DNA from: a phage
NCBI GenBank assembly: GCA_037574385.1
Contig: GCA_037574385.1_4529.1
Reading direction: 5' to 3' (one strand)
Length of the DNA: 64,000 nucleotides
Shown here: positions 1-64,000 of the stretch, piece after piece
Position numbering within the stretch: position 1 is the stretch's first letter
Layout: every line of letters begins with the position of its first letter
Position numbers and translations under genes: made by a program
Notes under the pieces: generated by a model
Seen by the model: the letters and a program-made list of their open reading frames with translations, nothing else
The model's database searches: none
Told to the model about the DNA's origin: nothing

Positions 1-234
1 ACTAATACGACCATTGGTACCTCTGTTTCTAAATGTCCTGACAATACACCGATAAAAATTTGATCAGTGTGCTCAGGGTCACGAAAGTTTTTAAGAGGTT
101 CCATAGCAATATGGAATGCACCTGGGAATACTCGATTCAATTCGTCAATCACAGCTTCGTTAAAAACATCATCTGCCGGGATAACATCTTCAACTACTAG
201 TTCTTGACCATTAAAGCGAAGCATAGATTTCATA
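1..234 (-). CDS. Hypothetical protein, 5' part only (continues beyond window start)
   Basis: ATG near 234 preceded by SD GAGGAAA and an early-promoter module; open frame runs to position 1 (MKSMLRFNGQELVVEDVIPADD...). Not in ORF track because no stop in window. Confidence 0.5.
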
Positions 235-262
235 ACGTTTTCCTCATGTTGTTGATGGGATG

Positions 263-292
263 ATAGTATCACACATCCATGTGTTTGTAAAC
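263..292 (-). promoter_or_regulatory. Early promoter module (PeSL-like): -35 GTTTAC, 18-nt spacer, -10 TACTAT
   Basis: - strand reads GTTTACAAACACATGGATGTGTGATACTATCATCCCATCAACAACATGAGGAAAACGTTATG. Confidence 0.55.
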
Positions 293-2379
293 TATCCTTG
301 GACAAATTTAAACGGAACCGATTCCAAATCCATTAAAGATGCTAACAGTTTCAATCCTTTAGGTGCACTGTTTATTTCTACGAATGAGGCAAAAGATACC
401 GGCTCATCTGATTCGATTTCACCCGTCATAGCAACCACCTCGCCTGTTTCCATGAGAACATCACCGTCGTAAATGACTGCTTCATCCAACTGGTCAGAGG
501 ACATGACTTCGGCTTGAATAAATTTAAGGTTGGATTCTAAACCTGCACCAGTGTCAGATGACGCATCTGTAATTTTATTTATCTGCAAGAGAATGCCTCT
601 AGGCAAAATAATTTCTTGCTCATTAGGGTGATTACTCAACTGTCCTGGATAAATCACGTTAACTTTATGAGCACCATCAATAGCCCATCCAACGTTAACA
701 CGGATTTGTTCTGGTGCATGCATAGCTGTTCTTACTTGACTAGGAGAAATAGTAACACCTTCGTCATTATTGTCAATGTTAAGCTCTTTGCGAACTTCTT
801 CAGGAGCAAGTCCAAGGGCAACGTTTTCTTTAAACCCGCCAAAAATAATAGGAGCTAATGAAGTAGAAACATAGTTTCTGAAGTAGAATACCTTATTTTT
901 AACCATTGCTTCATAAATAGGCATTCTGATAGACTGAGCTCTATACAACGTTAGTCCTTCAGGTAAACGGTCTCCGTTTAAAAACGCTGAATCAAGACCA
1001 TCAATAGCGCGTTTAACTTCATCTTCATCTGCAACATCGTAAAAATCTGGTTTATAACGTCCTAACAACATATTATTGATATCGGTATACGCAGAAGAGG
1101 CATATTCACGAATAGCTCGTTTTTCAGCAACAGAGTATTGTTTAGGGTCCCGATTCATTGTTATATTAAAGGTGCCTCTAGCCGATTCTCGTGCATAAGT
1201 ATACATCACATTAGACAAGAACGCTGATTTACGTTGTTTCCAAGTTTTTTCAGATACTTCAGCTAAAACGTCGTCAGCCAGTTGGAAATTATCTCGTCTA
1301 AAATCTTCAAACCATTCGTCTTTAATAGAGTCTGCAATTTCGTTTGCAGCTTCAACAAAAGCAGCTAATGCTTTAACAGATGTTGTTTTTTCGGTTTTAA
1401 TTTTCTTAGCAAACTTTTCTAAAGTTGGCTTAATAACACTACCATAAGAAACTTCATCAGCAAATCTAAAGGATTCATCAATACGATTATAAATCTTATT
1501 TTCGATATCAGCAACTAAAGTGCCTTTTGCTGTGGATGATGCTTGGGCTAGTACGATTTCATATGCTTCAGGAAGTAATTCGGCTGTAGCTGGGCCACTA
1601 ACTTCTTTAGCAGAATTTTCGTATTTCTGGAATAACTCACCTTCTTGGCGGTCAGCTTCTAAAGATTGGCTTGCTGCAATAGCACGACGAGAAATTTTAG
1701 TATGAGCAATAACAGGCTTATCTTTACGTTTTTCTTCTACAGCAGCAATAGAACCAGCGATAGCAGTTTCTTTGGTGACCGTTTCGCCGGTCTTTTTACT
1801 CACATAAACTTCGCCAACATCAGAATCTACTTTCGTGTACAACTCTGTGTTAATGTTAGGGATGCCTTTAATATCTTCAATGTTGGCATTTTTACGAACC
1901 ATCATCACATAGGTGTGTTTACCTGTGAATTGATACATTGCAGACAATACTTTAAAACGACCACCAGTTTTAGTAGAAACTAAACGAGCAAGAAGAGTTT
2001 GAAGCTGCTGACCACGTCCTTTCAATTTCTTGGTAGGGAATCGGAACAGAACTGCATCCATACGAAGAGCTTTAACCTGTTCATATACTGTATTGAAAAT
2101 GGTGTTGATTGCATCAATAGGAGCAGGACCAAGGCCATTTTTCAATTCAGCGAGATTACCCTTTTCAGACAGACTCATAATAACAACATGAGCATATTTA
2201 TCGCCAAGTTTAACTTGTTTTACAGCGTCGCCTTCAGAAAGGTAAGAGAATAAGCGAACTACGATGTTTGTATCGATATCACCAATTTTCCAGACTTGTG
2301 GAACTTTAGCTTTAGGGTTCAAATTGACGACAGGAAGACTGCCTTCAGATTCAAACACTTCATTTAATTGTTCAGACAT
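292..2379 (-). CDS. alt: Alt-like ADP-ribosyltransferase (packaged internal head protein)
   Basis: 695 aa; size and sequence character match T4 Alt (682 aa); lies immediately downstream of DNA ligase as in T4. Confidence 0.8.
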   Translation of the reverse strand: MSEQLNEVFESEGSLPVVNLNPKAKVPQVWKIGDIDTNIVVRLFSYLSEGDAVKQVKLGDKYAHVVIMSLSEKGNLAELKNGLGPAPIDAINTIFNTVYEQVKALRMDAVLFRFPTKKLKGRGQQLQTLLARLVSTKTGGRFKVLSAMYQFTGKHTYVMMVRKNANIEDIKGIPNINTELYTKVDSDVGEVYVSKKTGETVTKETAIAGSIAAVEEKRKDKPVIAHTKISRRAIAASQSLEADRQEGELFQKYENSAKEVSGPATAELLPEAYEIVLAQASSTAKGTLVADIENKIYNRIDESFRFADEVSYGSVIKPTLEKFAKKIKTEKTTSVKALAAFVEAANEIADSIKDEWFEDFRRDNFQLADDVLAEVSEKTWKQRKSAFLSNVMYTYARESARGTFNITMNRDPKQYSVAEKRAIREYASSAYTDINNMLLGRYKPDFYDVADEDEVKRAIDGLDSAFLNGDRLPEGLTLYRAQSIRMPIYEAMVKNKVFYFRNYVSTSLAPIIFGGFKENVALGLAPEEVRKELNIDNNDEGVTISPSQVRTAMHAPEQIRVNVGWAIDGAHKVNVIYPGQLSNHPNEQEIILPRGILLQINKITDASSDTGAGLESNLKFIQAEVMSSDQLDEAVIYDGDVLMETGEVVAMTGEIESDEPVSFASFVEINSAPKGLKLLASLMDLESVPFKFVQG

Positions 2380-2419
2380 AGTGTTTTCCTTTTAGTAATA
2401 ATTTATATTTATGCCAAAA

Positions 2420-2435
2420 AGAGCCCGAAGGCTCT
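2420..2435 (-). terminator. UUCG-tetraloop hairpin (AGAGCC-UUCG-GGCUCU)
   Basis: Perfect 6-bp stem with UUCG loop on the - strand transcript, just after an ORF stop. Confidence 0.5.
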
Positions 2436-2644
2436 TAATCCACAATCGGGAGCAAAGTACGATAAACTTCAAAATTAGGGCCTTTTTCGTACCCATTAAC
2501 GTTATCTACGAAAACCCGATACGAATTTTCATTAGGAAAATCTAATATAATCTGAGAGCAAGAGGTGGAAACATCTCCACCATCCTTCTTAGCTACAATA
2601 ACTGTTTCTAAATAAGCTTTCATTATAAACCTGTCTGGGACCAC
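2435..2644 (-). CDS. Hypothetical small protein
   Basis: 69-aa ORF between ligase and alt; start probably an internal Met (MKAYLE) because the tracked start overlaps the ligase 3' end. Confidence 0.4.
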   Translation of the reverse strand: MVPDRFIMKAYLETVIVAKKDGGDVSTSCSQIILDFPNENSYRVFVDNVNGYEKGPNFEVYRTLLPIVD

Positions 2645-4116
2645 GGTCCAAATACGTCTTCAAACGAATCCGCTTCTGTTTTATCAAAACGGAACCCTTT
2701 AATAATTGGAAGGAAAATACCTACAGTACCTTCACGGCCTTTAGAATGAACCCAACCATTACATTCGCAATCAGCAATACGTCCGATCAATTTACCTTCA
2801 CGAGCTTCGGTCATTAATCGTTCACGGTCTAAATCATGACGCTCGTCTAAAGGAATAAGAACCTTTACACCGTCAACTGTTTTATGAGTTGTATCTTTAA
2901 AACCTGAACCACAATCGGTTGTAATACGACGACAACGTGATACGAGTTCGACACCGCCTAATTTGTTAGGGTCTTTAGAGTGTTCATAGTATCCTACAAC
3001 TTCTAAAGCGATATCAATAACTTCTTTAAATTTAATTAGGTTCTTAGAGCGTTTGTTTTCCCAATATGAATCACGGTTTTTAAGGATAATACCTTCAAGA
3101 CCTTGGTCAACATATTTTTTATAAACCACTTTAGCTTCATCAAGATTACGAACTAACTGGTTTTCGATAGGTTCAATTCGTTTAAAGCCTTCAGCCATAT
3201 TTTCAAGAGCAGCAAAACGAACATCGTATTTCTGACCTTTAATTTTGCCATCAGAATAGACTTCATCTAAAGGAACATAGTCCCAGGCTTGAAGAACCAT
3301 ACCTTCCGCTTCTTTAGGAGAAATAGTCCCTTGAAGAGATTTATTTGCTAAACCATTTGAAGTGCTACGGTCTGCAACTTGTACTTCTTCGGATTCTTCA
3401 TTATCACCAAATAAGAACGACAGGTCATTTCCTGAGCTCACAGCCTTTTTAATATCAAATGAATGATAAACTAATTCACCATCAATTAAAACCCCATTAG
3501 GGTGTCTTTCACGAGCTTCTTTAGTCATTTCCATTAGTTCATCTGCTAATAGGGTAAGACCATGGTATTCGTTACCGGCGCGAGAAAAGAATTGAACACC
3601 ATCATCGCGAACTTCAGCGAAACAACGAGCACCATCTGCTTTTAATTGGGCAAATGCGGGCCATTTAATATTTTTAGTAATCAATTTCTCATCATATGCA
3701 GATGCTAACATCTGTGGTTGCAATTGAATAAGACCAGGCCACACCTTATTCGCGATAGACACTGAAGCACCTACTTCAAGGTCGCGCATCATTACACGAC
3801 GAAGGACTTCTACATCATCAGGTTTACCATCAGCGATATAACCCATGAGCTCTTTAATTGCAGCATTACCAGTGAGTTTACGAGTGGCTAATGTGAACTC
3901 AATAAAATCCAACATGTCATCTAATTCAAGAAGACCATATGCTTGGGACCTTTCACCTGGTCCTGGCCATTTCTTAATATAATACTGGATACCACGTGCA
4001 TATGTTAAACGATACACACGTTCAAGTAATTTGTTGTCCTTATTTTTCTTAAGGATTTCCTGTTTTGTTTTAGTAGAACCGATCGCAGCTATTTGGTTTA
4101 AAATATCTAAAATCAT
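2623..4116 (-). CDS. 30: ATP-dependent DNA ligase
   Basis: 497 aa; adenylation motif KADGAR (KxDG); strong overall resemblance to T4 gp30 (487 aa). Confidence 0.85.
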   Translation of the reverse strand: MILDILNQIAAIGSTKTKQEILKKNKDNKLLERVYRLTYARGIQYYIKKWPGPGERSQAYGLLELDDMLDFIEFTLATRKLTGNAAIKELMGYIADGKPDDVEVLRRVMMRDLEVGASVSIANKVWPGLIQLQPQMLASAYDEKLITKNIKWPAFAQLKADGARCFAEVRDDGVQFFSRAGNEYHGLTLLADELMEMTKEARERHPNGVLIDGELVYHSFDIKKAVSSGNDLSFLFGDNEESEEVQVADRSTSNGLANKSLQGTISPKEAEGMVLQAWDYVPLDEVYSDGKIKGQKYDVRFAALENMAEGFKRIEPIENQLVRNLDEAKVVYKKYVDQGLEGIILKNRDSYWENKRSKNLIKFKEVIDIALEVVGYYEHSKDPNKLGGVELVSRCRRITTDCGSGFKDTTHKTVDGVKVLIPLDERHDLDRERLMTEAREGKLIGRIADCECNGWVHSKGREGTVGIFLPIIKGFRFDKTEADSFEDVFGPWSQTGL

Positions 4117-4382
4117 TTGATGTCCTCGATTTTGGTTACGGTTCTATTATAAGCCACTTCATCTAGAAGCGATTTCAGCGTTTTCTGATAAGTGGTAATC
4201 CGTTTACCGAGTCCTTCAACATAATATTCTGAAATGTAGATAAACCCTTGTTCAACACACTCTTTAAATATTTCTGCGTCTTTTACTGAACGAAACAACG
4301 GCCAGTCTCGAAAGAACATGTTAACGTGACCGTAGTCACGTATGGTATTTTTGCCATCTGTAATATCATGAACTACAAACAT
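4113..4382 (-). CDS. Hypothetical protein
   Basis: 89-aa ORF overlapping ligase start by 4 nt (translational coupling). Confidence 0.5.
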   Translation of the reverse strand: MFVVHDITDGKNTIRDYGHVNMFFRDWPLFRSVKDAEIFKECVEQGFIYISEYYVEGLGKRITTYQKTLKSLLDEVAYNRTVTKIEDIK

Positions 4383-4391
4383 AATTAACCC

Positions 4392-5210
4392 TTAACAATT
4401 TATAGTCCATTTAGACGAATCTAAAGGAAAGTTTTGAATCGTCCACCATGGCTGCATATCGGTTGGTCCTGGGGTTCGCCAGGTATATGGAGTACGTGTT
4501 GTCGAGGGGCCACCAATTTGATTAGGCCATGCACCTGGACTTGTTGCACCAGATTCTTTAAGCAAATCCGCCAATCGTTTTAAAAGGTCTTCACGATCTG
4601 AATCCGAATTATGCTCGGGTGGAACCAAACGAGATTCAATATCATCCCACGTGTGTACACGTTGTGCAGTACGAGGAATATCATCACGTTCACCACGGGC
4701 CAACCAATAAATCGGTACATTAAGAATTTCTGCCGCATGGTCACAATGATGAGCTAAATCGTCAACGTAACAAATTACGTTATATTTTGTTTTAGCTAGT
4801 TCGAATAATTGTTCCTTTGAAGAATCATGACCACACATCATTACTTCAGAGAAAGCGCCTGGGAACAAAGCATTCAAATTAAATTGTCTATTCAATCGAG
4901 CATCAATTGAATCACCTAACGCCGTTACGGCTACAAAATTATAGTCTTCTTTTAGTTTATTGATAACTCGAAGAGCATCCGAATAAGGCGCTAAGTAACG
5001 AATAAAATCAGAGCGATTATATTTTTCTATTAATTGTTTACCAAGGTTATCGTCGGTATTGAATAGTTTACCAGGAGAAATAAATTTTTCGTCCTGAATC
5101 ATTTTTAAAATATGTTCTAATGGAAGATTATATTTTTGGGCAAAATAAGGAAGTCCAGATTGCCAGCTTAAACATACACCATCAATATCAGTCAAAATAG
5201 TAGGCTTCAT
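4392..5210 (-). CDS. HAD-superfamily phosphatase-like protein with Pro/Trp/Thr-rich C-terminal tail
   Basis: 272 aa; HAD motif I ILTDIDGV near N-terminus and a DD motif (ICYVDDLAHH); 4-nt overlap with the downstream NADAR-like gene. Confidence 0.6.
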   Translation of the reverse strand: MKPTILTDIDGVCLSWQSGLPYFAQKYNLPLEHILKMIQDEKFISPGKLFNTDDNLGKQLIEKYNRSDFIRYLAPYSDALRVINKLKEDYNFVAVTALGDSIDARLNRQFNLNALFPGAFSEVMMCGHDSSKEQLFELAKTKYNVICYVDDLAHHCDHAAEILNVPIYWLARGERDDIPRTAQRVHTWDDIESRLVPPEHNSDSDREDLLKRLADLLKESGATSPGAWPNQIGGPSTTRTPYTWRTPGPTDMQPWWTIQNFPLDSSKWTINC

Positions 5211-5674
5211 AAAGAGTCTCTTAATAGGTTTAACACATCAATAAATTCAGCTTCAGTTAGTATTGTATCATCTTTTGTTAGGTGGCTGGCCATGCTATGC
5301 TTCAAAATTTTTCCTTTAGAGGCTTGTAAGGCATCGCGAAACCCCTTGTTTTGGATCGCTGCTTCAAAATATGCATTTGTGTATAATTCTTTCCACGCTT
5401 CAGAGTATCTTGAAAATGGAACTCCTAACCAGAAGAGAGTCCCATAGTCCTGAGCTCTTGCATAAGACCTTCCAGCTTGCTGTGCAGCCAATCCAGACAA
5501 CCCAAATATACGTCTTTGATGTTCAACATTTTTCACCTTACATCCTTGGAGAAATCCTTCAAGACCTCCGAATTGAATACCATCCATGACAAAAGGCCAT
5601 TGGGCGAAATTACTTAATGCACATGACGGCCATTTGAAATTACTTCTTATTTCTAATTCAGACATCTTTAACAC
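5207..5674 (-). CDS. NADAR / YbiA-like (DUF1768) domain protein
   Basis: 155 aa; LSNFAQWPFVMDGIQFGGLEGFLQGCKV aligns with E. coli YbiA FSNFAAWPIKVDGKTWPTSEHYFQAQKF; further matches downstream (RRIFGLSGLAAQQAGR). Confidence 0.65.
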   Translation of the reverse strand: MLKMSELEIRSNFKWPSCALSNFAQWPFVMDGIQFGGLEGFLQGCKVKNVEHQRRIFGLSGLAAQQAGRSYARAQDYGTLFWLGVPFSRYSEAWKELYTNAYFEAAIQNKGFRDALQASKGKILKHSMASHLTKDDTILTEAEFIDVLNLLRDSL

Positions 5675-5864
5675 TTATAATTTCAACATCAGCCCAATGA
5701 CCATAACCAGGTATACGGTCTTCGATAGATAAATTTCCGTCATTTTTAGGCATTTTAATTGACGTAATGTATGGTTCTAAACGGTTTTCTGCATAATATG
5801 GAAAAACGTCTGTTACACGATAAGTAACTTCAATCATTTCCGTACCAAACAATTTCTTAAGCAT
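5658..5864 (-). CDS. Hypothetical protein
   Basis: 68-aa ORF in gene-dense - strand array. Confidence 0.45.
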   Translation of the reverse strand: MLKKLFGTEMIEVTYRVTDVFPYYAENRLEPYITSIKMPKNDGNLSIEDRIPGYGHWADVEIISVKDV

Positions 5865-5868
5865 TTTA

Positions 5869-6156
5869 TTAGAACCTCATCTGAAAGCCATGTGATTTAA
5901 CATTACCGCCGCCAATATCAGAAATGTTAATTTCACTTGCAATCGAAGGATCGATGTCAATTTCACGATTAAGTTTAGTGATAGCTAAAGTATCATGCCC
6001 ATTTACTGTACGAAACTCCAAAGGACATACTACGTTGACATAGTGTTTAATTGACTCGCTAGTAGGTTGCAAATGGGCCGGAAGGTCTTTAGGTGCTTTA
6101 GAGAAAACAACTTCACAAAAGTTTTTGCGGGTATCAAAATAAGTGGTCATAAACAT
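5869..6156 (-). CDS. Hypothetical protein
   Basis: 95-aa ORF; SD GAGGAAA upstream; UUCG hairpin just upstream of its RBS. Confidence 0.5.
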   Translation of the reverse strand: MFMTTYFDTRKNFCEVVFSKAPKDLPAHLQPTSESIKHYVNVVCPLEFRTVNGHDTLAITKLNREIDIDPSIASEINISDIGGGNVKSHGFQMRF

Positions 6157-6173
6157 AATATTTTCCTCAATAG

Positions 6174-6189
6174 GGAGCCGAAGCTCCCA
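6174..6189 (-). terminator. UUCG-tetraloop hairpin (GGGAGC-UUCG-GCUCCC)
   Basis: Perfect 6-bp stem, immediately followed by the SD of the next gene. Confidence 0.5.
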
Positions 6190-6195
6190 GTTAAA

Positions 6196-6561
6196 TTAGA
6201 TATCGAATTCATTAAGAACTACATCAAAGATTGCTTCGAGATGTTCAGGTTTAGCTCGGTTACTCAGGATATGACGAATCCAAGTTTTAACCAAAAGTTT
6301 ACGATTGACACCGTTCCAGCAAGGATGAGTACCTAAATCACGCTGACGGAAATCATCATCTAATGCAATTTTGAAGTTGGAACCTTCCATCGTGATTGAA
6401 ACCGTGATGCCATTTTCAAATCGCATATAAACGTAATTAGGAGTCATGCACTGTTCGATTTCACAAACTGTACCGTTTTTGTGTTTCCATAAGCAAATAA
6501 CTTCAGAAGAACCAGCGATACCGTTAGAAACATATTTACGTTCGAAGTTGATGTAGTTCAT
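6196..6561 (-). CDS. Hypothetical protein
   Basis: 121-aa ORF with own PeSL-type early promoter and SD GGAGAATAAAATG. Confidence 0.55.
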   Translation of the reverse strand: MNYINFERKYVSNGIAGSSEVICLWKHKNGTVCEIEQCMTPNYVYMRFENGITVSITMEGSNFKIALDDDFRQRDLGTHPCWNGVNRKLLVKTWIRHILSNRAKPEHLEAIFDVVLNEFDI

Positions 6562-6602
6562 TTTATTCTCCAGATGTTTAAGTTGTTTGTTGGTACAGGT
6601 CT

Positions 6603-6631
6603 ATAATAACATAACCTGTACCAAAGTAAAC
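6603..6631 (-). promoter_or_regulatory. Early promoter module with 9-bp inverted repeat flanking -10
   Basis: GTTTAC-N17-TATTAT; arms GGTACAGGT / ACCTGTACC on either side of the -10; SD GGAGAATAAAATG downstream. Confidence 0.55.
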
Positions 6632-6635
6632 TGTT

Positions 6636-7004
6636 TTATGCAACTTTAATCCAATTGTCTAAATTTAAAACACCTTTGGCTTTCATTTTTTCGATAAGGT
6701 TATCTGCTGTAATGCGTCCATTTTGATACCATGTAACATCTTCAGAGTAACCAGTTTCTTCGTCAACATATGTTTCTGAACGAATTTTACCGGTAATAAT
6801 AGTTTTTAATTCGTATGTGTCACCTGTGAAAAAGTTTGCTAACACAATTTTCCAAGAGAAATCATTTGAAGGACCTTCAGGGGTCATACAACCTACGATC
6901 TCAAATTGCTCTTTGTATAACATCCATTGGAATTCTTTAATTTCGATAGCTTTATAACCGTCGTGGTCTTTACATTCGATGTATGAGTTCAGATTGATTT
7001 TCAT
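6636..7004 (-). CDS. Hypothetical protein
   Basis: 122-aa ORF with own PeSL-type promoter and SD GGAGAATAAAATG. Confidence 0.55.
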   Translation of the reverse strand: MKINLNSYIECKDHDGYKAIEIKEFQWMLYKEQFEIVGCMTPEGPSNDFSWKIVLANFFTGDTYELKTIITGKIRSETYVDEETGYSEDVTWYQNGRITADNLIEKMKAKGVLNLDNWIKVA

Positions 7005-7045
7005 TTTATTCTCCAGTTTGTTTTATTGATTAGGTGGTACAAGTC

Positions 7046-7075
7046 TATAGTAACACATCCTACAGGAGAGTAAAC
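7046..7075 (-). promoter_or_regulatory. Early promoter module (PeSL-like)
   Basis: GTTTAC-N18-TACTAT followed by AGAC and SD. Confidence 0.5.
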
Positions 7076-7110
7076 ATCTTTTTAAACTTTTTCTGCCCTA
7101 AACACACAAA

Positions 7111-7130
7111 AGGGAGACCGAAGTCTCCCT
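7111..7130 (-). terminator. UUCG-tetraloop hairpin (AGGGAGAC-UUCG-GUCUCCCU)
   Basis: Perfect 8-bp stem after the small basic protein gene. Confidence 0.5.
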
Positions 7131-7134
7131 AAAA

Positions 7135-7311
7135 TTATGCAACAACCTTTCCAAAACGAGAAGCATCATCTCGAAGAACTGCACGTGCTCTGCGCATGAT
7201 CTTCTCAACTGTTTGATTAATACGAGAGTTCGACCCACGCTTGTATCCAGCGCGTTTAGAATCACCGACTTTCTTTTCAACTGCTTTCTTTGCTTTAGTT
7301 TGTTTTGCCAT
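7135..7311 (-). CDS. Small lysine/arginine-rich basic protein (58 aa)
   Basis: Hand-called: MAKQTKAKKAVEKKVGDSKRAGYKRGSNSRINQTVEKIMRRARAVLRDDASRFGKVVA; followed by UUCG hairpin. Preferred over overlapping track ORFs 7098..7280(-) and 7213..7398(+). Confidence 0.5.
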   Translation of the reverse strand: MAKQTKAKKAVEKKVGDSKRAGYKRGSNSRINQTVEKIMRRARAVLRDDASRFGKVVA

Positions 7312-7683
7312 TATAAATTCTCTTTAAATGAAAATGCAGGACTTATTGACATTGCCTGCTCAAGCCCTCAAGGGGAACATAGGTTTTTGGATATTTAACG
7401 ACCAGGATAACCATAAACCCGTCATCATACCTTATAGCTCTTATCTGTTGCACACCGTTAGCTTAAAGGTTCCGGGTTCGATTTCTCGAGGATAAGATAT
7501 ATACTGATGGATATATAGGCCTTGAGGCGTACTCCCGATTAGCCATCACCTCGGGGTAGCATGCACTTACCGCTATAAGAACAACATTCAAGAGGTACAC
7601 CGTAAAATTGTCGGGGCGGTACTTCTAAAACATACCGATTCGCAAATCGATAATCAGACAATTCGACGGCTCCTCGATTTAAC

Positions 7684-7932
7684 TTACTTCAGGGTAATAA
7701 CAAAATGACGAACTGCTTTACGAGCTGCTGAAGCCAGAGGCTTAGCATATTTCAATTCATCTTTCTGAGCCAGGATATCACGAAGATCGGCCTGTGCTGG
7801 ATTCAGATGTTTGAAATATCGCAGGATTTCCAGTGCTTCGGCTTCAACATCAATTGACGCGCCGTAGTTTTCGTGGCCATTATTCCATGCATGGCGTTGC
7901 AGTTCAAGAGCGTGTTGTAATTGTTTAATCAT
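7684..7932 (-). CDS. rIII: rIII lysis-inhibition accessory protein
   Basis: 82 aa, same length as T4 rIII; adjacent to gene 31 as in T4. Confidence 0.7.
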   Translation of the reverse strand: MIKQLQHALELQRHAWNNGHENYGASIDVEAEALEILRYFKHLNPAQADLRDILAQKDELKYAKPLASAARKAVRHFVITLK

Positions 7933-8048
7933 TTTAAATTCTCAATTCGAGATAATATTTAGTAGCCACGTTCGTCTGAATTTCACCTTCTTTCGACAGG
8001 TCTCTCAGTTGTAGGCTACCGCTTAGAAGAGTGTTCTCTTCATATAGT

Positions 8049-8056
8049 TATTTATA
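8049..8056 (-). promoter_or_regulatory. Candidate late promoter (TATAAATA) upstream of rIII
   Basis: Exact TATAAATA on - strand, but about 115 nt from the rIII start. Confidence 0.3.
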
Positions 8057-8389
8057 TCACTTATAAAGACACGGAATAGCTTTATAGTGGCATGTTACGA
8101 ATTTCTGTTTAATTTCTTTAGGTTGTTTAAGACCTAAAGCCACAAATGGATGTGGAACATTTCGAATTTGTCCAACTGGTAGTGGAGTCAAATCACCGAC
8201 TTCAACAAAACCTTCAGGAACATCAGGACCTACAGAATGAACTACACATAGTTCAGGAACTTCACCTTGAACACGTTTACCAATCACAAGTCCTGATTCG
8301 GTAACTTCTTCATCACCTGCTTGAGCGGGTTCAGAAACCAGAATGACATATTCACCAACAGCACGAATTGGGAGTTGTACTTCAGACAT
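8057..8389 (-). CDS. 31: Gp31 co-chaperonin (GroES analogue) for capsid protein folding
   Basis: 110 aa; near-identical in character to T4 gp31 ([33 protein letters not shown]). Confidence 0.85.
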
Positions 8390-8399
8390 CTTATTTCCT

Positions 8400-8435
8400 T
8401 GTTGTTTGACGATAGATTAATAATACCATACTATT
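8400..8435 (-). promoter_or_regulatory. Candidate MotA-dependent middle promoter for gene 31
   Basis: - strand ATATGCTTTACAAATAGTATGGTATTAT: MotA-box-like TGCTTTA about 11 nt upstream of -10 TATTAT. Confidence 0.4.
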
Positions 8436-8446
8436 TGTAAAGCATA

Positions 8447-8743
8447 TTACATAAGAAGCAAACGTTCCACCGGAGTACCATCAACCGAAATTACTTTATC
8501 AAGGCGGAAAGAACGCCACTGACCTAACTTGGTATCGAATGCTCGAACTGATTCACGAGGTTCATAACGAACTTCTGTTGCCGGATTGTTATTTTCGTAT
8601 TTGACTTCAAGTTCGTCGCGCGAAGCAAACATCGTACGAACATCACCGTTAGCCTTTTCAAATACAACACAATGAACGCCTACAGACAGAATAGTTTTAA
8701 TACGTTCACGAAGAACCATAGTTTCTTGTTCAGTTAAAATCAT
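8447..8743 (-). CDS. Hypothetical protein
   Basis: Tracked ORF 8447..8755 starts with GTG; likely true start is ATG at about 8743 (MILTEQET), 2 nt after the cd stop. Confidence 0.45.
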   Translation of the reverse strand: MILTEQETMVLRERIKTILSVGVHCVVFEKANGDVRTMFASRDELEVKYENNNPATEVRYEPRESVRAFDTKLGQWRSFRLDKVISVDGTPVERLLLM

Positions 8744-8744
8744 A

Positions 8745-9326
8745 TTATTCACCACAAAAGTTTCGGATTTGTTCCCAATTCAGAGAACGAAGATTATTAC
8801 GAGAGTACTGAATTACTTCAATACCAGCTTGTTTTAGAATATCTGCCCAATTTTCAGGAGATCTGTCATATAATTCTGCGTATACAACCTTTTTAATACC
8901 TGACTGCGTAATAGCTTTAGTGCAATCAGGACACGGAGAAAGCGTCGTATATAACGTAGCACCTTCAATAGAATTACCTTTACGAGCGGCAAACAAAATT
9001 GCATTCAATTCTGCGTGGATTTCATTATTAGCAGACCATGCACTATGAGCAGCTCGATGTTCTTTAGCTAAAACAAAATTATCTACCCGTCCAAATGCTG
9101 TAGTGCCTTCTTTATGACCAGCAATGATGACAGGACTCGGCTTGTTCTTCAACCAACCTTGTTCAGTAGCATGGTCACAACAGTTTATACCACCTGCCGG
9201 GCTACCGTTATACCCAGTAGAAATGATACGTCCATCTTTTTCAATGACGGCACCTACTTTCCATGAACAACATTTTGATTCTTGAGAAATCAGATATGCA
9301 ATCTGAAGGTATGTGCTAGCTTTCAT
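8745..9326 (-). CDS. cd: dCMP deaminase
   Basis: 193 aa (T4 Cd 193 aa); zinc-binding motifs HAELNAI and SPCPDC. Confidence 0.85.
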   Translation of the reverse strand: MKASTYLQIAYLISQESKCCSWKVGAVIEKDGRIISTGYNGSPAGGINCCDHATEQGWLKNKPSPVIIAGHKEGTTAFGRVDNFVLAKEHRAAHSAWSANNEIHAELNAILFAARKGNSIEGATLYTTLSPCPDCTKAITQSGIKKVVYAELYDRSPENWADILKQAGIEVIQYSRNNLRSLNWEQIRNFCGE

Positions 9327-10318
9327 TATTGAACCTTATTAATATAAGTTAACAGCTCTTTAGTTTGTTCCCAACTGATGCACGCATCGGTAACGGAAAC
9401 GCCATAGGACATATTATCAGAAATTTTTTGATTTCCTTCATGTAGGAACGATTCTATCATAATTCCTTTGACCAAATCATTAGCTGCTAAATTTTTACCA
9501 ATACCAATTTGATTGCTATAATGCCCATCAGCGTTTGCATGGCTACAGTCAACCATCACATAATGATTCAGACCTACTGCCCTTGCTTTGTTAGAAGCTT
9601 CTTGAATATCAGAAGAATGATAGTTCGGGCCGTTGGTCCCGCCACGCAATACGATATGCGTATTCTGATTACCTTCAGCTTCAACAATGCCTACAGTACC
9701 ATCGACGTCCATACCCATATACCGATGAGGCCAGGCGGCACTATACATCGCGTCTGTAGCTACTTTAATAGAACCATTGGTTGCGTTCTTAAAGCCTACG
9801 CACATCGGTAGACCTGAAGCAATTTCACGATGTGTCTGACTTTCAGTCGTACGGGCGCCAATAGCAACCCATGAGAAAATACCAGAAAGATACTTAATCG
9901 TGAATGGGTCTAATACTTCAGTTGCTAATGGAAGTCCCATACGTAGAAGTTTACGACACAATGTTCGTGCAACTATAAGACCGTGGTTCATATCAAAACT
10001 TCCGTCAAGATATGGATCATTTACAAGACCTTTCCAACCTACGGTAGTTCGAGGCTTTTCAAAATAAACGCGCATCACTAACAGAACATTAGGAAGACGA
10101 GTTTGAAGTTCAGCCAGACGTTTGCCGTATTCAACAGCAGCAATAGGGTCATGAATTGAACAAGGACCTACAACAATAAGTTTGCGTGGGTCTTCACCGT
10201 TCATAATCGAATTAACTTGTTCGCGATGAGAAGCCACTTGTGATGCGTAAGCTTCCGACAAAGGAATAATCTCAGCCAGTTCTTTTGGAGAAATAAGTTT
10301 TCCGACGACAGGTAACAT
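9326..10318 (-). CDS. 3-deoxy-D-arabino-heptulosonate-7-phosphate (DAHP) synthase, class I AroG-like
   Basis: 330 aa; long colinear matches to E. coli AroG: VVGPCSIHDP, VMRVYFEKPRTTVGWKGLVNDP, IGARTTESQTHRE, GFKNATNGSIKVA, ESFLHEGNQ, ITDACI. Confidence 0.8.
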   Translation of the reverse strand: MLPVVGKLISPKELAEIIPLSEAYASQVASHREQVNSIMNGEDPRKLIVVGPCSIHDPIAAVEYGKRLAELQTRLPNVLLVMRVYFEKPRTTVGWKGLVNDPYLDGSFDMNHGLIVARTLCRKLLRMGLPLATEVLDPFTIKYLSGIFSWVAIGARTTESQTHREIASGLPMCVGFKNATNGSIKVATDAMYSAAWPHRYMGMDVDGTVGIVEAEGNQNTHIVLRGGTNGPNYHSSDIQEASNKARAVGLNHYVMVDCSHANADGHYSNQIGIGKNLAANDLVKGIMIESFLHEGNQKISDNMSYGVSVTDACISWEQTKELLTYINKVQ

Positions 10319-10438
10319 AACAATCCTTAGGAGATATAAACAGATTCTGATTCAACAATACCTTTAACCGGATTAGACAGGTTAAGTTGGTAGTGCTCAG
10401 ATTTATGACCATTCTCGATAGTAATGAGATAGCTCTCA

Positions 10439-10675
10439 TTATAGTGTTCCATATACTCGAGTTGCTTCAACAAGACCATCACTGCCTAATTTAAGATTAG
10501 TAATTTGGTCACCATCTTTAGGATTAACGATTATGAGAAAAGAACGTGGAGATTCTTGAATAACTCGTAATGTTGCATCCTGGAAACGTTCAGACACTTT
10601 ATTGATGAGTGCTTGAGCAAATTCTTTTACTTTAATCTGAAATTCGTGTACTGTAATTGGATTTTCACTTAGCAT
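10439..10675 (-). CDS. Hypothetical protein
   Basis: 78-aa ORF; SD GAGGAAATTGAAATG. Confidence 0.5.
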   Translation of the reverse strand: MLSENPITVHEFQIKVKEFAQALINKVSERFQDATLRVIQESPRSFLIIVNPKDGDQITNLKLGSDGLVEATRVYGTL

Positions 10676-10702
10676 TTCAATTTCCTCATTGTTGGTAGAG
10701 TC

Positions 10703-10732
10703 ATCATATCACAACTCTACGGTGTTGTAAAC
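10703..10732 (-). promoter_or_regulatory. Early promoter module with inverted repeat around -10
   Basis: GTTTAC-N18-TATGAT; arms GTAGAGT / ACTCTAC; leader CAACAATGAGGAAATTGAAATG. Confidence 0.5.
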
Positions 10733-11008
10733 TTAAATTGCAAAACATTTAATTTCTTGTGAATCGAAATCAACTTCACACTGAATTACTAGTTCAGCAT
10801 CAAGACCAAACACAACAATCACATGAGCCGAGCTGGGCAACAATGTAACAGACACAGAATCCACTTGGTCAGGCACTAGTGTATTCAAAACGTAGAGTAG
10901 TTCAGAGTGGACCTTAAGCTCGGTAGCAGTATCCAGCTTATCAAAGAAATGATTTGCGATAATCTGACTAAAAACGACCTTTACAATTTCAGAATATTTA
11001 GGGAACAT
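10733..11008 (-). CDS. Hypothetical protein
   Basis: 91-aa ORF in cd-pseT hyperplastic region. Confidence 0.45.
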   Translation of the reverse strand: MFPKYSEIVKVVFSQIIANHFFDKLDTATELKVHSELLYVLNTLVPDQVDSVSVTLLPSSAHVIVVFGLDAELVIQCEVDFDSQEIKCFAI

Positions 11009-11015
11009 AATTACC

Positions 11016-11240
11016 TCAGTGTACAGTATTTACTTTAACTCGAACAACAAATTGCTCGGTCGGTTCGCCTACAGGAACAAACTCTATATGATATTCGCCT
11101 TTGTAACGAGTATTCAGGTCGTTACGAATTTCGGTAAGCTTGTTGATTAATGTAGAACTCATATTAAGTCCTACTAGTTTACGAAGCATTTTGTATGCTT
11201 CATCTTCGATTTCATGATGTTTATCGTACATAATTTTCAT
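11016..11240 (-). CDS. Hypothetical protein
   Basis: 74-aa ORF. Confidence 0.45.
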   Translation of the reverse strand: MKIMYDKHHEIEDEAYKMLRKLVGLNMSSTLINKLTEIRNDLNTRYKGEYHIEFVPVGEPTEQFVVRVKVNTVH

Positions 11241-11411
11241 TTAACCATTCAATTGTCTGGTCGACGTTATCAAATATACCACCGTCCAAACGTTCTTCAT
11301 GCTCATAGTCCAGCACATCAATACCGAACTGTCCATTTACTAAAGGCCAGGCTACAAACAAATATTCTTTATGCTGTTCGATGGCCTCAATCACTTCATA
11401 TAATCGTTTCA

Positions 11412-11412
<1 letters not shown>
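11221..11412 (-). CDS. Hypothetical protein
   Basis: 63-aa ORF abutting pseT stop. Confidence 0.4.
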
Positions 11413-12498
<1,086 letters not shown>

Positions 12499-12499
<1 letters not shown>

Positions 12500-12798
12500 T
12501 ATTTTATTCCTAAGAAAGCTTCAAGAATACGAATGTTATGTTCGCGCCGGTCTTTATTAATTTCAGCAACGTTTTTATTAATTGACGTACTTCTAACGTT
12601 TGAAGAAATAAATTTAATCATATGACTTTTGAGTTGTTGCAAATCCAACCCTTTTTCTTTAGCAGCTTTACGAAGAGCTTTACCTGCTTCGTCTAGGGCC
12701 TTTGCTGCATCTTTATCATAATTGACAAGTGACATTCCACGGCAGATATCAATATACTCATCTGACCGTTTGATATAATTCTCTAGTAATGTTTTCAT
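12499..12798 (-). CDS. Hypothetical protein
   Basis: 99-aa ORF with PeSL-type early promoter (GTTTAC-N18-TATAAT) directly upstream. Confidence 0.5.
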
Positions 12799-12826
12799 TT
12801 AGATTTCCTCAATTATCCATAGGAGC

Positions 12827-12856
12827 ATTATACTCTGCTCCCGAGAGTTTGTAAAC
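12827..12856 (-). promoter_or_regulatory. Early promoter module
   Basis: GTTTACAAACTCTCGGGAGCAGAGTATAATGCTCC; near-identical to the module upstream of ndd. Confidence 0.55.
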
Positions 12857-13080
12857 TATTTTACTAAAGATTCAATATACTCATGAAGAGCTTTAGTCGC
12901 TACTGCCCACTTGTTCTGATATTCATTTTTCAGATTAGCACGAGACTGAACTAACAAGCGGTCGTTAGTCGGAGGCAAAGATTCTAATCGTTGAATCTGA
13001 CGGCCATAAATCATAGCCGCCATTTCAGAGTCATAGATAAGTCCTTTAAGGTATTCATGCTGTTCTTTAGTCATTGACAT
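12856..13080 (-). CDS. Hypothetical protein
   Basis: 74-aa ORF. Confidence 0.45.
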   Translation of the reverse strand: MSMTKEQHEYLKGLIYDSEMAAMIYGRQIQRLESLPPTNDRLLVQSRANLKNEYQNKWAVATKALHEYIESLVK

Positions 13081-13361
13081 TTTTCCTCTTTTAAACCACT
13101 ACGATAATAACATAACATAGTCTTCTGGTCATGTACATATCTTTTTACGTCGTTTAACCAGATACGAAATTCTTGAGAGTCTTCAAATGGCATTCCAACC
13201 CATGGATTACCATCAATAACCTTTACCTGCCATTTCTGGTTATATTCAACAATAGATTCAGGCCATTGCGGATGTAAAGTTTCTTTAGGGCTTAAGGGCA
13301 CATCTTGGGCACATCCAGCCAAAATGCCAATAGATAATACAACTGCGGTTAATTTAATCAT
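13071..13361 (-). CDS. Outer-membrane lipoprotein, o-spanin candidate (Rz1 equivalent)
   Basis: 96 aa; signal peptide with lipobox LAGC; immediately downstream of and 4-nt overlapping the i-spanin candidate; T4 spanins (pseT.3/pseT.2) map to this neighbourhood. Confidence 0.55.
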   Translation of the reverse strand: MIKLTAVVLSIGILAGCAQDVPLSPKETLHPQWPESIVEYNQKWQVKVIDGNPWVGMPFEDSQEFRIWLNDVKRYVHDQKTMLCYYRSGLKEEKCQ

Positions 13362-13714
13362 TCTGAGAGCTTCCTGAGGTCTTCTGCAAAGGAATCGAAG
13401 GACCTGTTGATTTGTTTTTCAACCAATCCTGGTTTACTTGCCACCACGTTCTTCTTCTTCGAATCCTTACGGAGCTTTTCATTTTCAGCCTTAAGTTGGT
13501 CAACTAAAACACGGTTCTTATAAGTCATTTCTTCGATTGACTGATATTGAACTTTGAAGTCGTCTAATACTTTAGCATTGTTTTTAGCAGTCTCTTTAAC
13601 AGAAGCCAATTCAGTATTCAACGAATCAACTTTGTTGTTTAAGACAACTATTGTTACAGTAGAAACTAGAGCAAAAGCTGCTACTATAGCATAAATCGGA
13701 TTTACTTTAAGCAT
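13358..13714 (-). CDS. Inner-membrane-anchored coiled-coil protein, i-spanin candidate (Rz equivalent)
   Basis: 118 aa; N-terminal TM segment (IYAIVAAFALVSTVTIVVL) followed by charged coiled-coil-like periplasmic region. Confidence 0.55.
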   Translation of the reverse strand: MLKVNPIYAIVAAFALVSTVTIVVLNNKVDSLNTELASVKETAKNNAKVLDDFKVQYQSIEEMTYKNRVLVDQLKAENEKLRKDSKKKNVVASKPGLVEKQINRSFDSFAEDLRKLSE

Positions 13715-14202
13715 GTTTTAATAATCTCAATGATTTCATCTCGGGATAATCCATTGATAAGAACGGTTTTCAAACCATCACACTGGATTTTGTACGATTC
13801 AAACAATACACACAACTCTTCTGCTGTATGATACGGGCTTGAAATTCCGAGGCGGTTGAATTTGTCGGTAAGAGGGTCGCAAATAATGTAGAATTTTATA
13901 CCTGCGATATGTACGTTTGGTTGACTAATATTAATGAACACATTAGCGTCATATTTAGTCAAATTGTTTTGAAGAAATTCTACCATGGCATTAACTGCTT
14001 CCGGCATCGCTTCGCGTTTCTCTTCGGCGTATCGAGTGGAATACTCTTTTTGTTTTACTTTCTTTTTAAGATTTTTGGCCAGTGTAACACGGAGGTCAGT
14101 AAGATAACCAACTGGACGTCCTTTCTTAAAGACTCGGATTCCGTCAGTTGTGTCTCCAAAAGCGGTTACGACCATATCGTTAGTAATCAATTGCATATTC
14201 AT
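13702..14202 (-). CDS. Hypothetical protein; positional candidate for Alc (host transcription terminator)
   Basis: Tracked ORF 13702..14265 runs through the gene 63-proximal promoter; probable start is MNMQL at about 14202 after SD GAGGAGAAAATT, giving 166 aa (T4 Alc 167 aa). Identity rests on size and position only. Confidence 0.4.
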   Translation of the reverse strand: MNMQLITNDMVVTAFGDTTDGIRVFKKGRPVGYLTDLRVTLAKNLKKKVKQKEYSTRYAEEKREAMPEAVNAMVEFLQNNLTKYDANVFINISQPNVHIAGIKFYIICDPLTDKFNRLGISSPYHTAEELCVLFESYKIQCDGLKTVLINGLSRDEIIEIIKTCLK

Positions 14203-14233
14203 AATTTTCTCCTCGTGTTGTTGATAAAAGCCA

Positions 14234-14262
14234 TAGTAACACCTTCCTTGGTGTTTGTAAAC
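14234..14262 (-). promoter_or_regulatory. Early promoter module
   Basis: GTTTAC-N17-TACTAT then ATCAACAACACGAGGAGAAAATTATG. Confidence 0.5.
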
Positions 14263-14264
14263 CA

Positions 14265-15398
<1,134 letters not shown>

Positions 15399-15399
15399 T

Positions 15400-15445
15400 C
15401 AGTTAGTTTTTTTAAATTGTACCACAATCCTTGTGGTATGTAAAC
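15400..15445 (-). promoter_or_regulatory. Early promoter module upstream of gene 63 (coordinates approximate)
   Basis: GTTTACATACCACAAGGATTGTGGTACAAT with palindrome CCACAAGGATTGTGG in the spacer. Confidence 0.5.
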
Positions 15446-15855
15446 TACTTTTTCTTATGTTGGATATTCCAAGGCGGGTTGAACTTTTTGATAAAAAGTG
15501 GTTCTTCAAGGTCCATTGTTGCGATGGTCATTGAACCAAGTTCATTGGTGACTGAAAGGTCAAAACATTGGCGGGCCCAGAATTCAACCTTTTTGCCTTG
15601 CATTAAGGCATCCAAAATCATAAGTGATTTTCTTGAATCTGAAGTCTGGTCTTTTCGATTTATGGCTGTTCGATAATAGTTAATGCGTTTCTTTAAATTC
15701 TTGGTTTTACCAATATACACAAGTTCGTCATCTATAGCAATAGCGTATATGACATTTTTCTTATTAGGGGCATCAATGGTTTTAATTGTTGCATCTTCTA
15801 ATAGCTCCAATTCTATATATTTAATAAAGGAATATTCGGCGGCAATATCTTTCAT
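15445..15855 (-). CDS. denA: Endonuclease II (GIY-YIG family)
   Basis: 136 aa, same as T4 EndoII; GIY-YIG-like motif YAIAIDDELVYIGKTKNLKKRINYY; located between gene 63 and nrdB as in T4. Confidence 0.8.
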   Translation of the reverse strand: MKDIAAEYSFIKYIELELLEDATIKTIDAPNKKNVIYAIAIDDELVYIGKTKNLKKRINYYRTAINRKDQTSDSRKSLMILDALMQGKKVEFWARQCFDLSVTNELGSMTIATMDLEEPLFIKKFNPPWNIQHKKK

Positions 15856-15863
15856 AATAAAGT

Positions 15864-15877
15864 GGGACCGAAGTCCC
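15864..15877 (-). terminator. UUCG-tetraloop hairpin between nrdB and denA
   Basis: GGGAC-UUCG-GUCCC. Confidence 0.45.
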
Positions 15878-15881
15878 GTCC

Positions 15882-17057
15882 TTAGAAATATTTTTTGTAT
15901 GAATTGATTACATTTTGGTCTACATCATTATCAATTTGTGCAACAAGATAAGAACTGATTTCAACTTCCTGAGGAGCTGCTTGAACTAAATCAGAGTTCA
16001 GATATTCACGAATCCAAGGATACGGATGTTTGGTCGGAGCATCAGTAATTGGACACGGCAAACCACACTGTTTCATACGAGACACAGTCAAGTAATCAAC
16101 AAAAGCACACATACTCTGTGTATTGATACCTGGACATGTACCGTCTTTAAAGAGGTGCGCAGCCCATTCCTTCTCTTGACTATTTACTTCCATAAAAATG
16201 TCAACTGCTTCTTGTTCACATTCTTTAGCAATTTGAACCCACTCATCGCCGTCAGTACCAGATTGAAGTTGACGGATAATGTACTGAGTACCCTTAAGGT
16301 GGAGTTGTTCGTCACGAGCAATGAACTTCATAATCTTTGCATTGCCTTCCATAATTTCCATATTTTTATGGAAGTTGAAAGTACATGCAAATGATACGTA
16401 AAAACGAATAGCTTCTAAGGCGTTGATAACGTGCAAACAGAGATAAAGAGATTTCATTAGCTCACGCTTGGCGTTAAACATTATTTCTTCGTACATCTCA
16501 ATATCATTCTGCTGGCATGAGCCTAGTGAATACTCATAATTTTCCTTAGCATTTTCCCAATGGCGAGTCTTGACTAGAACATCATCATAATATTTACCTA
16601 TTGATTCAGCTCGTTTCATGATTGCTTCGTCTAATACAATTTCATCAAATACCTTAGATGGATCGGTATAAAGATTTCGCATAATATGAGTATATGAACG
16701 AGAGTGAATAGTTTCACTGAATGTCCATGTTGCAACCCATGTATCTAATGAAGGGTCAGAAATAAGTGCCATAAGTACCGCAGATGGGGCCCTGCCTTGT
16801 ATAGAATCTAATAATGATTGATACTTAAGATTGTTTGTAAAGATGTCCTGTTGGAACTGAGGAAGCTTATTGAACTGCGCAGAGTCCAACATCAAGTTTA
16901 CCTCTTCTGGGCGCCAGAAAAACGACAATTGCTTTTCAATAAGTTCTTCGAAAACTTTATGACGCTGAATATCATACCGTGCGAGGCCAAGACCAGAACC
17001 AAAGAACATCGGTTCATTCAAAACATCGACTTGTTGCGTGTTAAAAACTGTACTCAT
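15882..17057 (-). CDS. nrdB: Ribonucleotide reductase class Ia beta subunit (uninterrupted)
   Basis: 391 aa; contiguous ORF with no intron; position and size match T4 NrdB. Confidence 0.85.
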   Translation of the reverse strand: MSTVFNTQQVDVLNEPMFFGSGLGLARYDIQRHKVFEELIEKQLSFFWRPEEVNLMLDSAQFNKLPQFQQDIFTNNLKYQSLLDSIQGRAPSAVLMALISDPSLDTWVATWTFSETIHSRSYTHIMRNLYTDPSKVFDEIVLDEAIMKRAESIGKYYDDVLVKTRHWENAKENYEYSLGSCQQNDIEMYEEIMFNAKRELMKSLYLCLHVINALEAIRFYVSFACTFNFHKNMEIMEGNAKIMKFIARDEQLHLKGTQYIIRQLQSGTDGDEWVQIAKECEQEAVDIFMEVNSQEKEWAAHLFKDGTCPGINTQSMCAFVDYLTVSRMKQCGLPCPITDAPTKHPYPWIREYLNSDLVQAAPQEVEISSYLVAQIDNDVDQNVINSYKKYF

Positions 17058-17112
17058 TATATTTTCTCACTTAGTTATTAACTCATCCATGAGTAAATTA
17101 TAATCAAAAGTC

Positions 17113-19368
17113 TTAAAGCTTACAAGCAGAGCAATCTTCGGCTTTAGGTGTTTCTAATTCATAGTCATCTGTACCTGACCCATCACGAGTGTTATGATAG
17201 TAGAGATTTTTTCCGCCAAAGTACCAGAAGTAAAGCAGATCGTCAAGCATTACTGACATTGGCACTTTACCTTTCTCAAATACTGTCGGGTCATAGTAAG
17301 TATTAGCAGAAGCAGATTGGCACACCCATTTCAACATGATAGCAACTTGGGTCAAATAAGGTTTATTACCTTTCTTAGCAAGTTTCCACGCGTAGTCGTA
17401 AAGACTCATGTTATGTTCGATATTAGGAACAACCTGACGGAAGTTGCCTTCTTTAGATTCTTTAATACTTACAGGTCCACGAGGTGGTTCTATACCGTTT
17501 GTGCTATTTGAGACTTGACTGCTTGATTCGCATGGCATGAGAGCACTAAGTGTACTGTTACGAATTCCATGTTCTTTGAGTTCAGCTCGAAGTTCTTCCC
17601 AGTCACAGACGTAGTTCGGGGCTGCGATTTGGTCAATCTTTTTATTGTACCAGTCGATAGGTAATTCGCCTCTAGACCATTTAGTGTCTGAATAATACTC
17701 ACAAGGTCCTTTTTCTTTGGCGAGTTTGATTGAAGCTTTGATAAGGCCATATTGCAATCTCTCAAACAATTCATGAGTCAAATCGTTAGCGTCTTCATAT
17801 GAAGCAAAGTTAGAAGCTAACCATGCAGCATAGTTCGTCACACCAACACCGAGATTTCGACGCTTTTTAGCTTTTAAAGCTTCTGGAACCGGATAATCTT
17901 GATAGTCTAACAGGTTATCAAGTGCACGTACTTGTACTTCAGCAAGTTCATTAATTTTATCTTGGTCTTGCCAATCAAATTTATCTAATACAAAAGCAGA
18001 TAACGTGCATAAACCAATTTCAGCATCAGGACCATTCACATCATTAGTTGGAATAGCGATTTCACAGCATAAGTTACTCTGACGAATTGGAGCTTTTTCA
18101 CGAATAAACGGAGTGTAGTTATTCGTGTTATCAACAAACTGTGGATAAATTCGAGCAGTACCAGAACGTTCAGTCATGAACAATTCAAAGAGTTCTAGTG
18201 CTTTGATTCTTTTCTTTCTGATTGTTGGGTCTTTTTCAGCTTTCTCATAAAGCTCACGGAATTTATCTTGATCTTCAAAGAATGAGTAATATAGTTCGCC
18301 TGACATTTCGTGAGGGCTAAATAAAGTAATATAATCATTTTTACCAAGGCGTTCCATCATAAGGTCATTAATCTGAATTCCGTAGTCCATATGTCGAATA
18401 CGGTTTTCATCCACACCTTTGTTATTTTTCAGAACCAACAGGTTCTCTACTTCTAAGTGCCACATCGGATAATACGCCGTAGCAGCACCACCACGAATAC
18501 CACCTTGAGAACAAGATTTTACTGCAGTTTGGAAATGTTTCCAGAACGGAATAACACCCGTATGTCGAACTTCACCCATACCGATCTTAGAACCTTCTGC
18601 ACGAAGCATACCAACGTTGATACCGATACCAGCTCGTTTAGAAATATATTCAATAATTGATGCTGAAGTTTTGTTAATAGATTTTAATGAATCACCGGCT
18701 TCAATAACTACGCAACTAGAGAACTGGCGAGTTGGAGTACGAGCACCTGCCATAATTGGGGTTGGCAATGAAACTTGATGAGTAGAAACAGCATCATAAA
18801 AACGAATAATATGTTTCAAACGGTCATGAGTTTCGTCTTGATGTAAGGCCATACCAATAGCCATGATAGCAAACTGTGGAGTTTCATAAATCTTCCCAGT
18901 TGTTTTATCTTTAACTAGGTATTTTTCTTTAAGCTGCATAGCACCAGCATAAGTCAGATCAAAATCTCGCTCATGTCTAATCCGAGAATCAAGATAAATG
19001 ATTTCTTCTGCAGAATATCTAGACAACAACTCAGGATCGTATTTGCCTTCATTAACACAATACGAGATATGGTCGATAAAAGCAGGAGGTTCAAACTGTC
19101 CGTATACATCTTTACGAAGCGCAAACATTAATCCTTTAGCGGCAACATATTGATAATCAGGTTCTTCAACAGAAATCGAGTTAGCTGCAACTTTAATACA
19201 AATCTTCTGGATATCTTTAGTGCTCATCCCATCAACCAGATGAGTCTTAATTTCTTCATATAATTCGTATGGGTCTATTTGTGTTCCTTCACATTGCCAA
19301 GTTAATACTTGAATAATTTTCTGTGCATCAAAATTTTGGGATACCCCACTGCTCTTAGTTACTTGCAT
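17113..19368 (-). CDS. nrdA: Ribonucleotide reductase class Ia alpha subunit
   Basis: 751 aa; ATP-cone N-terminus, conserved catalytic core; position matches T4 NrdA. Confidence 0.9.
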   Translation of the reverse strand: MQVTKSSGVSQNFDAQKIIQVLTWQCEGTQIDPYELYEEIKTHLVDGMSTKDIQKICIKVAANSISVEEPDYQYVAAKGLMFALRKDVYGQFEPPAFIDHISYCVNEGKYDPELLSRYSAEEIIYLDSRIRHERDFDLTYAGAMQLKEKYLVKDKTTGKIYETPQFAIMAIGMALHQDETHDRLKHIIRFYDAVSTHQVSLPTPIMAGARTPTRQFSSCVVIEAGDSLKSINKTSASIIEYISKRAGIGINVGMLRAEGSKIGMGEVRHTGVIPFWKHFQTAVKSCSQGGIRGGAATAYYPMWHLEVENLLVLKNNKGVDENRIRHMDYGIQINDLMMERLGKNDYITLFSPHEMSGELYYSFFEDQDKFRELYEKAEKDPTIRKKRIKALELFELFMTERSGTARIYPQFVDNTNNYTPFIREKAPIRQSNLCCEIAIPTNDVNGPDAEIGLCTLSAFVLDKFDWQDQDKINELAEVQVRALDNLLDYQDYPVPEALKAKKRRNLGVGVTNYAAWLASNFASYEDANDLTHELFERLQYGLIKASIKLAKEKGPCEYYSDTKWSRGELPIDWYNKKIDQIAAPNYVCDWEELRAELKEHGIRNSTLSALMPCESSSQVSNSTNGIEPPRGPVSIKESKEGNFRQVVPNIEHNMSLYDYAWKLAKKGNKPYLTQVAIMLKWVCQSASANTYYDPTVFEKGKVPMSVMLDDLLYFWYFGGKNLYYHNTRDGSGTDDYELETPKAEDCSACKL

Positions 19369-19394
19369 ATATTCCTCAGTATAGGTTGATAGAC

Positions 19395-19425
19395 ATTACT
19401 CCAAACGGGATAGTATTTATCCCGT
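19395..19425 (-). promoter_or_regulatory. 9-bp perfect inverted repeat in nrdA leader
   Basis: AACGGGATA-AATAC-TATCCCGTT between a TATAAT-like element and the nrdA SD. Confidence 0.4.
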
Positions 19426-19455
19426 TAATTTATTATACACTTTTAAACTGAAGCG

Positions 19456-19710
19456 TTAATTATTCTTAGCAATAATTTCTTTGTATTCTTTAGGTGTCAA
19501 GACCGTGATATTGAAATAAACCAACGGTTCTTTTTCCATACCGTAACCACCACAAAATTCACGATATTCATAAATTCGTTCATGTGAATAACAAACGAAT
19601 CGTTCACCTTTAACTGTGATTTCACTATTTGGTGAAGGGATATCCAGTTCACTTGGATTTTTCATTTCAAAAATTGTGGTGCCATATGAATTAATAAAAC
19701 GTAAAATCAT
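19456..19710 (-). CDS. Hypothetical protein
   Basis: 84-aa ORF between td and nrdA. Confidence 0.45.
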   Translation of the reverse strand: MILRFINSYGTTIFEMKNPSELDIPSPNSEITVKGERFVCYSHERIYEYREFCGGYGMEKEPLVYFNITVLTPKEYKEIIAKNN

Positions 19711-19711
19711 T

Positions 19712-20572
19712 TTATACCGCCATTTTAGCTTTGATAGCTGGATGTGATTCGTAATTTTTAAGAATAAAGTCTTTAGGACGAAGTTTTAATACGTATTCGA
19801 TTTGTTCTTCGGTTGATAGATGTCTAAATTTGTATGGTAATCCGTTAATAACTAATTCACACAACTCTTTAGGTTCACGACGTAAAACTTCTTTGCATTG
19901 CTCTACGTGGTTGCTGTAGATATGCGTATTGCCGCCTGAGAACACTAAATCACCCGGGATAAGGTTACACATCTTCGCTACAATATGCGTCAAGGCAGCG
20001 TACGAGGCAATGTTGAACGGCAAGCCCAAGAAAACATCAACACTTCTCTGGTACCATTGTAAATCAAGATAACCATTACGCACATTGAACTGATAGAACA
20101 TATGGCAAGGAGGAAGAGCCATTTGATTTATTTCGGCCGGATTCCAGGCAGAAACAATTTGACGACGATCAGTTGGTAATTTTTTAATACGGTCGATTGT
20201 TTCAACTAATTGGTCCACACCACCGAAATCACGCCATTGTTTACCATATATAGGACCAAGTTCACCACTATGATAACCAAGGTCTTTTGCCTGATTTTCG
20301 TAATTATCGTCCCAAATAGTTTTACCTTCAATTAGACTACCATGAGTACGAAGACGTAATTCATTAACATTAGTAGAACCTGACATGAACCACAGTAACT
20401 CGGCAATACAAGCTTTCCATGCTAATTTCTTAGTTGTTACTGCAGGGAATCCTTTAGTCAGATCCCAACGTAATTTAGTTCCGAACAGGGCAATTGTTCC
20501 TGTGCCTGTACGGTCGTCTGTTTCGTAGCCATTTTCTAGGATATCATTAATCAGGTATTGGTATTGTTTCAT
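19712..20572 (-). CDS. td: Thymidylate synthase (uninterrupted)
   Basis: 286 aa in one ORF (T4 td is split by a group I intron); ThyA-like motifs and close match to T4 Td. Confidence 0.9.
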   Translation of the reverse strand: MKQYQYLINDILENGYETDDRTGTGTIALFGTKLRWDLTKGFPAVTTKKLAWKACIAELLWFMSGSTNVNELRLRTHGSLIEGKTIWDDNYENQAKDLGYHSGELGPIYGKQWRDFGGVDQLVETIDRIKKLPTDRRQIVSAWNPAEINQMALPPCHMFYQFNVRNGYLDLQWYQRSVDVFLGLPFNIASYAALTHIVAKMCNLIPGDLVFSGGNTHIYSNHVEQCKEVLRREPKELCELVINGLPYKFRHLSTEEQIEYVLKLRPKDFILKNYESHPAIKAKMAV

Positions 20573-21156
20573 TTATATACGCTCTCAGTAATTTCGGTGA
20601 GTTCATCGATTCTGTAGTAATGAGATTCTACCATAGAACGTTGAAGCATAATATCTTGGATGAAATCTTTATCAAGTTGAACGTCTGAATTAACACGACA
20701 TTTCTTAATGATTTTAGTCATAACAATTTCATCAGCATAAGGCAATGCTTGTTTAAGTAGAGCAGGACCGCCGATAACCGAGACATCGACATGTTCAGTA
20801 GAAAGTTTAAACGGTACGTCGGTTGAAGGGCTTAACAAGTTAATTTCACTACCCATTACCAAGGTAATAAATTCTGCTTGGGTGATATAGAACCGTGCAA
20901 GTTCATCAGTTTTAGTCCTAGGCAGTTTTCTGGCCATATCAGTGACAACCACATGAGTACGATCTGGTAGTAGACGAGGTAATGATGCAAAAGTCTTAGC
21001 ACCCATAACCAATACAGTGTTTTTAGTGCGAGCAACAAAGTTACTCATATCTTGTTTGATATGCTTCCATGGAAGTCCATCACCTAATCCAAAAGCATAT
21101 TCCAGATTATCATCAACTGTTTTAGTCGGAGCACACGCGAATACTAATTTAAGCAT
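20569..21156 (-). CDS. frd: Dihydrofolate reductase
   Basis: 195 aa; 4-nt overlap with td; position as in T4. Confidence 0.8.
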   Translation of the reverse strand: MLKLVFACAPTKTVDDNLEYAFGLGDGLPWKHIKQDMSNFVARTKNTVLVMGAKTFASLPRLLPDRTHVVVTDMARKLPRTKTDELARFYITQAEFITLVMGSEINLLSPSTDVPFKLSTEHVDVSVIGGPALLKQALPYADEIVMTKIIKKCRVNSDVQLDKDFIQDIMLQRSMVESHYYRIDELTEITESVYK

Positions 21157-21158
21157 TT

Positions 21159-21407
21159 TTATTTCCTCAGATTTTTCTTAACAACTTTCCAATCAGCTTT
21201 AAACAATTCAACGTCAGAGTGGTGAATCCAGAATCCTGCACTTTCGCCGTCTTCGTAGAGTGGACATCCGTCACATTCTTCGTTCCAACCCATTTCACGT
21301 AAAGCTTCTTCAGCTTGTTCAAGGAGTTCAGCATCTTTACCAACGACGTTGAAGTACCATTTACCTTTAACTTCAGAATCTTTGATGCTCTGACGTTGTA
21401 ATCTCAT
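21159..21407 (-). CDS. Hypothetical protein
   Basis: Tracked ORF 21159..21470 starts with GTG and covers a promoter; probable ATG start (MRLQRQS) at about 21407 after SD GAAGGAGAA. Confidence 0.45.
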   Translation of the reverse strand: MRLQRQSIKDSEVKGKWYFNVVGKDAELLEQAEEALREMGWNEECDGCPLYEDGESAGFWIHHSDVELFKADWKVVKKNLRK

Positions 21408-21469
21408 TTTATTCTCCTTCACTTTTGATTTGATAGGGCTACTATAACATAACCCTATCTGATTATACA

Positions 21470-21862
21470 CTACTTTTTAAAAGTTTTTTGCAAAAGTTTG
21501 ATGATTTCGTCGACGTTGGTTTCATCTACGATACAATGGATTTTTGTTACACCTAAAGTTATACCTTCGTTAGTAGGTTGAGGCTTTACTAAATCTACCT
21601 CAGTAAAGTATTTGAACTCGTCAGGATAAATCTCAAAATAAGTTTCAATTTCACCACCGGCAGAACATACAGTACCATCTTCCATAGTTACACTTACTAC
21701 GTTTGGCGTATCATTATCATAATCAGGTTCCATTCCGTTTACAACAAAACTAGGCCCATGGAGTTCAATCAATTTTAACATCTTAGCGTTATTGTGTGGT
21801 GCTTCTTGAACAAAGTCGTCTTTAAATAAAGGGTTAATGATATAAGATTTTCCGATTTCCAT
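21470..21862 (-). CDS. Hypothetical protein
   Basis: 130-aa ORF with PeSL-type promoter and SD upstream. Confidence 0.5.
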   Translation of the reverse strand: MEIGKSYIINPLFKDDFVQEAPHNNAKMLKLIELHGPSFVVNGMEPDYDNDTPNVVSVTMEDGTVCSAGGEIETYFEIYPDEFKYFTEVDLVKPQPTNEGITLGVTKIHCIVDETNVDEIIKLLQKTFKK

Positions 21863-21890
21863 TTTGATTTCCTCATGTTGTTGATAAGTC

Positions 21891-21920
21891 TATACTAACA
21901 CATCCAGGGAAGAAGTAAAC
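21891..21920 (-). promoter_or_regulatory. Early promoter module
   Basis: GTTTAC-N17-TAGTAT-AGAC...CAACAACATGAGGAAATCAAAATG. Confidence 0.45.
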
Positions 21921-21951
21921 AACTTTTTCGGTAATTTACAGATACTCAAAA

Positions 21952-21969
21952 GGGAGACCGAAGTCTCCC
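21952..21969 (-). terminator. UUCG-tetraloop hairpin after gene 32
   Basis: GGGAGAC-UUCG-GUCUCCC directly after the gp32 stop. Confidence 0.55.
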
Positions 21970-21975
21970 GATTTA

Positions 21976-22878
21976 TTATAGACCGGCTAACAGGTCATCG
22001 AGGTCACCATCATCAGAGGATGAGGTAGAGCTCATGAAGTCATCTTCAGTTTTTGCAGAACTAAAGGCTTCCATGTCTTTATCAAAATCGTCAAGGTCAG
22101 AAGCAACTTTATCTGCAACAGAAGCTGCTGCGGCTGCTGCACCACCAAGAGCGGCAGTACCAAGAACCTTAGCGAAAGATTCATTTAATTTTTCAAAAGA
22201 TTTGAACTGGTCTTTAGCCGTCAAAGTAGTAAGGTCTACCATCTGGTCATACAGTTCTTTCTGGAATGCTTCGTCATTAATACGAGGAATTTCAGATTGA
22301 CCCAAGAATTTAGATTCGTCATAGTTGCTAAAACCGGAAACCTGCTTAGCTTTCAGAACGAAGTTAGCACCTTCAAACGGACAAGTAACATCAACTGGAG
22401 TTTCACCCATTTCGGTATCAACAGCAATCATTGCATTGATTTTGTCCCAAATCTTTTTACCGAAACGATATTTAAATACTTTACCTTCGTTATCTGGAGC
22501 TTGAGGGTCTTTAACAACCAGAATATTAGCCCAATAGGAAGTTTTACGTTTCAGTTGAGAATATTCAGTTTTGTTGGTATTGTACAGGTCATTTTTACTA
22601 ATGTACTGACATACAGGACAAGAGTCGTAATCACCATGTGTAGAAGAGCAATTTTCAATATACCATTTACCATTTTTCTTGAAACCGTGGTTAACAAGAA
22701 TTGCAAATGGTAGTGCATCATCAGTTTTTGCTGGCAAGAAACGAATTACCGCTTGACCATTACCTGATGCATCTAGCTTCAGCTTCCATTCGCCTTTATC
22801 TTCTGAAGAGAAACCTTTGTTACCGTTCAGTTTAGCCATTTGAGCAGCGAGGTCAGCAGTAGATTTACGTTTAAACAT
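21976..22878 (-). CDS. 32: Single-stranded DNA-binding protein gp32
   Basis: 300 aa; near-identity to T4 gp32 N-terminus ([35 protein letters not shown]) and acidic C-terminal tail. Confidence 0.95.
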
Positions 22879-22994
22879 TATATTTACCTTTATTTAGATT
22901 ATTTAATTTATTTACAGTTGGTTGCTACGACACTTATACCTCGTAGCTGGTATGATTTATTTATAAAGTAATTTTAACACACAAGAAATAAAGC
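22879..22994 (-). promoter_or_regulatory. Gene 32 leader/regulatory region: late promoter TATAAATA, hairpin and AU-rich unstructured leader
   Basis: - strand TATAAATA at about 22958..22965; inverted repeat GCTACGA/TCGTAGC; long A/U-rich tract before the start codon, consistent with the known gp32 translational autoregulation site. Confidence 0.45.
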
Positions 22995-23648
22995 TTAATA
23001 CTTACATGATTTGATTGTTTCTATGAACAATTTCTTAGCAGCATTTCCATCGATTTGAAGTATTTTTCGATATGCCTTTAATTTGGTAGAATAATTTTGC
23101 CAGACTAAATTGTCAGTAAGTTCGTCATGCTTATCTATAATATTCAAGAATGAATCCAACAACAAGAAGGTTTCAAACGAAATTATATTGCTTTGTAGCA
23201 ATTTAAATATGTAGCTCGACTGAACTTTATTATTATAATCAAATATCTCTTGAAGCGCACTAACTTCCACTTTCTTACTGAAATAGTAGATGTTACGTAC
23301 ATCTTCAGCAAACGTCTCCTTGGCCTGTTTGAGACGTCCAATATATTCCCTATAGAAAACTAATGCATCAGCGTCTGATATCTCACCAATCCATGCATCT
23401 TGGTTAGCAACTAAGTTACTGATGAATATCAAAGTGAGTTCCTTTAACTTATATTTCTCTGCTAGTTTCTCAAAGAAATATTTATCTCGGCGTTTTTGAT
23501 ACGCATTATCCGAAACACGCATGCACCAGTTATATTTGATTACGTCATACCGACCATTAAAATGTTGTTTGCACATCAAGTATAGTTTGTATACCGATTT
23601 TCCGTTAATATAACGTTCTCCATCAGGAGGCATGCGTATTTTAATCAT
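22995..23648 (-). CDS. 59: Helicase loader gp59
   Basis: 217 aa, same as T4 gp59; close match throughout (YKLYLM.KQH.NG.YDVIKYNWCMRVSD). Confidence 0.9.
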   Translation of the reverse strand: MIKIRMPPDGERYINGKSVYKLYLMCKQHFNGRYDVIKYNWCMRVSDNAYQKRRDKYFFEKLAEKYKLKELTLIFISNLVANQDAWIGEISDADALVFYREYIGRLKQAKETFAEDVRNIYYFSKKVEVSALQEIFDYNNKVQSSYIFKLLQSNIISFETFLLLDSFLNIIDKHDELTDNLVWQNYSTKLKAYRKILQIDGNAAKKLFIETIKSCKY

Positions 23649-23983
23649 AATAAGAAATCTAACGTATTAGTTTTTTCACCACGAGCAACTGATGGGCGAA
23701 GCATGTTTTCGTCAATTGCTTCACTTGTAATTTTTTCAACAATTCCTGTAGGAATAAATTTAGCAAATTGTGTTTCTGGAATAGAATTTTCTTCCAAGAA
23801 AGCAGTTGTTGCTTCTAAATAAGACATACCAAATTGTTCAACCATGGATTCGATAATGAATCCGTTTTCTTGACGGTCAAGCAATTTAGCGATATCATCT
23901 TTATCGTGTTTTACTGCTAATTCTTGTTCAGATAAACCGGCCTCATCAACCGGTTTAATATCACTTAGTGAAAACTGTGTCAT
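23645..23983 (-). CDS. 33: Late transcription co-activator gp33
   Basis: 112 aa, same as T4 gp33; position between 59 and dsbA. Confidence 0.6.
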   Translation of the reverse strand: MTQFSLSDIKPVDEAGLSEQELAVKHDKDDIAKLLDRQENGFIIESMVEQFGMSYLEATTAFLEENSIPETQFAKFIPTGIVEKITSEAIDENMLRPSVARGEKTNTLDFLL

Positions 23984-24248
23984 AAAGCTCGACTACCTCT
24001 TCGTTTTCAGCTTCAAATTGGTCACGAGCATCTTTATGATAAAGAGCTAACAAACGATTAAACATTTTTCCATCGACGCCAAGCTCTTCTTTAGCACGAG
24101 TACGAATGTCTTTAATCAGTTCATTATAACCAGAAATTTTAAGTTTGTTATCGGAAGCTTCCTTGACTAGTTTAGCCAGTTCTTCACCATGCACATCTTG
24201 ATTAAATTCAACTGCTTCTTTCTTAGCCATGTTTACCTCAGAATTCAT
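23961..24248 (-). CDS. dsbA: dsDNA-binding protein DsbA (late transcription enhancer)
   Basis: 95 aa; position between 33 and rnh as in T4. Confidence 0.5.
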   Translation of the reverse strand: MNSEVNMAKKEAVEFNQDVHGEELAKLVKEASDNKLKISGYNELIKDIRTRAKEELGVDGKMFNRLLALYHKDARDQFEAENEEVVELYDTVFTK

Positions 24249-25155
24249 TAATTACACTTGTTAATTTAGAAAGTCCAGATTTTACAAAGTACGAATAAAT
24301 CTTGCCTTTAGGTTGTGGTTTATATGAGTTATAATACTCTATAATGGTTGAAGCAATATTATCAGGGATATAATCAAAATCAATTAGAACCAAATTTTCT
24401 TGGTACCGTTTATATTCTTCTGCACTTAATAATACTTCAGCTTGAGAACGGTCATTAGCAATTGCTTCAATAATCGTTGTTTTCATGCTTGGAGTTCGTT
24501 CGCCTTCAACTCGAGTAAACCAGAAATCACCACGAACTCGAACAGACGCAACACCATCTTTACGGTCGCCTTTAAGAATTTTAGTCATGCAATCAATTTC
24601 GGCAGAACCATTCTTAATTTTAACCCATTTTTTCTGCGGTGGCGACCACTGTTTAACGTTAGGGTATTTGTGTAATTGTGTAAAGTCACCATCTGATGCA
24701 ACAATACACACCTTATGACCGGCTAATGACAAATATTTAGTTAATACACCGATATGGTCATCTGCTTCGTATTTGTCAATATCCATTACAACGTATGGCA
24801 TATATTTCTTAATCTCATCAACGACTTGATGGAGTGCAGTAAAATATCCTTCCCAATCCCACTTTGAAGCTTCACGATCGGTTTTACGATTTTTCTTATA
24901 ATAGTAAGCAAAGTCGCGTCGCCAATACCCAGAAGTAGCGTTATCCATGCACAATACAAATTTTGTATAACCTTGCTTACGGAACATCACTACGTTTTTA
25001 CGAATTGAATTCAAGATTACATGGCGAACCATCGGAACAGTAATTTTATCACCGTCTTCAAAGTTGTTTAATGCAGCTGCTAATGCAATGTTACTAAAGT
25101 CTGCAAGTGCAATACCTTCTTTGTAATCTTCATCCAACATCATTTCTAAATCCAT
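24238..25155 (-). CDS. rnh: RNase H / 5'-3' flap exonuclease
   Basis: 305 aa, same as T4 RNase H; divergently oriented from gene 34 as in T4. Confidence 0.8.
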   Translation of the reverse strand: MDLEMMLDEDYKEGIALADFSNIALAAALNNFEDGDKITVPMVRHVILNSIRKNVVMFRKQGYTKFVLCMDNATSGYWRRDFAYYYKKNRKTDREASKWDWEGYFTALHQVVDEIKKYMPYVVMDIDKYEADDHIGVLTKYLSLAGHKVCIVASDGDFTQLHKYPNVKQWSPPQKKWVKIKNGSAEIDCMTKILKGDRKDGVASVRVRGDFWFTRVEGERTPSMKTTIIEAIANDRSQAEVLLSAEEYKRYQENLVLIDFDYIPDNIASTIIEYYNSYKPQPKGKIYSYFVKSGLSKLTSVINEF

Positions 25156-25188
25156 ATGAACCTCTTGTTCAGTTAGTCAACTTGGACT

Positions 25189-25217
25189 ATAGTAACATAC
25201 TAGTTCGAAAGCGTAAA
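25189..25217 (-). promoter_or_regulatory. Early promoter for rnh (divergent from gene 34 late promoter)
   Basis: ATTTACG-N18-TACTAT-AGTCC on - strand in the rnh/34 divergent intergenic region. Confidence 0.4.
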
Positions 25218-25243
25218 TAGTCTTTTACTCATTTATAAATAGT

Positions 25244-25251
25244 AAAATAGA
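25244..25251 (+). promoter_or_regulatory. Late promoter (TATAAATA) for gene 34 operon
   Basis: Exact TATAAATA about 25 nt upstream of gene 34 ATG, followed by SD AAGAGGA. Confidence 0.6.
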
Positions 25252-25275
25252 ACACATAATGATAAGAGGACTACC

Positions 25276-28200
25276 ATGGTTGACATCAAACGTAAGTTCA
25301 GGGCCGAAGATGGTCTTGACGCAGGCGGTGATAAGATAGTTAACGTTGCGCTTGCTGACCGCACAGTTGGCACCGATGGCGTGAACGTTGACTTTTTGGT
25401 GCAAGAAAACACCGTACAGAATTATGACGAGACGCGCGCGTATACAAAAGATTTTATTGTTCTTTATGATAATCGTTTTTATCAAGCTTTAAACGATATT
25501 CCAGCTCCGGCAGGCCCTTTCTCTTTGGCTAAATGGAAGGCAACTCGTACAGATGCAGAATGGATTACAGTTCAAGGCGGAGATTTCCAATTATCAGTAG
25601 GTAACTCTATCGCGGTTGATACTTCAGCTGGCACTGATATTAATTTCACTTTGCCTCAAAATCCTTTAGATGGCGATACAGTTATTTTGTCTGATATTGG
25701 TGGTAGAGTAGGCTATGTAAAAGTTCAAATTACTGCAGAGGCTCAAAGTATTGTAAACTTTAGAGGACAACAGGTTCGTTCAGTTTTAATGACGCACCCA
25801 AAATCTAAAATGGTCTTCATTTTTAGCAACCGCCTATGGCAAATGTATGTTTCTGATTACGAACGTAATGCAGTCACAGTAACTCCTGCTAAGCCATATC
25901 AGGCGCAACCTAATGATTTTATCATTCGACGTTTTACATCAGCCGCTCCTATTAATATTACATTGCCTCGTAATGCTAATAATGGCGATATTATTAATTT
26001 AGTTGATTTAGACAAATTAAACCCATTATATCACACAATTGTCAAAACTTACGATGAAACAACTTCTATACGAGAAGCTGGTGTTCATGTAGCAGAAGGA
26101 CGTAATACTGCGGAAGCATTCTTTGTTTATGATTCTGCTAATAGCTTATGGCGTGTTTGGGAAGGTGACCAGAAATCTCGTTTACGTATAGTTCGTAATG
26201 ATACTGATTTACACCCTAATGAAGAAGTTCTTGTTTTTGGAACTAATAATGATACAATCTCGACGGTAAATCTTACTTTGCCTACAGATATTTTGTCTGG
26301 CGATACTGTTAAAATATCGTTGAATTATATGCGTAAAGGGCAAACTGTAAAAATTAAAGCTGCTGAAGGCGATACAATTGCTAGCAGTATTTCTTTATTA
26401 CAGTTCCCAAAACGTTCGGAGTATCCACCTGATGCACAATGGGTTTCTGTTAGTGAGCTGGAATTTAATGGTGATACTTCGTATGTACCTGTACTTGAGT
26501 TAGCTTATATAGAAGATTATTCATCTGAAACAAAATATTGGGTAGTTCAACAAAACACCGTAACCGTCGAACGAGTCGATGCATCGAGCAATACAACTAG
26601 AGCTCGTTTAGGTGTTATTGCGCTTGCTTCTCAAGCGCAAGCAAATGTTGATTTAGAAAATGCTCCTGGTAAAGAACTGGCTATTACTCCGGAAACATTA
26701 GCAAATCGTACAGCAACTGAAACTCGTCGTGGTATTGCTCGTATTGCAACAACTGCACAAGTTAACCAGAATACCGATTTTGCATTCCAAGACGACTTGA
26801 TTATTTCTCCTAAGAAATTGAACGAACGTACAGCAACTGAAACCCGTAGAGGTGTTGCTGAAGTTGCAACTCAGGCTGAAACTAATGCTGGCATAGATGA
26901 TACCACTATTATTACTCCTAAGAAATTGGATGCCCGTCAAGGTTCTGAAGTTTTATCTGGTATTGTAAAATACACATCTACGACTGGTACTACAGCTGCT
27001 ACTATTCGTGGTAATGCTGGGACTAACGTTTATAACAAAGCTGTAGATAATTTAACTATTTCTCCAAAGGCTCTTGACCAGTATAAAGCTACCCCTACTC
27101 AACAGGGCGCAGTAATTCTTGCTATTGAAAGTGAAGTTATCGCTGGCGAATCACAAGCTGGTTGGGCTAATGCTGTAGTGACCCCTGAAACTCTGCATAA
27201 GAAAACTTCTACTGATGGGCGTATTGGTTTAATTGAAATTGCTACGCAAGCAGAAACTAACACTGGAATTGATTATACTAGAGCAGTAACGCCTAAGACG
27301 TTAAATGATAGGAAAGCTACGGAAGGATTATCCGGCATAGCCGAAATTGCTACGCAAGTTGAATTTGATACTGGAACTGACGATACTCGTATCTCGTCTC
27401 CACTGAAAATTAAAACTCATTTTGATTCTTCTGACCGTACCAGTGTTAATTCTGATTCCGGACTTATTGAAGAAGGAACCTTGTGGAACCATTATACTCT
27501 TGATATTTCTAAAGCAAATGAAACACAACGTGGTACACTTCGCGTAGCAACCCAAGCAGAATCTAATGCAGGAACTTTAGATGATGTTCTTATTACTCCT
27601 AAAAAGCTTTTAGGGACTAAGTCCACTGAAACGTCTGAAGGCGTAATTAAGGTTGCTACTCAGGCTGAAACTGTAACAGGAACTTCTGCTAATACTGCTG
27701 TATCTCCTAAGAATTTAAAATGGATTGTCCAGAATGAACCAACATGGGCTGCTACTACTGCAATAAGAGGTTTTGTTAAAACTTCATCAGGTTCAATTAC
27801 ATTCGTTGGTAATGATACAGTTGGTTCAACACAACCTTTAGAATCATATGAAAAAAATAGCTATGCGGTGTCACCATATGAATTAAACCGTGTACTTGCT
27901 AACTATTTGCCATTGAAAGCTAAAGCCGTAGATAGTAATCTGTTAGATGGTCTAGATTCTCTTCAGTTCATCCGTAGAGACATCGACCAGACGGTTAATG
28001 GTTCTTTAAGTCTTACTAAGCAGACCAACCTGAGTGCTCCTTTAGTATCTACAAGCACTGCTTCTTTTGGGTCCGAAGCATCTGTTACTCGTAGATTAAC
28101 TCTTAACGACTCTAGCGGTTCTGAAATAGTTTTCACTAAAGGAACCCAATCTCTTAGTAATAAAGAGAATTTCGTTGTTAGAGCATGGGGTAATAGCGCT

Positions 28201-29109
28201 ACAGATGGTGCCCGTGATACAGTATTTGAAGCGGGTGACGAAACAGGATACCATTTCTATTCTCAGCGCGCTTCTGATAATAAAGTATCATTTAATATTA
28301 ATGGAACACTTTATTCAACAGGCATTGTTTCTACAAATGGATTAAATGTTACAGGTGTTTCTACCTTTACCGGGCCTATTAGTGCTACAGGCGAAATTGT
28401 TTCTAGTTCTCCTATTGCATTCAGAGCTATTAACGGTAACTATGGTGTTATGCTTTATAATGCTGGTGACAGTTCTTATATTGCATTAACTAACTCAGGT
28501 GACCAGACCGGGACGTTTAATAACTTACGCCCGATCACGATTAACAATGCCACAGGATTAGTTCGTCTTGACAATGGTGTTCAAATCACAAGTGGTGCAA
28601 CAATAACTACCGGTGGGTTAACTGTAAATAACAGAATTATTTCTAACGGCGTTAAAACTGCCACGGTTTATACCGATAAACCAACAGCTTCTACTGTAGG
28701 TTTTTGGTCTATTGACATTAACGATTCTGCTGTATATAGCCAATTCCCTGGATATTGGACGCGTGATAACAAAGGTAACCGTGACCAAGAAATTAAATAT
28801 CCTGGTACTTTGACTCAATTTGGTAATAGCTTAGATTCGCTTTATCAGGATTGGATTTGTTATCCTACTGGTGCAAATGGTGGTAGTATTCGATATACTC
28901 GTACCTGGCAGAAAAATAAAGATGCTTGGACCTCATTTGCAATGGTATTTGATAGTGGCAACCCACCTTCACCTAGCGATGTCGGTGCTATCCCATCCGA
29001 TAATGCTGTGATTGGAAACCTTACTGTTCGAGACTTCTTACAATTAGGAAATGTGAGAATTGTTCCAGACCCGGTTAACAAAACCGTTAAATTTATATGG
29101 GTTGAATAA
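25276..29109 (+). CDS. 34: Long tail fibre proximal subunit gp34
   Basis: 1277 aa; internal tandem about 40-aa repeats (TATETRRG-A-IAT-AQ/E..); first gene of the + strand fibre operon with late promoter TATAAATA upstream. Confidence 0.85.
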   Translation: MVDIKRKFRAEDGLDAGGDKIVNVALADRTVGTDGVNVDFLVQENTVQNYDETRAYTKDFIVLYDNRFYQALNDIPAPAGPFSLAKWKATRTDAEWITVQGGDFQLSVGNSIAVDTSAGTDINFTLPQNPLDGDTVILSDIGGRVGYVKVQITAEAQSIVNFRGQQVRSVLMTHPKSKMVFIFSNRLWQMYVSDYERNAVTVTPAKPYQAQPNDFIIRRFTSAAPINITLPRNANNGDIINLVDLDKLNPLYHTIVKTYDETTSIREAGVHVAEGRNTAEAFFVYDSANSLWRVWEGDQKSRLRIVRNDTDLHPNEEVLVFGTNNDTISTVNLTLPTDILSGDTVKISLNYMRKGQTVKIKAAEGDTIASSISLLQFPKRSEYPPDAQWVSVSELEFNGDTSYVPVLELAYIEDYSSETKYWVVQQNTVTVERVDASSNTTRARLGVIALASQAQANVDLENAPGKELAITPETLANRTATETRRGIARIATTAQVNQNTDFAFQDDLIISPKKLNERTATETRRGVAEVATQAETNAGIDDTTIITPKKLDARQGSEVLSGIVKYTSTTGTTAATIRGNAGTNVYNKAVDNLTISPKALDQYKATPTQQGAVILAIESEVIAGESQAGWANAVVTPETLHKKTSTDGRIGLIEIATQAETNTGIDYTRAVTPKTLNDRKATEGLSGIAEIATQVEFDTGTDDTRISSPLKIKTHFDSSDRTSVNSDSGLIEEGTLWNHYTLDISKANETQRGTLRVATQAESNAGTLDDVLITPKKLLGTKSTETSEGVIKVATQAETVTGTSANTAVSPKNLKWIVQNEPTWAATTAIRGFVKTSSGSITFVGNDTVGSTQPLESYEKNSYAVSPYELNRVLANYLPLKAKAVDSNLLDGLDSLQFIRRDIDQTVNGSLSLTKQTNLSAPLVSTSTASFGSEASVTRRLTLNDSSGSEIVFTKGTQSLSNKENFVVRAWGNSATDGARDTVFEAGDETGYHFYSQRASDNKVSFNINGTLYSTGIVSTNGLNVTGVSTFTGPISATGEIVSSSPIAFRAINGNYGVMLYNAGDSSYIALTNSGDQTGTFNNLRPITINNATGLVRLDNGVQITSGATITTGGLTVNNRIISNGVKTATVYTDKPTASTVGFWSIDINDSAVYSQFPGYWTRDNKGNRDQEIKYPGTLTQFGNSLDSLYQDWICYPTGANGGSIRYTRTWQKNKDAWTSFAMVFDSGNPPSPSDVGAIPSDNAVIGNLTVRDFLQLGNVRIVPDPVNKTVKFIWVE
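26690..27720 (+). repeat. In-frame tandem repeats (about 40 aa / 120 nt unit) inside gene 34
   Basis: Protein motif TATETRRG(I/V)A-(I/V)AT-A(Q/E)-N-(G/T)-D recurs at least six times with ITPKKL-type linkers. Confidence 0.6.
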
Positions 29110-29117
29110 GAGGTTAT

Positions 29118-30242
29118 ATGGAAAAATTTATGGCAAGGTTTGGACAGGGATACGTCCAAACGCCATTTTTATCGGAAAGCAATTCAGTTAGATTTAAACT
29201 AAGTATAGCGGGTTCATGCCCGCTTTCAACAACTAATCCGTATATTTTGTTCCAAAATGAGCCTTTAGGGTTGCAGTCTTTTGGTATTGGACTAAATGTT
29301 AGGGTAATAAATCCGGAAAATGGAACTATAGTTGATAGTAAATTATACAATTTTGCGCCTACAAATAATGCAACTTCAGCTGCATTTATTTCGTTTGTTA
29401 ATACATACGCAGATAATTTCATTTTCGCATTTATTTCTAATAACAAATTTAATTTGCCGCCAGAAATAATTGAATGGTTTAAAGCTGCTGGGAGTTCAGT
29501 TATACCGTCAATTGAAGTTGCTAGTCTTGTTGATATTTCATATTCAGCGTTTTATGTTTCAGGTAAAAATACTATTGCATTAGAACACATAAAATACAGT
29601 AATAAGAAAACAATTTCGGATTACTCAACTCCATTAGATATTGTATATGACTCTATTGCTGATATAGGTGCTACCGGCTATCCTAGACGTACATATGAAG
29701 CTCTAGAAACGTTTTTATCTCCTGTTGGAGGAACTAACAATGAAATAAAAAGGGTGCCTACATCATCCCTTGTTACTCCTATCGCAAACTATGGATTAAA
29801 GCCTACAGATTTTCTTTATTTGAAATTTCAATTAATGGCTGATGAAGCATTACTAGAGGAAGGAACCACAAGACTTTCAATTCGTTTCTTTAAGTCTCCA
29901 TCTAGCTCTCCTATATCGTCTAAAGATATAAACTTTGACGGAACTGCTGGTGAATGGAAGCTATATGAAGAATACGTTGAAATACCAGCTGAAGCCGATG
30001 GCTTTACAGTATATTGTTACCGTACGGCCCCAGTCGGTCAAGGTGGACTAAGAAATGTTATTTTTACTGAAGTATCATGTAACGGAAGTATAGCAAAACC
30101 TGCCGAGTTTGGCCTAAATGGTATTCGTGCTAATTACATCGATGAATCATTAACCGGTAATGATATAATGGACTTGCCTACTCAGTTATCTAACGACACA
30201 GGTAAGGTATTTGGGCAGGAATTTAAAGAGTACACAGAATAA
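29118..30242 (+). CDS. 35: Long tail fibre hinge protein gp35
   Basis: 374 aa; position and size as T4 gp35. Confidence 0.75.
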   Translation: MEKFMARFGQGYVQTPFLSESNSVRFKLSIAGSCPLSTTNPYILFQNEPLGLQSFGIGLNVRVINPENGTIVDSKLYNFAPTNNATSAAFISFVNTYADNFIFAFISNNKFNLPPEIIEWFKAAGSSVIPSIEVASLVDISYSAFYVSGKNTIALEHIKYSNKKTISDYSTPLDIVYDSIADIGATGYPRRTYEALETFLSPVGGTNNEIKRVPTSSLVTPIANYGLKPTDFLYLKFQLMADEALLEEGTTRLSIRFFKSPSSSPISSKDINFDGTAGEWKLYEEYVEIPAEADGFTVYCYRTAPVGQGGLRNVIFTEVSCNGSIAKPAEFGLNGIRANYIDESLTGNDIMDLPTQLSNDTGKVFGQEFKEYTE

Positions 30243-30265
30243 AGGAGGCTTCGGTCTCCTTTTCG
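30243..30265 (+). terminator. Intrinsic terminator-like hairpin after gene 35
   Basis: + strand GGAGGC-UUCG-GUCUCC followed by UUUUCG. Confidence 0.5.
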
Positions 30266-30267
30266 CG

Positions 30268-30275
30268 TATAAATA
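30268..30275 (+). promoter_or_regulatory. Late promoter (TATAAATA) for gene 36
   Basis: Exact TATAAATA about 27 nt upstream of gene 36 ATG, after the gene 35 terminator hairpin. Confidence 0.6.
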
Positions 30276-30301
30276 CTTTAATATTAATAAGGAGACACGA
30301 A

Positions 30302-30958
30302 ATGGCCGATTTAAAAGCCGGAAGTACAGTTGGTGGTTCCGTCATATGGCATCAAGGCAATTTTCCTTTAATGCCAGCTGGCGATGACATCCTATATAAA
30401 ACATTTAAATTATACACTGAATATAACAAGCCAAAAGCGGCTGATAACGATTTCGTATCTAAAGCAAACGGCGGGACATATCTCAAAAAGGTAATCTTTA
30501 ACGAAGGTGTTGCAGTCAAAACAGCTGATGACCAAACGAATGGTATTTTTTCTGGTGGTGGTGACGCCGCGACATTCGACCAAACAAACATGGATATTGT
30601 TTCGTGGTATGGTATTGGGTTTAAATCATCTCAAGGTACCGGTGAAAGAACTGTTGTAATTGATACTCGCACCGGTAATATAAGTTCTAAAGGCGTTATT
30701 GAAGCATCTCAATTCAGAGCCACAACGTTAGCACCTTTAAATAATTACGACCTTACTCGCAAAGATTATGTTGATAGTCAAATAAATACAGTTAATGCTA
30801 ATGCAAACAGTCGTGTACTCCGTTCAGGAGATACGATGACCGGCGCGCTAACAGCCCCAAACTTTTTCTCACAGAATCCTGCATCTCAACCCGCGCATGT
30901 TCCACGATTTGACCAAATTGTTATTAAGGATTCTGTTCAAGATTTCGGCTATTATTAA
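30302..30958 (+). CDS. 36: Long tail fibre distal connector gp36
   Basis: 218 aa; preceded by TATAAATA late promoter and SD AAGGAGA. Confidence 0.75.
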   Translation: MADLKAGSTVGGSVIWHQGNFPLMPAGDDILYKTFKLYTEYNKPKAADNDFVSKANGGTYLKKVIFNEGVAVKTADDQTNGIFSGGGDAATFDQTNMDIVSWYGIGFKSSQGTGERTVVIDTRTGNISSKGVIEASQFRATTLAPLNNYDLTRKDYVDSQINTVNANANSRVLRSGDTMTGALTAPNFFSQNPASQPAHVPRFDQIVIKDSVQDFGYY

Positions 30959-30966
30959 GAGGACTT

Positions 30967-33900
30967 ATGGCTACTTTAAAACAAATACAATTTAAAAGAA
31001 GCAAAACTGCAGGAGCACGTCCTGCCGCTTCAGTATTAGCCGAAGGTGAATTGGCTATAAACTTAAAAGACCGTGTACTTTTTACCAAAGATGACCAAGG
31101 AAATATTATTGATCTAGGTTTTGCTAAAGGCGGTAGTATTGACGGGAATGTTATTCATACAGGCAATTATAACCAAACCGGCGATTATACTTTAAATGGC
31201 GTCTTCACTCAGACTGGTAATTTTAATTTAACTGGTATTGCTCGAGTAACTCGTGATATTATCGCCGCTGGGCAGATTATGACTGAAGGCGGAGAACTTA
31301 TTACAAAAAGTTCAGGTACAGCACATGTTCGTTTTTTCGATAACAATAGCCGCGAACGTGGAATCATTTATGCCCCGGCTAATGATGGTTTAACTACACA
31401 AGTACTTAATATCAGGGTTCAAGACTACGCCGCTGGTGATGAAAGCACCTATGCATTTTCGGGCAGTGGACTATTTACTTCACCTGAAGTATCAGCATGG
31501 AAATCTATTTCGTCTCCACAAATTCTGACCGACAAAGTTATTACAAATGGGAAGAAGACAGGCGATTATGACATCTATTCATTATCAAATAACACTCCAT
31601 TGGCAGAAAGCGAAACGGCTATTAACCACCTCCGTGTTATGCGAAATGCTGTAGGAGCAGGTATTTTCCACGAAGTTAATGTTAATGACGGAATAACCTG
31701 GTATTCCGGAGATGGCTTAGACACTTATCTTTGGTCGTTTACCTGGTCCGGTGGATTGAAAGCCGGTCATTCTATCGCTGTAGGTCTTCCAGGCGGTCCA
31801 AAAGGATATTCTGAATTAGGAACGGCCTCAATTGTTCTTGGTGATAATGATACCGGATTTAAGTGGCATCAGGATGGATATTTCCATACAGTAAACAACG
31901 GAACAAAAACTTTCATTTACGGTCCTGCGGAAACACAAAGCCTTAGAAAAATGGTTATGGGTTATTCTCCAGATGGGCTTCTTATGACAACGCCACCGAC
32001 AGAAAACTATGCTTTGGCCACTGTTGTTACTTACCATGATAATAACGCATACGGCGACGGTCAAACTCTTTTAGGTTATTACCAAGGTGGTAATTATCAT
32101 CATTATTTCCGCGGTAAGGGTACTACAAACATTAATACTCACGGCGGTTTGTTGGTTACTCCTGGTAATATTGACGTTATTGGCGGTTCTGTTAATATAG
32201 ATGGTAGAAATAATTCTTCTACACTAATGTTTAGAGGCAACACAACAGGATACAGCTCGGTTGATAATATGGATATTAAAGTTTGGGGTAATACGTTTGT
32301 TGATCCAAGCGGAGGTACCCGTAAAAACATTATGGAAATTTCTGATGCAACTAGCTGGATGAGCTATATTCAAAGACTTACTACTGGCGAAGTAGAAATG
32401 AACGTTAATGGTTCATTTGAATCATCTGGTGTTACTGCTGGAGATAGAGGAGTTCACACAACAGGTGAAATTTCATCTGGAGCAGTGAATGCTCTTCGTA
32501 TTTGGAACGCAGATTATGGAGCCATTTTTAGACGTTCAGAAGGCAGTCTTCATATTATTCCAACTGCTTATGGTGAAGGTAAACACGGTGATATCGGTCC
32601 ACTTCGCCCGTTTAGTATGGCTTTAGATACTGGTAAAGTTACTATTCCAGATTTACAATCAAGTTACAATACGTTTGCTGCGAATGGCTATATTAAATTT
32701 GTTGGTCATGGAGCAGGCGCTGGTGGTTATGATATTCAATATGTTCAAGCAGCTCCTATTTTCCAGGAAATTGACGATGATGCTATAAACAAATATTATC
32801 CTATTGTTAAACAGAAGTTTTTAAACAGTAAAGCTGTTTGGTCTTTAGGTACTGAAATTAATTCGGGTACATTTGTTTTACACCATATCAAAGAAGATGG
32901 TTCACAAGGCCATACATCAAGATTTAACGCTGACGGTACAGTTAACTTCCCGGATAACGTTCAAGTCGGTGGCGGTGAAGCTACTATTGCTCGCAATGGT
33001 AATATCTGGTCTGATATCTGGAAAACGTTTACTTCTGCCGGTGATACTACAAATATTCGCGATGCTATTGCGACTCGTGTTTCGAAAGAAGGCGACACGA
33101 TGACCGGCAAATTGACTTTATCTGCAGGTAACGATGCCCTTGTTTTAACTGCAGGTGCTGGTGCTTCATCACATATCCGTAGTGATGTAGGTGGTACAGG
33201 TAATTGGTATATAGGCAAAGGCGGTGCCGACAATGGTCTAGGTTTTTACAGTTACATTACACAAGGCGGTGTATACATAACAAATACCGGTGAAATATCG
33301 CTTTCTCCTCAAGGACAAGGAACATTTAATTTTAATAGAGACCGCCTTTATATAAATGCTAGTCAATGGGTTGCACATAAATCTGGCGCTTGGGGCGACC
33401 AATGGGGCTTAGAAGCTCCTGTATTTGTGGATTTTGGCTACGTCGGTAATGATAGTTATTATCCTATTATCAAAGGAAAATCAGTTATTACTAATGAAGG
33501 ATTTGTATCAGGCGTTGATTTTGGTATGCGCCGTACCCCTAATATGTGGGCACAAGGTATTATCCGTGTAGGCAACCAGGAAAACGGTTCAGACCCACAA
33601 GCCATCTATGAATTCCACAGTAACGGTACTTTTTATGCCCCTAGCCTACTTAAGAGCAATAGAGTATCAGCAGGTGGCGGTGACCCCGTATGGGCCGGGC
33701 CATGTATTGTTCTTGGCGATAATGACACAGGTCTAGTTTGGGAAGCAGATGGTATTTTCAACGCATACGCAAACGGACAAGGCGTGTTTAGTTTTAGAGC
33801 TGGTCTCGCACAAACATTTGGTAACGTATCTTTAAACGTTAACGCAGGTATGTATGTTCGTGATAACATTGATGTTAACGACGTTTATATCCGTTCTGAT

Positions 33901-34215
33901 ATTCGCTGTAAGTCAGAAATTAAGCTTATTAAGAACGCTCAAGAGAAATCTAAACTCTTAGGCGGCTATACTTATCTGCTTAAAAACTCTGTTACAGACG
34001 AAGTTAAACCATCTGCAGGTTTAATTGCTCAGGAAGTTCAAGAAGTATTGCCTGAACTTGTTTCTGAAGATAAAGAGACCGGACTGCTTCGTTTGAACTA
34101 TAACGGTATTATTGGTTTAAATACTGCCACTATCAACGAGCATACTGACGAAATCAAGGAATTGAAATCTGAAATTGCTGAGTTGAAAGCATTAATTAAA
34201 TCATTGATAAAATAA
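30967..34215 (+). CDS. 37: Long tail fibre distal subunit gp37 with C-terminal intramolecular chaperone domain
   Basis: 1082 aa; C-terminus carries the SD-R-K auto-cleaving chaperone-type motif (SDIRCKSEIK ... GLIAQEVQEVLPELV ... coiled-coil tail). Confidence 0.8.
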   Translation: MATLKQIQFKRSKTAGARPAASVLAEGELAINLKDRVLFTKDDQGNIIDLGFAKGGSIDGNVIHTGNYNQTGDYTLNGVFTQTGNFNLTGIARVTRDIIAAGQIMTEGGELITKSSGTAHVRFFDNNSRERGIIYAPANDGLTTQVLNIRVQDYAAGDESTYAFSGSGLFTSPEVSAWKSISSPQILTDKVITNGKKTGDYDIYSLSNNTPLAESETAINHLRVMRNAVGAGIFHEVNVNDGITWYSGDGLDTYLWSFTWSGGLKAGHSIAVGLPGGPKGYSELGTASIVLGDNDTGFKWHQDGYFHTVNNGTKTFIYGPAETQSLRKMVMGYSPDGLLMTTPPTENYALATVVTYHDNNAYGDGQTLLGYYQGGNYHHYFRGKGTTNINTHGGLLVTPGNIDVIGGSVNIDGRNNSSTLMFRGNTTGYSSVDNMDIKVWGNTFVDPSGGTRKNIMEISDATSWMSYIQRLTTGEVEMNVNGSFESSGVTAGDRGVHTTGEISSGAVNALRIWNADYGAIFRRSEGSLHIIPTAYGEGKHGDIGPLRPFSMALDTGKVTIPDLQSSYNTFAANGYIKFVGHGAGAGGYDIQYVQAAPIFQEIDDDAINKYYPIVKQKFLNSKAVWSLGTEINSGTFVLHHIKEDGSQGHTSRFNADGTVNFPDNVQVGGGEATIARNGNIWSDIWKTFTSAGDTTNIRDAIATRVSKEGDTMTGKLTLSAGNDALVLTAGAGASSHIRSDVGGTGNWYIGKGGADNGLGFYSYITQGGVYITNTGEISLSPQGQGTFNFNRDRLYINASQWVAHKSGAWGDQWGLEAPVFVDFGYVGNDSYYPIIKGKSVITNEGFVSGVDFGMRRTPNMWAQGIIRVGNQENGSDPQAIYEFHSNGTFYAPSLLKSNRVSAGGGDPVWAGPCIVLGDNDTGLVWEADGIFNAYANGQGVFSFRAGLAQTFGNVSLNVNAGMYVRDNIDVNDVYIRSDIRCKSEIKLIKNAQEKSKLLGGYTYLLKNSVTDEVKPSAGLIAQEVQEVLPELVSEDKETGLLRLNYNGIIGLNTATINEHTDEIKELKSEIAELKALIKSLIK

Positions 34216-34220
34216 TAAAA

Positions 34221-34240
34221 GGGCCTTCGGGCCCTGGAGG
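34221..34240 (+). terminator. UUCG-tetraloop hairpin after gene 37
   Basis: + strand GGGCC-UUCG-GGCCC, followed by SD GGAGG of gene 38. Confidence 0.5.
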
Positions 34241-34245
34241 TTTTT

Positions 34246-35025
34246 ATGGCAGTAGTAGGAATACCTGGTTGGATTGGAACATCAGCAGTGGCTGAAACAG
34301 GTCAACGTTGGATGTCAGCAGCTTCTAGAGAATTACGTCTAGGGAACCCATCTTGGATGTCACAATTCGCTGGACGTTCAAGAGAAATTATTCACACTCT
34401 TGGAGCAGACCATAACTTTAATGGTCAATGGTTCCGTGACCGCTGTTTTGAAGCCGGTGGCGCTCCTATAGTGTTTAATATCACAGGCAACTTAGTATCA
34501 TATTCTAAAGACGTTCCTTTATTCTTCATGTATGGTGATACTCCTAACGAATATGTTACTTTGAATATTCATGGTGGTGTTCATATGTGGGGCCGAGGTG
34601 GTAATGGTAGCGTAAATGGAAGCCCAGGCACTAATGGCGGCGACGTAATCCAAAATGATATTGGTGGACGACTTCGCATTTGGAACTATGGCGTTATTGC
34701 ATCAGGTGGCGGTGGCGGGGGTGCAGTGTCGTTAAAGAATAGCTGGGATGCGTATGCTACAGCTGGTGGTGGCGGTGGCAGGCCATTTGGTCTTGGCGGC
34801 GGCGGTGTTAATTGGCCTGGTGGCAATGCTAGTTATGACGGTCCAGGTGGTGGCGGTAATACAAGTCAATTTGGTGGCGGCAATGGCGGTGATGCTGGGG
34901 GTGCTGGTGGTGACGGATGGGGCAGTCACTTATCTAGATCTGGGGGTGGTGCTCCTGGTAGAGCAGTATTCGGAAGTTCACCTTCATGGGGTGCTACAGG
35001 CACAATCTACGGCTCCTGGATTTAA
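34246..35025 (+). CDS. 38: Tail fibre tip adhesin gp38 (T2-type, glycine-rich motifs)
   Basis: 259 aa; multiple poly-Gly blocks (GGGGGG, GGGGG, GGGG) separating short variable segments, as in T2-family gp38 adhesins. Confidence 0.75.
34660..34960 (+). repeat. Glycine-codon-rich low-complexity segments in gene 38 (GGTGGCGG-type repeats)
   Basis: Poly-Gly runs encoded by repeated GGT/GGC; this also explains the spurious overlapping ORFs on both strands here. Confidence 0.6.
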
Positions 35026-35044
35026 ACGATAATACCTCTCAATT

Positions 35045-35052
35045 ATAAATAT
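35045..35052 (+). promoter_or_regulatory. Late promoter (TATAAATA) for holin t
   Basis: Exact TATAAATA immediately upstream of SD GGGAGG and the t start codon. Confidence 0.6.
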
Positions 35053-35058
35053 TGATAA

Positions 35059-35730
35059 ATGGGAGGTAATATGGCAGCACCAAAAGTATCATTTTCGCCT
35101 AGTGATATTTTATTTGGGTTGCTAGACCGCATTTTCAAAGATAACGCCTCTGGAAATATTCTTATTTCCAGAGTTGCTGTTGTAGTTCTTTTGTTCCTAA
35201 TGGCACTAATATGGTACAAAGGGAGTATTTTTATGGATTATTACGTGAGGTCGAAATATGATACTTACACAGAAGTAATTCAAAAAGAAAGAAATACACG
35301 ATTTGAATCTGCGGCTTTAGAACAACTACAAATAGTCCACGTCACATCAAGGGCGGATTTTAGTTCGGTGTATTCTTTCAGACCTAAAAATCTAAATTAT
35401 TTCGTCGACCTTATTGCGTATGAAGGTAAGTTACCTAGCACAGTAACTGAAAAATCTATGGGAGGATTTCCTGTCGATAAAACTACAGCAGAATATTCGG
35501 TCCATTTAAGTGGACTTCACTTTACTTCTAAAACAGATTTTGCTTTCTTACCTACCAAATCAAAAACTCCGGAACTGGCATATATGTATAGTTGTCCTTA
35601 CTTCAATTTGGATAACATATATGCTGGAACTGTTTCTATGTATTGGTATAAGGGGTCGGATGTGTTAAATGAAGAACGCTTGGCAGCAATATGCAACCAA
35701 GCAGCAAGGATATTAGGGCGGGCTAAATAA
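35059..35730 (+). CDS. t: Holin T
   Basis: 223 aa; close match to T4 T holin (SFSPSDILFG.LDR.FKDNA.G, YMYSCPYFNLDNIYAGT, AARILGRAK). Confidence 0.9.
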   Translation: MGGNMAAPKVSFSPSDILFGLLDRIFKDNASGNILISRVAVVVLLFLMALIWYKGSIFMDYYVRSKYDTYTEVIQKERNTRFESAALEQLQIVHVTSRADFSSVYSFRPKNLNYFVDLIAYEGKLPSTVTEKSMGGFPVDKTTAEYSVHLSGLHFTSKTDFAFLPTKSKTPELAYMYSCPYFNLDNIYAGTVSMYWYKGSDVLNEERLAAICNQAARILGRAK

Positions 35731-36003
35731 TTAGTTGTTAGAATACATCGTCAAATGGCGATAAATATTTTCAAAACCTTCATTGAATTCACTAATCAGT
35801 GTTTTCTTTTCTTCGGCAGTTAAATTTGTAATTAGTTTTCTGAACGAATTCTGATTTAGCTGCCGACCATCTTTTTTAATTCCAATCTCATTCAAGAATC
35901 CGATGAAATTTGCTCGGTCTTCAACAATATCTTCCCTAGAGAATTTAATCAAAATAGAAGCAATAGTAATAATTTCACGTACGATTTCAATGTCTTTATT
36001 CAT
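35731..36003 (-). CDS. asiA: Anti-sigma-70 factor AsiA
   Basis: 90 aa, same as T4 AsiA; near-identical sequence (VREIIT.ASILIKFSREDIVE.RANFI.FLNEIG). Confidence 0.9.
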   Translation of the reverse strand: MNKDIEIVREIITIASILIKFSREDIVEDRANFIGFLNEIGIKKDGRQLNQNSFRKLITNLTAEEKKTLISEFNEGFENIYRHLTMYSNN

Positions 36004-36009
36004 AACGTT

Positions 36010-36065
36010 TTATTCATTCCATTTGGTTGATACGAGTATAGTACCATTATCAGTGTTGATTGTAA
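36010..36065 (-). promoter_or_regulatory. Early promoter module upstream of asiA
   Basis: GTTTACAATCAACACTGATAATGGTACTATACTCGTATCAACC...ATG. Confidence 0.5.
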
Positions 36066-36250
36066 ACAGCTTTTTCTACACTTTTAACGTAATCAATGTA
36101 GTCTTCCTGTTCATACGAGTGTAAGGCCAAGAACGTGGCTAATAGTTCATTATAGACTAAAGCCTCACGCTCACGTTCTGCCTCTACTACGTTCTGAAGA
36201 TTATGGCTCATATCATTCCTTATAACTATCAATGTAGTCCTGTATGTCAA
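36050..36250 (-). CDS. Hypothetical protein
   Basis: 66-aa ORF between asiA and the arn candidate. Confidence 0.4.
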   Translation of the reverse strand: MTYRTTLIVIRNDMSHNLQNVVEAEREREALVYNELLATFLALHSYEQEDYIDYVKSVEKAVYNQH

Positions 36251-36500
36251 AGAATGACATTTCGTATTCTAGGACATTAAGAGCCCGTTCTTCAGTATAG
36301 TCAGAACCAAAGACGATAGTGATTTCACCAGGCTTCATATGATTGAAATCGACACTAAAAGGAATACGAGAACATACTTCGTCTGCCATATCTGCAACAA
36401 CACTACGATATACTTCTCGGTTAACCTGATAAAGCTCTGCAAGTTCTTCACAACGAATAACAAGTTCAGTGGCAGGATTTTCTTTGATTTTAGTAAGCAT
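36213..36500 (-). CDS. Acidic small protein; positional candidate for Arn (anti-restriction, McrBC inhibitor)
   Basis: 95 aa (T4 Arn 92 aa), strongly acidic; lies between asiA and motA as arn does in T4. Identity unverified. Confidence 0.4.
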   Translation of the reverse strand: MLTKIKENPATELVIRCEELAELYQVNREVYRSVVADMADEVCSRIPFSVDFNHMKPGEITIVFGSDYTEERALNVLEYEMSFFDIQDYIDSYKE

Positions 36501-36574
36501 AGTCTTTACCCTTATGTTTTTGTTTGCGTTTAGATTGAAGTTCTGATTTCTTCTTGTCCTTATGGACAGAAGCC

Positions 36575-36802
36575 TTATTGAAATCGTGTTTTGCTACAAG
36601 ATTGTTCATAATGATTTATAACCTCATTTAAACATTTATCGGTAAAAGAAAACTTTTTAGCCACAGAACATTCGATAATGTGCTCTTTCAAATCTTTAGG
36701 GTCGGTATAACCCATCTCAGTAATAAAGTGGCGAATTAAAGCTTTATTCTTATCATTAACAGAATTAAAATAATCTGCTTTAGAATCAATTATTCTCATC
36801 AT
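36575..36802 (-). CDS. Hypothetical protein
   Basis: 75-aa ORF. Confidence 0.45.
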   Translation of the reverse strand: MMRIIDSKADYFNSVNDKNKALIRHFITEMGYTDPKDLKEHIIECSVAKKFSFTDKCLNEVINHYEQSCSKTRFQ

Positions 36803-37067
36803 CTAATTTCCTTAATTGATATTGCAGCGAGCTAATAATTTCTTCGTTCATTTTAATATACATGTCACGCAAGAAAGGTTTTAACCCTTCACGAATAATT
36901 GCTAATGTGTCACCTTTACATAGATTGACCAAATAAGGGTGATCTAAAGCGTCCCAACCAGGCTGATTAGCATACATGCCATAGTTTTCTTCCATCATAT
37001 GATTAAGACGTTTGATATCTTGGATACGTGATTCAATAGCATCTTTCTGGAGTTGTTTAATATTCAT
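36786..37067 (-). CDS. Hypothetical protein
   Basis: 93-aa ORF. Confidence 0.45.
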   Translation of the reverse strand: MNIKQLQKDAIESRIQDIKRLNHMMEENYGMYANQPGWDALDHPYLVNLCKGDTLAIIREGLKPFLRDMYIKMNEEIISSLQYQLRKLDDENN

Positions 37068-37528
37068 TAATAAAGGTCCTCTGAATAAAGTTCTTTCTCA
37101 CTTCCACCACGTTCAATACGTACCTGTCCAGCATACGTTGCAATAATCATTGCTTCTTCACGAGTCCAGTAATTAGAGTATTGGTCAATAAAGCCTTGGT
37201 CGTCGCCACAAACTTGTTGCGAGACTAATTGAGGACCAACTATATCAAGTACTTCAGCCATATCTTTAGAGTAATGACGAACTCCAGGAATAACCAGAGT
37301 TCCACCACTCTTCAATTTAAACCTATTAGCTGCACATACTATAACACGTTGAACTTTTTGGTCATTGTTCCAATAGCACGTTTGCCAACAGATTTCAGGA
37401 ACTTCATTCATTATATCATCAGCAGAATAATTATAACCGTAGGACTGGAATTTTTCTGCTAGACTTTCAGGAGTCTCACGAGACAAGGCTAAATCTAATA
37501 GCTCTAAGCGTTCTTTAAATGATTTCAT
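37067..37528 (-). CDS. Hypothetical protein
   Basis: 153-aa ORF, Cys-containing (CWQTCYWNN ... VCAAN ... VCGDD). Confidence 0.5.
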
Positions 37529-37854
37529 TTAAACCATTCCTTAATACGTTGCCAAATAGATTTTTGTGCTTGTTTATTTACACCAATCGAACGAATAACC
37601 GGTTGTGACTGCTGATATTCTTTATAATCTTCTTTATAGATTTCGTAAGCTGCATCAACAAATGAACTGATCGCTGCCATGTAGTTTTTACGAAGGCCAA
37701 ATGGCGCATCATTATTTTCACGAATAACCATATATTGGCCTGCTTTAATCTTTACAATTGTCCCTAAATAAGCCCCGTGGTACCAAATATCCCATCCTTC
37801 CTGAGTAGGTTCTGCACATTTACGAAGTTCGTTAATAATATTCAGCTTATTCAT
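37525..37854 (-). CDS. Hypothetical protein
   Basis: 109-aa ORF, 4-nt overlap with downstream gene. Confidence 0.5.
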
Positions 37855-37864
37855 TATGTATTCC

Positions 37865-38497
37865 TCACAGTACGTTAGTTACAAGGGTAATGATTTCTTT
37901 GGACACATTAGGGAAGTCAATGTAAGTATATTTACCACCGATCTTAATCTTAACATCATTTTCAAGAGAAGTAAACAGCTTTGATTCAGCTTCTGACATG
38001 TTGTATGCAAAGATTCTAAGAGCGCCATCTCGTCGAATTTCAATTTGGCGAATACCTAGAACTCGTTTTGCAAATCGAACTTCCAAGTTACTACGGTTTT
38101 CACCAATTTCTTTAACTTCAACTTTATCTTTAATATTTTCAAAAACAAAGTTTGCTAATTCATGCATTTCAGGAGTAACTCCACGTGCTTTTCTAGTGTT
38201 ACGTTTCTGAAGAAGTTCTGGAGCATTTTCTTGAGCAAATAGGTCTGCAGCTTTTTGGATAATATCCATTGCTTCGCCGGTTGCCACAAGTCCATCACCG
38301 GATTTTTCGACTAAACCTTTCTTAATCAATACACCAATGTTAGAGTTAACAACTGATGCGTTGTATTCTGCTTCCAGAGCTTCACGGACATTGGCAGCAG
38401 TGGTGAAGTTGTTCTTAATGATATAAACCATTATTGCCGCAGTTTTTTCATTCAGAGCGTTTTCAGAAGCTTTGATGATGTAAGTAACTTTAGACAT
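37865..38497 (-). CDS. motA: Middle-transcription activator MotA
   Basis: 210 aa (T4 MotA 211 aa); N-terminus MSKVTYIIKAS..LNEKTA and NSNIGVLIKKGLVEKSGDGL match T4 MotA. Confidence 0.8.
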   Translation of the reverse strand: MSKVTYIIKASENALNEKTAAIMVYIIKNNFTTAANVREALEAEYNASVVNSNIGVLIKKGLVEKSGDGLVATGEAMDIIQKAADLFAQENAPELLQKRNTRKARGVTPEMHELANFVFENIKDKVEVKEIGENRSNLEVRFAKRVLGIRQIEIRRDGALRIFAYNMSEAESKLFTSLENDVKIKIGGKYTYIDFPNVSKEIITLVTNVL

Positions 38498-38536
38498 TTT
38501 ATTTCTCCAATTTGGTTGTTTTGTTTTGATAGGTCT

Positions 38537-38565
38537 ATAATATCACGTTTGAAGCACGTGTAAAC
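38537..38565 (-). promoter_or_regulatory. Early promoter module upstream of motA
   Basis: GTTTACACGTGCTTCAAACGTGATATTATAGACCTATC; inverted repeat CACGTG..ACGTG in spacer. Confidence 0.5.
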
Positions 38566-38574
38566 TGTTTTATG

Positions 38575-38609
38575 AGAAAAAAAAATGCACAAAAGGGAGC
38601 TTCGGCTCC
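38575..38609 (-). terminator. Intrinsic terminator after gene 52 (hairpin plus U-tract)
   Basis: - strand GGGAGC-CGAA-GCUCCC followed by UUUUGUGCAUUUUUUUUUUCUC. Confidence 0.55.
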
Positions 38610-38686
38610 CTAATCGTGATTGTCCAACCAATACAGCCAAATCACTAGTGCAGCTATTGCACCGAGAAATCCTAAGGCTAAGGCAC

Positions 38687-40012
38687 TCAAAGTGCCTCCA
38701 AGTCTTTAGTGTACTCTGTCACAACATCGGTAGACTTCCAATACTCATTTTCTTCTTTCTTAGCTTTAGCTTCTTCTGCTAGTTTACGTGCTTCATCGGA
38801 AGTGATATGGAAGATGTTAAGACCTACCAGTTTATCAACATGTTCTTTATACATTTCGATTTGTGCTAGCTCTTCAGTCAAAGCTTTACGAGTCTTGCCC
38901 TGAATCACAATTTCACCACTGATAACTTTTTTGATGAAGTGTGCCTTAGCAAAAGCAAGTTTAAATGCTTTTTCAGATTCAAGGATTTTGTTGTCAATAC
39001 GTTTCTGAACGTAAGTCTTACGGACTTCAACAAAATCTTTGATTAAGTCTACTACATTATCGTAGACCGCTAATTTACCTTTTTCATTAATCACTGTGAT
39101 GTTTTGTGAACGACGTTCGATGAGACTAAAATCTTTCATGATTTTTTCATGACGTAGCTCTTCATCGTCTGGAAGCGAGTACTCTTTACGGAACTTCACC
39201 TTAAACCCAAATCCATGTTCACCACAATCATCTTCCCATGAGATTAGACCTTTATCTTCTAATGGGTCAAGAACCTTACTCACATACGTTTCACGGTCGA
39301 ATTTATATGGGATTTCAGTTATCTGCATTTGAGTACGAGATGTGAACTTATATGTTCCGTGAATCTCATAACGCCCATCAACTTCATGTACTTCACCACG
39401 GAATTCCGGGAATTCAACTTTTGGCTTAGTGACATTTTTACCTTGAAGAGCTTGTAATACAGCCTTTTTGACTGATTTAAAACTATGAGGCAGAATATTT
39501 GTTGCATAACCGGTTGCAATACCGGAGACACCATTCAAAAGAACTGTCGGAATAATAGGAAGATAGAATTTTGGTGGAATATGTTCTTTATCTTCATGAG
39601 TTGGAGCATATTCGGTATCTTTATAGACATTATAGAAATTTTTGCTTACACGAGCAAAAATATAACGAGATGCCGCAGCTTTTTGGACTGTTCTAGAACC
39701 AAAGTTGCCTTGGCCATCTAACAGTGGATAGTTGTTGTTCCATGTGTTAGCCATTAATGCACCTGCATCTTGTGCAGAAGATTCACCATGGTGATAACCT
39801 AAATCTGCAACACCACCCGCAATTGACGCAAGTTTATGAAATTTTTCTTTATTACCACGAGCCAAATCTAACGCACGATGGACCACAAAACGTTGAACCG
39901 GCTTAAATCCATCAATCATGTTTGGGATTGCACGGTTTTCAACGGTGTACATCGCATATGCTAAGGCTTCGTTATCAATAATACTTTTTAGATTACGAGA
40001 ATTCAATTGCAT
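38687..40012 (-). CDS. 52: DNA topoisomerase II medium subunit gp52 (GyrA-like)
   Basis: 441 aa (T4 gp52 442 aa); GyrA-like N-terminal region; position next to motA. Confidence 0.8.
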   Translation of the reverse strand: MQLNSRNLKSIIDNEALAYAMYTVENRAIPNMIDGFKPVQRFVVHRALDLARGNKEKFHKLASIAGGVADLGYHHGESSAQDAGALMANTWNNNYPLLDGQGNFGSRTVQKAAASRYIFARVSKNFYNVYKDTEYAPTHEDKEHIPPKFYLPIIPTVLLNGVSGIATGYATNILPHSFKSVKKAVLQALQGKNVTKPKVEFPEFRGEVHEVDGRYEIHGTYKFTSRTQMQITEIPYKFDRETYVSKVLDPLEDKGLISWEDDCGEHGFGFKVKFRKEYSLPDDEELRHEKIMKDFSLIERRSQNITVINEKGKLAVYDNVVDLIKDFVEVRKTYVQKRIDNKILESEKAFKLAFAKAHFIKKVISGEIVIQGKTRKALTEELAQIEMYKEHVDKLVGLNIFHITSDEARKLAEEAKAKKEENEYWKSTDVVTEYTKDLEAL

Positions 40013-40016
40013 ATTT

Positions 40017-40157
40017 TCACCATATTAATGAACGAATAACCATTATAACATCTGAAATGAAAAGCACTACTTGGATTAGTCCAAACATCACACCGTAGTA
40101 CAGAACCGTAAGCAACAACAAGAGCCCGAAGGCTCCTGTTAAGATTTTCTTAATCAT
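40017..40157 (-). CDS. Small hydrophobic membrane peptide (46 aa)
   Basis: Hand-called: MIKKILTGAFGLLLLLTVLYYGVMFGLIQVVLFISDVIMVIRSLIW; start overlaps stop of the upstream small ORF (TAATG). It contains a UUCG hairpin in its coding sequence, so it may instead be non-coding. Confidence 0.35.
   Translation of the reverse strand: MIKKILTGAFGLLLLLTVLYYGVMFGLIQVVLFISDVIMVIRSLIW
40122..40135 (-). terminator. UUCG-tetraloop hairpin (lies within candidate small ORF)
   Basis: GAGCC-UUCG-GGCUC on - strand. Confidence 0.35.
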
Positions 40158-40303
40158 TACTCGCCTTTTAATACGTTAAGAAGAGCTAAGACTGCTAAGG
40201 TACCTTGTGATACGGCCTGTTGAAATACTGTTGTTTCGCCCGTAACTAAAGTGTTAACGAATAAAAACGACCAACACAGCAATGCAATAATCCATGCTAC
40301 CAT
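40157..40303 (-). CDS. Small hydrophobic membrane protein (48 aa), ac-like by size and position
   Basis: Hand-called: MVAWIIALLCWSFLFVNTLVTGETTVFQQAVSQGTLAVLALLNVLKGE; SD GAGGT upstream; T4 has the small membrane gene ac between ndd and 52. Confidence 0.45.
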   Translation of the reverse strand: MVAWIIALLCWSFLFVNTLVTGETTVFQQAVSQGTLAVLALLNVLKGE

Positions 40304-40355
40304 TTTAATTACCTCAAAAATAAATTAAAGGCCTAACTTAATAGGTCCGTATAAA

Positions 40356-40802
40356 TTAGTAACTCTGCAGAATGAATTTGAAATTATCAGCCAGAAGACG
40401 GTTCATTTCAGTGAGTGTTTGATATTCTGACGTATGGTTGCGAGTGAATGCCAGAGCCAATTGACCTTTACCATAACCAGTGGTCAGTGGTTTCATGTTC
40501 TTAGCTGCAACAAAGATTACATCATATTCAATATTGTTAGTGCCCATGGTACGGGCTAGTTGCGAACGGCCTTGACGAATGTGAGAAAGAATTGCATCCA
40601 ACCCTTGTTTAGAACGTTGACGTCCTACAAAGAATCGTGCTGCTACTTGACGCCAATCAGATGAACCTTTAACAAAGAAGTAAAAACCTTCACGAGAACG
40701 AAACTCTTTAGAAACTTCAGAACCATATTCACCATTACGAACTACTGCAACAACTTCACCGCCAACTGCCAGAAGGTCTTTACGAGTTAAATATTTGGTC
40801 AT
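40356..40802 (-). CDS. ndd: Nucleoid disruption protein Ndd
   Basis: 148 aa (T4 Ndd about 151 aa); C-terminal region ([28 protein letters not shown]) matches recollection of T4 Ndd; position near gene 52. Confidence 0.65.
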
Positions 40803-40846
40803 GCTAATTTCCTCAATTGATTAATGTTTTTGTAATCCATGAGAGC

Positions 40847-40876
40847 ATTATACTCTGCTCTCAAGAGTTTGTACAA
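40847..40876 (-). promoter_or_regulatory. Early promoter module upstream of ndd
   Basis: TTGTACAAACTCTTGAGAGCAGAGTATAATGCTCTC; GAGAGC/GCTCTC flank the -10. Confidence 0.55.
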
Positions 40877-40878
40877 TT

Positions 40879-41078
40879 TTATTCGGTCATATCAGAACGT
40901 TCAAAAAGCTCTTCAACAGTTAAACATTCGGTGTCATCCTCAATAAAGAATCGGGTCCAACACGTTGGGGCGATGCAGTTATGAGTTTGTCCAGCTATAG
41001 AAGCTACACGAATAAGCTGCTGACCATTATTCAGGACAAATTTTTCACCAATTTCAACATCTTTAAAAAGCTTAGCCA
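40879..41078 (-). CDS. Hypothetical protein
   Basis: Tracked ORF 40879..41139 uses a TTG start through the promoter; probable start MAKLFKDVEIG after SD GAGGAA (about 66 aa). Confidence 0.4.
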
Positions 41079-41139
41079 TTTTGTATTCCTCATGTTTAAG
41101 TAGGACTACTATACCATAATCATACCGTGATGTAAACAA

Positions 41140-41250
41140 TTAAATTACATTAAAATATGTTAAAGCCAACCATGTTCCAGTGAACGAACATGCAATGTAA
41201 AAAACCGTATCACAAATTGTTTTTAGTACAATAAGAAGTGCATTTTTCAT
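41140..41250 (-). CDS. Small hydrophobic peptide (36 aa)
   Basis: Hand-called: MKNALLIVLKTICDTVFYIACSFTGTWLALTYFNVI; start overlaps upstream stop (ATGA coupling). Confidence 0.4.
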   Translation of the reverse strand: MKNALLIVLKTICDTVFYIACSFTGTWLALTYFNVI

Positions 41251-41333
41251 AAGTACCTCAATGCAATTGAAAATATTATACAAATCATAGGGATACTAAG
41301 CAACCATATTCCGATCCACATTTTAGAGCTCAT
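41247..41333 (-). CDS. Small hydrophobic peptide (28 aa)
   Basis: Hand-called: MSSKMWIGIWLLSIPMICIIFSIALRYL; ATG overlaps stop of 41330..41593 (ATGA coupling). Confidence 0.4.
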   Translation of the reverse strand: MSSKMWIGIWLLSIPMICIIFSIALRYL

Positions 41334-41593
41334 ATCTCAACTTCCGCGAGTTCCATATATCCTTTGCTGATAACCTCTTTAAGGTCTTTAGAAAGAATAA
41401 CATCAAAATGGTCGTTCATATGTCCATTAACCAGACGAGTTATTTCGGCTTCAGATGACATATAAGGCACGTCTGAGTCCCAATGAGATAGACCTAAATG
41501 GGTATAAATCATCCCTTCGTCGTCTGCGGTGTTGTACATTGAAACAAACTCACCTGTCACTTTATGTTTTGCGTAGAAAAATTTAAATTTCAT
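41330..41593 (-). CDS. Hypothetical protein
   Basis: 87-aa ORF. Confidence 0.5.
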   Translation of the reverse strand: MKFKFFYAKHKVTGEFVSMYNTADDEGMIYTHLGLSHWDSDVPYMSSEAEITRLVNGHMNDHFDVILSKDLKEVISKGYMELAEVEI

Positions 41594-41661
41594 GATGTTA
41601 TCCTCTTTTAGATAGGACTACTGTATCATAGTCCTACTTAGTTGTAAACACTTTTATGAAA

Positions 41662-42282
41662 TTAAAGTTGAAGATACCACCCGTTGTAGTTGCTCTTGCG
41701 GACGATTTTCTTTAGGTCTTCATGGTCTCCCACGAACTTTATAGAATAAGAGAAGACGTCAGGTGAGGTTTCTTTGACATTCAATATAATAATACAGTCT
41801 GCAACTCGATGATTCAGGAATGGCCCTATGTTGATTCCGTTGCCACCCGGATAATCACCACTGTATCCTGTGGTAACAGAAATCCATTTAGAATCCATCT
41901 GATGTGTCTTGACTTCTACACGAATTCCACAATATTTAGGATGGGCTAACACGTCCCATGCATATGTGTACGGGTCTTCTACGTCTTCATTACCTTTATT
42001 AACATATCCGTCTAGCCAATTTGCTACTACATACTCTGCAAAGACTGCAACCTTACAACGTCGAACTACATCTTCTTTGTTTTGGTCTGGATTTTGGCTC
42101 AATGAATATCGAGCAGTGTCAGCAATCTTCACCTTCATTTCACTAGTCAAAAACTCATTCGACAGGATAAATGTCGGAAGATTCTTCAGTCTCAATAGTC
42201 CCAAGTTCGTCTTTACCATAGATACCTCTGATGTGTAGTTCGCCAAAATAAATGCGGTCTCCTTCTTCAAGATAGTTAGCAT
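41662..42282 (-). CDS. Putative PD-(D/E)xK-type nuclease; positional candidate for endonuclease IV (denB)
   Basis: Contains D...EVK (AWDVLAHPKYCGIRVEVKTH); sits between ndd and rIIB where T4 has denB. Start uncertain: the tracked start overlaps the upstream gene and internal Mets are possible. Confidence 0.4.
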   Translation of the reverse strand: MLTILKKETAFILANYTSEVSMVKTNLGLLRLKNLPTFILSNEFLTSEMKVKIADTARYSLSQNPDQNKEDVVRRCKVAVFAEYVVANWLDGYVNKGNEDVEDPYTYAWDVLAHPKYCGIRVEVKTHQMDSKWISVTTGYSGDYPGGNGINIGPFLNHRVADCIIILNVKETSPDVFSYSIKFVGDHEDLKKIVRKSNYNGWYLQL

Positions 42283-42442
42283 CTACCGGCGGGATTTCAA
42301 TAACAACTTCGTCGCATTCTAACCAGCCGTAGTGTGCATCACCAGGATGTTTTACCAATTTAGCACAATAAACTGATTTACACTTATGATGACCACGAAG
42401 ATTAGCAATTTTGGATTCTGATACGTCAAATGGATGAATCAT
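42155..42442 (-). CDS. Hypothetical protein
   Basis: Tracked ORF 42155..42493 probably starts at internal ATG (MIHPFDV) just after the rIIB terminator hairpin. Confidence 0.45.
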   Translation of the reverse strand: MIHPFDVSESKIANLRGHHKCKSVYCAKLVKHPGDAHYGWLECDEVVIEIPPVDANYLEEGDRIYFGELHIRGIYGKDELGTIETEESSDIYPVE

Positions 42443-42461
42443 AATTACCCCTAAAGAAAAA

Positions 42462-42477
42462 GGGGACCGAAGTCCCC
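42462..42477 (-). terminator. UUCG-tetraloop hairpin after rIIB
   Basis: GGGGAC-UUCG-GUCCCC just after the rIIB stop. Confidence 0.55.
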
Positions 42478-42482
42478 AATTA

Positions 42483-43418
42483 TTATTCTGCAAACAATTC
42501 AGTAACGTCTGAAATTACTTCATAACGACAAGTACGCATCTTAGCATCACCATAGTCAACTGGGATGGATACAACATCACGTGGATGAACTTTAACCTTA
42601 ACAACTTTATCTGAGCTTGAACCAAAGTGGCGAATATAAGATTTAGCACAAACGTGGAGACCACGAGAACAGGTTTGAGTATCATCGTCGTTAACTCGAG
42701 TACGAGGCATTGAAACAACTTTACCTGGGGAGTTATCAAATGTACCACTATAGCAGTCTAAATAGTCCTTACGAACTACTTTCCACGCGTAGAAATGCCC
42801 ATCTTCAGTGATTTCAATATCATTTGCAACCAAGAAGTCGAATAAACGTTGTACAGCTTTTTCGCTCGGGTTTTCTAACAGGTTTTCAAGGAACGGCAGA
42901 TAGAATTTAAAGTCTTCGCCTTTTTCCATGGAATCAATAATACGATTAACCAGACCTGAACGAATTTCTATACCTTGATAAAATAAACTACCACCTTCAA
43001 TAGTAACATTACCGTCAACAAACTTAGTAATAGCTTTCTTGACGTTAATAAGTTCAACAGCTTTACTAAGGTTTCCTGCGACCAGATTAGCTTTAATTTC
43101 TTCAAAATTTGCATGACTTGATGGGGTCGCATTGTATGCTACGCGTCCTTCAATGATTGAAATAAATTTAGATGACGCGTTCCATACGATTTCTGGACGA
43201 TGTCCGCCGATAATAGGTTCATCATTTTCTGGGATCTGTTCTTCGTCTTCAAATTCAGCTGCTTTCTCTTCAGCTTTAAAATTCTTAACAATCTTACGAA
43301 GAGTATCTGTTGAAATGTCGAAGTAATCGGCAATTTCTTTACGAGTCCATTTGCCCGATTCAACCAGGCCGTAAGCTTCTAACTGTTCTTCTTGGGACAA
43401 GCATTTAATATTGTACAT
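42483..43418 (-). CDS. rIIB: rIIB membrane-associated protein
   Basis: 311 aa (T4 rIIB 312 aa); N-terminus MYNIKCL as in T4; followed by rIIA. Confidence 0.85.
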   Translation of the reverse strand: MYNIKCLSQEEQLEAYGLVESGKWTRKEIADYFDISTDTLRKIVKNFKAEEKAAEFEDEEQIPENDEPIIGGHRPEIVWNASSKFISIIEGRVAYNATPSSHANFEEIKANLVAGNLSKAVELINVKKAITKFVDGNVTIEGGSLFYQGIEIRSGLVNRIIDSMEKGEDFKFYLPFLENLLENPSEKAVQRLFDFLVANDIEITEDGHFYAWKVVRKDYLDCYSGTFDNSPGKVVSMPRTRVNDDDTQTCSRGLHVCAKSYIRHFGSSSDKVVKVKVHPRDVVSIPVDYGDAKMRTCRYEVISDVTELFAE

Positions 43419-43427
43419 AATGTTTCC

Positions 43428-45641
43428 TTATTTGGCCGCTTCCACGGCCTTCATGAATTTAACGATTTGAGCGACTTGTTCTTTAGAAAGAGTACCACGT
43501 CGTCCCATGTATTCTGACACAATATGATAATTGGTTTCGAATTCAATAACCATTTTATCATCATTATCGTAAGCATTATCTTTAAGCTTATCGAAAATTT
43601 TAGCACACAATTCTAACTTTTTATTCAGTTCTCTGTTAGTAGCACCTGAGAATCGATTCCATCCCCAACGATTATTTACCGTTGAGAGTTTTGCAAAATC
43701 TTTACTGATTTCTTTGTTTTTAGAGCTAAAATACTTACTAAGGAAGTTAAGCTCTTCGTTACGAGTAATATGATTCAAATAAGGCTGTGCTCTACGACTT
43801 GGTGATACATACTCATCATAATCCACTTTATCAATTAGCGTAATATAGTCATTAATTGATTTTTCGAACAAGCATTCTACTTCGCCAAGTTTACGAACTT
43901 TCTTAGCAATCTGTGGACGAACTACAGTGAACTCTTTAATACCTGACAAATCAGCAATACGGGTCAAGAAATTGGAGTCATAGTTCAACCAACCTTTATC
44001 TGCGTCAAGACATTCAGCATTAGAACGATTACGAACTATAGCATAACCTTGGATTTCATCTGCTTCACTTGCTGGAATAAAGAGGTCTTCTGATACCCAA
44101 ACATCGTTTTCATTCTTAAAGAATCGATGAGCACTTGGCGATTTAGGACGAGGCTCATTAGTCCGTTTCCTGACTTCAATCCATGGCTTAACGATTTGTA
44201 AAAGCTCTGAAGTCTTGTACATGTTAATGTTGTCGCCGTCAAAGATAACTTTAAGGCGTTCCAGAAGTTTCATTGCATCTTCGTCTGTAGGGTCAACGAA
44301 TAGTACGCTTTTACCAAAACCGCGTGGAACTTTACCGGTTAATTTAACCTCGTCTTTAGACATTTCAATTGAATTAAGAGCTCGCATTAATGGAACGCGT
44401 CCCTTAACGTCGTCAATAACAATTTCAACGTTTTTAATGTTAATGCCAATCAGGCTGTTAATTGAAATAGTTGATGATGAGCTACCACTTTCACGAATAC
44501 GACGAAGACGAGGGGATTCAACGATATCGTATACGACGCCAAGATTACACCACTCAGGCCCCATTTTAAAACGTTTATACAACTCAGAATAAGTTAGTTG
44601 TTCTTTAGAGTATTTCAGTGATTCAATATTAGACCCAGCCTTTTCCATGTATTTACGAGCGGTATAGCCAAGAGAATCAATTTCACGGAACACATGACGT
44701 GGGTATTTACAATCAATCCATTTCTTAGAATCTTCAGCGAACAATTTAGCATCGATTTCTGCAACGCGTTTATGGATATTTGCTACTGTACGTTTATCAA
44801 ACGACAATGCTTCACGAGACGGAGCTACATCTAGTTCACCCATAGGGAATTTAATATAAGCTGTAGTGCATCGTGTCATCATCCATGTTTGTTCTTTAAT
44901 AACACTTCCGATTGGATAAACAATACCACCATAAACAGCCATGATATTACCACGTTCACCCCGTGGAGCTTCCTTGGCCAAATATACATCGTCAAATTCT
45001 GGGAAGTATTTAATATCTTTAACACCACGAACTTCTGCTATATCACCTAAAGGACGCATAACATATGCAATTTCAGATGCGAACTTTTCAAAATCTTCTG
45101 GGTTAACCGGTACGACTACTTCTACACCCGTACGGTCATCAGGACCCATCTTATCTACAAAGGTTGGCTTAATTTGAGGACCCGTGTCATCTTGGTAGAT
45201 TACGTAACCACGAACTTCACCGTTGTGATAAGACGTAAGGTTAAACGTATCGGTATATGCTAGCGGAGCTTTAGAGCCGAGCCCGAATCCACCAATGAAA
45301 TCGTTGCTCGATGTTTTAGTTGAAGCAAAATATGAGTTATAGATTCCTGGCTCTTCGTCATTACCTCGAATAGTGAAATCACTCATACCAGGACCAAAGT
45401 CTCGAACTACAAAACGTGGGTCTAAACGACCTGGAGCCTGAACAATAAACTTATCAGTGCAACCGTTAAGAATTTGTCCATCAATACAGTTTGTGATTAA
45501 TTCACGTACACAAGCCAATTCTTTGTTTGTATAAAGGTCATTAGACAAAATCTTATAAACTTTGCTATTGCCTTGAATAGTGAATGCTGTACTCTTACCG
45601 CCTGAACCAATAATCGTTTCTTTAGCCGTTTCAATAATCAT
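43428..45641 (-). CDS. rIIA: rIIA protein (GHKL ATPase-like)
   Basis: 737 aa (T4 rIIA 725 aa); adjacent to rIIB. Confidence 0.85.
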   Translation of the reverse strand: MIIETAKETIIGSGGKSTAFTIQGNSKVYKILSNDLYTNKELACVRELITNCIDGQILNGCTDKFIVQAPGRLDPRFVVRDFGPGMSDFTIRGNDEEPGIYNSYFASTKTSSNDFIGGFGLGSKAPLAYTDTFNLTSYHNGEVRGYVIYQDDTGPQIKPTFVDKMGPDDRTGVEVVVPVNPEDFEKFASEIAYVMRPLGDIAEVRGVKDIKYFPEFDDVYLAKEAPRGERGNIMAVYGGIVYPIGSVIKEQTWMMTRCTTAYIKFPMGELDVAPSREALSFDKRTVANIHKRVAEIDAKLFAEDSKKWIDCKYPRHVFREIDSLGYTARKYMEKAGSNIESLKYSKEQLTYSELYKRFKMGPEWCNLGVVYDIVESPRLRRIRESGSSSSTISINSLIGINIKNVEIVIDDVKGRVPLMRALNSIEMSKDEVKLTGKVPRGFGKSVLFVDPTDEDAMKLLERLKVIFDGDNINMYKTSELLQIVKPWIEVRKRTNEPRPKSPSAHRFFKNENDVWVSEDLFIPASEADEIQGYAIVRNRSNAECLDADKGWLNYDSNFLTRIADLSGIKEFTVVRPQIAKKVRKLGEVECLFEKSINDYITLIDKVDYDEYVSPSRRAQPYLNHITRNEELNFLSKYFSSKNKEISKDFAKLSTVNNRWGWNRFSGATNRELNKKLELCAKIFDKLKDNAYDNDDKMVIEFETNYHIVSEYMGRRGTLSKEQVAQIVKFMKAVEAAK

Positions 45642-45653
45642 ATTTTTCTCTCA

Positions 45654-45854
45654 TCACAAGTTACGTTTAAAAATTTCTGCTACTTCAAGAAGTTCTTCTT
45701 TAGTAGCTGTATCGGTTTGTATTTTATATCGAATTTCTTTAAAGCGTTCTTTAAAGGACTCTGCTGACTCGATATCAAAAAATCTTTGGATAAGCCGGAA
45801 TTCCCGGAGCACTGCTTTATCAAAAAGTTCCAAGTCCACGTTATATGTTCTCAT
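45654..45854 (-). CDS. Hypothetical protein (rIIA.1 position)
   Basis: 66-aa ORF immediately upstream of rIIA. Confidence 0.5.
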   Translation of the reverse strand: MRTYNVDLELFDKAVLREFRLIQRFFDIESAESFKERFKEIRYKIQTDTATKEELLEVAEIFKRNL

Positions 45855-45879
45855 AATATTCTCTTCAGTAGATTCCTAG

Positions 45880-45930
45880 GGCACTATTACTAAAGACCAT
45901 ATAATCTATCATCTTATGTGTAATAGTGCC
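45880..45930 (-). other. 11-bp perfect inverted repeat (GGCACTATTAC / GTAATAGTGCC) separated by about 29 nt
   Basis: Lies between the glycosyltransferase stop and the rIIA.1 start; loop contains a TATAAT-like element. Confidence 0.45.
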
Positions 45931-45946
45931 TCAGGCGATTCAGGAT

Positions 45947-47047
45947 TTACGCTGTGAAGATTTTATCCCACATTGCAACAACTGCATCTCGGTTATACTT
46001 CTTCCATACTGCTTCAGCACGTTTAACTCGAGCTTCGTATGTGTCAGTGAATTCTAATACAGCTTTTGTGTAAAGCGCAACTACTTCTTTCTTAGGAGTA
46101 GAGGAATCAATTTCTACACGCACAGTATCTGGGTCATATTCGAATGTCGCATGCGGATAATCCTTAAAAACTAACTGAATTACAGGGACACCTTTAGAAA
46201 TGGCTTCAATAGAACTATTCTCTACCGTACCTGTGTCAGGACACGTATTAATAAGTGCTTTAGCTGTTTTAAGACGTTCCATAATTTCACTGTGTGGAGC
46301 ATCAATAATAACAGGATACTTAGCCGGTGGTGCCCATTTACTAGGACAGTATCCTGCGCCATTTTCGCCTAGTGCTTTAATCGCTTCAAGAGCAACATCA
46401 GTACGACGCATTTTAGTGTCATAACGTTGTGCACTAATAATCAGATCAGTCGCCGGAAGAACTTCAGGTTTCTCATTCAAACAAATAACCGGATAATCTT
46501 CGGCTTCAAACAACGGATTTGCTCGCCAATAATCATAATCAATTTTGTCAGTCAGACCTGAAGTCATATAACAATATTTGCGTTCAAATTCACGGAAGGC
46601 TTTAGTAGGAGCATAACTCTTACCACCGTTCTTATGAATTTGAATAGTCTGGTCCCAAATTTGAACAATGCCACGAGATACCGGCTCAAACGGTGTTGCC
46701 ATAAAATTCTTATGAACTTTAGAGAGACCTGCGTCTTTAATTGCCTGAACGGTTAGTTTAGTCGGTTCCATTGTAACAACGAAATCGTACTCATTAATGC
46801 CGGCTAGTTCAACAATCTTACGAGCCATAGTATAACTCATACCTAGACTGAATTTAGTCAGATGACCAACAGGATGATGATTAACCTTCCAATCACCAAA
46901 CGTGTCATTATCAAAGCCGATATAATCAATATCAGCACCGATGGACACAAGATATTTCAACACATTTAAATGTACTGCTTCAAGACCACCTTGTACACGT
47001 TCTGGGTTAAACGGGACTGCGCGAGATGGGATAAACATAACTTTCAT
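45947..47047 (-). CDS. GT-B fold glycosyltransferase (GT4-like); candidate DNA hypermodification enzyme
   Basis: 366 aa; N-terminal MKVMFIPSRAVPFNPERVQGGLE and C-terminal TCPDTGTVENSSIEAISKGVPVI resemble GT4 donor-binding motifs; sits where T4 carries gene 60/mobA. Confidence 0.6.
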   Translation of the reverse strand: MKVMFIPSRAVPFNPERVQGGLEAVHLNVLKYLVSIGADIDYIGFDNDTFGDWKVNHHPVGHLTKFSLGMSYTMARKIVELAGINEYDFVVTMEPTKLTVQAIKDAGLSKVHKNFMATPFEPVSRGIVQIWDQTIQIHKNGGKSYAPTKAFREFERKYCYMTSGLTDKIDYDYWRANPLFEAEDYPVICLNEKPEVLPATDLIISAQRYDTKMRRTDVALEAIKALGENGAGYCPSKWAPPAKYPVIIDAPHSEIMERLKTAKALINTCPDTGTVENSSIEAISKGVPVIQLVFKDYPHATFEYDPDTVRVEIDSSTPKKEVVALYTKAVLEFTDTYEARVKRAEAVWKKYNRDAVVAMWDKIFTA

Positions 47048-47074
47048 AATTAAGCCTTATTAAAATTAAAATGA

Positions 47075-47090
47075 AGCTCCCGAAGGAGCT
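47075..47090 (-). terminator. UUCG-tetraloop hairpin after gene 39
   Basis: AGCUCC-UUCG-GGAGCU overlapping the gp39 stop. Confidence 0.5.
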
Positions 47091-48907
47091 TAGGACATCC
47101 ATTCTTTACGAAGTTCTGAATCATCACCCAACAACATTTCAAAGAGTTCTTTCCAATTTTCAGGAAGTTTAACTACGTCGTACACAGGGTTTTGAATCAT
47201 TTCACGATATTCTGACTTTTCAAGGGAGCCCAATCCCTTGATGTATCGAATACTATGCTTAGGCAGTGTATCTTTAGCTTCTTCATACTCAGCTACAGTA
47301 TAAAACCATTTTTGAGTTTTGCCGATTTGTGCAATAATTACAGGTGTTTTAACAAAGCGAATACGTCCTTGTTCAAACAATTCAGGCCAATTACTAAAGA
47401 AAGCAAGCAAAGCCGGATAGATACTTCCAAGACCGTCATGATCGGCATCGGTCATAATTGCAATATTACGATAGTTCGTATTCTCTGCCTTTTCACCAAG
47501 AATAAGACCTGTGATAGCACAGATATCAAAGAGCTCTTTGTTCTTCATCATATCGGCATATGACATACCCCAGCTATTCATCACCTTACCACGTAATGGG
47601 AATCCGCCGTGTAGTTCACGGTCACGAACATCAATGAGATATCCAATTGCCGAATCACCTTCTGTTAAAAACAATGTCGTATCTGCATCTTTACCGCATT
47701 GGTTAGCTTTAATATGCTTATGAACCTTAGCTTTAGTTGCCTTTTTAGCTGCTTTAGTTTCTGCAGCCTTTTCTGCTGCCAATTTACGAGCTAATGCTGC
47801 TTCAACAATAGGCATAATCAAGGCTTCGTTTTTAAGAAGTGCCTGAGCAATTTTCTTAGCATCTAATTGGATATGATTACGAATATCACCATACGTTGAC
47901 GTTAAACGTTCTTTAGTCTGAGAATCAAAACGCATGTTGCTCATGTCTCTAATAAACATCAACATTGTGAGACATTCTTTAACACGAGCTTTAGTGACTT
48001 CAATACCCTTATATTTCTTTTTAATACCCGGCAAAAGATGTTCGCAAATATCATCCATTACACATTCAACATGATGACCACCATTTTTAGTATGGATGTT
48101 ATTCACATAAGTTAAATGACGGAAGCCATCCGGTGATGTTGTGAATGCTATAGAGACTTTATCATTTTCTTGAATGATGTTATCTTCACCAAATTGTTTA
48201 GCAAATCGTTTAAAATTGCCATCAACCTTTTTACCATTAAATGTGAACTTGATATCAGGATAAACGACTGCCAATGTTTGAAGTCGGTCTAAAGTAATAT
48301 CTAAATAAATTTGAGATAAATTATGCTCTTCAAATGAAGTGAAATCAGGAGTGAAGATTACTTTAGTGCCTTTACCTTTAGATTTCTTAGAAGACCATGA
48401 TTTGTTTTCCATTCCGTTTGAACAGTTAACAGTGATTTCATTTTCGCCATCTGACGTGATGCCTGTAAACAACGTAGAGAAGATATTAGTTAAACTACTC
48501 CCGACGCCGTTCATACCACCTGTCTTGCGTTCAGAGTCGTCACCAAAGTTACCACCGGCCTTTGGAATAGTCCAGGCTGCTACAGGCCCAGGAATTTGTT
48601 CACCCGTTTGGTCGGTAACTAAACCTTGAGGAATACCACGTCCGTTATCTTCCACTGAAACTTGATTATTTTTAATTTGCACATCAATTTTATTTGCAAA
48701 CTTAAATGATGTACGAATAGCTTCATCAACCGAGTTGTCAATAATCTCATCGATTAATTTAACCAGACCAGGAACATATTCAACTTGTTGATATTTACCA
48801 AACAAAAAACGCTCATGTGCTTCTTTAGCTGAAGAACCAATATACATACCACTACGTTTCTTAATATGTTCTACATCTGACAGTACCTTAATTTCATTTT
48901 TAATCAT
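47090..48907 (-). CDS. 39: DNA topoisomerase II large subunit, fused gp39+gp60 (GyrB-like)
   Basis: 605 aa in one ORF; GHKL ATPase N-terminus (DNSVDEA, GRGIP) plus Toprim region; T4 splits this into 39 (516 aa) and 60 with a translational bypass. Confidence 0.85.
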   Translation of the reverse strand: MIKNEIKVLSDVEHIKKRSGMYIGSSAKEAHERFLFGKYQQVEYVPGLVKLIDEIIDNSVDEAIRTSFKFANKIDVQIKNNQVSVEDNGRGIPQGLVTDQTGEQIPGPVAAWTIPKAGGNFGDDSERKTGGMNGVGSSLTNIFSTLFTGITSDGENEITVNCSNGMENKSWSSKKSKGKGTKVIFTPDFTSFEEHNLSQIYLDITLDRLQTLAVVYPDIKFTFNGKKVDGNFKRFAKQFGEDNIIQENDKVSIAFTTSPDGFRHLTYVNNIHTKNGGHHVECVMDDICEHLLPGIKKKYKGIEVTKARVKECLTMLMFIRDMSNMRFDSQTKERLTSTYGDIRNHIQLDAKKIAQALLKNEALIMPIVEAALARKLAAEKAAETKAAKKATKAKVHKHIKANQCGKDADTTLFLTEGDSAIGYLIDVRDRELHGGFPLRGKVMNSWGMSYADMMKNKELFDICAITGLILGEKAENTNYRNIAIMTDADHDGLGSIYPALLAFFSNWPELFEQGRIRFVKTPVIIAQIGKTQKWFYTVAEYEEAKDTLPKHSIRYIKGLGSLEKSEYREMIQNPVYDVVKLPENWKELFEMLLGDDSELRKEWMS

Positions 48908-48956
48908 GTTGTCTCCTCGTTATGAAGGTATTCTATCATCCGAAATCTAAAGCAAA

Positions 48957-48972
48957 AAGGGCCGAAGCCCTT
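48957..48972 (-). terminator. UUCG-tetraloop hairpin
   Basis: AAGGGC-UUCG-GCCCUU. Confidence 0.45.
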
Positions 48973-49396
48973 ATTTAAATTTAATTTTCTGAAGTGCATC
49001 AATTGCAGCCAAACGCCCTTGTTCACTTTTAACTGTAATGACCACATCGCCTGATACGATCACCGAACCATCAACAAATTCTATAGAGTCTTTTTTGAAA
49101 TCGACAGCTGTATCTGGTTCCGGAACTTCTTCAAAGAATTTAAATTCTGCACCATAAATCAGAATATCACCTTGCATACTATGAATAGTTCGGCCATAAT
49201 CGCCTACGGCTTCTACAGCAATCATTGAAACACCGTAACCAATCATCTCTTCCACAATAAAATCTTTAGACAATAAAGTAGTATGCAGATTAGTATTAAG
49301 ACGTTTACCAGTCGTATTAAGAATTCTCAAGAAATTATCTTCCTGTCCTTTGATAATACGGTATTTCTTGCCAATTTCAAAACCTTTAAAAGCCAT
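48971..49396 (-). CDS. Hypothetical protein
   Basis: 141-aa ORF. Confidence 0.5.
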   Translation of the reverse strand: MAFKGFEIGKKYRIIKGQEDNFLRILNTTGKRLNTNLHTTLLSKDFIVEEMIGYGVSMIAVEAVGDYGRTIHSMQGDILIYGAEFKFFEEVPEPDTAVDFKKDSIEFVDGSVIVSGDVVITVKSEQGRLAAIDALQKIKFK

Positions 49397-49401
49397 AATT
49401 A

Positions 49402-49578
49402 TCCCTTCTTAAGTAAGTCGTAAAAACCACCGTTCACATGTTTAGGAGCAGAAACCCGACGAGTAGACAGACGATGACATTCAGGGCAAACATCGTTTTC
49501 TCGTTCAGAAATCCTTTTAATTTTTTCATATTCATGACCACAATCTTCAGATTGACATTTATAGTCGTATAACGGCAT
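49402..49578 (-). CDS. FmdB-family zinc-ribbon protein (58 aa)
   Basis: Hand-called: MPLYDYKCQSEDCGHEYEKIKRISERENDVCPECHRLSTRRVSAPKHVNGGFYDLLKKG; CxxxC...CxxC pattern; SD AGGAAT upstream. Confidence 0.55.
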
Positions 49579-49580
49579 TA

Positions 49581-50009
49581 TTATTCCTTAAAATGTGTTT
49601 TCAACATTTGATACAAAGACCATGCCTGGTCGTTATTTTCGATAGTAATCGTCATCACCGGAAATTCGGTCAATTCATCAAGTTCTTCAGAGTCTTGCTC
49701 TTCAGACGCTTGATATGGATTTCCAACTTCATCAAAAAACTCTGCTTCACTAGTAGAGAGCCAGATAAAGTTTTCATCAAGAATATCACCACCAGTTGCG
49801 TATCCAACCATGCCAGTAGATGTCACAATTTTAGTAGGTCGACCAAGATGGTCAACATCTAATACTTTAAATGGTTCCATGCCAAGACGTCGTGCATAAA
49901 TCCCATTATCAGTGTGGTTTTTAATAAACTCTTCTTGGACACGTTTATCTTTAAATTGGTACCATGAGTTAACGCGGAATTTATTAGCCATTAGTAAGTT
50001 TCCTTCCAA
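49581..50009 (-). CDS. Hypothetical protein
   Basis: 142-aa ORF. Confidence 0.5.
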
Positions 50010-50263
50010 TAAGTTGTACCATTTTCAGTGATTTCACGGAAGATACCATAGATAGGCATTTCATCACCGAGTTTTTCGTAAACGTAAACCACTTCAGTGT
50101 AGCATAAAAATTCAGTCCAGTTTTTCTGTACAACAACTAAATCAGGATTAAACAGAACATCTTCAAACTCATCGATGTTTGAATCAGTAGTTACGTTTTT
50201 AATGATTTGACGTTTCATAATATTCTCCTCTTGTTTTGATAGGTCTATAGTATCATAGACCAT
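49991..50263 (-). CDS. Hypothetical protein
   Basis: 90-aa ORF with PeSL-type promoter upstream. Confidence 0.5.
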
Positions 50264-50275
50264 AGTTGTTGTACA

Positions 50276-50800
50276 TCATTTTAGCAAAATAAAATCAACT
50301 TGTTCTGCCAATGAACGTCTGAACATTAATTGACAACTTCCGAGGATGAAATCAGGTGCTTCATAGACCGCGATGTAGTATCCTTTAGCTTTCAAGAGTT
50401 CAACATCTACCTGGTCATCAAACCATGCATAAACCGCGTCAACACTTTCAAATCCAAAATAGAACCCTTGAGCCCAATCTTCACTCAATTCAAATGTGTG
50501 CTCAATTCTATAGTATCTTAAGATATTTTGTTCAAGGAGTTTATCTTCATTTACTGTAGGACGATTAGGGACATTATAGTTGTCGCCGTGATGGTAGAAA
50601 TTACCTGAGAGTATTCCATGTTTATCAAGGAACTCCCATGTTTCTTCAGAGTTGTCGGTGCCCGACCAACCGTAAGGTGAGCGAGGTTCTTTATTCCAAG
50701 AGGTTTCCCAAATTCTGACGGCTTTACCGTCTTCGATGGCAATTCCTGGTAATGATTCACGTTGAGTACAAAAACTACGTTCTACGCGGTAAACTAACAT
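50276..50800 (-). CDS. Hypothetical protein
   Basis: 174-aa ORF with PeSL-type promoter upstream. Confidence 0.5.
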   Translation of the reverse strand: MLVYRVERSFCTQRESLPGIAIEDGKAVRIWETSWNKEPRSPYGWSGTDNSEETWEFLDKHGILSGNFYHHGDNYNVPNRPTVNEDKLLEQNILRYYRIEHTFELSEDWAQGFYFGFESVDAVYAWFDDQVDVELLKAKGYYIAVYEAPDFILGSCQLMFRRSLAEQVDFILLK

Positions 50801-50859
50801 ATTATTCTCCTCTGGTTGATACGGTTATAATATCAAAACCAGAGGAGAAGTAAACAACT
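50801..50859 (-). promoter_or_regulatory. Early promoter module with 11-bp inverted repeat pairing spacer to SD region
   Basis: GTTTACTTCTCCTCTGGTTTTGATATTATAACCGTATCAACCAGAGGAGAATATAATG; arms CTCCTCTGGTT / AACCAGAGGAG. Confidence 0.5.
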
Positions 50860-51279
50860 TTATGCGAAAGCAGCCGGGCTATATTTTTTAATTTGGAATT
50901 CAGGAACTACCATGAACTGACCAGCGAAAACGATGTTATAAAGCTTAACACCATCTTCTACCCAACGGTCGCTAATAAATCCGGCGATTTGCTTAGTTTT
51001 CCATGGCGTTCCATCGGTTGCCGCAGCAATAGTGAATTCGTGGTCTTTTTCAACAGAAACTGATCTGCATAGTCCCCATTTGAACGCTTTTTCTTCTGGT
51101 TCAATGAATTGGCTTGAGACGTAGCCAATGTTGCCATCAGCATCACGAACTTTAACTTGATGTGGACTAAAGAGTCCACAACTTACAGAAAGAACTTCAA
51201 CCAACTTCCCAGCAACTTTAGAGCGAGAAGCAACAGATACATATACGTAATCACCAATAGAGAGATTTGCAATATTCAT
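50860..51279 (-). CDS. Hypothetical protein, paralog family member 1
   Basis: 139 aa; shares N-terminal SRSKVAGKLVEV and C-terminal GFISDRWVEDGVKLYNIVFAGQFMVVPE with the next two genes. Confidence 0.55.
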   Translation of the reverse strand: MNIANLSIGDYVYVSVASRSKVAGKLVEVLSVSCGLFSPHQVKVRDADGNIGYVSSQFIEPEEKAFKWGLCRSVSVEKDHEFTIAAATDGTPWKTKQIAGFISDRWVEDGVKLYNIVFAGQFMVVPEFQIKKYSPAAFA

Positions 51280-51288
51280 AATAATTCC

Positions 51289-51774
51289 TTAAGCTTTACG
51301 AGGAGACACATAACGAGTGATTTCGGATTCTTTAACAACTCTGAAGTCACCTAAGAATACGATATTGTATAACTTTTCACCATCTTCAACCCATTGGTCA
51401 CTAATGAAGCCACACATAGTATCAGTTTTGCTTGGATAACCGTATTCATCGATGAAGTCAAATTCTTTATCAGTCTGGAATTCAACGCCTTTGCAAAGGG
51501 CCCATTTGAACTGTACATTATGCTCTGTGGATTCAACTTTTTCTCTTGAAGCAAAAGCACTACTCACAGGCGTTTCCAAGAACTTTGCACGAACATAAGC
51601 AAATTTGGTTTCCTGTGTCCCAAAACTAGGAATAATACGAACCTTTACCTCAGAATCTTCATCTTTAACGCCTTCTTTAAGTTGAATACTTACAACTTCG
51701 ACCAATTTTCCTGCGGCTTTAGAACGAGATTTGTTAGATACGCGAACGATTTCACCAATAATACCAAGATTCAT
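51289..51774 (-). CDS. Hypothetical protein, paralog family member 2
   Basis: Tracked ORF 51289..51837 over-extended; probable start MNLGIIGE at about 51774; shares SRSKAAGKLVEV and GFISDQWVEDGEKLYNIVFLGDFRVVKE. Confidence 0.5.
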   Translation of the reverse strand: MNLGIIGEIVRVSNKSRSKAAGKLVEVVSIQLKEGVKDEDSEVKVRIIPSFGTQETKFAYVRAKFLETPVSSAFASREKVESTEHNVQFKWALCKGVEFQTDKEFDFIDEYGYPSKTDTMCGFISDQWVEDGEKLYNIVFLGDFRVVKESEITRYVSPRKA

Positions 51775-51836
51775 AATTTCTCTCTCTTTGTTTAAATTGA
51801 ATTCATTATACTCCATCCATCCTTGGATGTACAACA

Positions 51837-52331
51837 TTAATTAAGGATATTAACCACAGCACTACGTGGAACTACACTAAAATCACCTGCATGAACAACG
51901 TTCAGAAGTTCAACACCGTCTTCAATCCACTGGTCAGTTACCCATCCATTTACTGGACCTGCGAAAGGACGTCGAATTGAAACATATTTACACAGCAAAT
52001 CAGTAGGCTCAATAGGCTTAATCAGAGTACCGTACATACAAGCGATATCCATATCAATACAGATGTCTTTAACGGGTTCTACTTCTTCAATCAACAGTTC
52101 AAAGTCTGTGCTTGGAAGGGCGGTAGTGGAAATTGTACCATATGAATTTTTAATTTCTAAGAATAACCAAGGGCCTTCAGCTTGTTTGATGAAGTTAACA
52201 ATAGTGAAACTATTGCCTTGAGTGGCACCTAAAATTTCACAAAACTTTTCGTAAGCTCGCACTGAAGCACTGTACCAGTTGATTTGTTTTTCGTCTTTCA
52301 GGATGTAAGTAGCCGTAGTATTGATATTCAT
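51837..52331 (-). CDS. Hypothetical protein, paralog family member 3 (divergent)
   Basis: 164 aa; C-terminal GWVTDQWIEDGVELLNVVHAGDFSVVPR aligns with members 1 and 2. Confidence 0.5.
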   Translation of the reverse strand: MNINTTATYILKDEKQINWYSASVRAYEKFCEILGATQGNSFTIVNFIKQAEGPWLFLEIKNSYGTISTTALPSTDFELLIEEVEPVKDICIDMDIACMYGTLIKPIEPTDLLCKYVSIRRPFAGPVNGWVTDQWIEDGVELLNVVHAGDFSVVPRSAVVNILN

Positions 52332-52397
52332 AATGTTTTTCCTGTTTGGTTAAGATAGAAAGATTATACTCCAACCATCCTTGGTTGTAAACTGATT

Positions 52398-53075
52398 TTA
52401 TCGCTGTTTTACACTTAACGGGTCAGGATTCTCAGGGACATCTTCAAGGCCAAGCGCATAACGCTGAGCATATTTTAACATCAAAATATCTTTAGCACAA
52501 TCATGAATACTATCATGGGCAATGAATCCTTTTAGCGTACCCATAGGTAATGGACACATACTTAATCCTCGCGTCAACGAGTAAGCTTCGATTGCCGTAC
52601 GAATATCGCGTTGAGCCCAGAATTTAACCGGTTCTAATTTATCAGTATCAATATCTGGTTCAAGAACACCTTCATCACGATAGAGGTCACGAATCAAATC
52701 GACCAAGATCGGGAAGTCAAAGCTCATACCACGGCACCACATCTGTGATTTCCATTGGTCAACTTTATTAGCTCGACAATAATCTAAAAAGATTTTAATG
52801 CCTTCAAGCGTAGTGACATCGTCTTCAGACGGAGCCAGGTTTTTACGTGCTTCTGCTGATTGTTCTTTCCACCATTTCATAGTGGATTTAGCGAAAACTC
52901 GCTTCCCTTTTTGAGAAGCTAAATTAAATTTAATTCGCTTACCTCGTTGAACAAGTTCTTCAAATGTTTCAACAACTTCAGGGTCCGAATTATATGCAAT
53001 AACCGCAAGGTCAATAACAGCCGCTTTTGATGTATTGCCGAATGTTTCAAAATCTATAATAACATCAGTGCTCAT
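52398..53075 (-). CDS. dexA: Exonuclease A (DEDD 3'-5' exonuclease)
   Basis: 225 aa (T4 DexA 227 aa); Exo I motif VIIDFETFG; immediately upstream of dda as in T4. Confidence 0.7.
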   Translation of the reverse strand: MSTDVIIDFETFGNTSKAAVIDLAVIAYNSDPEVVETFEELVQRGKRIKFNLASQKGKRVFAKSTMKWWKEQSAEARKNLAPSEDDVTTLEGIKIFLDYCRANKVDQWKSQMWCRGMSFDFPILVDLIRDLYRDEGVLEPDIDTDKLEPVKFWAQRDIRTAIEAYSLTRGLSMCPLPMGTLKGFIAHDSIHDCAKDILMLKYAQRYALGLEDVPENPDPLSVKQR

Positions 53076-53084
53076 AATTTTCTC

Positions 53085-54398
53085 TCAAATAAAATGGACG
53101 TCAAAACGACCACGAGTCGTGCCGACATACAATAACTGTTTAGCTAATTCTGAATCGGCATAATGGATACAAGGTGTATAAACAAAGGCTGTGTCAACAG
53201 ACATACCCTGAGCCTTATGGAAGGTTGATACTGGTAGTGCCTTCACCTTAGTGAACATACGTTTAGCATCCCAGAATTCGCTCCATGGAGCTTTACCACC
53301 TTTATTCCAGAATTTGTATGTTTCTGCAGTCTTAGCCAAAAACAAATTGAATTTATAAAGCTCTTCTTCAGAAGAAATAACCTTTATATCTTCGCGGATG
53401 TATTCTTCATCATCCCCATATGTTTCTACTGTAAGATTCCAGTATCGTATCATATACTCGCCAGAAACACCACGTGCTTTAACGAATGTAGACGTTTCTA
53501 CAGCATCTCGAATACGAACGAATTGCCCGTTATTGAAAAGCATTTCGGTCATATTTTTGCCATCTAGCTTATATGTCTTAGTAAATGGCTCTTGTAGAAC
53601 AATGACCTCGTCTTTAATAAATGGCTTTTCTGTTTCAAGAAGTTTTCGGCGAATAATTGAATTCAACTTATCCACCGACTTATTTGTGAATGCCATCATT
53701 CGATTTTCGAAAAGGTCTTCAGGAGTTTTAACGACGTTAAAATAGTTCATCATATACGATTTAAGGTCTGTATATCCATGAACACCGTGCCCATCAACTA
53801 CTTTATCATAAATCCATTTGCCATTACGAATATCGGTCGCAACATCAATAATTGGTGCATTGCTACGTTTAACTTCTGTAAGGTTGCATTGCACGAAGTC
53901 TTTGTGAGTGAAGAAAGGACTTAGATACGCAGTTGATTCGCCGGGGTCCACTGGACGAATCTGACATCGGTCACCAATTCCAATTACTGTACACCATTTA
54001 GGGATACTAGCTAACATTATTTTAAACAGAGAACGGTCACACATTGACGCTTCATCAAATAACAGTACACGACACAAGGCTAAGTCGGGAACCTTTTTCT
54101 GTTCAAATAATACGTTTTCTTCGTATGTAGTTGGGTTGATTTTAAGAATGCTATGAATAGTCGATGCTTCTTGTCCAGCAAGTTTGCTTAGAACCTTTTT
54201 AGCAGCGTGTGTTGGTGCTGCTAAAATAATACCTGATTCTCCAGAAGAAATAAGGGCTTCAACGATGAATCTAGTAAGGGTTGTTTTACCTGTACCCGCA
54301 GGTCCATTAATAGTTACGTGATGTTTCTTTTCTTTAATAGCTTTCATAACAACGTTGAAGGCGTTTTTCTGGCCTTCAGTCAAGTCATCAAATGTCAT
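53085..54398 (-). CDS. dda: Dda DNA helicase (SF1B)
   Basis: 437 aa (T4 Dda 439 aa); Walker A GPAGTGKTT; near-identical N-terminus MTFDDLTEGQKNAFN.VMKAIKEKKHHVTINGPAGTGKTTLT. Confidence 0.9.
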   Translation of the reverse strand: MTFDDLTEGQKNAFNVVMKAIKEKKHHVTINGPAGTGKTTLTRFIVEALISSGESGIILAAPTHAAKKVLSKLAGQEASTIHSILKINPTTYEENVLFEQKKVPDLALCRVLLFDEASMCDRSLFKIMLASIPKWCTVIGIGDRCQIRPVDPGESTAYLSPFFTHKDFVQCNLTEVKRSNAPIIDVATDIRNGKWIYDKVVDGHGVHGYTDLKSYMMNYFNVVKTPEDLFENRMMAFTNKSVDKLNSIIRRKLLETEKPFIKDEVIVLQEPFTKTYKLDGKNMTEMLFNNGQFVRIRDAVETSTFVKARGVSGEYMIRYWNLTVETYGDDEEYIREDIKVISSEEELYKFNLFLAKTAETYKFWNKGGKAPWSEFWDAKRMFTKVKALPVSTFHKAQGMSVDTAFVYTPCIHYADSELAKQLLYVGTTRGRFDVHFI

Positions 54399-54706
54399 CG
54401 TAAAGTCCCTGCAATTGGAATACTAACAATACGGCCAGTATCTAGAATTCGTTGATACAATCTTTGCGTCTCTGCATCTAGTTTAACGTGTTTCATTTCA
54501 AGCTTATTAAACCAGAACTTACGCGGAGTTTCGACCATTCTTAGAACTCCCATTTTTAAATCTGTTTTATACTGTGTTTTCAAAGTATCGAAAACTTTAT
54601 CTGCAATATCCTTTCTAAAAAATACTGCAGGACGATATTCATCAAGAGGAACCGGGACAGTAAATCCTTCCATATCTCGATAAACTATTGCATATACATA
54701 AACCAT
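54395..54706 (-). CDS. Hypothetical protein (dda.1 position)
   Basis: 103-aa ORF, 4-nt overlap with dda. Confidence 0.5.
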   Translation of the reverse strand: MVYVYAIVYRDMEGFTVPVPLDEYRPAVFFRKDIADKVFDTLKTQYKTDLKMGVLRMVETPRKFWFNKLEMKHVKLDAETQRLYQRILDTGRIVSIPIAGTLR

Positions 54707-54708
54707 AA

Positions 54709-55455
54709 TTAACCTTTAACCAATTGGAATAATGATGCGCTAAGTGGTAAGCCACGTTTCAATTTTAATTTACCAATGAAACCAATCTTTTCAAAACGTT
54801 GCAAACCTTGGATAACTTTATCATATGTATCGAAAAGCGATTCAGCGTCAGTTAATTTAGTTTTAGTTTTCCAGTCAGAGCCTTTAAGAAGAACGTTGAG
54901 TTTAGTAAGTTCATGGCCTTCTGCTTGGTGTGAACCATTAATGCGTGCTTTCAAAGCAACAATTCTAAGTTTAGATTCGTTAGATAAAGGTTGATTTTTC
55001 ATCATGTTCGCCATATGCTTAACACGATTTTCACGTTTTGCTCGGATTTTTAAAATAGTACCATAAACCTTTTTAATTTGGGCCCATTTCTTCTCGTCGA
55101 GATTAAGTTTCTCTACTTTACGGACAGAAGGATTAGCGATACGTCTTGCAATGGCATCACGTTTCTCAATAAGTTCTTCTAATGTTAAATCAGAACGAGC
55201 CGTGTTATATTTTTTCTTAACTGGGATAACATTACCTTTAATGTAGCCGATATCGTTATCAAAACGTTCTAAGGATAATTTCTCACCTTCAACAGAGTTA
55301 TTGAAAGATTCACCTGAGTAAGCGCAGACCTTTTGATCAAGAATGTTTTTAAGGTAATTAAAGTCTAAGTTAAAATCCTTAGAGCGTCTCTTCGCAGAAG
55401 CTCTGGTGTGGTCAAGACGACGATTGATTTTGTTAATTTTATTATTTGATAACAT
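54709..55455 (-). CDS. Hypothetical basic protein; positional candidate for Srd
   Basis: 248 aa; lies between dda and the Mod ADP-ribosyltransferase where T4 has srd; contains a Cys/His-bearing segment (CAYSGESF ... ERFDNDIGYIKGNV). Identity by position only. Confidence 0.35.
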   Translation of the reverse strand: MLSNNKINKINRRLDHTRASAKRRSKDFNLDFNYLKNILDQKVCAYSGESFNNSVEGEKLSLERFDNDIGYIKGNVIPVKKKYNTARSDLTLEELIEKRDAIARRIANPSVRKVEKLNLDEKKWAQIKKVYGTILKIRAKRENRVKHMANMMKNQPLSNESKLRIVALKARINGSHQAEGHELTKLNVLLKGSDWKTKTKLTDAESLFDTYDKVIQGLQRFEKIGFIGKLKLKRGLPLSASLFQLVKG

Positions 55456-55608
55456 AATATTTTCCTCTGTCTTACGGACGTTAGGTCATTTAGCTGATAA
55501 GCTTATAATATCATGCCCTCAGGTAGTGTACACTCTTTTTTTCGTAAAATGCTTTAATTTTTTATGTGTTATAATGGTTCTGAGTTCCATCCGGTTATTC
55601 CAATCCAG

Positions 55609-56217
55609 TCAGTAACTGACAATAGTCAGATTCCAGATTGTATAATTTCCATCTTGAATAATAGAATCTACACGCAGTGTAGTCCCTATAGGGAGCATAA
55701 ATTCACATTCGTCAGATATAAGTCTAGCATTAGACCGTCTTGTCGCTTCAGGGAAAGCTCCATTGAACTCACAAGACGGCGCAGCCAGAATCATATTAAG
55801 CATATGTTCACGGAAGTTGAAAGCAAATGGTGCATCTTTGATGCAGAACATATTAAATGTTCCATAAAAATTATATGAAGCAAAGTTACGTGCTACACCG
55901 AACACCGGGCTGAAGCTCATTACTCTGTCAAATTTAATAATACTACCAACGCCTTTATCATCAAGTGTGGCCATAGTTTTCTTAGAGATTCCACGATACA
56001 TTGTCTCAGGAACAGAAGACGACCAATTTCTACGAACAATTGCACTTAAATCTTGTTGGATGCTATCAGGCTTGTTTTCCATACACTGCCACAGTATACT
56101 TTGTTCAATGTCGCTGAATTGACTATCAATTTCGTACTGCAATACATCTTGATATTCGGGGTTTTGAGCACGACGAACCATTTCTTCAATTTCACACTCG
56201 TTATACGGCATAAACAT
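55609..56217 (-). CDS. Mod-type ADP-ribosyltransferase (ModA/ModB family)
   Basis: 202 aa (T4 ModA 200 aa, ModB 207 aa); ART R-S-E signature: YRGIS, SFSPVFG, and E-x-E (DECEF). Only one copy is present. Confidence 0.7.
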   Translation of the reverse strand: MFMPYNECEIEEMVRRAQNPEYQDVLQYEIDSQFSDIEQSILWQCMENKPDSIQQDLSAIVRRNWSSSVPETMYRGISKKTMATLDDKGVGSIIKFDRVMSFSPVFGVARNFASYNFYGTFNMFCIKDAPFAFNFREHMLNMILAAPSCEFNGAFPEATRRSNARLISDECEFMLPIGTTLRVDSIIQDGNYTIWNLTIVSY

Positions 56218-56274
56218 TTAGGTTTCTCCTGTGGTTGATAAAGGTATAGTATCATCGTCGGTAGAGTTTGTACA

Positions 56275-56409
56275 CTAAAAATTCAACATTTTCAAATGAA
56301 TGATTTTGTATAATCGAGATAAAGGGTCATATTCTAAGTCTTCAATTTCCACAATCTCAAATCTAGAGATACTTGAGACCATGTACTCTTGTTCAGATTG
56401 ACATGTCAT
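56275..56409 (-). CDS. Small protein (44 aa)
   Basis: Hand-called: MTCQSEQEYMVSSISRFEIVEIEDLEYDPLSRLYKIIHLKMLNF; strong SD TGGAGGT and PeSL-type promoter (GTTTAC-N17-TATGAT) directly upstream. Confidence 0.45.
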   Translation of the reverse strand: MTCQSEQEYMVSSISRFEIVEIEDLEYDPLSRLYKIIHLKMLNF

Positions 56410-56419
56410 GATAGACCTC

Positions 56420-56466
56420 CATTTAAAGATAAGCCTATCATAACACGAGAGGAGGGAATGTAAACT
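56420..56466 (-). promoter_or_regulatory. Early promoter module upstream of 44-aa ORF
   Basis: GTTTACATTCCCTCCTCTCGTGTTATGATAGGC...GGAGGTCTATCATG. Confidence 0.45.
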
Positions 56467-56629
56467 ACTTTTTAAGCTTTCCGACTAAAGGTCCATCAGG
56501 GCCAGGTTGTTCTAACATGAATGGTGATGCTTTAAGAAGCAATGCCAACCCTTTCACCATTCGATACCATATCTCAAAGTCCTTTTTCTTGGTTTCCACT
56601 AAGAATTGCTCTTTCAAATGCTCTTTCAT
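56462..56629 (-). CDS. Small protein (55 aa)
   Basis: Hand-called: MKEHLKEQFLVETKKKDFEIWYRMVKGLALLLKASPFMLEQPGPDGPLVGKLKK; ATGA overlap with upstream ORF stop; SD GGAG. Confidence 0.4.
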
Positions 56630-56817
56630 TTCCAAGGACTCCACGGTGGTGGGTCGTCATAATAAGAGGCAAGGTCTTTCAGGGCTTCAACAGGTAAACT
56701 AAAGCCATGTCGTTGTATAATACTATCTAGTTCATCAACAAGTTCACTACGATGCACTTTAGGAGCCTCAACTTCAGGCTCATCAAACATACTCATCAAG
56801 TCCATATTATTCACCAA
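56626..56817 (-). CDS. Hypothetical protein
   Basis: 63-aa acidic ORF. Confidence 0.45.
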   Translation of the reverse strand: MVNNMDLMSMFDEPEVEAPKVHRSELVDELDSIIQRHGFSLPVEALKDLASYYDDPPPWSPWK

Positions 56818-57271
56818 GATAAAAACTAGCCGGTTCAGAGAATGTTTCTAGTGCTACACCTTTTGTCTTAAAAAATTTCCAAATAGCTCGTTGCAAATGG
56901 GTTAAATCTGCTAATGATGTAATAAAGTATTTTTTGGCAAAATACTTATGGTCTCGCTTTTCAAACAGGTCTAAACGCTTTTCAGGATTCACATAAACGG
57001 CATTTTCTGTAGATTCATACCCTAAATCCTTTATGCCTTCTTCAAGACTAAACGGAGAATTTTTAGAATGAGTAATAGCTCCAACTCGCTCTACACGAAT
57101 TTTGTAACCTTTAGGAATCTGCAATTTGCAGAATTCTTCTACGATATATTGCGGATTATTTAGACTTTTGTTAATGAGAATAGCTATTTCTAGCGGAGTC
57201 TTATCTTCTACTGGTATATGTTTAAACGACTTGGCTTCAAGCAAATACATTTTAAATAGCATAGCATCCAT
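56807..57271 (-). CDS. Hypothetical protein
   Basis: 154-aa ORF in the mod-soc interval. Confidence 0.5.
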   Translation of the reverse strand: MDAMLFKMYLLEAKSFKHIPVEDKTPLEIAILINKSLNNPQYIVEEFCKLQIPKGYKIRVERVGAITHSKNSPFSLEEGIKDLGYESTENAVYVNPEKRLDLFEKRDHKYFAKKYFITSLADLTHLQRAIWKFFKTKGVALETFSEPASFYLGE

Positions 57272-57477
57272 TATAATTTCCTCAATGGTTCACCCATATA
57301 AAGTTTTACAATACGTTCGCCTTCATCTTCGACGAGCTTTTCTTCATGTTTCTGGAATTCTTTAGCCATATTCTCTTCAAGAACATCCAGCCAATCTTCT
57401 GGACCGACTCCATCATTCAAGCTTTTAAACCATTTTACTATTCTGTTCATTCGCAGCTCCCTGAGCTTGAACCACAA
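57271..57477 (-). CDS. Hypothetical protein
   Basis: 68-aa tracked ORF; true start may be internal Met (MNRIVKWF) at about 57450. Confidence 0.4.
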   Translation of the reverse strand: MWFKLRELRMNRIVKWFKSLNDGVGPEDWLDVLEENMAKEFQKHEEKLVEDEGERIVKLYMGEPLRKL

Positions 57478-57770
57478 TCAGAATAACTTGACCCAGAATC
57501 ACCAGGCCAAGACGATACGTATGAATGATTATAACTTGAAGAGCTTGAAGCATTAACCTGTTTTGTTTTTGGACGAATAACTTCTTCCATCATTCCGTCA
57601 CCGATATATTCCCAACTTTTTTCGTGTGTATCAGGAATAGGCATCATACCTTCGCCTGGTTTAACAGCAAATAACTTCTTCAGTATCGTAAGCATTAATT
57701 GTTCCTCGAACAAAACGAACACCACCATCATCCCAACGGATTTCGGCATTAAATTTGACGTCTTCACCAT
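57447..57770 (-). CDS. Hypothetical Ser-rich protein
   Basis: Tracked 107-aa ORF overlaps 57661..57888; likely starts at an internal Met (about 57647). C-terminus is Ser-rich (SSSSSYNHSYVSSWPGDSGSSYSDCGSSSGSCE). Confidence 0.35.
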   Translation of the reverse strand: MVKTSNLMPKSVGMMVVFVLFEEQLMLTILKKLFAVKPGEGMMPIPDTHEKSWEYIGDGMMEEVIRPKTKQVNASSSSSYNHSYVSSWPGDSGSSYSDCGSSSGSCE

Positions 57771-57888
57771 CCATCATGAATGAGTGTACGACTACATCAT
57801 CGTAATATCCAAGACCGTATTTCAACGAAACTTCTTGAGCAATCAAAGCACCTAATGTGTTATTAGGTTTAATCCAACGATTTAACAT
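57661..57888 (-). CDS. Hypothetical protein
   Basis: 75-aa ORF with PeSL-type promoter and SD AGAGGAGAA upstream. Confidence 0.5.
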   Translation of the reverse strand: MLNRWIKPNNTLGALIAQEVSLKYGLGYYDDVVVHSFMMDGEDVKFNAEIRWDDGGVRFVRGTINAYDTEEVICC

Positions 57889-57954
57889 ATTGTTCTCCTC
57901 TTGAGTAGGTAAGAATATCTTAACACAGTTTTTAGTGGTTGTAAACTCTAGAAA

Positions 57955-57985
57955 CGAAAAAAAAAAGGAATCCCGAAGGATTCCT
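57955..57985 (-). terminator. Strong intrinsic terminator after soc
   Basis: AGGAAUCC-UUCG-GGAUUCCU (8-bp stem) followed by a 10-nt U-tract. Confidence 0.7.
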
Positions 57986-57993
57986 TAAATTAT

Positions 57994-58230
57994 TTAACCG
58001 CTTACTGGTGTAGGGGTAAACATTGCGGCGTTCTTAGTTTTCCAAGTTGCTGCATCAGAAACGACATCAGAATAAGCTGCCTTTTCTGATGGAAAGATTT
58101 GGTAATGAGAATCTGCAATCCGATGTTCGTTTGAATAAATCTCAAACGGAACAGAAACTTCCATACCTTTAACTTCTTTACCTTCACCAGCTGGATGCGT
58201 GAAGGTTTTGATATTAACGAAACCACCCAT
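57994..58230 (-). CDS. soc: Small outer capsid protein Soc
   Basis: 78 aa (T4 Soc 80 aa); GFVNIKTF, HYQ.FPSEKAAYS match T4 Soc; followed by strong intrinsic terminator. Confidence 0.75.
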   Translation of the reverse strand: MGGFVNIKTFTHPAGEGKEVKGMEVSVPFEIYSNEHRIADSHYQIFPSEKAAYSDVVSDAATWKTKNAAMFTPTPVSG

Positions 58231-58271
58231 AATAAACTCCTTTGTTGTTTAATTACAGGTGTATTTATAAC

Positions 58272-58553
58272 TTACAATTTAGCAGCTTGGACTGCTTTAT
58301 TGGCTTCAGTCATTTTAGCTAGATTTTCAGCAGTAGGATTAGCAATGTATTCGGCTGTAGCTTGAGCAAAAACATTATGAGTTTCGATTACATTTTTAGC
58401 ATTTTCAGTATTCATATCAATTTCTTGTTTAGATAAATTTTTTAGTTGATTGGCTAAGAGTTCTACAAAGATTTCAACATTAGCGTTTTCAATTATAGCA
58501 TTAATATGCTTCTTACGAGCTTTCTTAAGCTGACGTTTATTTAAACGAGACAT
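58272..58553 (-). CDS. Hypothetical basic/alpha-helical protein
   Basis: 93-aa ORF abutting gene 56. Confidence 0.45.
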   Translation of the reverse strand: MSRLNKRQLKKARKKHINAIIENANVEIFVELLANQLKNLSKQEIDMNTENAKNVIETHNVFAQATAEYIANPTAENLAKMTEANKAVQAAKL

Positions 58554-59089
58554 TAATAACCTCGGTCCTGACGAGCAAAGTTCTCGGCGTTTTTCAGGTA
58601 ATACAGTTTAAAGATTTCTTCTGCAGTCAGTCCAAGGCCATGGAACATATTCAGAACAAAGTGGAGGATATCAATCATTTCGAATTTAATTTCGAGCTGG
58701 TCTTCAGGAGACAACTCATCAATACGACGATTACGGAATTCAGCATGTTGTACTTTCCAAGGCTTCCATACACTGCTGGCAGCTTTTTCACCATTGCTCA
58801 TACCACCAAGTGAAGTCAGCAGTTCACGGAATTCATCATCAATATAATCTTTCTGATTACGCAGCCAATCAACAACATCGCCAGCAGTGGCCAATTCATC
58901 AGGATGTTTGTTATGTTCAGGCTTGTCATTTGCCAGACGAACCTGTAAAGATTTCTGCATATCAAGCATAACTTGCAGTGGGTCTTTATCTTCGTGAATC
59001 AGAGCATTAAAATAAGCTTCTTCTGCTTTATCAACACCAGAAATAAGTTGTGAACATTCGTTAAAGTGTGCCATTATTTTTCCTTTCAA
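58553..59089 (-). CDS. 56: dCTPase/dUTPase gp56 (MazG-like nucleotide pyrophosphohydrolase)
   Basis: 178 aa (T4 gp56 171 aa); MAHFNEC, DPLQVMLDMQ, DELATAGDVV, SPEDQLEIKFE, IFKLYYLKN, NFARQDRGY match T4 gp56. Confidence 0.85.
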   Translation of the reverse strand: MKGKIMAHFNECSQLISGVDKAEEAYFNALIHEDKDPLQVMLDMQKSLQVRLANDKPEHNKHPDELATAGDVVDWLRNQKDYIDDEFRELLTSLGGMSNGEKAASSVWKPWKVQHAEFRNRRIDELSPEDQLEIKFEMIDILHFVLNMFHGLGLTAEEIFKLYYLKNAENFARQDRGY

Positions 59090-59163
59090 TTCAGTAATAA
59101 GTGAGTTAATTCTAACATTAATTTTATAAAGCGTAATAAATAATAGGTAACTAAGGAGATATT

Positions 59164-59361
59164 ATGTTTAAACTTCCATCGTTAATCAACGCTATTAAAG
59201 GCAATAAAAAGAAAACTGCTATCGCTGCAATAGTTGTAGGCGGCATTATTTCATGGAACTTCGGGATTGCACCATTGTTAGTTGCCCATGGTGTTATAGT
59301 TCCTTCTGTTCCATTGGATACTGTAGTTGATTTGGCCTTTGCTATTATAGGGCTTGTTTAA
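59164..59361 (+). CDS. Small membrane protein (65 aa), + strand
   Basis: Strong SD AAGGAGAT 5 nt before ATG; two hydrophobic segments; convergent with and 4-nt overlapping the gene 61 stop; occupies the 56-61 interval where T-even phages carry dam. Confidence 0.5.
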   Translation: MFKLPSLINAIKGNKKKTAIAAIVVGGIISWNFGIAPLLVAHGVIVPSVPLDTVVDLAFAIIGLV

Positions 59362-60380
59362 ATCTTCGAATAACGAGATAATCTCATTTTAGCATGCAAC
59401 CCACTTGAAATATTCTGTTTCATATATTCTAAAATTTCTTGTGGTGTTGCATTTTCTTTCATTACCATATCATTCACATCCTTTGATCTCCATGGAGCTC
59501 TATCCCAGAACATAACACGTTCGCCTGCATCTACTAATCGCTTCATACGAGCTATAGTATCCGGATGCCTAGGTTCATTATCCATTACCCATACCCGACG
59601 TTCTTTAAATGGTACCACATCTAAATCTATTGAGCCGCCTGTAATAGCGATTGCATTGGGTATGAATAAACTATCAATAGGGCCTTCCATTACCCAGACG
59701 TCTCCTTCCTTAACACGTTCAACACCATAAATTTTTGTTGCAGACTCAAACGCTTTAATAGTGATATATTTCTGAGGAGCATCTTTACGAAGTGCACGTC
59801 CTTGGAATGACTCGGCCTTCCCGTCTTTATTAAAAATAGGAATCACTAAACGTGGTTCAGGAATCTCTTTCTTATACGTACCAGGTTGAATTTTGTTAAC
59901 CAATTTAGGCCATTCTAATGTGAACCATAATCTGTTCCACGATTCTTTAGGAATACACCGAGACTTAACATATTTCACAATAGGATGCTCTTCAGGCAGC
60001 TTGTCCAGACGAGAACAAGACGGCAAAGAATTTATAGTCTTTTTCTCCGGTTCTGGTTTATGTTCAGGAACCTTTTCAATCTTTGGTTCCATTCTAGCTT
60101 TTTCTTTACGAACTTCCATTAGATATTCACGATAAAGATCTTCGTCATACTCTTTTAAGTATCCGGAAATTGTATTATGATATTGACAGTTATAGCAATG
60201 CACATTACCTGGAGTACCGCCATAATACCATCCGCGAGCTTTCATTGCATCTGTCTGAGAGTCGCCACAAACTGGACAACGAAACGTTAATTTAAATGTG
60301 CTTGAATTATTGATTTGTCTAAAACGAGGTAGGTGAGAAAACGCACGATAAGCAAATTCATTATCTATCCATTCAGCCAT
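59358..60380 (-). CDS. 61: DNA primase gp61
   Basis: 340 aa (T4 gp61 342 aa); N-terminal zinc ribbon CPVCGDS...CYNCQYH; Toprim-like core. Confidence 0.85.
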   Translation of the reverse strand: MAEWIDNEFAYRAFSHLPRFRQINNSSTFKLTFRCPVCGDSQTDAMKARGWYYGGTPGNVHCYNCQYHNTISGYLKEYDEDLYREYLMEVRKEKARMEPKIEKVPEHKPEPEKKTINSLPSCSRLDKLPEEHPIVKYVKSRCIPKESWNRLWFTLEWPKLVNKIQPGTYKKEIPEPRLVIPIFNKDGKAESFQGRALRKDAPQKYITIKAFESATKIYGVERVKEGDVWVMEGPIDSLFIPNAIAITGGSIDLDVVPFKERRVWVMDNEPRHPDTIARMKRLVDAGERVMFWDRAPWRSKDVNDMVMKENATPQEILEYMKQNISSGLHAKMRLSRYSKI

Positions 60381-60419
60381 AGTATTCTCCAGAGGCCTTA
60401 AATTAATAAGGCCATCATA

Positions 60420-60914
60420 TCACAACTTATTGATATTTACTTTAATTCGCTTTCTTTTCTTGGAAGGAATTTGTTCTGGACCTTTATTTACGACTGCACC
60501 TGTAGTTGTTCCTGATGCAATAGCTTGAGGACTGCCACCTGAATCACCAGCCACCATATCCTCAAATAAAGGGAGTTCTTTAAATATTTCTTTCTGCTGT
60601 TCTTCTGTAATGTTATAGCGGGATGCTACAGCACTCCAGGCAGACATCATTGAGGCCATTCCATTAAGACCCGGAACAGTGCTCATCATTCGCTTCATTG
60701 AACGAACTGAAGCATGAAAAGGTGTATAAGCCGCTTTCTCTTCAGGAGTGGAAGGACGTTTAAGAACACTTCCACGTTCGTCGATGATTTTGGCTTCATA
60801 CGCTTTCCATTCGGTAAAAGGTTTTTGCATTAGACGAATAAACTTATATGCATAAACTGAATCTATTGCAGTGTTAATAATACCCATAGGTACCTCCTGA
60901 GTATATTTAATCAA
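60420..60914 (-). CDS. Hypothetical protein (61.1 position)
   Basis: 164-aa ORF downstream of primase. Confidence 0.5.
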   Translation of the reverse strand: MIKYTQEVPMGIINTAIDSVYAYKFIRLMQKPFTEWKAYEAKIIDERGSVLKRPSTPEEKAAYTPFHASVRSMKRMMSTVPGLNGMASMMSAWSAVASRYNITEEQQKEIFKELPLFEDMVAGDSGGSPQAIASGTTTGAVVNKGPEQIPSKKRKRIKVNINKL

Positions 60915-61104
60915 TCACAAAGATCGCTTTATCACCGTTCGCATCTGTGACTTCATATGTAGTGTCTTCATAGTGTGGAATATTCCAAATTACACCGTCA
61001 TTAGCTTTTACGCTAATATGACATTGGTGTTTTGAAACAACTTCATAATCTTCAAAACTTGTAAAAACACTAATTTTAGAACCAGTGCAAATTGCAGTAG
61101 TCAT
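60907..61104 (-). CDS. Hypothetical protein
   Basis: 65-aa ORF. Confidence 0.4.
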   Translation of the reverse strand: MTTAICTGSKISVFTSFEDYEVVSKHQCHISVKANDGVIWNIPHYEDTTYEVTDANGDKAIFVID

Positions 61105-61105
61105 T

Positions 61106-61765
61106 TTAACCTCGATTCATAAATGCATTAAATATTTGGTCATCAACAGAAATTTCTAATTCGACTTCAATTGCTTCAGCCTTTTCTTCAGGTGGTAATT
61201 CGTATCCACACACTACAATTTTTTCATCGATATCAAAATATACAGAAGCAATATGATTAATGTTATTTTCAGTTAAGTCTAAATCAACATCAACATCTTT
61301 TTGACCTACACTTAAAGGATAACTAATACGGGTTATTTTATTATCTTTAACAAAGAGTCCACCAACATACTCTGTACTACGTTTGAAGTTTACACGTTTC
61401 CGAATTGAAAGATATGATGCATCTTTACCGTGAGCTCGGCTCATAGGACATAATGAATAACTAGAATAAGAGATATCAAATCCTACGCCTTCAACATGTG
61501 CCAGAGTATCATGAGTAAACCAATTATAGTCGTATGCCAAATCCATTAAATTATAATATGTGAACGGAACTGGATTAACGTCATACGTTGTACCTTTAAA
61601 ATCTGCCCAGGCAACGATTTCGTTATCTTTAACAATTACAAAAATTACACCAATATGGTATCCGTTATTATTTTCATTCGGCGTTATATTATAACATTGT
61701 GCATTAGGAAATTTACCATATTTAAATGGCGCGTTTTTGTGCATATAATAAATCATATTATTCAC
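61106..61765 (-). CDS. Hypothetical protein
   Basis: 219-aa ORF. Confidence 0.5.
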   Translation of the reverse strand: MNNMIYYMHKNAPFKYGKFPNAQCYNITPNENNNGYHIGVIFVIVKDNEIVAWADFKGTTYDVNPVPFTYYNLMDLAYDYNWFTHDTLAHVEGVGFDISYSSYSLCPMSRAHGKDASYLSIRKRVNFKRSTEYVGGLFVKDNKITRISYPLSVGQKDVDVDLDLTENNINHIASVYFDIDEKIVVCGYELPPEEKAEAIEVELEISVDDQIFNAFMNRG

Positions 61766-62051
61766 CTGTGATTTCGGTTACGATATCTTTGTTATCGAAA
61801 TTAGGGTCACAATACAAAACATAGTTGTACTGCATGATACCGCCAGACTTAAGTTGTTCAACAACTTTATTAACCATATTAGGACGGTCTCGTTTAGTGA
61901 TGTTCATGATATCAGAGAAGATTTGTTGTTCAACATCTTCTTGATTTGCAGTCATTGACCACTCACAGAGGTCTTTATCATAACCTGCTGTAACTGGAGC
62001 TGGTGCACATGATACTGCAAGTAAGATTGCTGCCAATGATAACTTTTTCAT
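61758..62051 (-). CDS. sp: Spackle periplasmic protein (gp5 lysozyme inhibitor, superinfection exclusion)
   Basis: 97 aa, same as T4 Sp; signal peptide; AGYDKDLCEWSMTA, DIMNI.KRDRP, LKSGG.MQYNYVLYCD match T4 Sp. Confidence 0.7.
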   Translation of the reverse strand: MKKLSLAAILLAVSCAPAPVTAGYDKDLCEWSMTANQEDVEQQIFSDIMNITKRDRPNMVNKVVEQLKSGGIMQYNYVLYCDPNFDNKDIVTEITGE

Positions 62052-62114
62052 TTTAACTCCTTAGTTGATTTGATAGGACTACTATACTATAGTCCATCTA
62101 TAATGTAAACAAGT

Positions 62115-62363
62115 TTATTCTTTTTCGCGAATAATAATTACTTGTTGAGGCTGCTGAGCAGATTTCTTTTCGGCAACGATAGACCAAATTAAAGTTCCAA
62201 TCCAACCAACCATCGTCCAGTTAAAGAGCAAAGATACAAAGAAGATTGCTGTTGTGCTTTTTGTGCCACGAATAAGTGCGATTACCCAAGGCAACATGTA
62301 AATGATGATTGAACCAATACCTGCGATTAAAACTGCTACTGAACTAGCTACGAATAATTCCAT
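62115..62363 (-). CDS. Two-TM inner-membrane protein
   Basis: 82 aa with two long hydrophobic segments and charged C-terminus; directly next to sp. Confidence 0.5.
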   Translation of the reverse strand: MELFVASSVAVLIAGIGSIIIYMLPWVIALIRGTKSTTAIFFVSLLFNWTMVGWIGTLIWSIVAEKKSAQQPQQVIIIREKE

Positions 62364-62424
62364 GTTAATTTCCTCTTGATTTGTTATGTTTATAGTATCT
62401 TGTTTTAACTTTGGCGTAAACCAA

Positions 62425-62793
62425 TTAATTAAATTTGTTTAAACGTTCAATACACTGGACGTAGTTATTCGCGATTTGTTTCTGGGTAGGCTCTTTACCA
62501 GTTGTTTCAATATAGCGAATGAATGCGATTTCAGTAGCCTGTAAGCAATGTTCTTTAACGCGTTGTTCTTTTGTCAATGCTACAGTATCAGAATCACGAT
62601 AACGTTGAGCATGGGCATCAGCTTGAATCATTCGATTACCTACAGTAACCGGGTCTTCCACTTCAACTTTAGGTTGGTTGTACTGTTTAACATTCGGGTT
62701 ATAAATCAATTGGCCAACATTATTAGGGATAAAGCCGTGAGCACCACATCCAGTTAATCCGAATACCATTGCTAAAGCGATTAATTTTTTCAT
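62425..62793 (-). CDS. Putative lipoprotein
   Basis: 122 aa; signal peptide with lipobox LTGC. Confidence 0.55.
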   Translation of the reverse strand: MKKLIALAMVFGLTGCGAHGFIPNNVGQLIYNPNVKQYNQPKVEVEDPVTVGNRMIQADAHAQRYRDSDTVALTKEQRVKEHCLQATEIAFIRYIETTGKEPTQKQIANNYVQCIERLNKFN

Positions 62794-62864
62794 TTCAATT
62801 TCCTCTGTAGTTGATAAAAAGATAGTAACACAGTATGTGGTGCTTGTAAACAGTTATTTTAAAA

Positions 62865-63074
62865 TTATCGAAAATCAGCTTCAAAAACTTTCTCGTCATT
62901 AATAAATGCTTTAACAAGTGCACTGTTCACTTCGGCGAGTTGTACCGCAACCCACTCGATTTCTTCACGATCACCTGATAACATGATATCTTTAGTGAAC
63001 ATCTCACCACTTTTAAACCAGCCAATAAAAGTAATTTTAGTTAATTTGCTCATATTTCCTCGCAAAATGCCCAT
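62865..63074 (-). CDS. Hypothetical small protein; weak positional candidate for Dmd (RnlA/LsoA antitoxin)
   Basis: 69-aa tracked ORF (about 62 aa from internal Met MSKLTKITFIGWF); size near T4 Dmd (60 aa) and in the 61-41 interval; identity unverified. Confidence 0.3.
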   Translation of the reverse strand: MGILRGNMSKLTKITFIGWFKSGEMFTKDIMLSGDREEIEWVAVQLAEVNSALVKAFINDEKVFEADFR

Positions 63075-63367
63075 TCAGCGTGATAAACTGTAGCACCTTT
63101 AGTATCGTTCATTTGAACTACGTCTACCGGAGAAATTACTCGATAGAGACGTGGTTCACCTCCATAAGAGCGTGCTGCTCGTCCTGCATAAATCTTTGCT
63201 AAACCGATATCTTCAGTAAAGAATACACGATTCAAGTTTTTCTTACGTCCAGTTTCAGACAGAACTCCTGTTTCTTCAGGAGGACAAAGCATGTTTTCGA
63301 TGTTAGCTGAACTACTTGAACCGTGATAAAAAATCTTAAATTCTGCTTTACAATCGATGGTTTTCAT
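63050..63367 (-). CDS. Hypothetical protein with H-G-S / Y / E pattern
   Basis: 105 aa; FYHGSSS, KIYAG and YHAEW elements occur in the order seen in H-Y-E class ADP-ribosyltransferase folds, but the protein is short; tentative. Confidence 0.4.
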   Translation of the reverse strand: MKTIDCKAEFKIFYHGSSSSANIENMLCPPEETGVLSETGRKKNLNRVFFTEDIGLAKIYAGRAARSYGGEPRLYRVISPVDVVQMNDTKGATVYHAEWAFCEEI

Positions 63368-63422
63368 TTTGTTCTCCAGTAGTTGATAGGTCTATAATAA
63401 CACAACTACTGGAGAAGTAAAC
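63368..63422 (-). promoter_or_regulatory. Early promoter module with 14-bp inverted repeat pairing spacer to SD region
   Basis: GTTTACTTCTCCAGTAGTTGTGTTATTATAGACCTATCAACTACTGGAGAACAAAATG; arms TTCTCCAGTAGTTG / CAACTACTGGAGAA. Confidence 0.5.
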
Positions 63423-63797
63423 TTAAAAACGTAATTTAGATATATCTGCGTTGATTTCGTTTTGGTTTGCGTCGTATGCAATTAAACGAACCGCTTTAGA
63501 TGGGTCATTCAATGCATAGAAATGATGGAACATTGCTCGAACGATATCACCATTTACGAGTTCTACCTGGATAGGAGAACCTTTTTCTAGTTGGAAATGT
63601 TCATAAGCTTTGATGGTTCGCAGATAATCAAGTTTTTGATTTCCGGCTCCAACAATTTGTACGATACGTTTGCCCATGTTTTCCATACGAGATACAATAG
63701 TTTTAGGAGCAAGAATAACGTAGGTTGCCAACGGAGAAACTACTTCAACAGTTGTGTTTTCGGTGATTGCAGTAAAAATTGCTTGAGACATATTCAT
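63423..63797 (-). CDS. Hypothetical protein
   Basis: 124-aa ORF with PeSL-type promoter upstream and UUCG hairpin after the gene 41 stop. Confidence 0.5.
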   Translation of the reverse strand: MNMSQAIFTAITENTTVEVVSPLATYVILAPKTIVSRMENMGKRIVQIVGAGNQKLDYLRTIKAYEHFQLEKGSPIQVELVNGDIVRAMFHHFYALNDPSKAVRLIAYDANQNEINADISKLRF

Positions 63798-63862
63798 AAT
63801 GTTTTCCTCTTGGTTGGTGTAAGTACATCATATCATGCCTAGAGGAAGATGTAAACCCCGAA

Positions 63863-63880
63863 AGGAGACCGAAGTCTCCT
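63863..63880 (-). terminator. UUCG-tetraloop hairpin after gene 41
   Basis: AGGAGAC-UUCG-GUCUCCU just after the candidate gp41 stop. Confidence 0.5.
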
Positions 63881-63893
63881 TTTTATTAAAATT

Positions 63894-64000
63894 TTAACTC
63901 ATTGGCTAAGCTATCTAGGTCAGCACGTGTTGCTTTGGCTTTACCTACGCGTTCCGTACGATTCACCTCTGCCTGACGCATCTGAGCACCTGCGTTTTCA
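63894..64000 (-). CDS. 41: Replicative DNA helicase gp41, 3' end only (continues beyond window)
   Basis: Open frame ending ...RADLDSLANELKF-stop at about 63894; identity inferred from synteny (61 cluster then 41). Confidence 0.45.

Follow-up and report, generated by a model that had tools for sequence, protein, structure and literature searches.

The window, a stretch of 64,000 nucleotides of phage DNA, carries genes 37 and 38 on the + strand, with the open reading frame of gp37 (1082 aa) at 30967-34215 and that of gp38 (259 aa) at 34246-35025. These coordinates are exactly those at which a receptor-recognition module (30967-35025) had been placed by the sequence-only reading. Both genes are part of the late operon gp34-35-36-37-38-t of a Mosigvirus-type phage, in which each neighbour matches its own T-even family; the backbone is 97.7% identical to that of Mosigvirus ESh27. 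Directly upstream of gene 38 is gene 37, whose product terminates in an intramolecular chaperone (IMC), and downstream is the holin gene t. The same layout was found in T2, T6, AlbertHofmann, ESh24, FL33 and fPS-2. Both exact proteins are already held by NCBI, gp38 under the name 'receptor-recognizing protein'.

A T4-type late promoter motif, TATAAATA, was located at 30268..30275 (+ strand), upstream of gene 36. No other copy of this motif lies between this site and gene 38, so that genes 36-37-38 probably constitute a single late transcription unit. The motif is informative by the position of its sites only and not by its count, which is not above chance in the whole window (six observed, 7.3 expected). 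Sites on the + strand were found just 5' of gp34, gp36 and t, and late promoters are annotated at the same two relative places in the fPS-2 record. The intercistronic hairpin AGGGCC-UUCG-GGCCCU (34220..34235, + strand; MFE -14.3 kcal/mol) is followed by the GGAGG ribosome-binding site of gene 38 (34236-34240, + strand), 5 nt before the ATG. Its stability does not stand out significantly from that of shuffled sequence (z = -1.65). The hairpin is supported by its conserved position: a GC-rich hairpin is present at the same place in nine of nine aligned T-even phages, T4 included, with differing stem sequences.

gp37 aa 1-665 (30967..32961, + strand) make up the shaft of the distal half-fibre in its proximal and middle parts. 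This segment is the backbone allele, being 98.5% identical to ESh27 in both protein and DNA; it is 34.7% identical to T4 gp37 aa 1-743 and contains a Gp34_trimer-like domain (Pfam PF21446) at aa 452-550. A distal shaft cassette follows (aa 666-911; 32962..33699, + strand), which DNA and protein comparison showed to be swapped relative to ESh27. DNA similarity to ESh27 was absent from 32963 onward in the DNA comparison, and the best protein matches of the cassette were AlbertHofmann (87.9%), fPS-2 (74%) and T6 (51%). The possibility that gp37 is unrelated to ESh27 gp37 throughout was rejected, as only the distal third is swapped. The best DNA match across 32963-34243 was only 89%, and no gp37 relative of more than 90% identity was found among about 15 billion proteins. 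The tip module is recombinant, with the Mosigvirus backbone breaking at ~32900 and resuming at ~34450. Within the swapped tract, the attachment domain of gp38 moves in a single block with the tip and the IMC of gp37, and their joint swap could reflect structural co-adaptation and not mere linkage.

The fibre tip on which gp38 would dock comprises gp37 aa 912-976 (33700..33894, + strand) and aligns with chain A of the S16 complex (6F45_A); its role as the docking site is taken from PMC7917993. Tip and IMC together (aa 912-1082) matched this S16 gp37 fragment with E = 5.6e-30. The tip ends in DVYIR976, a motif common to T2, T6, fPS-2, ESh27 and FL33 and the predicted mature C-terminus of gp37. 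The remaining 106 aa (aa 977-1082 plus stop; 33895..34215, + strand; 11.75 kDa) form an S74-type IMC. Peptidase_S74 (PF13884) was matched at aa 977-1032 with 45.4 bits (cut-off 22, E = 9.7e-12) over profile positions 1-57 of 58, in the extreme C-terminal part of the protein, which ends at aa 1082. The sequence across the junction reads DVYIR976-S977-D978-I-R980-C-K982. S977 and K982 are five residues apart and R980 is at S+3, which is the catalytic spacing: the Ser/Lys dyad is spaced S/S+5 in endoNF (S911/K916) and MyRF (S587/K592), and MyRF has the pattern S587/R590/K592 with cleavage N-terminal to the Ser (PMC8326128). The 'SD-R-K' chaperone-type end described by the sequence-only reading was thus recovered as a PF13884 match with the S977/R980/K982 spacing, and cleavage itself is predicted. 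The S16 IMC is reported to autocleave, and its site DLNVS^SDRRIKK has been aligned to DVYIR^SD of the fPS phages (PMC7917993). By analogy, gp37 probably removes its folding domain by self-cleavage, with a predicted cut at R976|S977 and predicted products of 104.6 and 11.75 kDa. The IMC is 51.9% identical to that of S16, 36% to that of T2 and 98% to that of AlbertHofmann; its last 25 residues (EIKELKSEIAELKALIKSLIK), a putative helix, appear amphipathic and can be aligned with the C-terminus of the S16 IMC.

gp38 was matched by Pfam GP38 (PF05268; 274 bits, cut-off 25, E = 1e-81) and Gp38_N (PF21721; 74 bits, cut-off 25, E = 8e-21). Matches of this strength, like that of gp37 to Peptidase_S74, lie well outside what chance would give. 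At full length it was aligned with the solved adhesins of PP01 (9V85_A, E = 4e-74) and S16 (6F45_D, E = 2e-50), and an identity of 50-60% to two crystal structures fixes its family. The N-terminal attachment domain (aa 1-42; 34246..34371, + strand; Pfam Gp38_N) contains W9, W22 and W37, which align with the tryptophans of S16 gp38 and are present in all aligned sequences covering the N-terminus; according to the authors of 6F45 (PMC6851490), the three gp38 tryptophans dock into gp37. The receptor-binding domain (aa 47-259 plus stop; 34384..35025, + strand; Pfam GP38) is assigned as a beta-helix and polyglycine-II (PGII) sandwich, and we infer its three-layer sandwich fold from ~55% identity to 9V85 over this domain. 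Glycine accounts for 26% of gp38 and for 38% of aa 117-245, with runs at G154-159, G174-178, G184-187 and G201-204, and 31 glycine columns are invariant among ten aligned adhesins. At 34500-34999 this richness in glycine results in a GC content of 0.51 with a GC skew of +0.35.

Five receptor loops were placed by alignment from PP01 gp38 (PMC12892980). Loop A (aa 122-127, SVNGSP; 34609..34626, + strand) differs from the OmpF-binding relatives at S122 and S126. Loop B (aa 163-172; 34732..34761, + strand) is the most diverged: K164, D168, A169 and Y170 differ from AlbertHofmann, FL33, fPS-2 and ESh27 (LQNSWAPNAT), and ESh24 has the same loop. In loop C (aa 186-190, GGVNW; 34801..34815, + strand) there is no difference from the OmpF-binding relatives. 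Loop D (aa 205-209, NTSQF; 34858..34872, + strand) has N205 where these relatives have Tyr, and loop E (aa 223-231, DGWGSHLSR; 34912..34938, + strand) has S227 where all five close relatives, ESh24 included, have Asn. Across the ten adhesins, 46 of the 143 columns of the whole domain are invariant, but not one of the 35 in the loops. The poly-Gly-delimited variable segments noted earlier from the sequence are therefore present, as glycine runs, invariant glycine columns and five loops that all vary. Eight of the 11 substitutions relative to the close relatives fall within the 35 loop residues of the 143 (p = 0.001), which is consistent with the proposal that the segments between glycine runs are host-range determinants. 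Residues 122, 126, 164, 168-170, 205 and 227 are the best candidates for the tuning of host range.

A scheme for the module was assembled by homology at every step. gp37 would be made as a 116-kDa precursor, in which the C-terminal 106 residues (the S74-type IMC) would drive and check trimerization of the shaft. After folding of the trimer, the S977/K982 dyad would cut R976|S977 and the chaperone would leave, uncovering a triangular tip with DVYIR at its end. A single gp38 molecule (26 kDa) would then cap the trimer, its N-terminal helical domain plugging W9, W22 and W37 into three equivalent pockets. The remainder of gp38 would fold into a beta-helix and a polyglycine-II sandwich built from the invariant glycine motifs, and the five variable loops on the distal face of the sandwich would bind the outer-membrane receptor, most probably OmpF.

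Compared with S16 (6F45), the trimeric gp37 tip, autocleaving IMC, monomeric gp38, three docking tryptophans, beta-helix and PGII sandwich all have counterparts predicted here from the sequence. gp38 is, however, only ~45-48% identical to that of S16, and the docking geometry is extrapolated, since the gp37 tip is only 29% identical. The catalytic Ser is preceded by Arg here (DVYIR|SD) and by another Ser in S16 (DLNVS|SD); S16 binds Salmonella OmpC and its loop B is five residues shorter. PP01 (9V85) is the best solved match (E = 4e-74 over gp38 aa 40-258). The beta-helix and glycine motifs are common to both and loops A-E map one to one, although each of the five has a different sequence and some also a different length; the receptor of PP01 is OmpC of E. 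coli O157. T2 has S74 at the gp37 end (E = 3e-15), both Pfam domains in its gp38, the same gene order and the common gp37 motif VYIRSDIR.KS. Its gp37 is longer (1341 aa) and ~33% identical, its IMC is 36% identical, making the present IMC nearer to that of S16 (52%), and its gp38 is 50.6% identical.

The module is very probably, judging from the sequence, the distal receptor-recognition tip of the long tail fibre of a T2-like (non-T4-like) Mosigvirus T-even phage. Gene order, domain content, motifs, homology to solved structures and mosaic ancestry are established from the sequence, and cleavage, stoichiometry, docking and receptor are predicted from homology. The tip module itself is of the ordinary, well understood T2-like type of an E. 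coli phage and is textbook biology. Its architecture, structure and mechanism are already established for T2, S16 and PP01, and with these precedents no new biological question is opened.

A T4-like arrangement, in which the receptor is bound by the C-terminus of gp37 itself and gp38 acts only in assembly, as a chaperone that does not stay in the virion, would agree with gene names and order, which are as in T4, and with several database records that call the homologues 'assembly chaperone' or 'assembly catalyst'. T4 does share the operon position, gp34-36, homology over the first ~640 aa of gp37 and the gene 37-38 hairpin. However, its gp38 is an unrelated 183-aa chaperone that showed no similarity to the gp38 described here (blastp, best E = 0.13) and no match to the whole window at E <= 1 (tblastn), and these labels are legacy annotation from T4. 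T4 gp37 aligns only via its residues 1-743 (aa 1-640 here): it gave no match to gp37 aa 666-911 or aa 976-1082, and within aa 912-975 it matched weakly over 29 aa, by an internal part of T4 gp37 (aa 299-327). T4 gp37 has Collar and Phage_fiber domains and eight HxH motifs, ends in a Collar domain plus an HxH needle that contacts the receptor directly, and lacks S74; Pfam and motif searches of the present gp37 gave the opposite, with S74 and no Collar, Phage_fiber or HxH. The T4 RefSeq note itself calls the gp38 of the T2 subfamily unrelated and the adhesin. The T4-like arrangement is already contradicted by these sequence comparisons and is highly improbable. Alignment with T2/T6 and T4 gp37/gp38, the comparison suggested by the sequence-only reading, thus favours its view of gp38 as the predicted tip adhesin, homologous to those of S16, PP01 and T2 (50.6% identical), with the T4 gp38 and T4 needle having no counterpart. 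Its wording 'rather than' a chaperone may be too exclusive, since T2-type gp38 may in addition have a part in assembly, prior to its retention on the fibre (PMC7917993). A non-cleaving S74 relic left on the fibre, with which S16-style docking of gp38 would be impossible, is very unlikely too. In its favour, cleavage is here a prediction and the residue at S+4 is Cys, where Leu or Ile is usual; but Ser, Arg and Lys are all kept at catalytic spacing, the domain aligns end to end with the autocleaving S16 IMC, and it is 98% identical, Cys included, to that of AlbertHofmann, a viable OmpF-dependent phage. That the glycine-rich frame is a low-complexity artefact and no real gene might be suggested by its glycine content (38%), its strong GC skew and the spurious frames that overlap it, yet it is effectively excluded by full-length matches to family profiles and crystal structures, by the ribosome-binding site 5 nt 5' of the ATG and by homologues in 808 phage records. 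The overlapping and antisense short ORFs in 31800-35032 gave no Pfam family match on either strand; they were rejected as genes and read as by-products of composition.

Correct annotation of the host-range determinant of this phage, including correction of the 'assembly chaperone' labels still carried by many homologues, is of modest practical value. The OmpF prediction and the named residues may be useful for host-range prediction in phage therapy or for loop-swap engineering.

The most probable receptor of gp38 is the porin OmpF. gp38 is 90-95% identical to the adhesins of the OmpF-requiring phages AlbertHofmann, FL33 and fPS-2, with receptor-binding domain identities of 92.3% (AlbertHofmann/Bas47), 90.2% (FL33) and 91.6% (fPS-2), and falls in one 90%-identity cluster with FL31. 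The ompF dependence of AlbertHofmann (Bas47) was complemented (BASEL paper), the receptor of fPS-2 is OmpF plus LPS (PMC7917993) and that of FL33 is OmpF. AlbertHofmann is of the same genus in its backbone and has the same gene order, a ~98-100% identical gp36 and holin region (DNA), 98% identity in the IMC, ~88-89% in gp37 aa 666-975 and 95% in gp38. It differs in gp37 aa ~80-400 (only 66-84% identical in DNA) and by 11 substitutions in the gp38 receptor-binding domain, eight of them in loops; its receptor is known experimentally, whereas that of the present phage is predicted. At four of its ten positions loop B is unlike that of every relative whose receptor is known, further differences lie in loops A, D and E, and single substitutions in these loops reportedly alter the choice of receptor (PMC12032242), so that the assignment to OmpF is only moderately secure.

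The distinct residue set of loops A, B, D and E raises the alternative of the same architecture with another receptor (Tsx, OmpA, OmpC, FadL, LPS, or a Shigella or other enterobacterial porin allele). All OmpF-verified relatives differ from gp38 by the eight loop substitutions, four in loop B; the start of loop B resembles that of T2 (LKNS...), whose receptor is listed as FadL (BASEL paper); and the sole near-identical adhesin is that of the Shigella phage ESh24 (99.2% identical, the closest found), for which no published receptor was found. Adhesin phylogeny nevertheless predicts the receptor well, similar adhesins sharing the same one, and at 90-92% receptor-binding domain identity gp38 clusters with the OmpF group. 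Its identity to the adhesins of T6 (Tsx), PP01 (OmpC), T2 (FadL) and S16 (OmpC) is only 48-57%, and its loop C does not differ from that of the OmpF group. We regard a receptor other than OmpF as unlikely, though with appreciable weight, and OmpF as the preferred assignment. The PP01 paper deals with OmpC only and hence gives no OmpF contact residues. Somewhat more doubtful is the proposal that the loop set common to this gp38 and ESh24 may retarget an OmpF-group scaffold, borne by a gp37 with no relative above 90% identity, to another receptor or porin allele. K164, D168-A169-Y170 and N205 were found only in this gp38 and that of ESh24, and S227 is unique to the window.

The module was identified as a textbook T2/S16-type fibre tip, with proteins already on deposit in identical form and under a name. 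The sequence-only reading had placed the distal long-tail-fibre protein gp37 and the small glycine-rich tip adhesin gp38 at 30967–35025, and both ORFs were found at exactly those coordinates on the + strand: gp37 at 30967–34215 (1082 aa) and gp38 at 34246–35025 (259 aa). They belong to a canonical T-even long-tail-fibre operon in the order gp34 (25276–29109), gp35 (29118–30242), gp36 (30302–30958), gp37, gp38 and holin t, with gp34, gp35, gp36 and the holin giving the expected Pfam or PHROG family matches. Short ORFs overlapping gp37/gp38 on either strand gave no Pfam family match. The 22 kb flanking the module are 97.7% identical to Shigella phage ESh27 (Straboviridae, Tevenvirinae, Mosigvirus), and the gp34, gp35, gp36 and holin proteins are 98–99.7% identical to their ESh27 counterparts.

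The type of tip was assigned by comparison with phages T2 and T4. T2 gp38 is 50.6% identical to the window gp38 over its full length, whereas T4 gp38 shows no significant similarity to it (best E = 0.13) and, when searched against the whole window, gave nothing at E ≤ 1. T4 gp37 aligns with the window gp37 over T4 residues 1–743 only (window aa 1–640); its C-terminus contains Collar, Phage_fiber and eight HxH motifs and lacks the Peptidase_S74 domain, which is present in gp37 of T2, T6 and ESh27 alike. HxH motifs were absent from the window gp37. The T4 RefSeq record itself describes the 'gp38' of the T2 subfamily as the adhesin and as unrelated. Together, these comparisons and the RefSeq remark support the earlier proposal that gp38 is the tip adhesin rather than an assembly chaperone of the T4 type, with the caveat that T2-type gp38 is said to help assembly too before staying on the fibre (PMC7917993).

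The gp37 C-terminus had been read as a chaperone-type domain with an SD-R-K signature. This was borne out by a Peptidase_S74 match ('chaperone of endosialidase') at aa 977–1032, starting from profile position 1 (45.4 bits, cut-off 22), and by the residues S977, R980 and K982 at the junction ...NDVYIR976/S977-D-I-R980-C-K982, a pattern that predicts autocleavage. Residues 912–1082 align with the crystallized S16 gp37 fragment in the gp37–gp38 tip structure 6F45 (E = 5.6e-30), and the chaperone is 98% identical to that of AlbertHofmann (Bas47), 52% to that of S16 and 36% to that of T2. The catalytic dyad is S911/K916 in endosialidase NF and S587/K592 in MyRF, where R590 contributes as well and where mass spectrometry located cleavage at P586/S587, just N-terminal to the serine (PMC8326128; PMC3742443). 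The S16 cleavage site, DLNVS^SDRRIKK, has been aligned with DVYIR^SD of the fPS phages (PMC7917993). On the basis of homology, the predicted cut in gp37 should fall at R976/S977, with the scissile bond possibly one residue off; from the full-length protein of 116.4 kDa it would yield a mature chain of 976 aa (104.6 kDa) and a released chaperone of 106 aa (11.75 kDa).

A Gp34_trimer-like domain (PF21446) was also found inside gp37 at aa 452–550 (32320–32616). The window gp34 carries the same domain at 28126–28569 and is also matched by T4 gp37 aa 466–637, so that one duplicated module is common to the two half-fibres, proximal and distal.

gp38 has a mass of 26.1 kDa, would be expected in virions at about one copy to three of gp37, and is covered over its whole length by Pfam GP38 (E = 1e-81) and Gp38_N (E = 8e-21). 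Glycine accounts for 26% of the protein and 38% of aa 117–245, hence the spike in GC and GC skew at 34500–34999. The best solved relative is the receptor-binding domain of PP01 gp38 (9V85; E = 4e-74, aa 40–258), a crystal structure of an sfGFP fusion of an OmpC-binding adhesin (PMC12892980); aa 8–259 also match S16 gp38 (6F45_D, E = 2e-50). Three S16 gp38 tryptophans were described as prongs inserting into gp37 (PMC6851490), and in a ten-sequence alignment these correspond to W9, W22 and W37. Loops A–E, mapped from PP01, span aa 122–127, 163–172, 186–190, 205–209 and 223–231, respectively, and define 35 loop columns in this alignment. None of these 35 is invariant, compared with 46 of the 143 columns of the whole receptor-binding domain, in which 31 glycine columns are invariant.

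The closest adhesin is that of Shigella phage ESh24 (99.2% identity), for which no published receptor was found in the literature; whole-gp38 identity is 95% to AlbertHofmann, 91% to fPS-2 and 90% to FL33. For AlbertHofmann, a Mosigvirus, dependence on ompF was complemented genetically (PMC8594841). OmpF is needed by FL31, FL33 and FL34, with a minor TolC effect, and adhesin phylogeny is reported to be predictive of the receptor (PMC12032242); for fPS-2 and fPS-90, OmpF is used together with the LPS core (PMC7917993). Relative to AlbertHofmann, the receptor-binding domain carries 11 substitutions, of which the loops, 35 residues in all, account for eight (binomial p = 0.001). This concentration supports the suggestion that the variable segments between the glycine runs carry specificity. 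Four of the substitutions fall in loop B (window to AlbertHofmann: K164Q, D168A, A169P and Y170N), and because of these loop differences OmpF is proposed as the probable receptor with only moderate security.

DNA identity to ESh27 is 98.5% over 24001–32962, not detectable over 32963–34243 and 93.9% over 34244–37000. A finer map was obtained from a 100-nt identity scan: 33200–33600 and 33900–34100 are 93–97% AlbertHofmann-like, all relatives are at or below about 86% in 33600–33900, 34100–34700 is 98–100% like ESh24 (a Tequatrovirus) and the Mosigvirus backbone returns from about 35100. The tract replaced relative to ESh27 thus begins near gp37 aa 645, ends near gp38 aa 70, and carries the distal shaft, tip, chaperone and gp38 attachment domain jointly. 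No phage record matched 32963–34243 above 89% or the whole module above 90.4%. Recombinational shuffling of these tail-fibre genes has been described before (PMC12032242; PMC7917993), and this mosaicism is an instance of it.

Across region 32900–34450, the chaperone subtype was paired with the gp38 N-terminal subtype in every genome examined (n = 9). An S16-like chaperone ending ...ELKALIKSLIK accompanies one N-terminal type in the window, ESh24 and AlbertHofmann, S16 being similar; a T6-like chaperone ending ...KIARKISKYFKF accompanies another in T6, fPS-2, FL33 and ESh27; T2 has a pair of its own. The pairing could reflect plain linkage, the segments being 30 nt apart, or co-adaptation, nine genomes being too few to tell.

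The T4-type late promoter motif TATAAATA occurs on the + strand at 25234, 30268 and 35044, a short way upstream of gp34, gp36 and t, respectively, and not between gp36 and gp38; overall it is not enriched (six found versus 7.3 expected). In the fPS-2 record, late promoters are likewise annotated, at two matching relative locations. The 30 nt gp37–gp38 spacer contains a stable GGGCC-UUCG-GGCCC hairpin (34220–34240 region), after which comes the gene 38 ribosome-binding site, GGAGG, 5 nt upstream of the ATG. C(UUCG)G intercistronic hairpins have long been known in T4 mRNA, and this one resembles them. A GC-rich hairpin occupies the same position in all nine phages aligned, T4, T2 and T6 included, with stem sequences that differ in a mutually compensating manner; transcript stability and translational coupling are candidate roles.

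NCBI holds the exact gp37 (EMS9118400.1) and gp38 (EMS9118401.1, deposited as 'receptor-recognizing protein') on a 168 592 bp contig filed under Escherichia coli. The window thus seems to belong to a complete phage genome of roughly 168.6 kb within an E. coli assembly, which points to a phage contig among bacterial isolate data. In 90%-identity clusters gp37 is the sole member, and the gp38 cluster has 123. Only two features are individual: a distal cassette of gp37 that lacks close relatives, and a loop-B variant also present in ESh24. Many deposited homologues of the gp38 adhesin are still called 'long tail fiber assembly chaperone' or 'distal long tail fiber assembly catalyst', labels inherited from the unrelated T4 gp38 and thus a widespread annotation error.

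For holin t, the mechanical ORF has its start at 35059 (223 aa). As the late promoter motif ends at 35051, GGAGG lies at 35062–35066 and the holins of T4, T2 and ESh27 align from residue 5 onward, the real start is almost certainly ATG 35071 (219 aa). A weak Pfam match of gp35 aa 58–131 (29289–29510) to ILEI, 'interleukin-like EMT inducer' (30.2 bits, cut-off 27, E = 6.5e-7), probably reflects a common small β-rich fold.

What the first reader, a model, noticed from the sequence alone, without database searches (positions are those of the whole stretch)
40017..41333. Four unannotated small hydrophobic peptide genes (28-48 aa) flanking ndd, with ATGA-type start/stop coupling
The ORF track (60-aa minimum) misses two small TM-peptide ORFs between gene 52 and ndd and two more chained by overlapping stop/start codons downstream of the 87-aa gene at 41330-41593. 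T4 carries small membrane genes (ac, stp) in the same neighbourhood. One candidate (40017-40157) also contains a UUCG hairpin, so it may be RNA rather than coding.
Basis: seen in the sequence. Interest (0 to 1): 0.5.

Follow-up and report, generated by a model that had tools for sequence, protein, structure and literature searches.

The report
Known T4-type small membrane peptide genes
The four small hydrophobic reading frames are real genes, but they are already-known T4-family early membrane-peptide genes (52.1, ac, an ndd.6 homologue and a Mosigvirus-specific neighbour), and the UUCG hairpin is a conserved RNA element embedded inside the coding gene 52.1, not a replacement for it.

Summary
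The window is a Mosigvirus (RB69/JS09-like T-even phage). All four ORFs exist on the minus strand as described.

- **40017-40157** is the gp52.1 orthologue (Pfam DUF7396).
- **40157-40303** is Ac, identical to RB69 Ac.
- **41247-41333** belongs to the T4 ndd.6 family.
- **41140-41250** (36 aa from ATG, not 47 aa from TTG) is a Mosigvirus-only family, PHROG 18561.

The ndd.6 homologue is, however, annotated in just 1 of 13 Mosigvirus records I inspected.

Coding is strongly supported for 52.1, Ac and ndd.6 by cross-genus frame, length and start conservation, with pN well below pS. Support for ORF-C is moderate.

The UUCG hairpin is real. It is far more stable than synonymous recoding allows (z = -5) and uses rare GC-rich codons. 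A hairpin of different sequence sits at the same place in 52.1 in most Tevenvirinae lineages tested, and three records mark it as a terminator. The 3' half of 52.1 also carries the MotA-dependent middle promoter P52 and the ribosome-binding site of gene 52.

Verdict: ordinary and already known, with a tidy case of coding and regulatory overlap.

The parts
40017..40157 (-). ORF-A: gene 52.1 orthologue, a 46-aa hydrophobic peptide. It ends 4 nt before the gene 52 start (40012).
   Evidence: Pfam DUF7396 at 79.6 bits against a cutoff of 27, E 1.9e-22. PHROG 3595, the same family as T4 gp52.1. tblastn finds it in 888 phage records. It is 46 aa in Mosig-, Tequatro-, Dhaka-, Gapriver-, Jiaoda- and Klebsiella-phage lineages. 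Against T4: pN 0.19, pS 0.72. Invariant residues: K3 K4 L19 Y20 Y21 G22 V31-D36 I38 S43 L44 W46.
40117..40140 (-). UUCG-tetraloop hairpin inside codons 6-14 of 52.1 (AACAGGAGCC-UUCG-GGCUCUUGUU), followed by a U-rich tract. It looks like an intrinsic terminator.
   Evidence: MFE is -17.4 kcal/mol against -5.9 +/- 2.3 for synonymous recodings, z = -5.0. The stem uses rare codons: GCC is 12% of Ala, GGG 6% of Gly, CTC 5% of Leu. The same position is annotated as an ARNold terminator in ATK47 and in Tequatrovirus D5505. Hairpins of different sequence sit at the same place in other genera. There is no Rfam match.
40042..40069 (-). MotA-dependent middle promoter of gene 52 (P52 homologue) inside codons 30-39 of 52.1. 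MotA-box core TGCTT at 40062-40066, a 12-bp spacer, then -10 TATAAT at 40042-40047. The predicted start site is about 40035.
   Evidence: Seen in the sequence. Codon V31 is GTG in 40/40 and L32 is CTT in 39/40 unique genes, while other invariant residues use 2-5 codons. T4 P52 has its start site at 165227, inside T4 52.1 (165209-165349) (PMC2988021 Table 1). The consensus box and 12 +/- 1 spacing come. A 'predicted middle promoter' is annotated at the same place in Yersinia phage fPS-2.
40157..40303 (-). ORF-B: ac (acridine sensitivity/resistance locus), a 48-aa membrane peptide. Its stop TAA overlaps the 52.1 ATG by 1 nt.
   Evidence: The exact sequence equals RB69 Ac AAP76166.1. PHROG 2501, the same family as T4 Ac. 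BLASTP against T4 Ac gives 37% identity, E 2e-7. Within-Mosigvirus pN/pS is 0.22. A conserved core motif runs across genera. A GAGGT Shine-Dalgarno lies 8 nt upstream.
40318..40347 (-). Terminator-like hairpin plus U-tract between ndd and ac.
   Evidence: ARNold terminators are annotated at the homologous place in ATK47, PhAPEC2 and WFbE185. The sequence GGACCUAUUAAGUUAGGCC followed by UUUAAUUUAUUUUU is visible.
40356..40802 (-). ndd (nucleoid disruption protein), the context gene between the two peptide pairs. Its early-type promoter is at 40847-40875.
   Evidence: 58.7% identity to T4 Ndd by tblastn. Annotations. Promoter scan.
41140..41250 (-). ORF-C: a 36-aa hydrophobic peptide starting at the ATG that overlaps the ORF-D stop (ATGA). 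It is specific to Mosigvirus.
   Evidence: PHROG 18561, E 2.4e-27. tblastn finds it in 153 records, all Escherichia/Shigella/Enterobacteria-phage or Mosigvirus names as in the DNA search, and 152 of them are intact. A GAGGT Shine-Dalgarno lies 6 nt upstream, and the ATGA coupling is conserved. pN/pS is 0.36 against 0.8-2.2 in shifted frames. Variants have an in-frame 3-nt deletion; one record (PECP20) has a T6-to-T5 frameshift. There is no similarity to T4 ndd.5.
41247..41333 (-). ORF-D: a 28-aa single-helix peptide of the T4 ndd.6 family. Its start overlaps the stop of the 87-aa gene (ATGA).
   Evidence: PHROG 8851, the same family as T4 Ndd.6. tblastn finds it in 758 records. It is 27-29 aa (mostly 28-29) in six genera, with ATG, TTG and GTG starts and Shine-Dalgarno sequences retained. 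At intermediate distances pN is 0.10-0.17 and pS 0.64-0.78, while shifted frames give about 1 or more.
41330..41593 (-). RB69ORF270c-like 87-aa gene, the first gene of the early operon ORF270c -> D -> C. Its early-type promoter is at 41620-41648.
   Evidence: Annotations. PHROG 2390. Promoter scan. The ORF270c-then-ndd.6 order is conserved in Tequatro-, Dhaka- and Gaprivervirus-type loci.

Best explanation
The region carries four genuine small membrane-peptide genes of a T-even (Mosigvirus) phage. They lie in two translationally coupled chains.

**Chain 1.** An early sigma70-type promoter at 41620-41648 drives ORF270c-like, then D (ndd.6 family, 28 aa), then C (Mosigvirus-specific, 36 aa). Each start codon overlaps the preceding stop as ATGA.

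**Chain 2.** The ndd promoter at 40847-40875 drives ndd, a leaky terminator-like hairpin, ac (48 aa) and then 52.1 (46 aa), whose start overlaps the ac stop.

**How the peptides most likely work (inferred).** Each peptide is little more than one or two hydrophobic helices. Each most likely inserts into the host inner membrane within minutes of infection.
- Ac is the locus whose loss makes T4 resistant to acriflavine. Current work proposes that it impairs AcrAB-TolC efflux.
- The other three peptides probably act the same general way, by binding or perturbing host envelope proteins. Their targets are unknown.

**Gene 52.1 is also a regulatory platform for gene 52.**
- Codons 6-14 form a selected UUCG hairpin with a U-rich tail. 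I read it as an intrinsic terminator or attenuator that ends or stabilises the early ndd-ac transcript (about 45% for terminator, about 35% for a pure stability or processing element).
- Codons 30-39 contain the MotA-dependent middle promoter P52.
- The last codons contain the gene 52 Shine-Dalgarno sequence.

**Shown:** ORF conservation, purifying selection, family membership, excess hairpin stability, promoter motif conservation.

**Inferred:** translation in this phage, membrane insertion, early timing, terminator activity.
For: - **Identity of the window.** It is 97% identical to Mosigvirus genomes over 1.8 kb.
- **Family hits.** A: DUF7396 and PHROG 3595. B: PHROG 2501. C: PHROG 18561. 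D: PHROG 8851. T4 gp52.1, Ac and Ndd.6 fall in the same PHROGs as A, B and D.
- **Already deposited.** All four exact sequences are in NCBI; B equals RB69 Ac.
- **Selection on A.** Codons 20-46 against T4 give pN 0.06 and pS 0.65.
- **Selection on D.** For example Gelderland- against Gapriver-type: pN 0.10, pS 0.78, with ATG/TTG/GTG start switching.
- **Within Mosigvirus.** pN/pS is 0.42, 0.22, 0.36 and 0.11 for A-D. Shifted frames give 0.74 or higher (mostly 0.8-2.2; undefined in two cases where pS was 0).
- **Hydropathy.** All four are far above random ORFs.
- **Promoters.** Early-type promoters sit upstream of ORF270c-like, ndd.1 and ndd.
- **Expression in T4.** Transcripts of 52.1, ac and ndd.2-ndd.6 are classed as early (PMC9697503 Table S2).
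- **Ac phenotype and model.** bioRxiv 10.1101/2025.06.30.662393 and PMC13250531.
- **Hairpin.** z = -5.0 against synonymous recoding. It is significant (p <= 0.033) in 9 of 12 lineages. The 3' half of the gene shows no excess in 11 of 12.
- **Hairpin is specific to A.** Only A of the four ORFs has excess structure.
- **Covariation.** Helix 2 of the T4-like group is 100% paired with two compensatory pairs.
- **Independent annotation.** ARNold terminator calls appear in two genera.
- **P52.**
- **MotA is present.** A 210-aa ORF at 37865-38497 sits at the position annotated motA in relatives.
Against: - No direct evidence of translation exists for any of the four peptides. In T4 the 52.1, Ac and Ndd.2-6 proteins were not detected by mass spectrometry (Class_P = NA). 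That is expected for tiny hydrophobic peptides, but it is still a gap.
- ORF-C is confined to one genus of about 95-99% identical genomes. Its pN/pS of 0.36 rests on about 15 variable sites, and one record carries a frameshift.
- Cross-genus pN/pS for Ac is only 0.45-0.87 at saturating distances.
- The tool's own terminator scan did not call the 52.1 hairpin, because the U-tract criterion was not met once the stem is fully extended.
- Excess stability was not significant in 3 of 12 lineages.
- AlphaFold2 on the single sequence gives one continuous helix of 44 residues for 52.1. That does not resolve the topology.
Confidence: 0.85

Rival explanations
1. 40017-40157 is not a protein-coding gene. 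It would be only a regulatory stretch (terminator hairpin, P52 promoter and the gene 52 leader) that happens to stay open.
For: Almost every part of the 141 nt has a plausible non-coding role: the hairpin, the MotA box and -10 with invariant synonymous sites, and the gene 52 Shine-Dalgarno in the last codons. The protein was not detected in T4 proteomics. Several records leave the ORF unannotated.
Against: The frame is open with an ATG start and a length of 45-46 codons in every genus sampled, despite 32-40% nucleotide divergence from the window's copy. Synonymous sites are near saturation (pS about 0.65-0.78) while pN is 0.05-0.10 in codons 20-46 between Mosig-, Tequatro-, Dhaka- and Gapriver-type phages. 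Invariant residues such as Y20, Y21, G22, F33 and S35 use 2-3 different codons. The start is always coupled to the ac stop by a 1-, 4- or 8-nt overlap.
Confidence: 0.04
2. ORF-C (41140-41250) is a chance or decaying open frame in the spacer between ndd.6 and the ndd.1 promoter, not a functional gene.
For: It is found only in Mosigvirus (153 records). It has no detectable homologue in T4 or other genera and no similarity to ndd.5. Few substitutions are available, so pN/pS of 0.36 is weakly determined. PECP20 carries a frameshift. RB69, ATK47 and PhAPEC2 do not annotate it.
Against: It is intact in 152 of 153 records. A strong GAGGT Shine-Dalgarno at optimal spacing and the ATGA coupling are conserved in all intact copies. 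The only length variants are in-frame. It is strongly hydrophobic, like its neighbours. T4 has a different small hydrophobic gene (ndd.5) in exactly the same ATGA-coupled slot. It has a PHROG family.
Confidence: 0.2
3. The hairpin in 52.1 is not a transcription terminator. It would be an mRNA stability or processing element (a 3' barrier for the ndd-ac message, or a shield against RNase E or RegB), or a modulator of 52.1 translation.
For: The U-tract is interrupted (UUGUUGUUGCUU), and the in-house scan did not call a terminator. The stem starts only 16 nt after the 52.1 start codon, where structure can affect initiation. C(UUCG)G hairpins in T4 messages are classically linked to RNA stability (my recollection of Tuerk et al. 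1988, not checked here).
Against: ARNold scored it as a terminator in independent annotations of two genera. In every lineage the hairpin lies just upstream of the P52 promoter, the place where an early transcript would be expected to end before a separately regulated middle gene.
Confidence: 0.35

Closest known systems
T4 gp52.1 (NP_049876; Pfam DUF7396; RB69 NP_861956)
   Same: It is 46 aa and lies immediately upstream of topoisomerase gene 52. It is 72% identical to T4 and 91% to RB69. The invariant LYYG and VLFISD motifs are present. It overlaps the P52 promoter.
   Different: The N-terminal third differs from T4. It encodes one 11-bp UUCG hairpin instead of T4's two shorter hairpins.
T4/RB69 Ac (acridine resistance locus; NP_049877, AAP76166)
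   Same: It is identical to RB69 Ac, belongs to the same PHROG as T4 Ac, and sits between ndd and 52.1. It has an N-terminal hydrophobic helix and the polar SV..QA.SQG core.
   Different: It is only 37% identical to T4 Ac and is 48 rather than 51 aa. There is no stp gene between ndd and ac. The overlap with 52.1 is 1 nt rather than 8 nt. The acridine phenotype has not been tested for the Mosigvirus version.
T4 Ndd.6 (NP_049886; PHROG 8851)
   Same: It is 28 aa and 50% identical. It shares MSS..W...W.(I/L)SIP.IC. It starts with an ATGA overlap and is followed by another ATGA-coupled small hydrophobic gene.
   Different: In the window it follows a full ORF270c-like gene that T4 itself lacks. The 'outer membrane protein' label in T4 and PHROG is only a prediction; a single 20-residue hydrophobic helix fits the inner membrane better.
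T4 Ndd.5 (NP_049885; PHROG 5011)
   Same: It occupies the same slot as ORF-C: directly after ndd.6, ATGA-coupled, 32-36 aa, hydrophobic, starting MK.
   Different: There is no detectable sequence similarity, and the PHROG family differs (18561 against 5011). This is a positional analogue, not a demonstrated homologue.
T4 middle promoter P52 (Hinton 2010, Table 1)
   Same: A TGCTT MotA-box core, a 12-bp spacer and a TAnnnT -10 sit at the same codons of 52.1. The predicted start aligns with the T4 start site at 165227.
   Different: The -10 is a perfect TATAAT here (TATTAT in T4). The positions flanking the box core deviate from the 9-mer consensus. There is no experimental mapping in Mosigvirus.
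E. coli AcrZ-type small membrane regulators of AcrB (recalled from memory, a lead only)
   Same: A roughly 50-aa single-pass inner-membrane peptide that modulates an efflux pump. This is the mode of action now proposed for Ac.
   Different: No sequence relationship was tested or is claimed. AcrZ is a host protein that tunes AcrB, whereas Ac is proposed to impair it.

Membership tests
gp52.1 / DUF7396 | Match to the Pfam DUF7396 profile above the gathering score | tested here: met
   79.6 bits against a cutoff of 27, full length 1-46/46
gp52.1 / DUF7396 | A 46-aa ORF immediately upstream of topoisomerase gene 52, coupled to the ac stop | tested here: met
   A 4-nt gap to gene 52 and a 1-nt overlap with ac. 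T4, RB69, Dhaka-, Gapriver- and Klebsiella-phage records show the same layout.
Ac (acridine resistance locus) | Sequence homology to T4 Ac | tested here: met
   PHROG 2501 for both proteins. BLASTP gives 37% identity, E 2e-7. The sequence is identical to RB69 Ac.
Ac (acridine resistance locus) | Loss of the gene confers acriflavine resistance on the phage | not testable with these tools
   The phenotype is known for T4 and T2 only.
Ndd.6 (PHROG 8851) | Profile match and a conserved 28-29-aa architecture with the W..xW..SIP.IC motif | tested here: met
   E 1.9e-10, 1-28/28. Alignment across six genera.
Ndd.6 (PHROG 8851) | Outer-membrane location, as the family label says | not testable with these tools
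   The label is a computational prediction carried over from the T4 annotation. It was not verified.
Ndd.5 (PHROG 5011), considered for ORF-C | Sequence homology to T4 Ndd.5 | tested here: not met
   BLASTP finds no alignment at E <= 100. The PHROG families differ. tblastn of ndd.5 on the window finds nothing significant.
Intrinsic (Rho-independent) terminator, for the 52.1 hairpin | A GC-rich stem-loop directly followed by a U-tract | tested here: inconclusive
   An 11-bp stem of -17 kcal/mol with the tail UUGUUGUU/GCUU. ARNold calls it in related records, but the in-house scan does not.
Intrinsic (Rho-independent) terminator, for the 52.1 hairpin | Transcripts actually end there | not testable with these tools
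   No 3'-end mapping data were available.
MotA-dependent middle promoter | A MotA box (core TGCTT) 12 +/- 1 bp upstream of a TAnnnT -10 | tested here: met
   TGCTT at 40062-40066, a 12-bp spacer and TATAAT at 40042-40047. Consensus from PMC2988021. Synonymous sites in the box are invariant.
MotA-dependent middle promoter | A MotA/AsiA-dependent transcription start | not testable with these tools
   It is mapped in T4 only (start 165227). A motA-position ORF is present in the window.

The most novel reading that the evidence does not exclude
Gene 52.1 may be a dual-use element conserved across Tevenvirinae. Its N-terminal hairpin would be a ribosome-sensitive attenuator: when ribosomes re-initiating from ac translate 52.1, the stem is melted and early transcription reads through into topoisomerase gene 52. 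Otherwise the transcript ends, and gene 52 waits for the MotA promoter embedded further along the same ORF. The strictly conserved pairing of 52.1 with gene 52 could also reflect a functional link between the peptide and the phage topoisomerase; I recall the T4 enzyme being reported as membrane-associated, which was not checked here.
Probability: 0.15. Interest if true: 0.4.

Novelty: already known. Interest (0 to 1): 0.15.

Why it matters
For genome annotation the practical points are small.
- The ndd.6-family gene is usually missed. It was annotated in 1 of 13 Mosigvirus records inspected, and it is unannotated in the Dhaka-, Gapriver-, Kanagawa- and Gelderlandvirus records I looked at.
- The labels 'acridine resistance' and 'nucleoid disruption' are sometimes attached to the wrong small ORF.

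Biologically, the region is a compact example of overlapping codes. A 46-codon membrane-peptide gene simultaneously carries a selected RNA hairpin, a middle promoter and the next gene's ribosome-binding site. It shows that a strong RNA structure inside a short ORF is not evidence against coding.

The functions of 52.1, ndd.6 and ORF-C remain open. They are conserved early membrane peptides and reasonable candidates for host-envelope takeover factors.

Tried and rejected
- **IMG/VR scan with Ndd.** It returned only 3 near-identical loci. I replaced it with a scan using a gp52.1 alignment (26 loci) and with GenBank phage records.
- **Literature search for ndd.5, ndd.6 and gp52.1.** It returned only neurodevelopmental-disorder papers.
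- **The T4 genome review PMC150520.** It is not held.
- **A general search for T4 ribosome profiling or small proteins.** It found nothing on T4.
- **Rfam at E <= 1.** Nothing on the region.
- **NCBIfam.** No family for any of the four peptides.
- **ORF-C as a diverged ndd.5.** Rejected.
- **stp and ndd.2/2a/3/4/5 homologues in the window.** None found.
- **The second TGCTT at nt 43 of 52.1, just after the hairpin, as a MotA box.** Rejected. It is absent from many close relatives and lacks a properly spaced -10, whereas the TGCTT at nt 91 is near-universal.
- **The 47-aa TTG-start version of ORF-C.** Rejected in favour of the 36-aa ATG start, which has the Shine-Dalgarno and the conserved ATGA coupling and is the one annotated in GenBank.
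- **AlphaFold2 of gp52.1 without an alignment.** It gave a single long helix with high pLDDT, which does not resolve the topology. I did not search folds with it.
- **One script timed out.** It was rerun.
Full report
**What the window is**

Positions 39900-41700 match 172 phage records. Of these, 153 match at 95-99% identity over the full length, and all are Mosigvirus or RB69/JS09-like T-even phages. All genes in this stretch lie on the minus strand. In transcription order they are rIIB, an ORF272c-like gene, denB, an ORF270c-like gene, D, C, ndd.1, ndd, B, A, gene 52 and motA.

**Check of the observation**

| ORF | Coordinates (minus strand) | Length |
|---|---|---|
| A | 40017-40157 | 46 aa |
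| B | 40157-40303 | 48 aa |
| D | 41247-41333 | 28 aa |
| C | 41140-41250 | 36 aa from ATG |

- The mechanical ORF list extends C to an upstream TTG, giving 47 aa. The ATG is the better start: it has a GAGGT Shine-Dalgarno 6 nt upstream, it overlaps the D stop as ATGA, and it is the start used in GenBank.
- The ORF270c-like/D and D/C junctions are ATGA overlaps.
- The B/A junction is TAATG, a 1-nt overlap. It becomes ATGA in JS09-type variants.
- The peptides are far more hydrophobic than random short ORFs of the same window. GRAVY is 1.2-1.8 against 0.19 +/- 0.65.
- The UUCG hairpin is at 40122-40135 (core) and 40117-40140 (full stem).

**Identity of the ORFs**

- **A** hits Pfam DUF7396 at 79.6 bits (cutoff 27) and PHROG 3595.
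- **B** hits PHROG 2501.
- **C** hits PHROG 18561.
- **D** hits PHROG 8851.
- T4 gp52.1, Ac and Ndd.6 fall in the same PHROGs as A, B and D. T4 Ndd.5, which occupies C's slot, is in a different family (PHROG 5011) and shows no similarity to C.
- The T4 record shows the same layout: 52, 52.1, ac, stp, ndd, ndd.1, then ndd.2 to ndd.6.
- The window has no stp and no ndd.2-ndd.5 homologues.
- RB69 has annotated A as gp52.1 and B as Ac.
- An exact-sequence look-up finds all four peptides in NCBI. B is identical to RB69 Ac AAP76166. D exists only as three accessions.
- In the 13 annotated Mosigvirus records I opened, A is annotated in 10, B in 12, C in 9 and D in 1.

So 'unannotated' is an artefact of the 60-aa ORF track, although D is a real and common annotation gap.

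**Are they coding?**

*ORF-A.*
- tblastn finds it in 888 records.
- The frame is 46 codons (45 in Kanagawavirus types), with an ATG start, in every genus sampled.
- Against T4, nucleotide identity is 68%, pN is 0.19 and pS is 0.72. In codons 20-46, pN is 0.06 and pS is 0.65.
- This is unambiguous protein-level purifying selection.

*ORF-D.*
- It is found in 758 records.
- Homologues of 27-29 aa (mostly 28-29) occur in Mosig-, Tequatro-, Dhaka-, Gapriver-, Kanagawa- and Gelderlandvirus-type loci.
- They start with ATG, TTG or GTG behind conserved Shine-Dalgarno sequences.
- At intermediate distances pN is 0.10-0.17 and pS is 0.64-0.78. Shifted frames give ratios of about 1 or more.

*ORF-B.*
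- It has 283 records and a conserved central motif across genera.
- It evolves fast: pN/pS is 0.45-0.87 at saturating distances and 0.22 within Mosigvirus.

*ORF-C.*
- It is confined to 153 Mosigvirus-type records and is intact in 152.
- pN/pS is 0.36 on few sites.
- The length variants are in-frame.
- One record, PECP20, has a homopolymer frameshift.
- I rate C as probably real (about 0.8) and the other three as essentially certain.

*Direct evidence is lacking.* In T4, the 52.1, ac and ndd.2-ndd.6 transcripts are classed as early, but the proteins were not detected by mass spectrometry (PMC9697503 Table S2).

**The hairpin**

The hairpin itself, however, is a selected feature.

- Codons 5-22 of A fold at -17.4 kcal/mol. 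One thousand recodings that keep the protein and the phage's codon usage give -5.9 +/- 2.3, so z = -5.0.
- The same test is significant in 9 of 12 lineages. In 11 of 12, codons 23-46 show no excess.
- The stem uses rare codons: GCC, GGG and CTC.
- Of the four ORFs, only A has excess structure.
- Other genera carry hairpins of quite different sequence at the same codons.
- In the T4-like group there are two hairpins. The second is paired in 100% of cells and has two compensatory pairs among 14 sequences.
- Independent annotators marked the site as an ARNold terminator in ATK47 (Mosigvirus) and D5505 (Tequatrovirus).
- Rfam has nothing there.

**The promoter inside 52.1**

- Codons 31-32 are GTG CTT in 40/40 and 39/40 unique genes. 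Other invariant residues use several codons.
- The DNA reads TGCTT, 12 bp, TATAAT (40066-40042 on the minus strand).
- This fits the MotA-box and -10 geometry given by Hinton 2010: box 12 +/- 1 bp from the -10.
- Hinton's Table 1 lists a mapped T4 middle promoter, P52. Its start site is printed as 65227. I read this as 165227, which lies inside T4 52.1 (165209-165349) at the position homologous to about 40035 here.
- Yersinia phage fPS-2 annotates a predicted middle promoter at the same place.
- The final codons of 52.1 (TGG TGA) also supply the GGTGA Shine-Dalgarno of gene 52.

Gene 52.1 is therefore a coding sequence overlaid with a hairpin, a promoter and a ribosome-binding site.

**How it most likely works**

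Early-type promoters lie at 41620-41648, 41108-41136 and 40847-40875. They define two units.

1. ORF270c-like, D and C, linked by ATGA overlaps.
2. ndd, a terminator-like hairpin at about 40318-40347, then ac and 52.1.

I infer that all four peptides are made within minutes of infection and insert into the inner membrane.

- For Ac, the phenotype is known in T4: the gene makes the phage sensitive to acriflavine. The current proposal is interference with AcrAB-TolC efflux.
- For 52.1, ndd.6 and C, no function is known. I commit to host-envelope-protein modulation as the likeliest class of action, with low certainty about targets.
- The hairpin most likely ends or stabilises the early ndd-ac message just upstream of P52.

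AlphaFold2 on the single 52.1 sequence predicts one 44-residue helix. That does not settle whether the invariant YYG is a turn.

**Verdict**

They are, however, known T4-family genes, so novelty is nil and interest is low. The one modestly interesting point is the conserved coding/regulatory overlap in 52.1.

Noticed in passing
window 41662-42219 (denB), versus the commonly annotated 41662-42138: Related records disagree on the denB start: 477 nt in RB69, JS09, phage 55 and ATK47, against 558 nt in PhAPEC2 and ESh27. The residues gained with the longer start (MVKTNLGLLRLKNLPTFILSN...) align with the N-terminus of T4 DenB (MQKTNPGLQRLFQIPTFTLSN...). The 185-aa form is therefore probably correct, and it overlaps the upstream ORF272c-like gene by 65 nt.
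   Followed up: partly
L018 375-464, L019 726-815, L022 ~236-316, L023 2501-2590: Intact ndd.6-family ORFs (TTG, GTG or ATG starts with Shine-Dalgarno sequences) are present but unannotated in phages dhaeg, PSD2001, Kosakonia 305 and STML-198. Each sits directly after the ORF270c-like or equivalent gene.
   Followed up: yes
L004 (T4) about 5497-5603; L026, L029-L032: T4 itself has no detectable ORF270c homologue between denB and ndd.6 (a 106-nt gap), while other Tequatrovirus-type loci have one at about 67% identity. The sequence just upstream of T4 ndd.6 still reads ...KIAEIEL* with the ATGA overlap. This may mean a deletion in T4 left the last codons behind; I did not test that.
   Followed up: partly
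L012 (PECP20) about 2001-2107; L032 946-1200: There are two apparent frameshifts in small ORFs of deposited genomes. In PECP20, a T6-to-T5 change in a homopolymer breaks ORF-C. In L032, the ndd.6 frame runs on into an 80-aa fusion. These could be sequencing errors or real pseudogenes.
   Followed up: no
window 41613-41636: A perfect 8-bp inverted repeat, TAGGACTA-N8-TAGTCCTA, overlaps the -10 and start region of the early-type promoter upstream of the ORF270c-like gene. A half-copy (GTAGGACTAC) sits at the equivalent place of the ndd.1 promoter, about 41101-41110. Its role is unknown.
   Followed up: no
search hits H41-H43, H48, H56; H86, H90: Product names are misplaced in public records. Several Tequatrovirus records list only 'acridine resistance protein' under the 52.1 match, which may mean the label sits on 52.1; I did not open those records. 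In phages F27 and F31, Ac is labelled 'nuclear disruption protein'.
   Followed up: no
L019, L027, L035, L040, L041, L046, 20-60 nt after the ndd.6 homologue: In Dhaka-, Gapriver- and Kanagawa-type loci, ndd.6 is followed by an early-type promoter and an ndd.4-like peptide (MKKLLKAIWN...), not by ORF-C or ndd.5. The small-peptide cluster is highly plastic around a conserved ndd.6.
   Followed up: partly
window 41171-41192: The terminator scan flagged a 7-bp hairpin with tail GUUGGCUUUA inside ORF-C, just upstream of the ndd.1 promoter. ORF-C shows no excess structure against synonymous recoding (z = 0.0), so this may be chance.
   Followed up: partly

Follow-up and report, generated by a model that had tools for sequence, protein, structure and literature searches.

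A 61-nt hairpin between the putative arabinosyltransferase gene and rIIA.1 of Mosigvirus phages, a possible intercistronic mRNA element

The placement of a stem-loop soon after a stop codon, within a polycistronic transcript and without a run of U, is familiar from the REP sequences of Escherichia coli (malE-malF) and from the CUUCGG hairpins of bacteriophage T4. In these systems the downstream cistron is still expressed and the sequence of the loop is apparently unimportant. The RNase III signals of bacteriophage T7 (R0.3, R1.1 and others) are irregular hairpins of about 60 nt with an internal loop, located between the cistrons of a long phage transcript. Imperfect palindromes are also the substrate of a mutational process, template switching, by which a concerted change of two bases perfects the repeat, and Ripley-type quasi-palindrome mutational hotspots were first described in T4 rII. 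Finally, the early-promoter/stem-loop cassettes of T4-type phages (PeSLs) are intergenic inverted repeats with promoter elements, found in variable gene slots (Arbiol 2010, PMC2839356; Comeau 2014, PMC4122927).

The stretch of DNA analysed here (64,000 nt, hereafter the window) is from a Mosigvirus, an RB69-like T4-type phage: a 1-kb query around the locus under study retrieved 155 phage records at 95-99% identity, RB69 included. Between the genes for a glycosyltransferase and for rIIA.1, the window carries a hairpin that invites comparison with each of these systems. As with REP and the T4 CUUCGG hairpins, the structure follows closely on a stop codon in a predicted polycistronic transcript, lacks a U-run, would leave the downstream cistron expressed and has a loop whose sequence appears unimportant. 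Unlike REP, it is present as a single copy and belongs to no dispersed repeat family. It differs from the UUCG and GNRA tetraloop hairpins by its 61 nt and by an internally paired 29-nt spacer, and its stabilising role is putative. The resemblance to the T7 signals extends to size, irregularity, internal loop and intercistronic position; RNase III is however not known to matter in T4-type phages, and cleavage of the Mosigvirus hairpin is putative. With PeSLs, and with three promoter-embedded repeats of the window itself (at 6590, 50805 and 63372), it shares an intergenic location in a variable gene slot, at the border of a genus-specific gene, and inverted arms of 11-14 bp around a spacer of 13-29 nt, whereas it has no promoter elements and no Shine-Dalgarno sequence in its 3' arm.

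We consider this hairpin an unannotated member of the familiar class of T4-type intercistronic hairpins, unusual only in its size and in its internally paired spacer. Its existence is best explained, with a probability of roughly 40%, by a passive role in the mRNA as exonuclease barrier and insulator, the hairpin having been acquired with the transferase cassette.

Architecture and transcriptional context of the hairpin

The original prediction had placed in the transferase-rIIA.1 gap a perfect 11-bp stem with a loop of about 29 nt. The coordinates and the arms are correct (GGCACTATTAC at 45880-45890 and GTAATAGTGCC at 45920-45930, with 29 nt between them), and the element proved to be larger. 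The arms can be extended to 16 nt (45875-45890 and 45920-45935), of which 14 are complementary, and the spacer is itself self-complementary, with 5 + 3 pairs and a 5-nt apical loop. The entire element is thus a quasi-palindrome of 61 nt. Its lower stem comprises 4 + 11 pairs with one A/C mismatch; an internal loop of 4 and 2 nt follows, then an upper stem of 5 + 3 pairs with a G/G mismatch, capped by the apical pentaloop GAUUA. The 11-mer of the arm has no other site in the window, even with one mismatch allowed, and a 130-nt blastn query around the hairpin hits one place per genome in 153 of the 155 records.

The gap measures 92 nt, in a window that is mostly coding. The base of the hairpin stands 11 nt past the transferase stop codon, and its other end is 20 nt ahead of the rIIA.1 AUG and 8 nt from the Shine-Dalgarno-like GAAGAG. 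The genes on both sides lie on the minus strand (Table 1). The transferase is a homologue of RB69 ORF003c, which has been proposed as the hmC-arabinosyltransferase in a paper on RB69 arabinosylation that does not mention the hairpin (PMC6024577).

Table 1. Coordinates of the hairpin, of its parts and of the neighbouring features in the window
Feature	Position	Strand	Remarks
rIIA	43428-45641	-	
rIIA.1	45654..45854	-	66 aa; Pfam PF24210, E = 2e-30
Shine-Dalgarno-like GAAGAG of rIIA.1	45861..45866	-	invariant in 15 genomes; mostly unpaired in 271-nt fold
Mosigvirus-specific segment (~1.2 kb)	45864..47089		UUCG hairpin, transferase ORF and long hairpin; no DNA homology in T4, JS98, S16, JD18, P479
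61-nt quasi-palindromic hairpin	45875..45935	-	pair probabilities 0.9-1.0; -27.2 kcal/mol; z -6.5; rank 2/25,574 segments of 70 nt
3' arm of perfect 11-bp stem, sense RNA	45880..45890	-	GUAAUAGUGCC
Upper stem-loop from 29-nt spacer	45893..45915	-	relies on U-G pair; -5.4 kcal/mol on sense strand, -0.4 on the other
5' arm of perfect 11-bp stem, sense RNA	45920..45930	-	GGCACUAUUAC
Glycosyltransferase, homologue of RB69 ORF003c (putative hmC-arabinosyltransferase)	45947..47047	-	366 aa
UUCG-tetraloop terminator-like hairpin	47074..47091	-	directly after gp39 stop codon; other cassette edge
gp39, fused 60plus39 topoisomerase subunit	47090-48907	-	
Nearest upstream promoter-like site	48930..48954	-	MotA box TGCTTTA, then TAGAAT; before gp39

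No promoter-like site was found between 48954, before gp39, and 43575, where a MotA box precedes rIIB. These two are also the nearest hits of the MotA-box search, which gave none at the hairpin, and a sigma-70 scan detected no promoter in or near it. The published promoter predictions for RB69 agree, with Pm:5538, ahead of gp39, and Pm:156, and none in the ORF003c-rIIA.1 gap. An intrinsic terminator was likewise rejected: the 3' arm is followed by CUAGGAAUCUACUG, without a U-run, the terminator scan was negative at the hairpin, and the TransTerm prediction for RB69 (PMC1524935 supplement) places a terminator at 3649-3662, after gp39, and none in the gap. Since neither rIIA.1 nor rIIA has its own promoter here, their expression would require read-through of the hairpin, which cannot then be an efficient terminator. 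From this layout, it would be internal to a read-through transcript running from gp39 through the arabinosyltransferase and rIIA.1 to rIIA; a literature search returned no transcriptome, 3'-end map or half-life for any Mosigvirus.

Upstream of gp39, a UUCG terminator-like hairpin (48957-48972, minus strand) is followed at once by a MotA middle promoter, TGCTTTA-N12-TAGAAT. This arrangement (48930-48972) is like the 'promoter-middle stem-loops' (PmSLs) described for phage nt-1.

That the repeat is unlike both the UUCG hairpins and the promoter cassettes found elsewhere in the window, as had been noticed from the start, is borne out by its pentaloop, by comparison with the cassettes and by the promoter scores. 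On a position matrix built from 22 promoters of the window, the hairpin region scores -12.0 (plus strand) and -18.6 (minus strand), against 23.6-52.2 for the training sites. T4-type early-promoter cassettes or PeSLs recur at many intergenic sites of a genome and have TTTAC(W) at -35, TAYWAT at -10 after a spacer of 17-18 nt, and a conserved downstream box. Membership of this class was rejected, as the single-copy hairpin lacks the TTTAC -35, the TAYWAT -10 and the conserved AGACCTATCAAC box; the absence of this box and matrix scores far below those of true sites also dismiss a decayed cassette. A promoter in the loop is suggested by eye (TATAAT on the plus strand, TATTAC...TATATG or GATTAT on the minus strand), and the sigma-70 scan, the matrix and the MotA-box search were all negative for it. 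With an apical loop of 5 nt (GAUUA or AAUUA) on an irregular stem of 23 pairs, the structure is no UUCG or GNRA tetraloop hairpin. Nor does it sequester a ribosome-binding site in the manner of T4 e, soc or I-TevI: the Shine-Dalgarno sequence and the AUG are outside the stem, and the former pairs with a probability of 0.2-0.5 and with no fixed partner.

Other classes were rejected more briefly. A comparison with Rfam 15 gave only noise at the hairpin (mir-361, 14.7 bits against a threshold of 70, E = 8.4), and no family reached its gathering score anywhere in the window. A MITE-like element was discarded for its single copy and its flanks, GAATC on both sides here with the left copy GAATA in the majority of genomes. 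The T4 replication origin oriA maps elsewhere, near soc. A mini-ORF within the hairpin (AUG 45912 to UGA 45865, 15 codons) has no Shine-Dalgarno sequence, and 6 of 7 observed substitutions would be non-synonymous. Integron attC sites follow the R''/R' consensus RYYYAAC / GTTRRRY; this consensus is not matched, and the boxes would fall at the outer ends of the hairpin instead of the inner ones. Translational bypass of the T4 gene 60 kind was set aside for lack of matched take-off and landing codons flanking the hairpin.

Stability of the fold and its variation within Mosigvirus

Folded as sense (minus-strand) RNA, the 61 nt reach -27.2 kcal/mol with a z-score of -6.5, against -22.1 kcal/mol for the antisense RNA. 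The 70-nt segment that contains the hairpin ranks as the second most stable among 25,574 segments of this length, both strands of the window included, and the only better one lies within an ORF; outside coding sequence, no local fold of the window is more stable than the hairpin. In a fold of 271 nt its pairs retain probabilities of 0.9-1.0, robust whatever the context. As DNA, either strand is predicted to form a moderately stable hairpin (-10.9 and -10.0 kcal/mol, z about -4). The spacer contributes to the strand difference: alone, it folds at -5.4 kcal/mol in the sense strand and at -0.4 kcal/mol in the other. On the sense strand, 2.3% of the shuffles of the spacer alone are equally stable, and 6.5% give an equally stable hairpin when the arms are fixed and the spacer is shuffled between them. 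Because the sense fold is 5 kcal/mol better and the spacer folds through a U-G pair, sense RNA is favoured over DNA, although not conclusively.

The single more stable 70-nt RNA fold is at 55721-55790 (minus strand, -29.3 kcal/mol), with an inverted repeat at 55735-55779. It sits inside a 202-aa ORF (55609-56217), with no tRNA call by ARAGORN and no Rfam match.

The variation of the hairpin was followed in an alignment of 15 sequences, 13 of them distinct, which are 94-100% identical with a local divergence of at most 5.5%. The same fold is kept by all variants tested, with -23.3 kcal/mol in RB69, -26.2 in ESCO47 and -34.0 in AV114. Variable columns are 4 of the 15 unpaired ones against 4 of the 46 paired ones. 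Two of the four paired changes preserve pairing (G-C to G-U and G-U to G-C), and two break it, one as an A/C mismatch in the 11-bp stem of RB69 and the other at the terminal pair in two genomes. In ESCO47, the most divergent genome, 4 changes fall in the hairpin at a cost of only 1 kcal/mol; a substitution confined to one of the two arms is seen in RB69 and likewise in ESCO47. Polymorphism affects the apical loop, the internal loop and the bulge, which argues against a sequence-specific ligand of the loop and for a purely structural role. The 13 distinct sequences, too similar for a covariation analysis, present no double changes. The single substitutions observed cost less stability than random ones do (mean +1.07 against +2.32 kcal/mol, P about 0.09), so that the bias toward keeping the fold is weak.

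One variant is of another kind. In Escherichia phage AV114, an adjacent CT->TC change on the sense strand (positions 495-496, corresponding to 45878-45879 of the window) gives rise to a perfect 16-bp palindrome of -34 kcal/mol. An imperfect palindrome perfected by a concerted change of two bases is what template-switch correction leaves behind, and the AV114 change would be typical of it. Such correction is a mutational behaviour and not a function, and shows only that intrastrand pairing is possible during replication.

The border of a genus-specific segment

DNA homology to T4, JS98, S16, JD18 and P479 breaks off with the stop codon of gp39 (47090-47096). T4 is homologous again from 45863, the four others from within rIIA.1, and the hairpin is located 12 nt inside the rIIA.1-side end of the segment that is specific to Mosigvirus. 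The slot from gp39/60 to rIIA.1 varies in content across all the genera examined. In T4 it is a 54-nt gap with a textbook early promoter (GTTTAC-N17-TATAAT). JD18 combines a small ORF with a terminator and a MotA-box middle promoter, and in JS98, S16 and P479 there are one or two small ORFs; the start of rIIA.1 overlaps an upstream ORF in S16 and P479. The 588-nt gp39-rIIA.1 stretch of JS98 is unannotated (EF469154.1, record positions 883-1470). It contains a small ORF resembling JD18_266 (MRKYWVTL... against MQRYWITL...), a terminator and an early promoter, then an ORF up to rIIA.1.

The repeat was also looked for in genomes lacking the glycosyltransferase, the finding named beforehand as speaking against a link between the two, and none was found. 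All 155 Mosigvirus records carry both, with the hairpin at full length in each; no record has the hairpin without the transferase, and no other phage genus has it. A search of IMG/VR with the exact stem returned Mosigvirus contigs only. Across IMG/VR, the JGI metagenomes and the GTDB genomes, the matches were near-identical Mosigvirus contigs and one Prevotella hairpin (GTDB), with no empty site, donor genome or more divergent copy among them. The association of hairpin and transferase comes from one clade and thus counts as one evolutionary event. The suggestion that the repeat marks the junction of a glycosyltransferase insertion holds as far as its location goes, at the edge of the genus-specific segment; no sign was seen that the repeat itself took part in recombination.

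Acinetobacter T4-like phages encode homologues of the transferase, about 42% identical; the surroundings of the gene differ there, and ordinary UUCG hairpins follow it. In Acj61 and Maestro the homologues form tandem pairs of paralogues (record positions 1501-3800) between the dCMP-hydroxymethylase region and gene 40, with a UUCG-tetraloop hairpin separating the two members of a pair. Hairpins without a U-run, shortly after a stop codon and before the next ribosome-binding site, are common among related phages: they occur after gp39 in JS98 and JD18, and after the transferase homologue in Acj61 and Maestro. Within Shigella phage JK45 (MK962757.1, 2523-4123), the transferase matches in two pieces over a span of 1601 nt, against the usual 1098 nt; this isolate may have an insertion of about 500 bp, or a duplication, in the gene or beside it.

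For annotation and for engineering, such as the deletion or swap of the cassette, the hairpin is useful in that it precisely marks the border between the transferase cassette and conserved sequence. A bolder proposal sees in the hairpin a cis element left over from the transfer of the arabinosyltransferase cassette into the slot between gp39 and rIIA.1. The cassette would be bounded by the UUCG and the long hairpins, and the long one would now serve also as an RNA processing or stability signal, setting the dose of the enzyme that makes the arabinosyl-hmC DNA of the RB69 type. We hold this for quite improbable. If it is true, T4-type phages would shuffle genes for DNA hypermodification in a hairpin-bounded way that differs from the promoter/stem-loop cassettes described to date.

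Possible roles and origins

In the reading that we prefer, the hairpin would be a structural element of the minus-strand polycistronic mRNA. From the sizes of ribosome footprints, it lies just outside those expected for terminating and initiating ribosomes, and would stand between the ribosome that terminates on the transferase and the one that initiates on rIIA.1. Transcription would not be stopped by it, since rIIA.1 and rIIA depend on read-through. After endonucleolytic cuts, the stem would passively block 3'->5' exonucleases, allowing the transferase segment to outlive the downstream part of the message. As an insulator, it may further prevent the ribosome-binding site of rIIA.1 from pairing with upstream sequence. 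It probably came or arose with the transferase cassette, which would have displaced whatever stood before rIIA.1, in the variable slot where T4 has its early promoter. The arrangement of mRNA-stabilising hairpins, a stable stem-loop downstream of a cistron in a longer transcript, is found here, with read-through deduced from the sequence; an effect on mRNA stability is putative. Several observations speak against the barrier: retention of the repeat at a local divergence of 5.5% or less is also predicted by neutrality, the alignment shows no covariation and only a weak bias toward milder substitutions, RB69, the type phage, itself has a disruptive mismatch in the stem, two genomes break the terminal pair, and the size and the large, internally paired loop depart from the usual UUCG or GNRA hairpins of T4-type phages. 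Should the hairpin control the transferase message, it would offer a handle on an enzyme thought to give RB69-like phages their arabinosyl-hmC DNA and their genetic isolation from T4; otherwise, it is another intercistronic hairpin in a phage group rich in them.

A serious rival to the barrier, though in our view a doubtful one, is a neutral quasi-palindrome at the junction, the by-product of the illegitimate recombination or template switch that placed the transferase cassette: a young scar without function, kept by low divergence. The distance of 12 nt to the homology breakpoint with T4 and the restriction to one genus, always alongside the transferase, agree with such an origin, as do the absence of covariation and of a significant excess of structure-preserving substitutions, and the stem-breaking change in RB69. 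The CT->TC change of AV114 bears the signature of intrastrand template switching, and such events would thus shape the sequence here. However, an origin at the DNA level does not predict that the transcribed strand folds better by 5 kcal/mol through G-U pairs. It also leaves aside the self-complementarity of the spacer, the neat placement between two ribosome footprints, the small loss of stability in ESCO47 despite its 4 changes, and a variability of unpaired positions about threefold that of paired ones.

Cleavage by host RNase III at a site of the T7 kind is unlikely. The enzyme would cut an irregular helix of about 25 bp, separate the transferase from the rIIA.1-rIIA mRNA and leave a protective 3' hairpin on the former. 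In overall shape the hairpin does resemble the T7 R-sites: it has about 60 nt, and an internal loop separates its lower stem of 15 pairs from the upper one of 8. Stacked across this small loop, the 15 + 8 pairs amount to roughly two helical turns of mostly double-stranded RNA, as is typical of RNase III processing sites. It is also intercistronic, without terminator or promoter features. Against this stands the processing of T4-type mRNAs, for which no major role of RNase III is reported; a review of T4 post-transcriptional control contains no occurrence of the name.

Translational coupling is still less probable. Here the hairpin would clamp UCUUCA, at the end of the transferase ORF, to UGAAGA, in the Shine-Dalgarno region of rIIA.1, until terminating ribosomes melt the helix. 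The minimum-energy fold of 121 nt does pair 45960-45955 with 45867-45862 around the hairpin, and the overlapping rIIA.1 starts of S16 and P479 set a precedent. In the 271-nt fold, however, the clamp helix is gone and the Shine-Dalgarno sequence is largely free, with pairing of 0.2-0.5 and no dominant partner, so that translational occlusion is not favoured. Furthermore, the hairpin touches neither the Shine-Dalgarno sequence nor the AUG, and both 6-mers are invariant.

A chance inverted repeat in AT-rich non-coding DNA is very improbable. Five distinct perfect inverted repeats of 11 bp or more, with loops no longer than 40 nt, are present in the window, against about one 11-mer match in dinucleotide shuffles of the same 64 kb, and four of the five fall in the small non-coding fraction. 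Comparable imperfect long-loop repeats of 14-15 nt occur at 24721, 38979 and 49322, all within ORFs, and the same 11-mer arms with a near-equal spacing have turned up by coincidence in an unrelated Prevotella contig. Chance does not, by contrast, account for a site that falls in a 92-nt gap of a mostly coding window, nor for the pairs beyond the 11-bp core, on its outer and inner sides, which take the 61-mer to its z-score and its rank. The inverted repeat is probably more than chance, if not overwhelmingly so. We take the element as real and not accidental, the 11-bp core alone being insufficient proof.

The Prevotella repeat (MAG CALGRN010000206.1, 2440-2503) is an 18-bp perfect inverted repeat, CAAATACGGCACTATTAC ... 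GTAATAGTGCCGTATTTG, with a 28-nt spacer, terminator-like and placed after a 674-aa ORF. It has the 11-mer core in common with the phage hairpin, and its spacer and flanks are dissimilar. By our calculation, about 0.7 such exact-stem matches are expected by chance in the 596 Gb of GTDB genomes, and we judge the likeness to be a coincidence.

The least credible reading is a DNA-level protein site or recombination signal, with a dimer on the 11-bp arms or a structure-specific enzyme on a cruciform: the perfect arms, the moderately stable DNA hairpins of both strands and the slot of genome plasticity are in its favour, and it is countered by a single copy in the genome, by the dissimilarity to the promoter cassettes of the phage, the elements for which shuffling has been described, by substitutions of RB69 and ESCO47 in one arm only, by the lack of a conserved target-site duplication and by a strand asymmetry and a spacer pairing that favour RNA. 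The protein-binding site raised in the original prediction is not supported either, given arm centres 40 bp apart, an unusual spacing for half-sites, a self-complementary spacer, a polymorphic loop and the better fold of the transcribed strand.

The promoter cassettes of the window show a construction of their own. The early promoters at 6590-6624, 50805-50849 and 63372-63416 (minus strand) each hold a perfect inverted repeat of 11-14 bp, whose 5' arm fills the -35/-10 spacer after TTTAC and whose loop contains the -10 element (TATTAT). At 50805 and 63372, a GGAG ribosome-binding site is located within the 3' arm; read-through transcripts would therefore sequester this site, whereas those started at the cassette would not.
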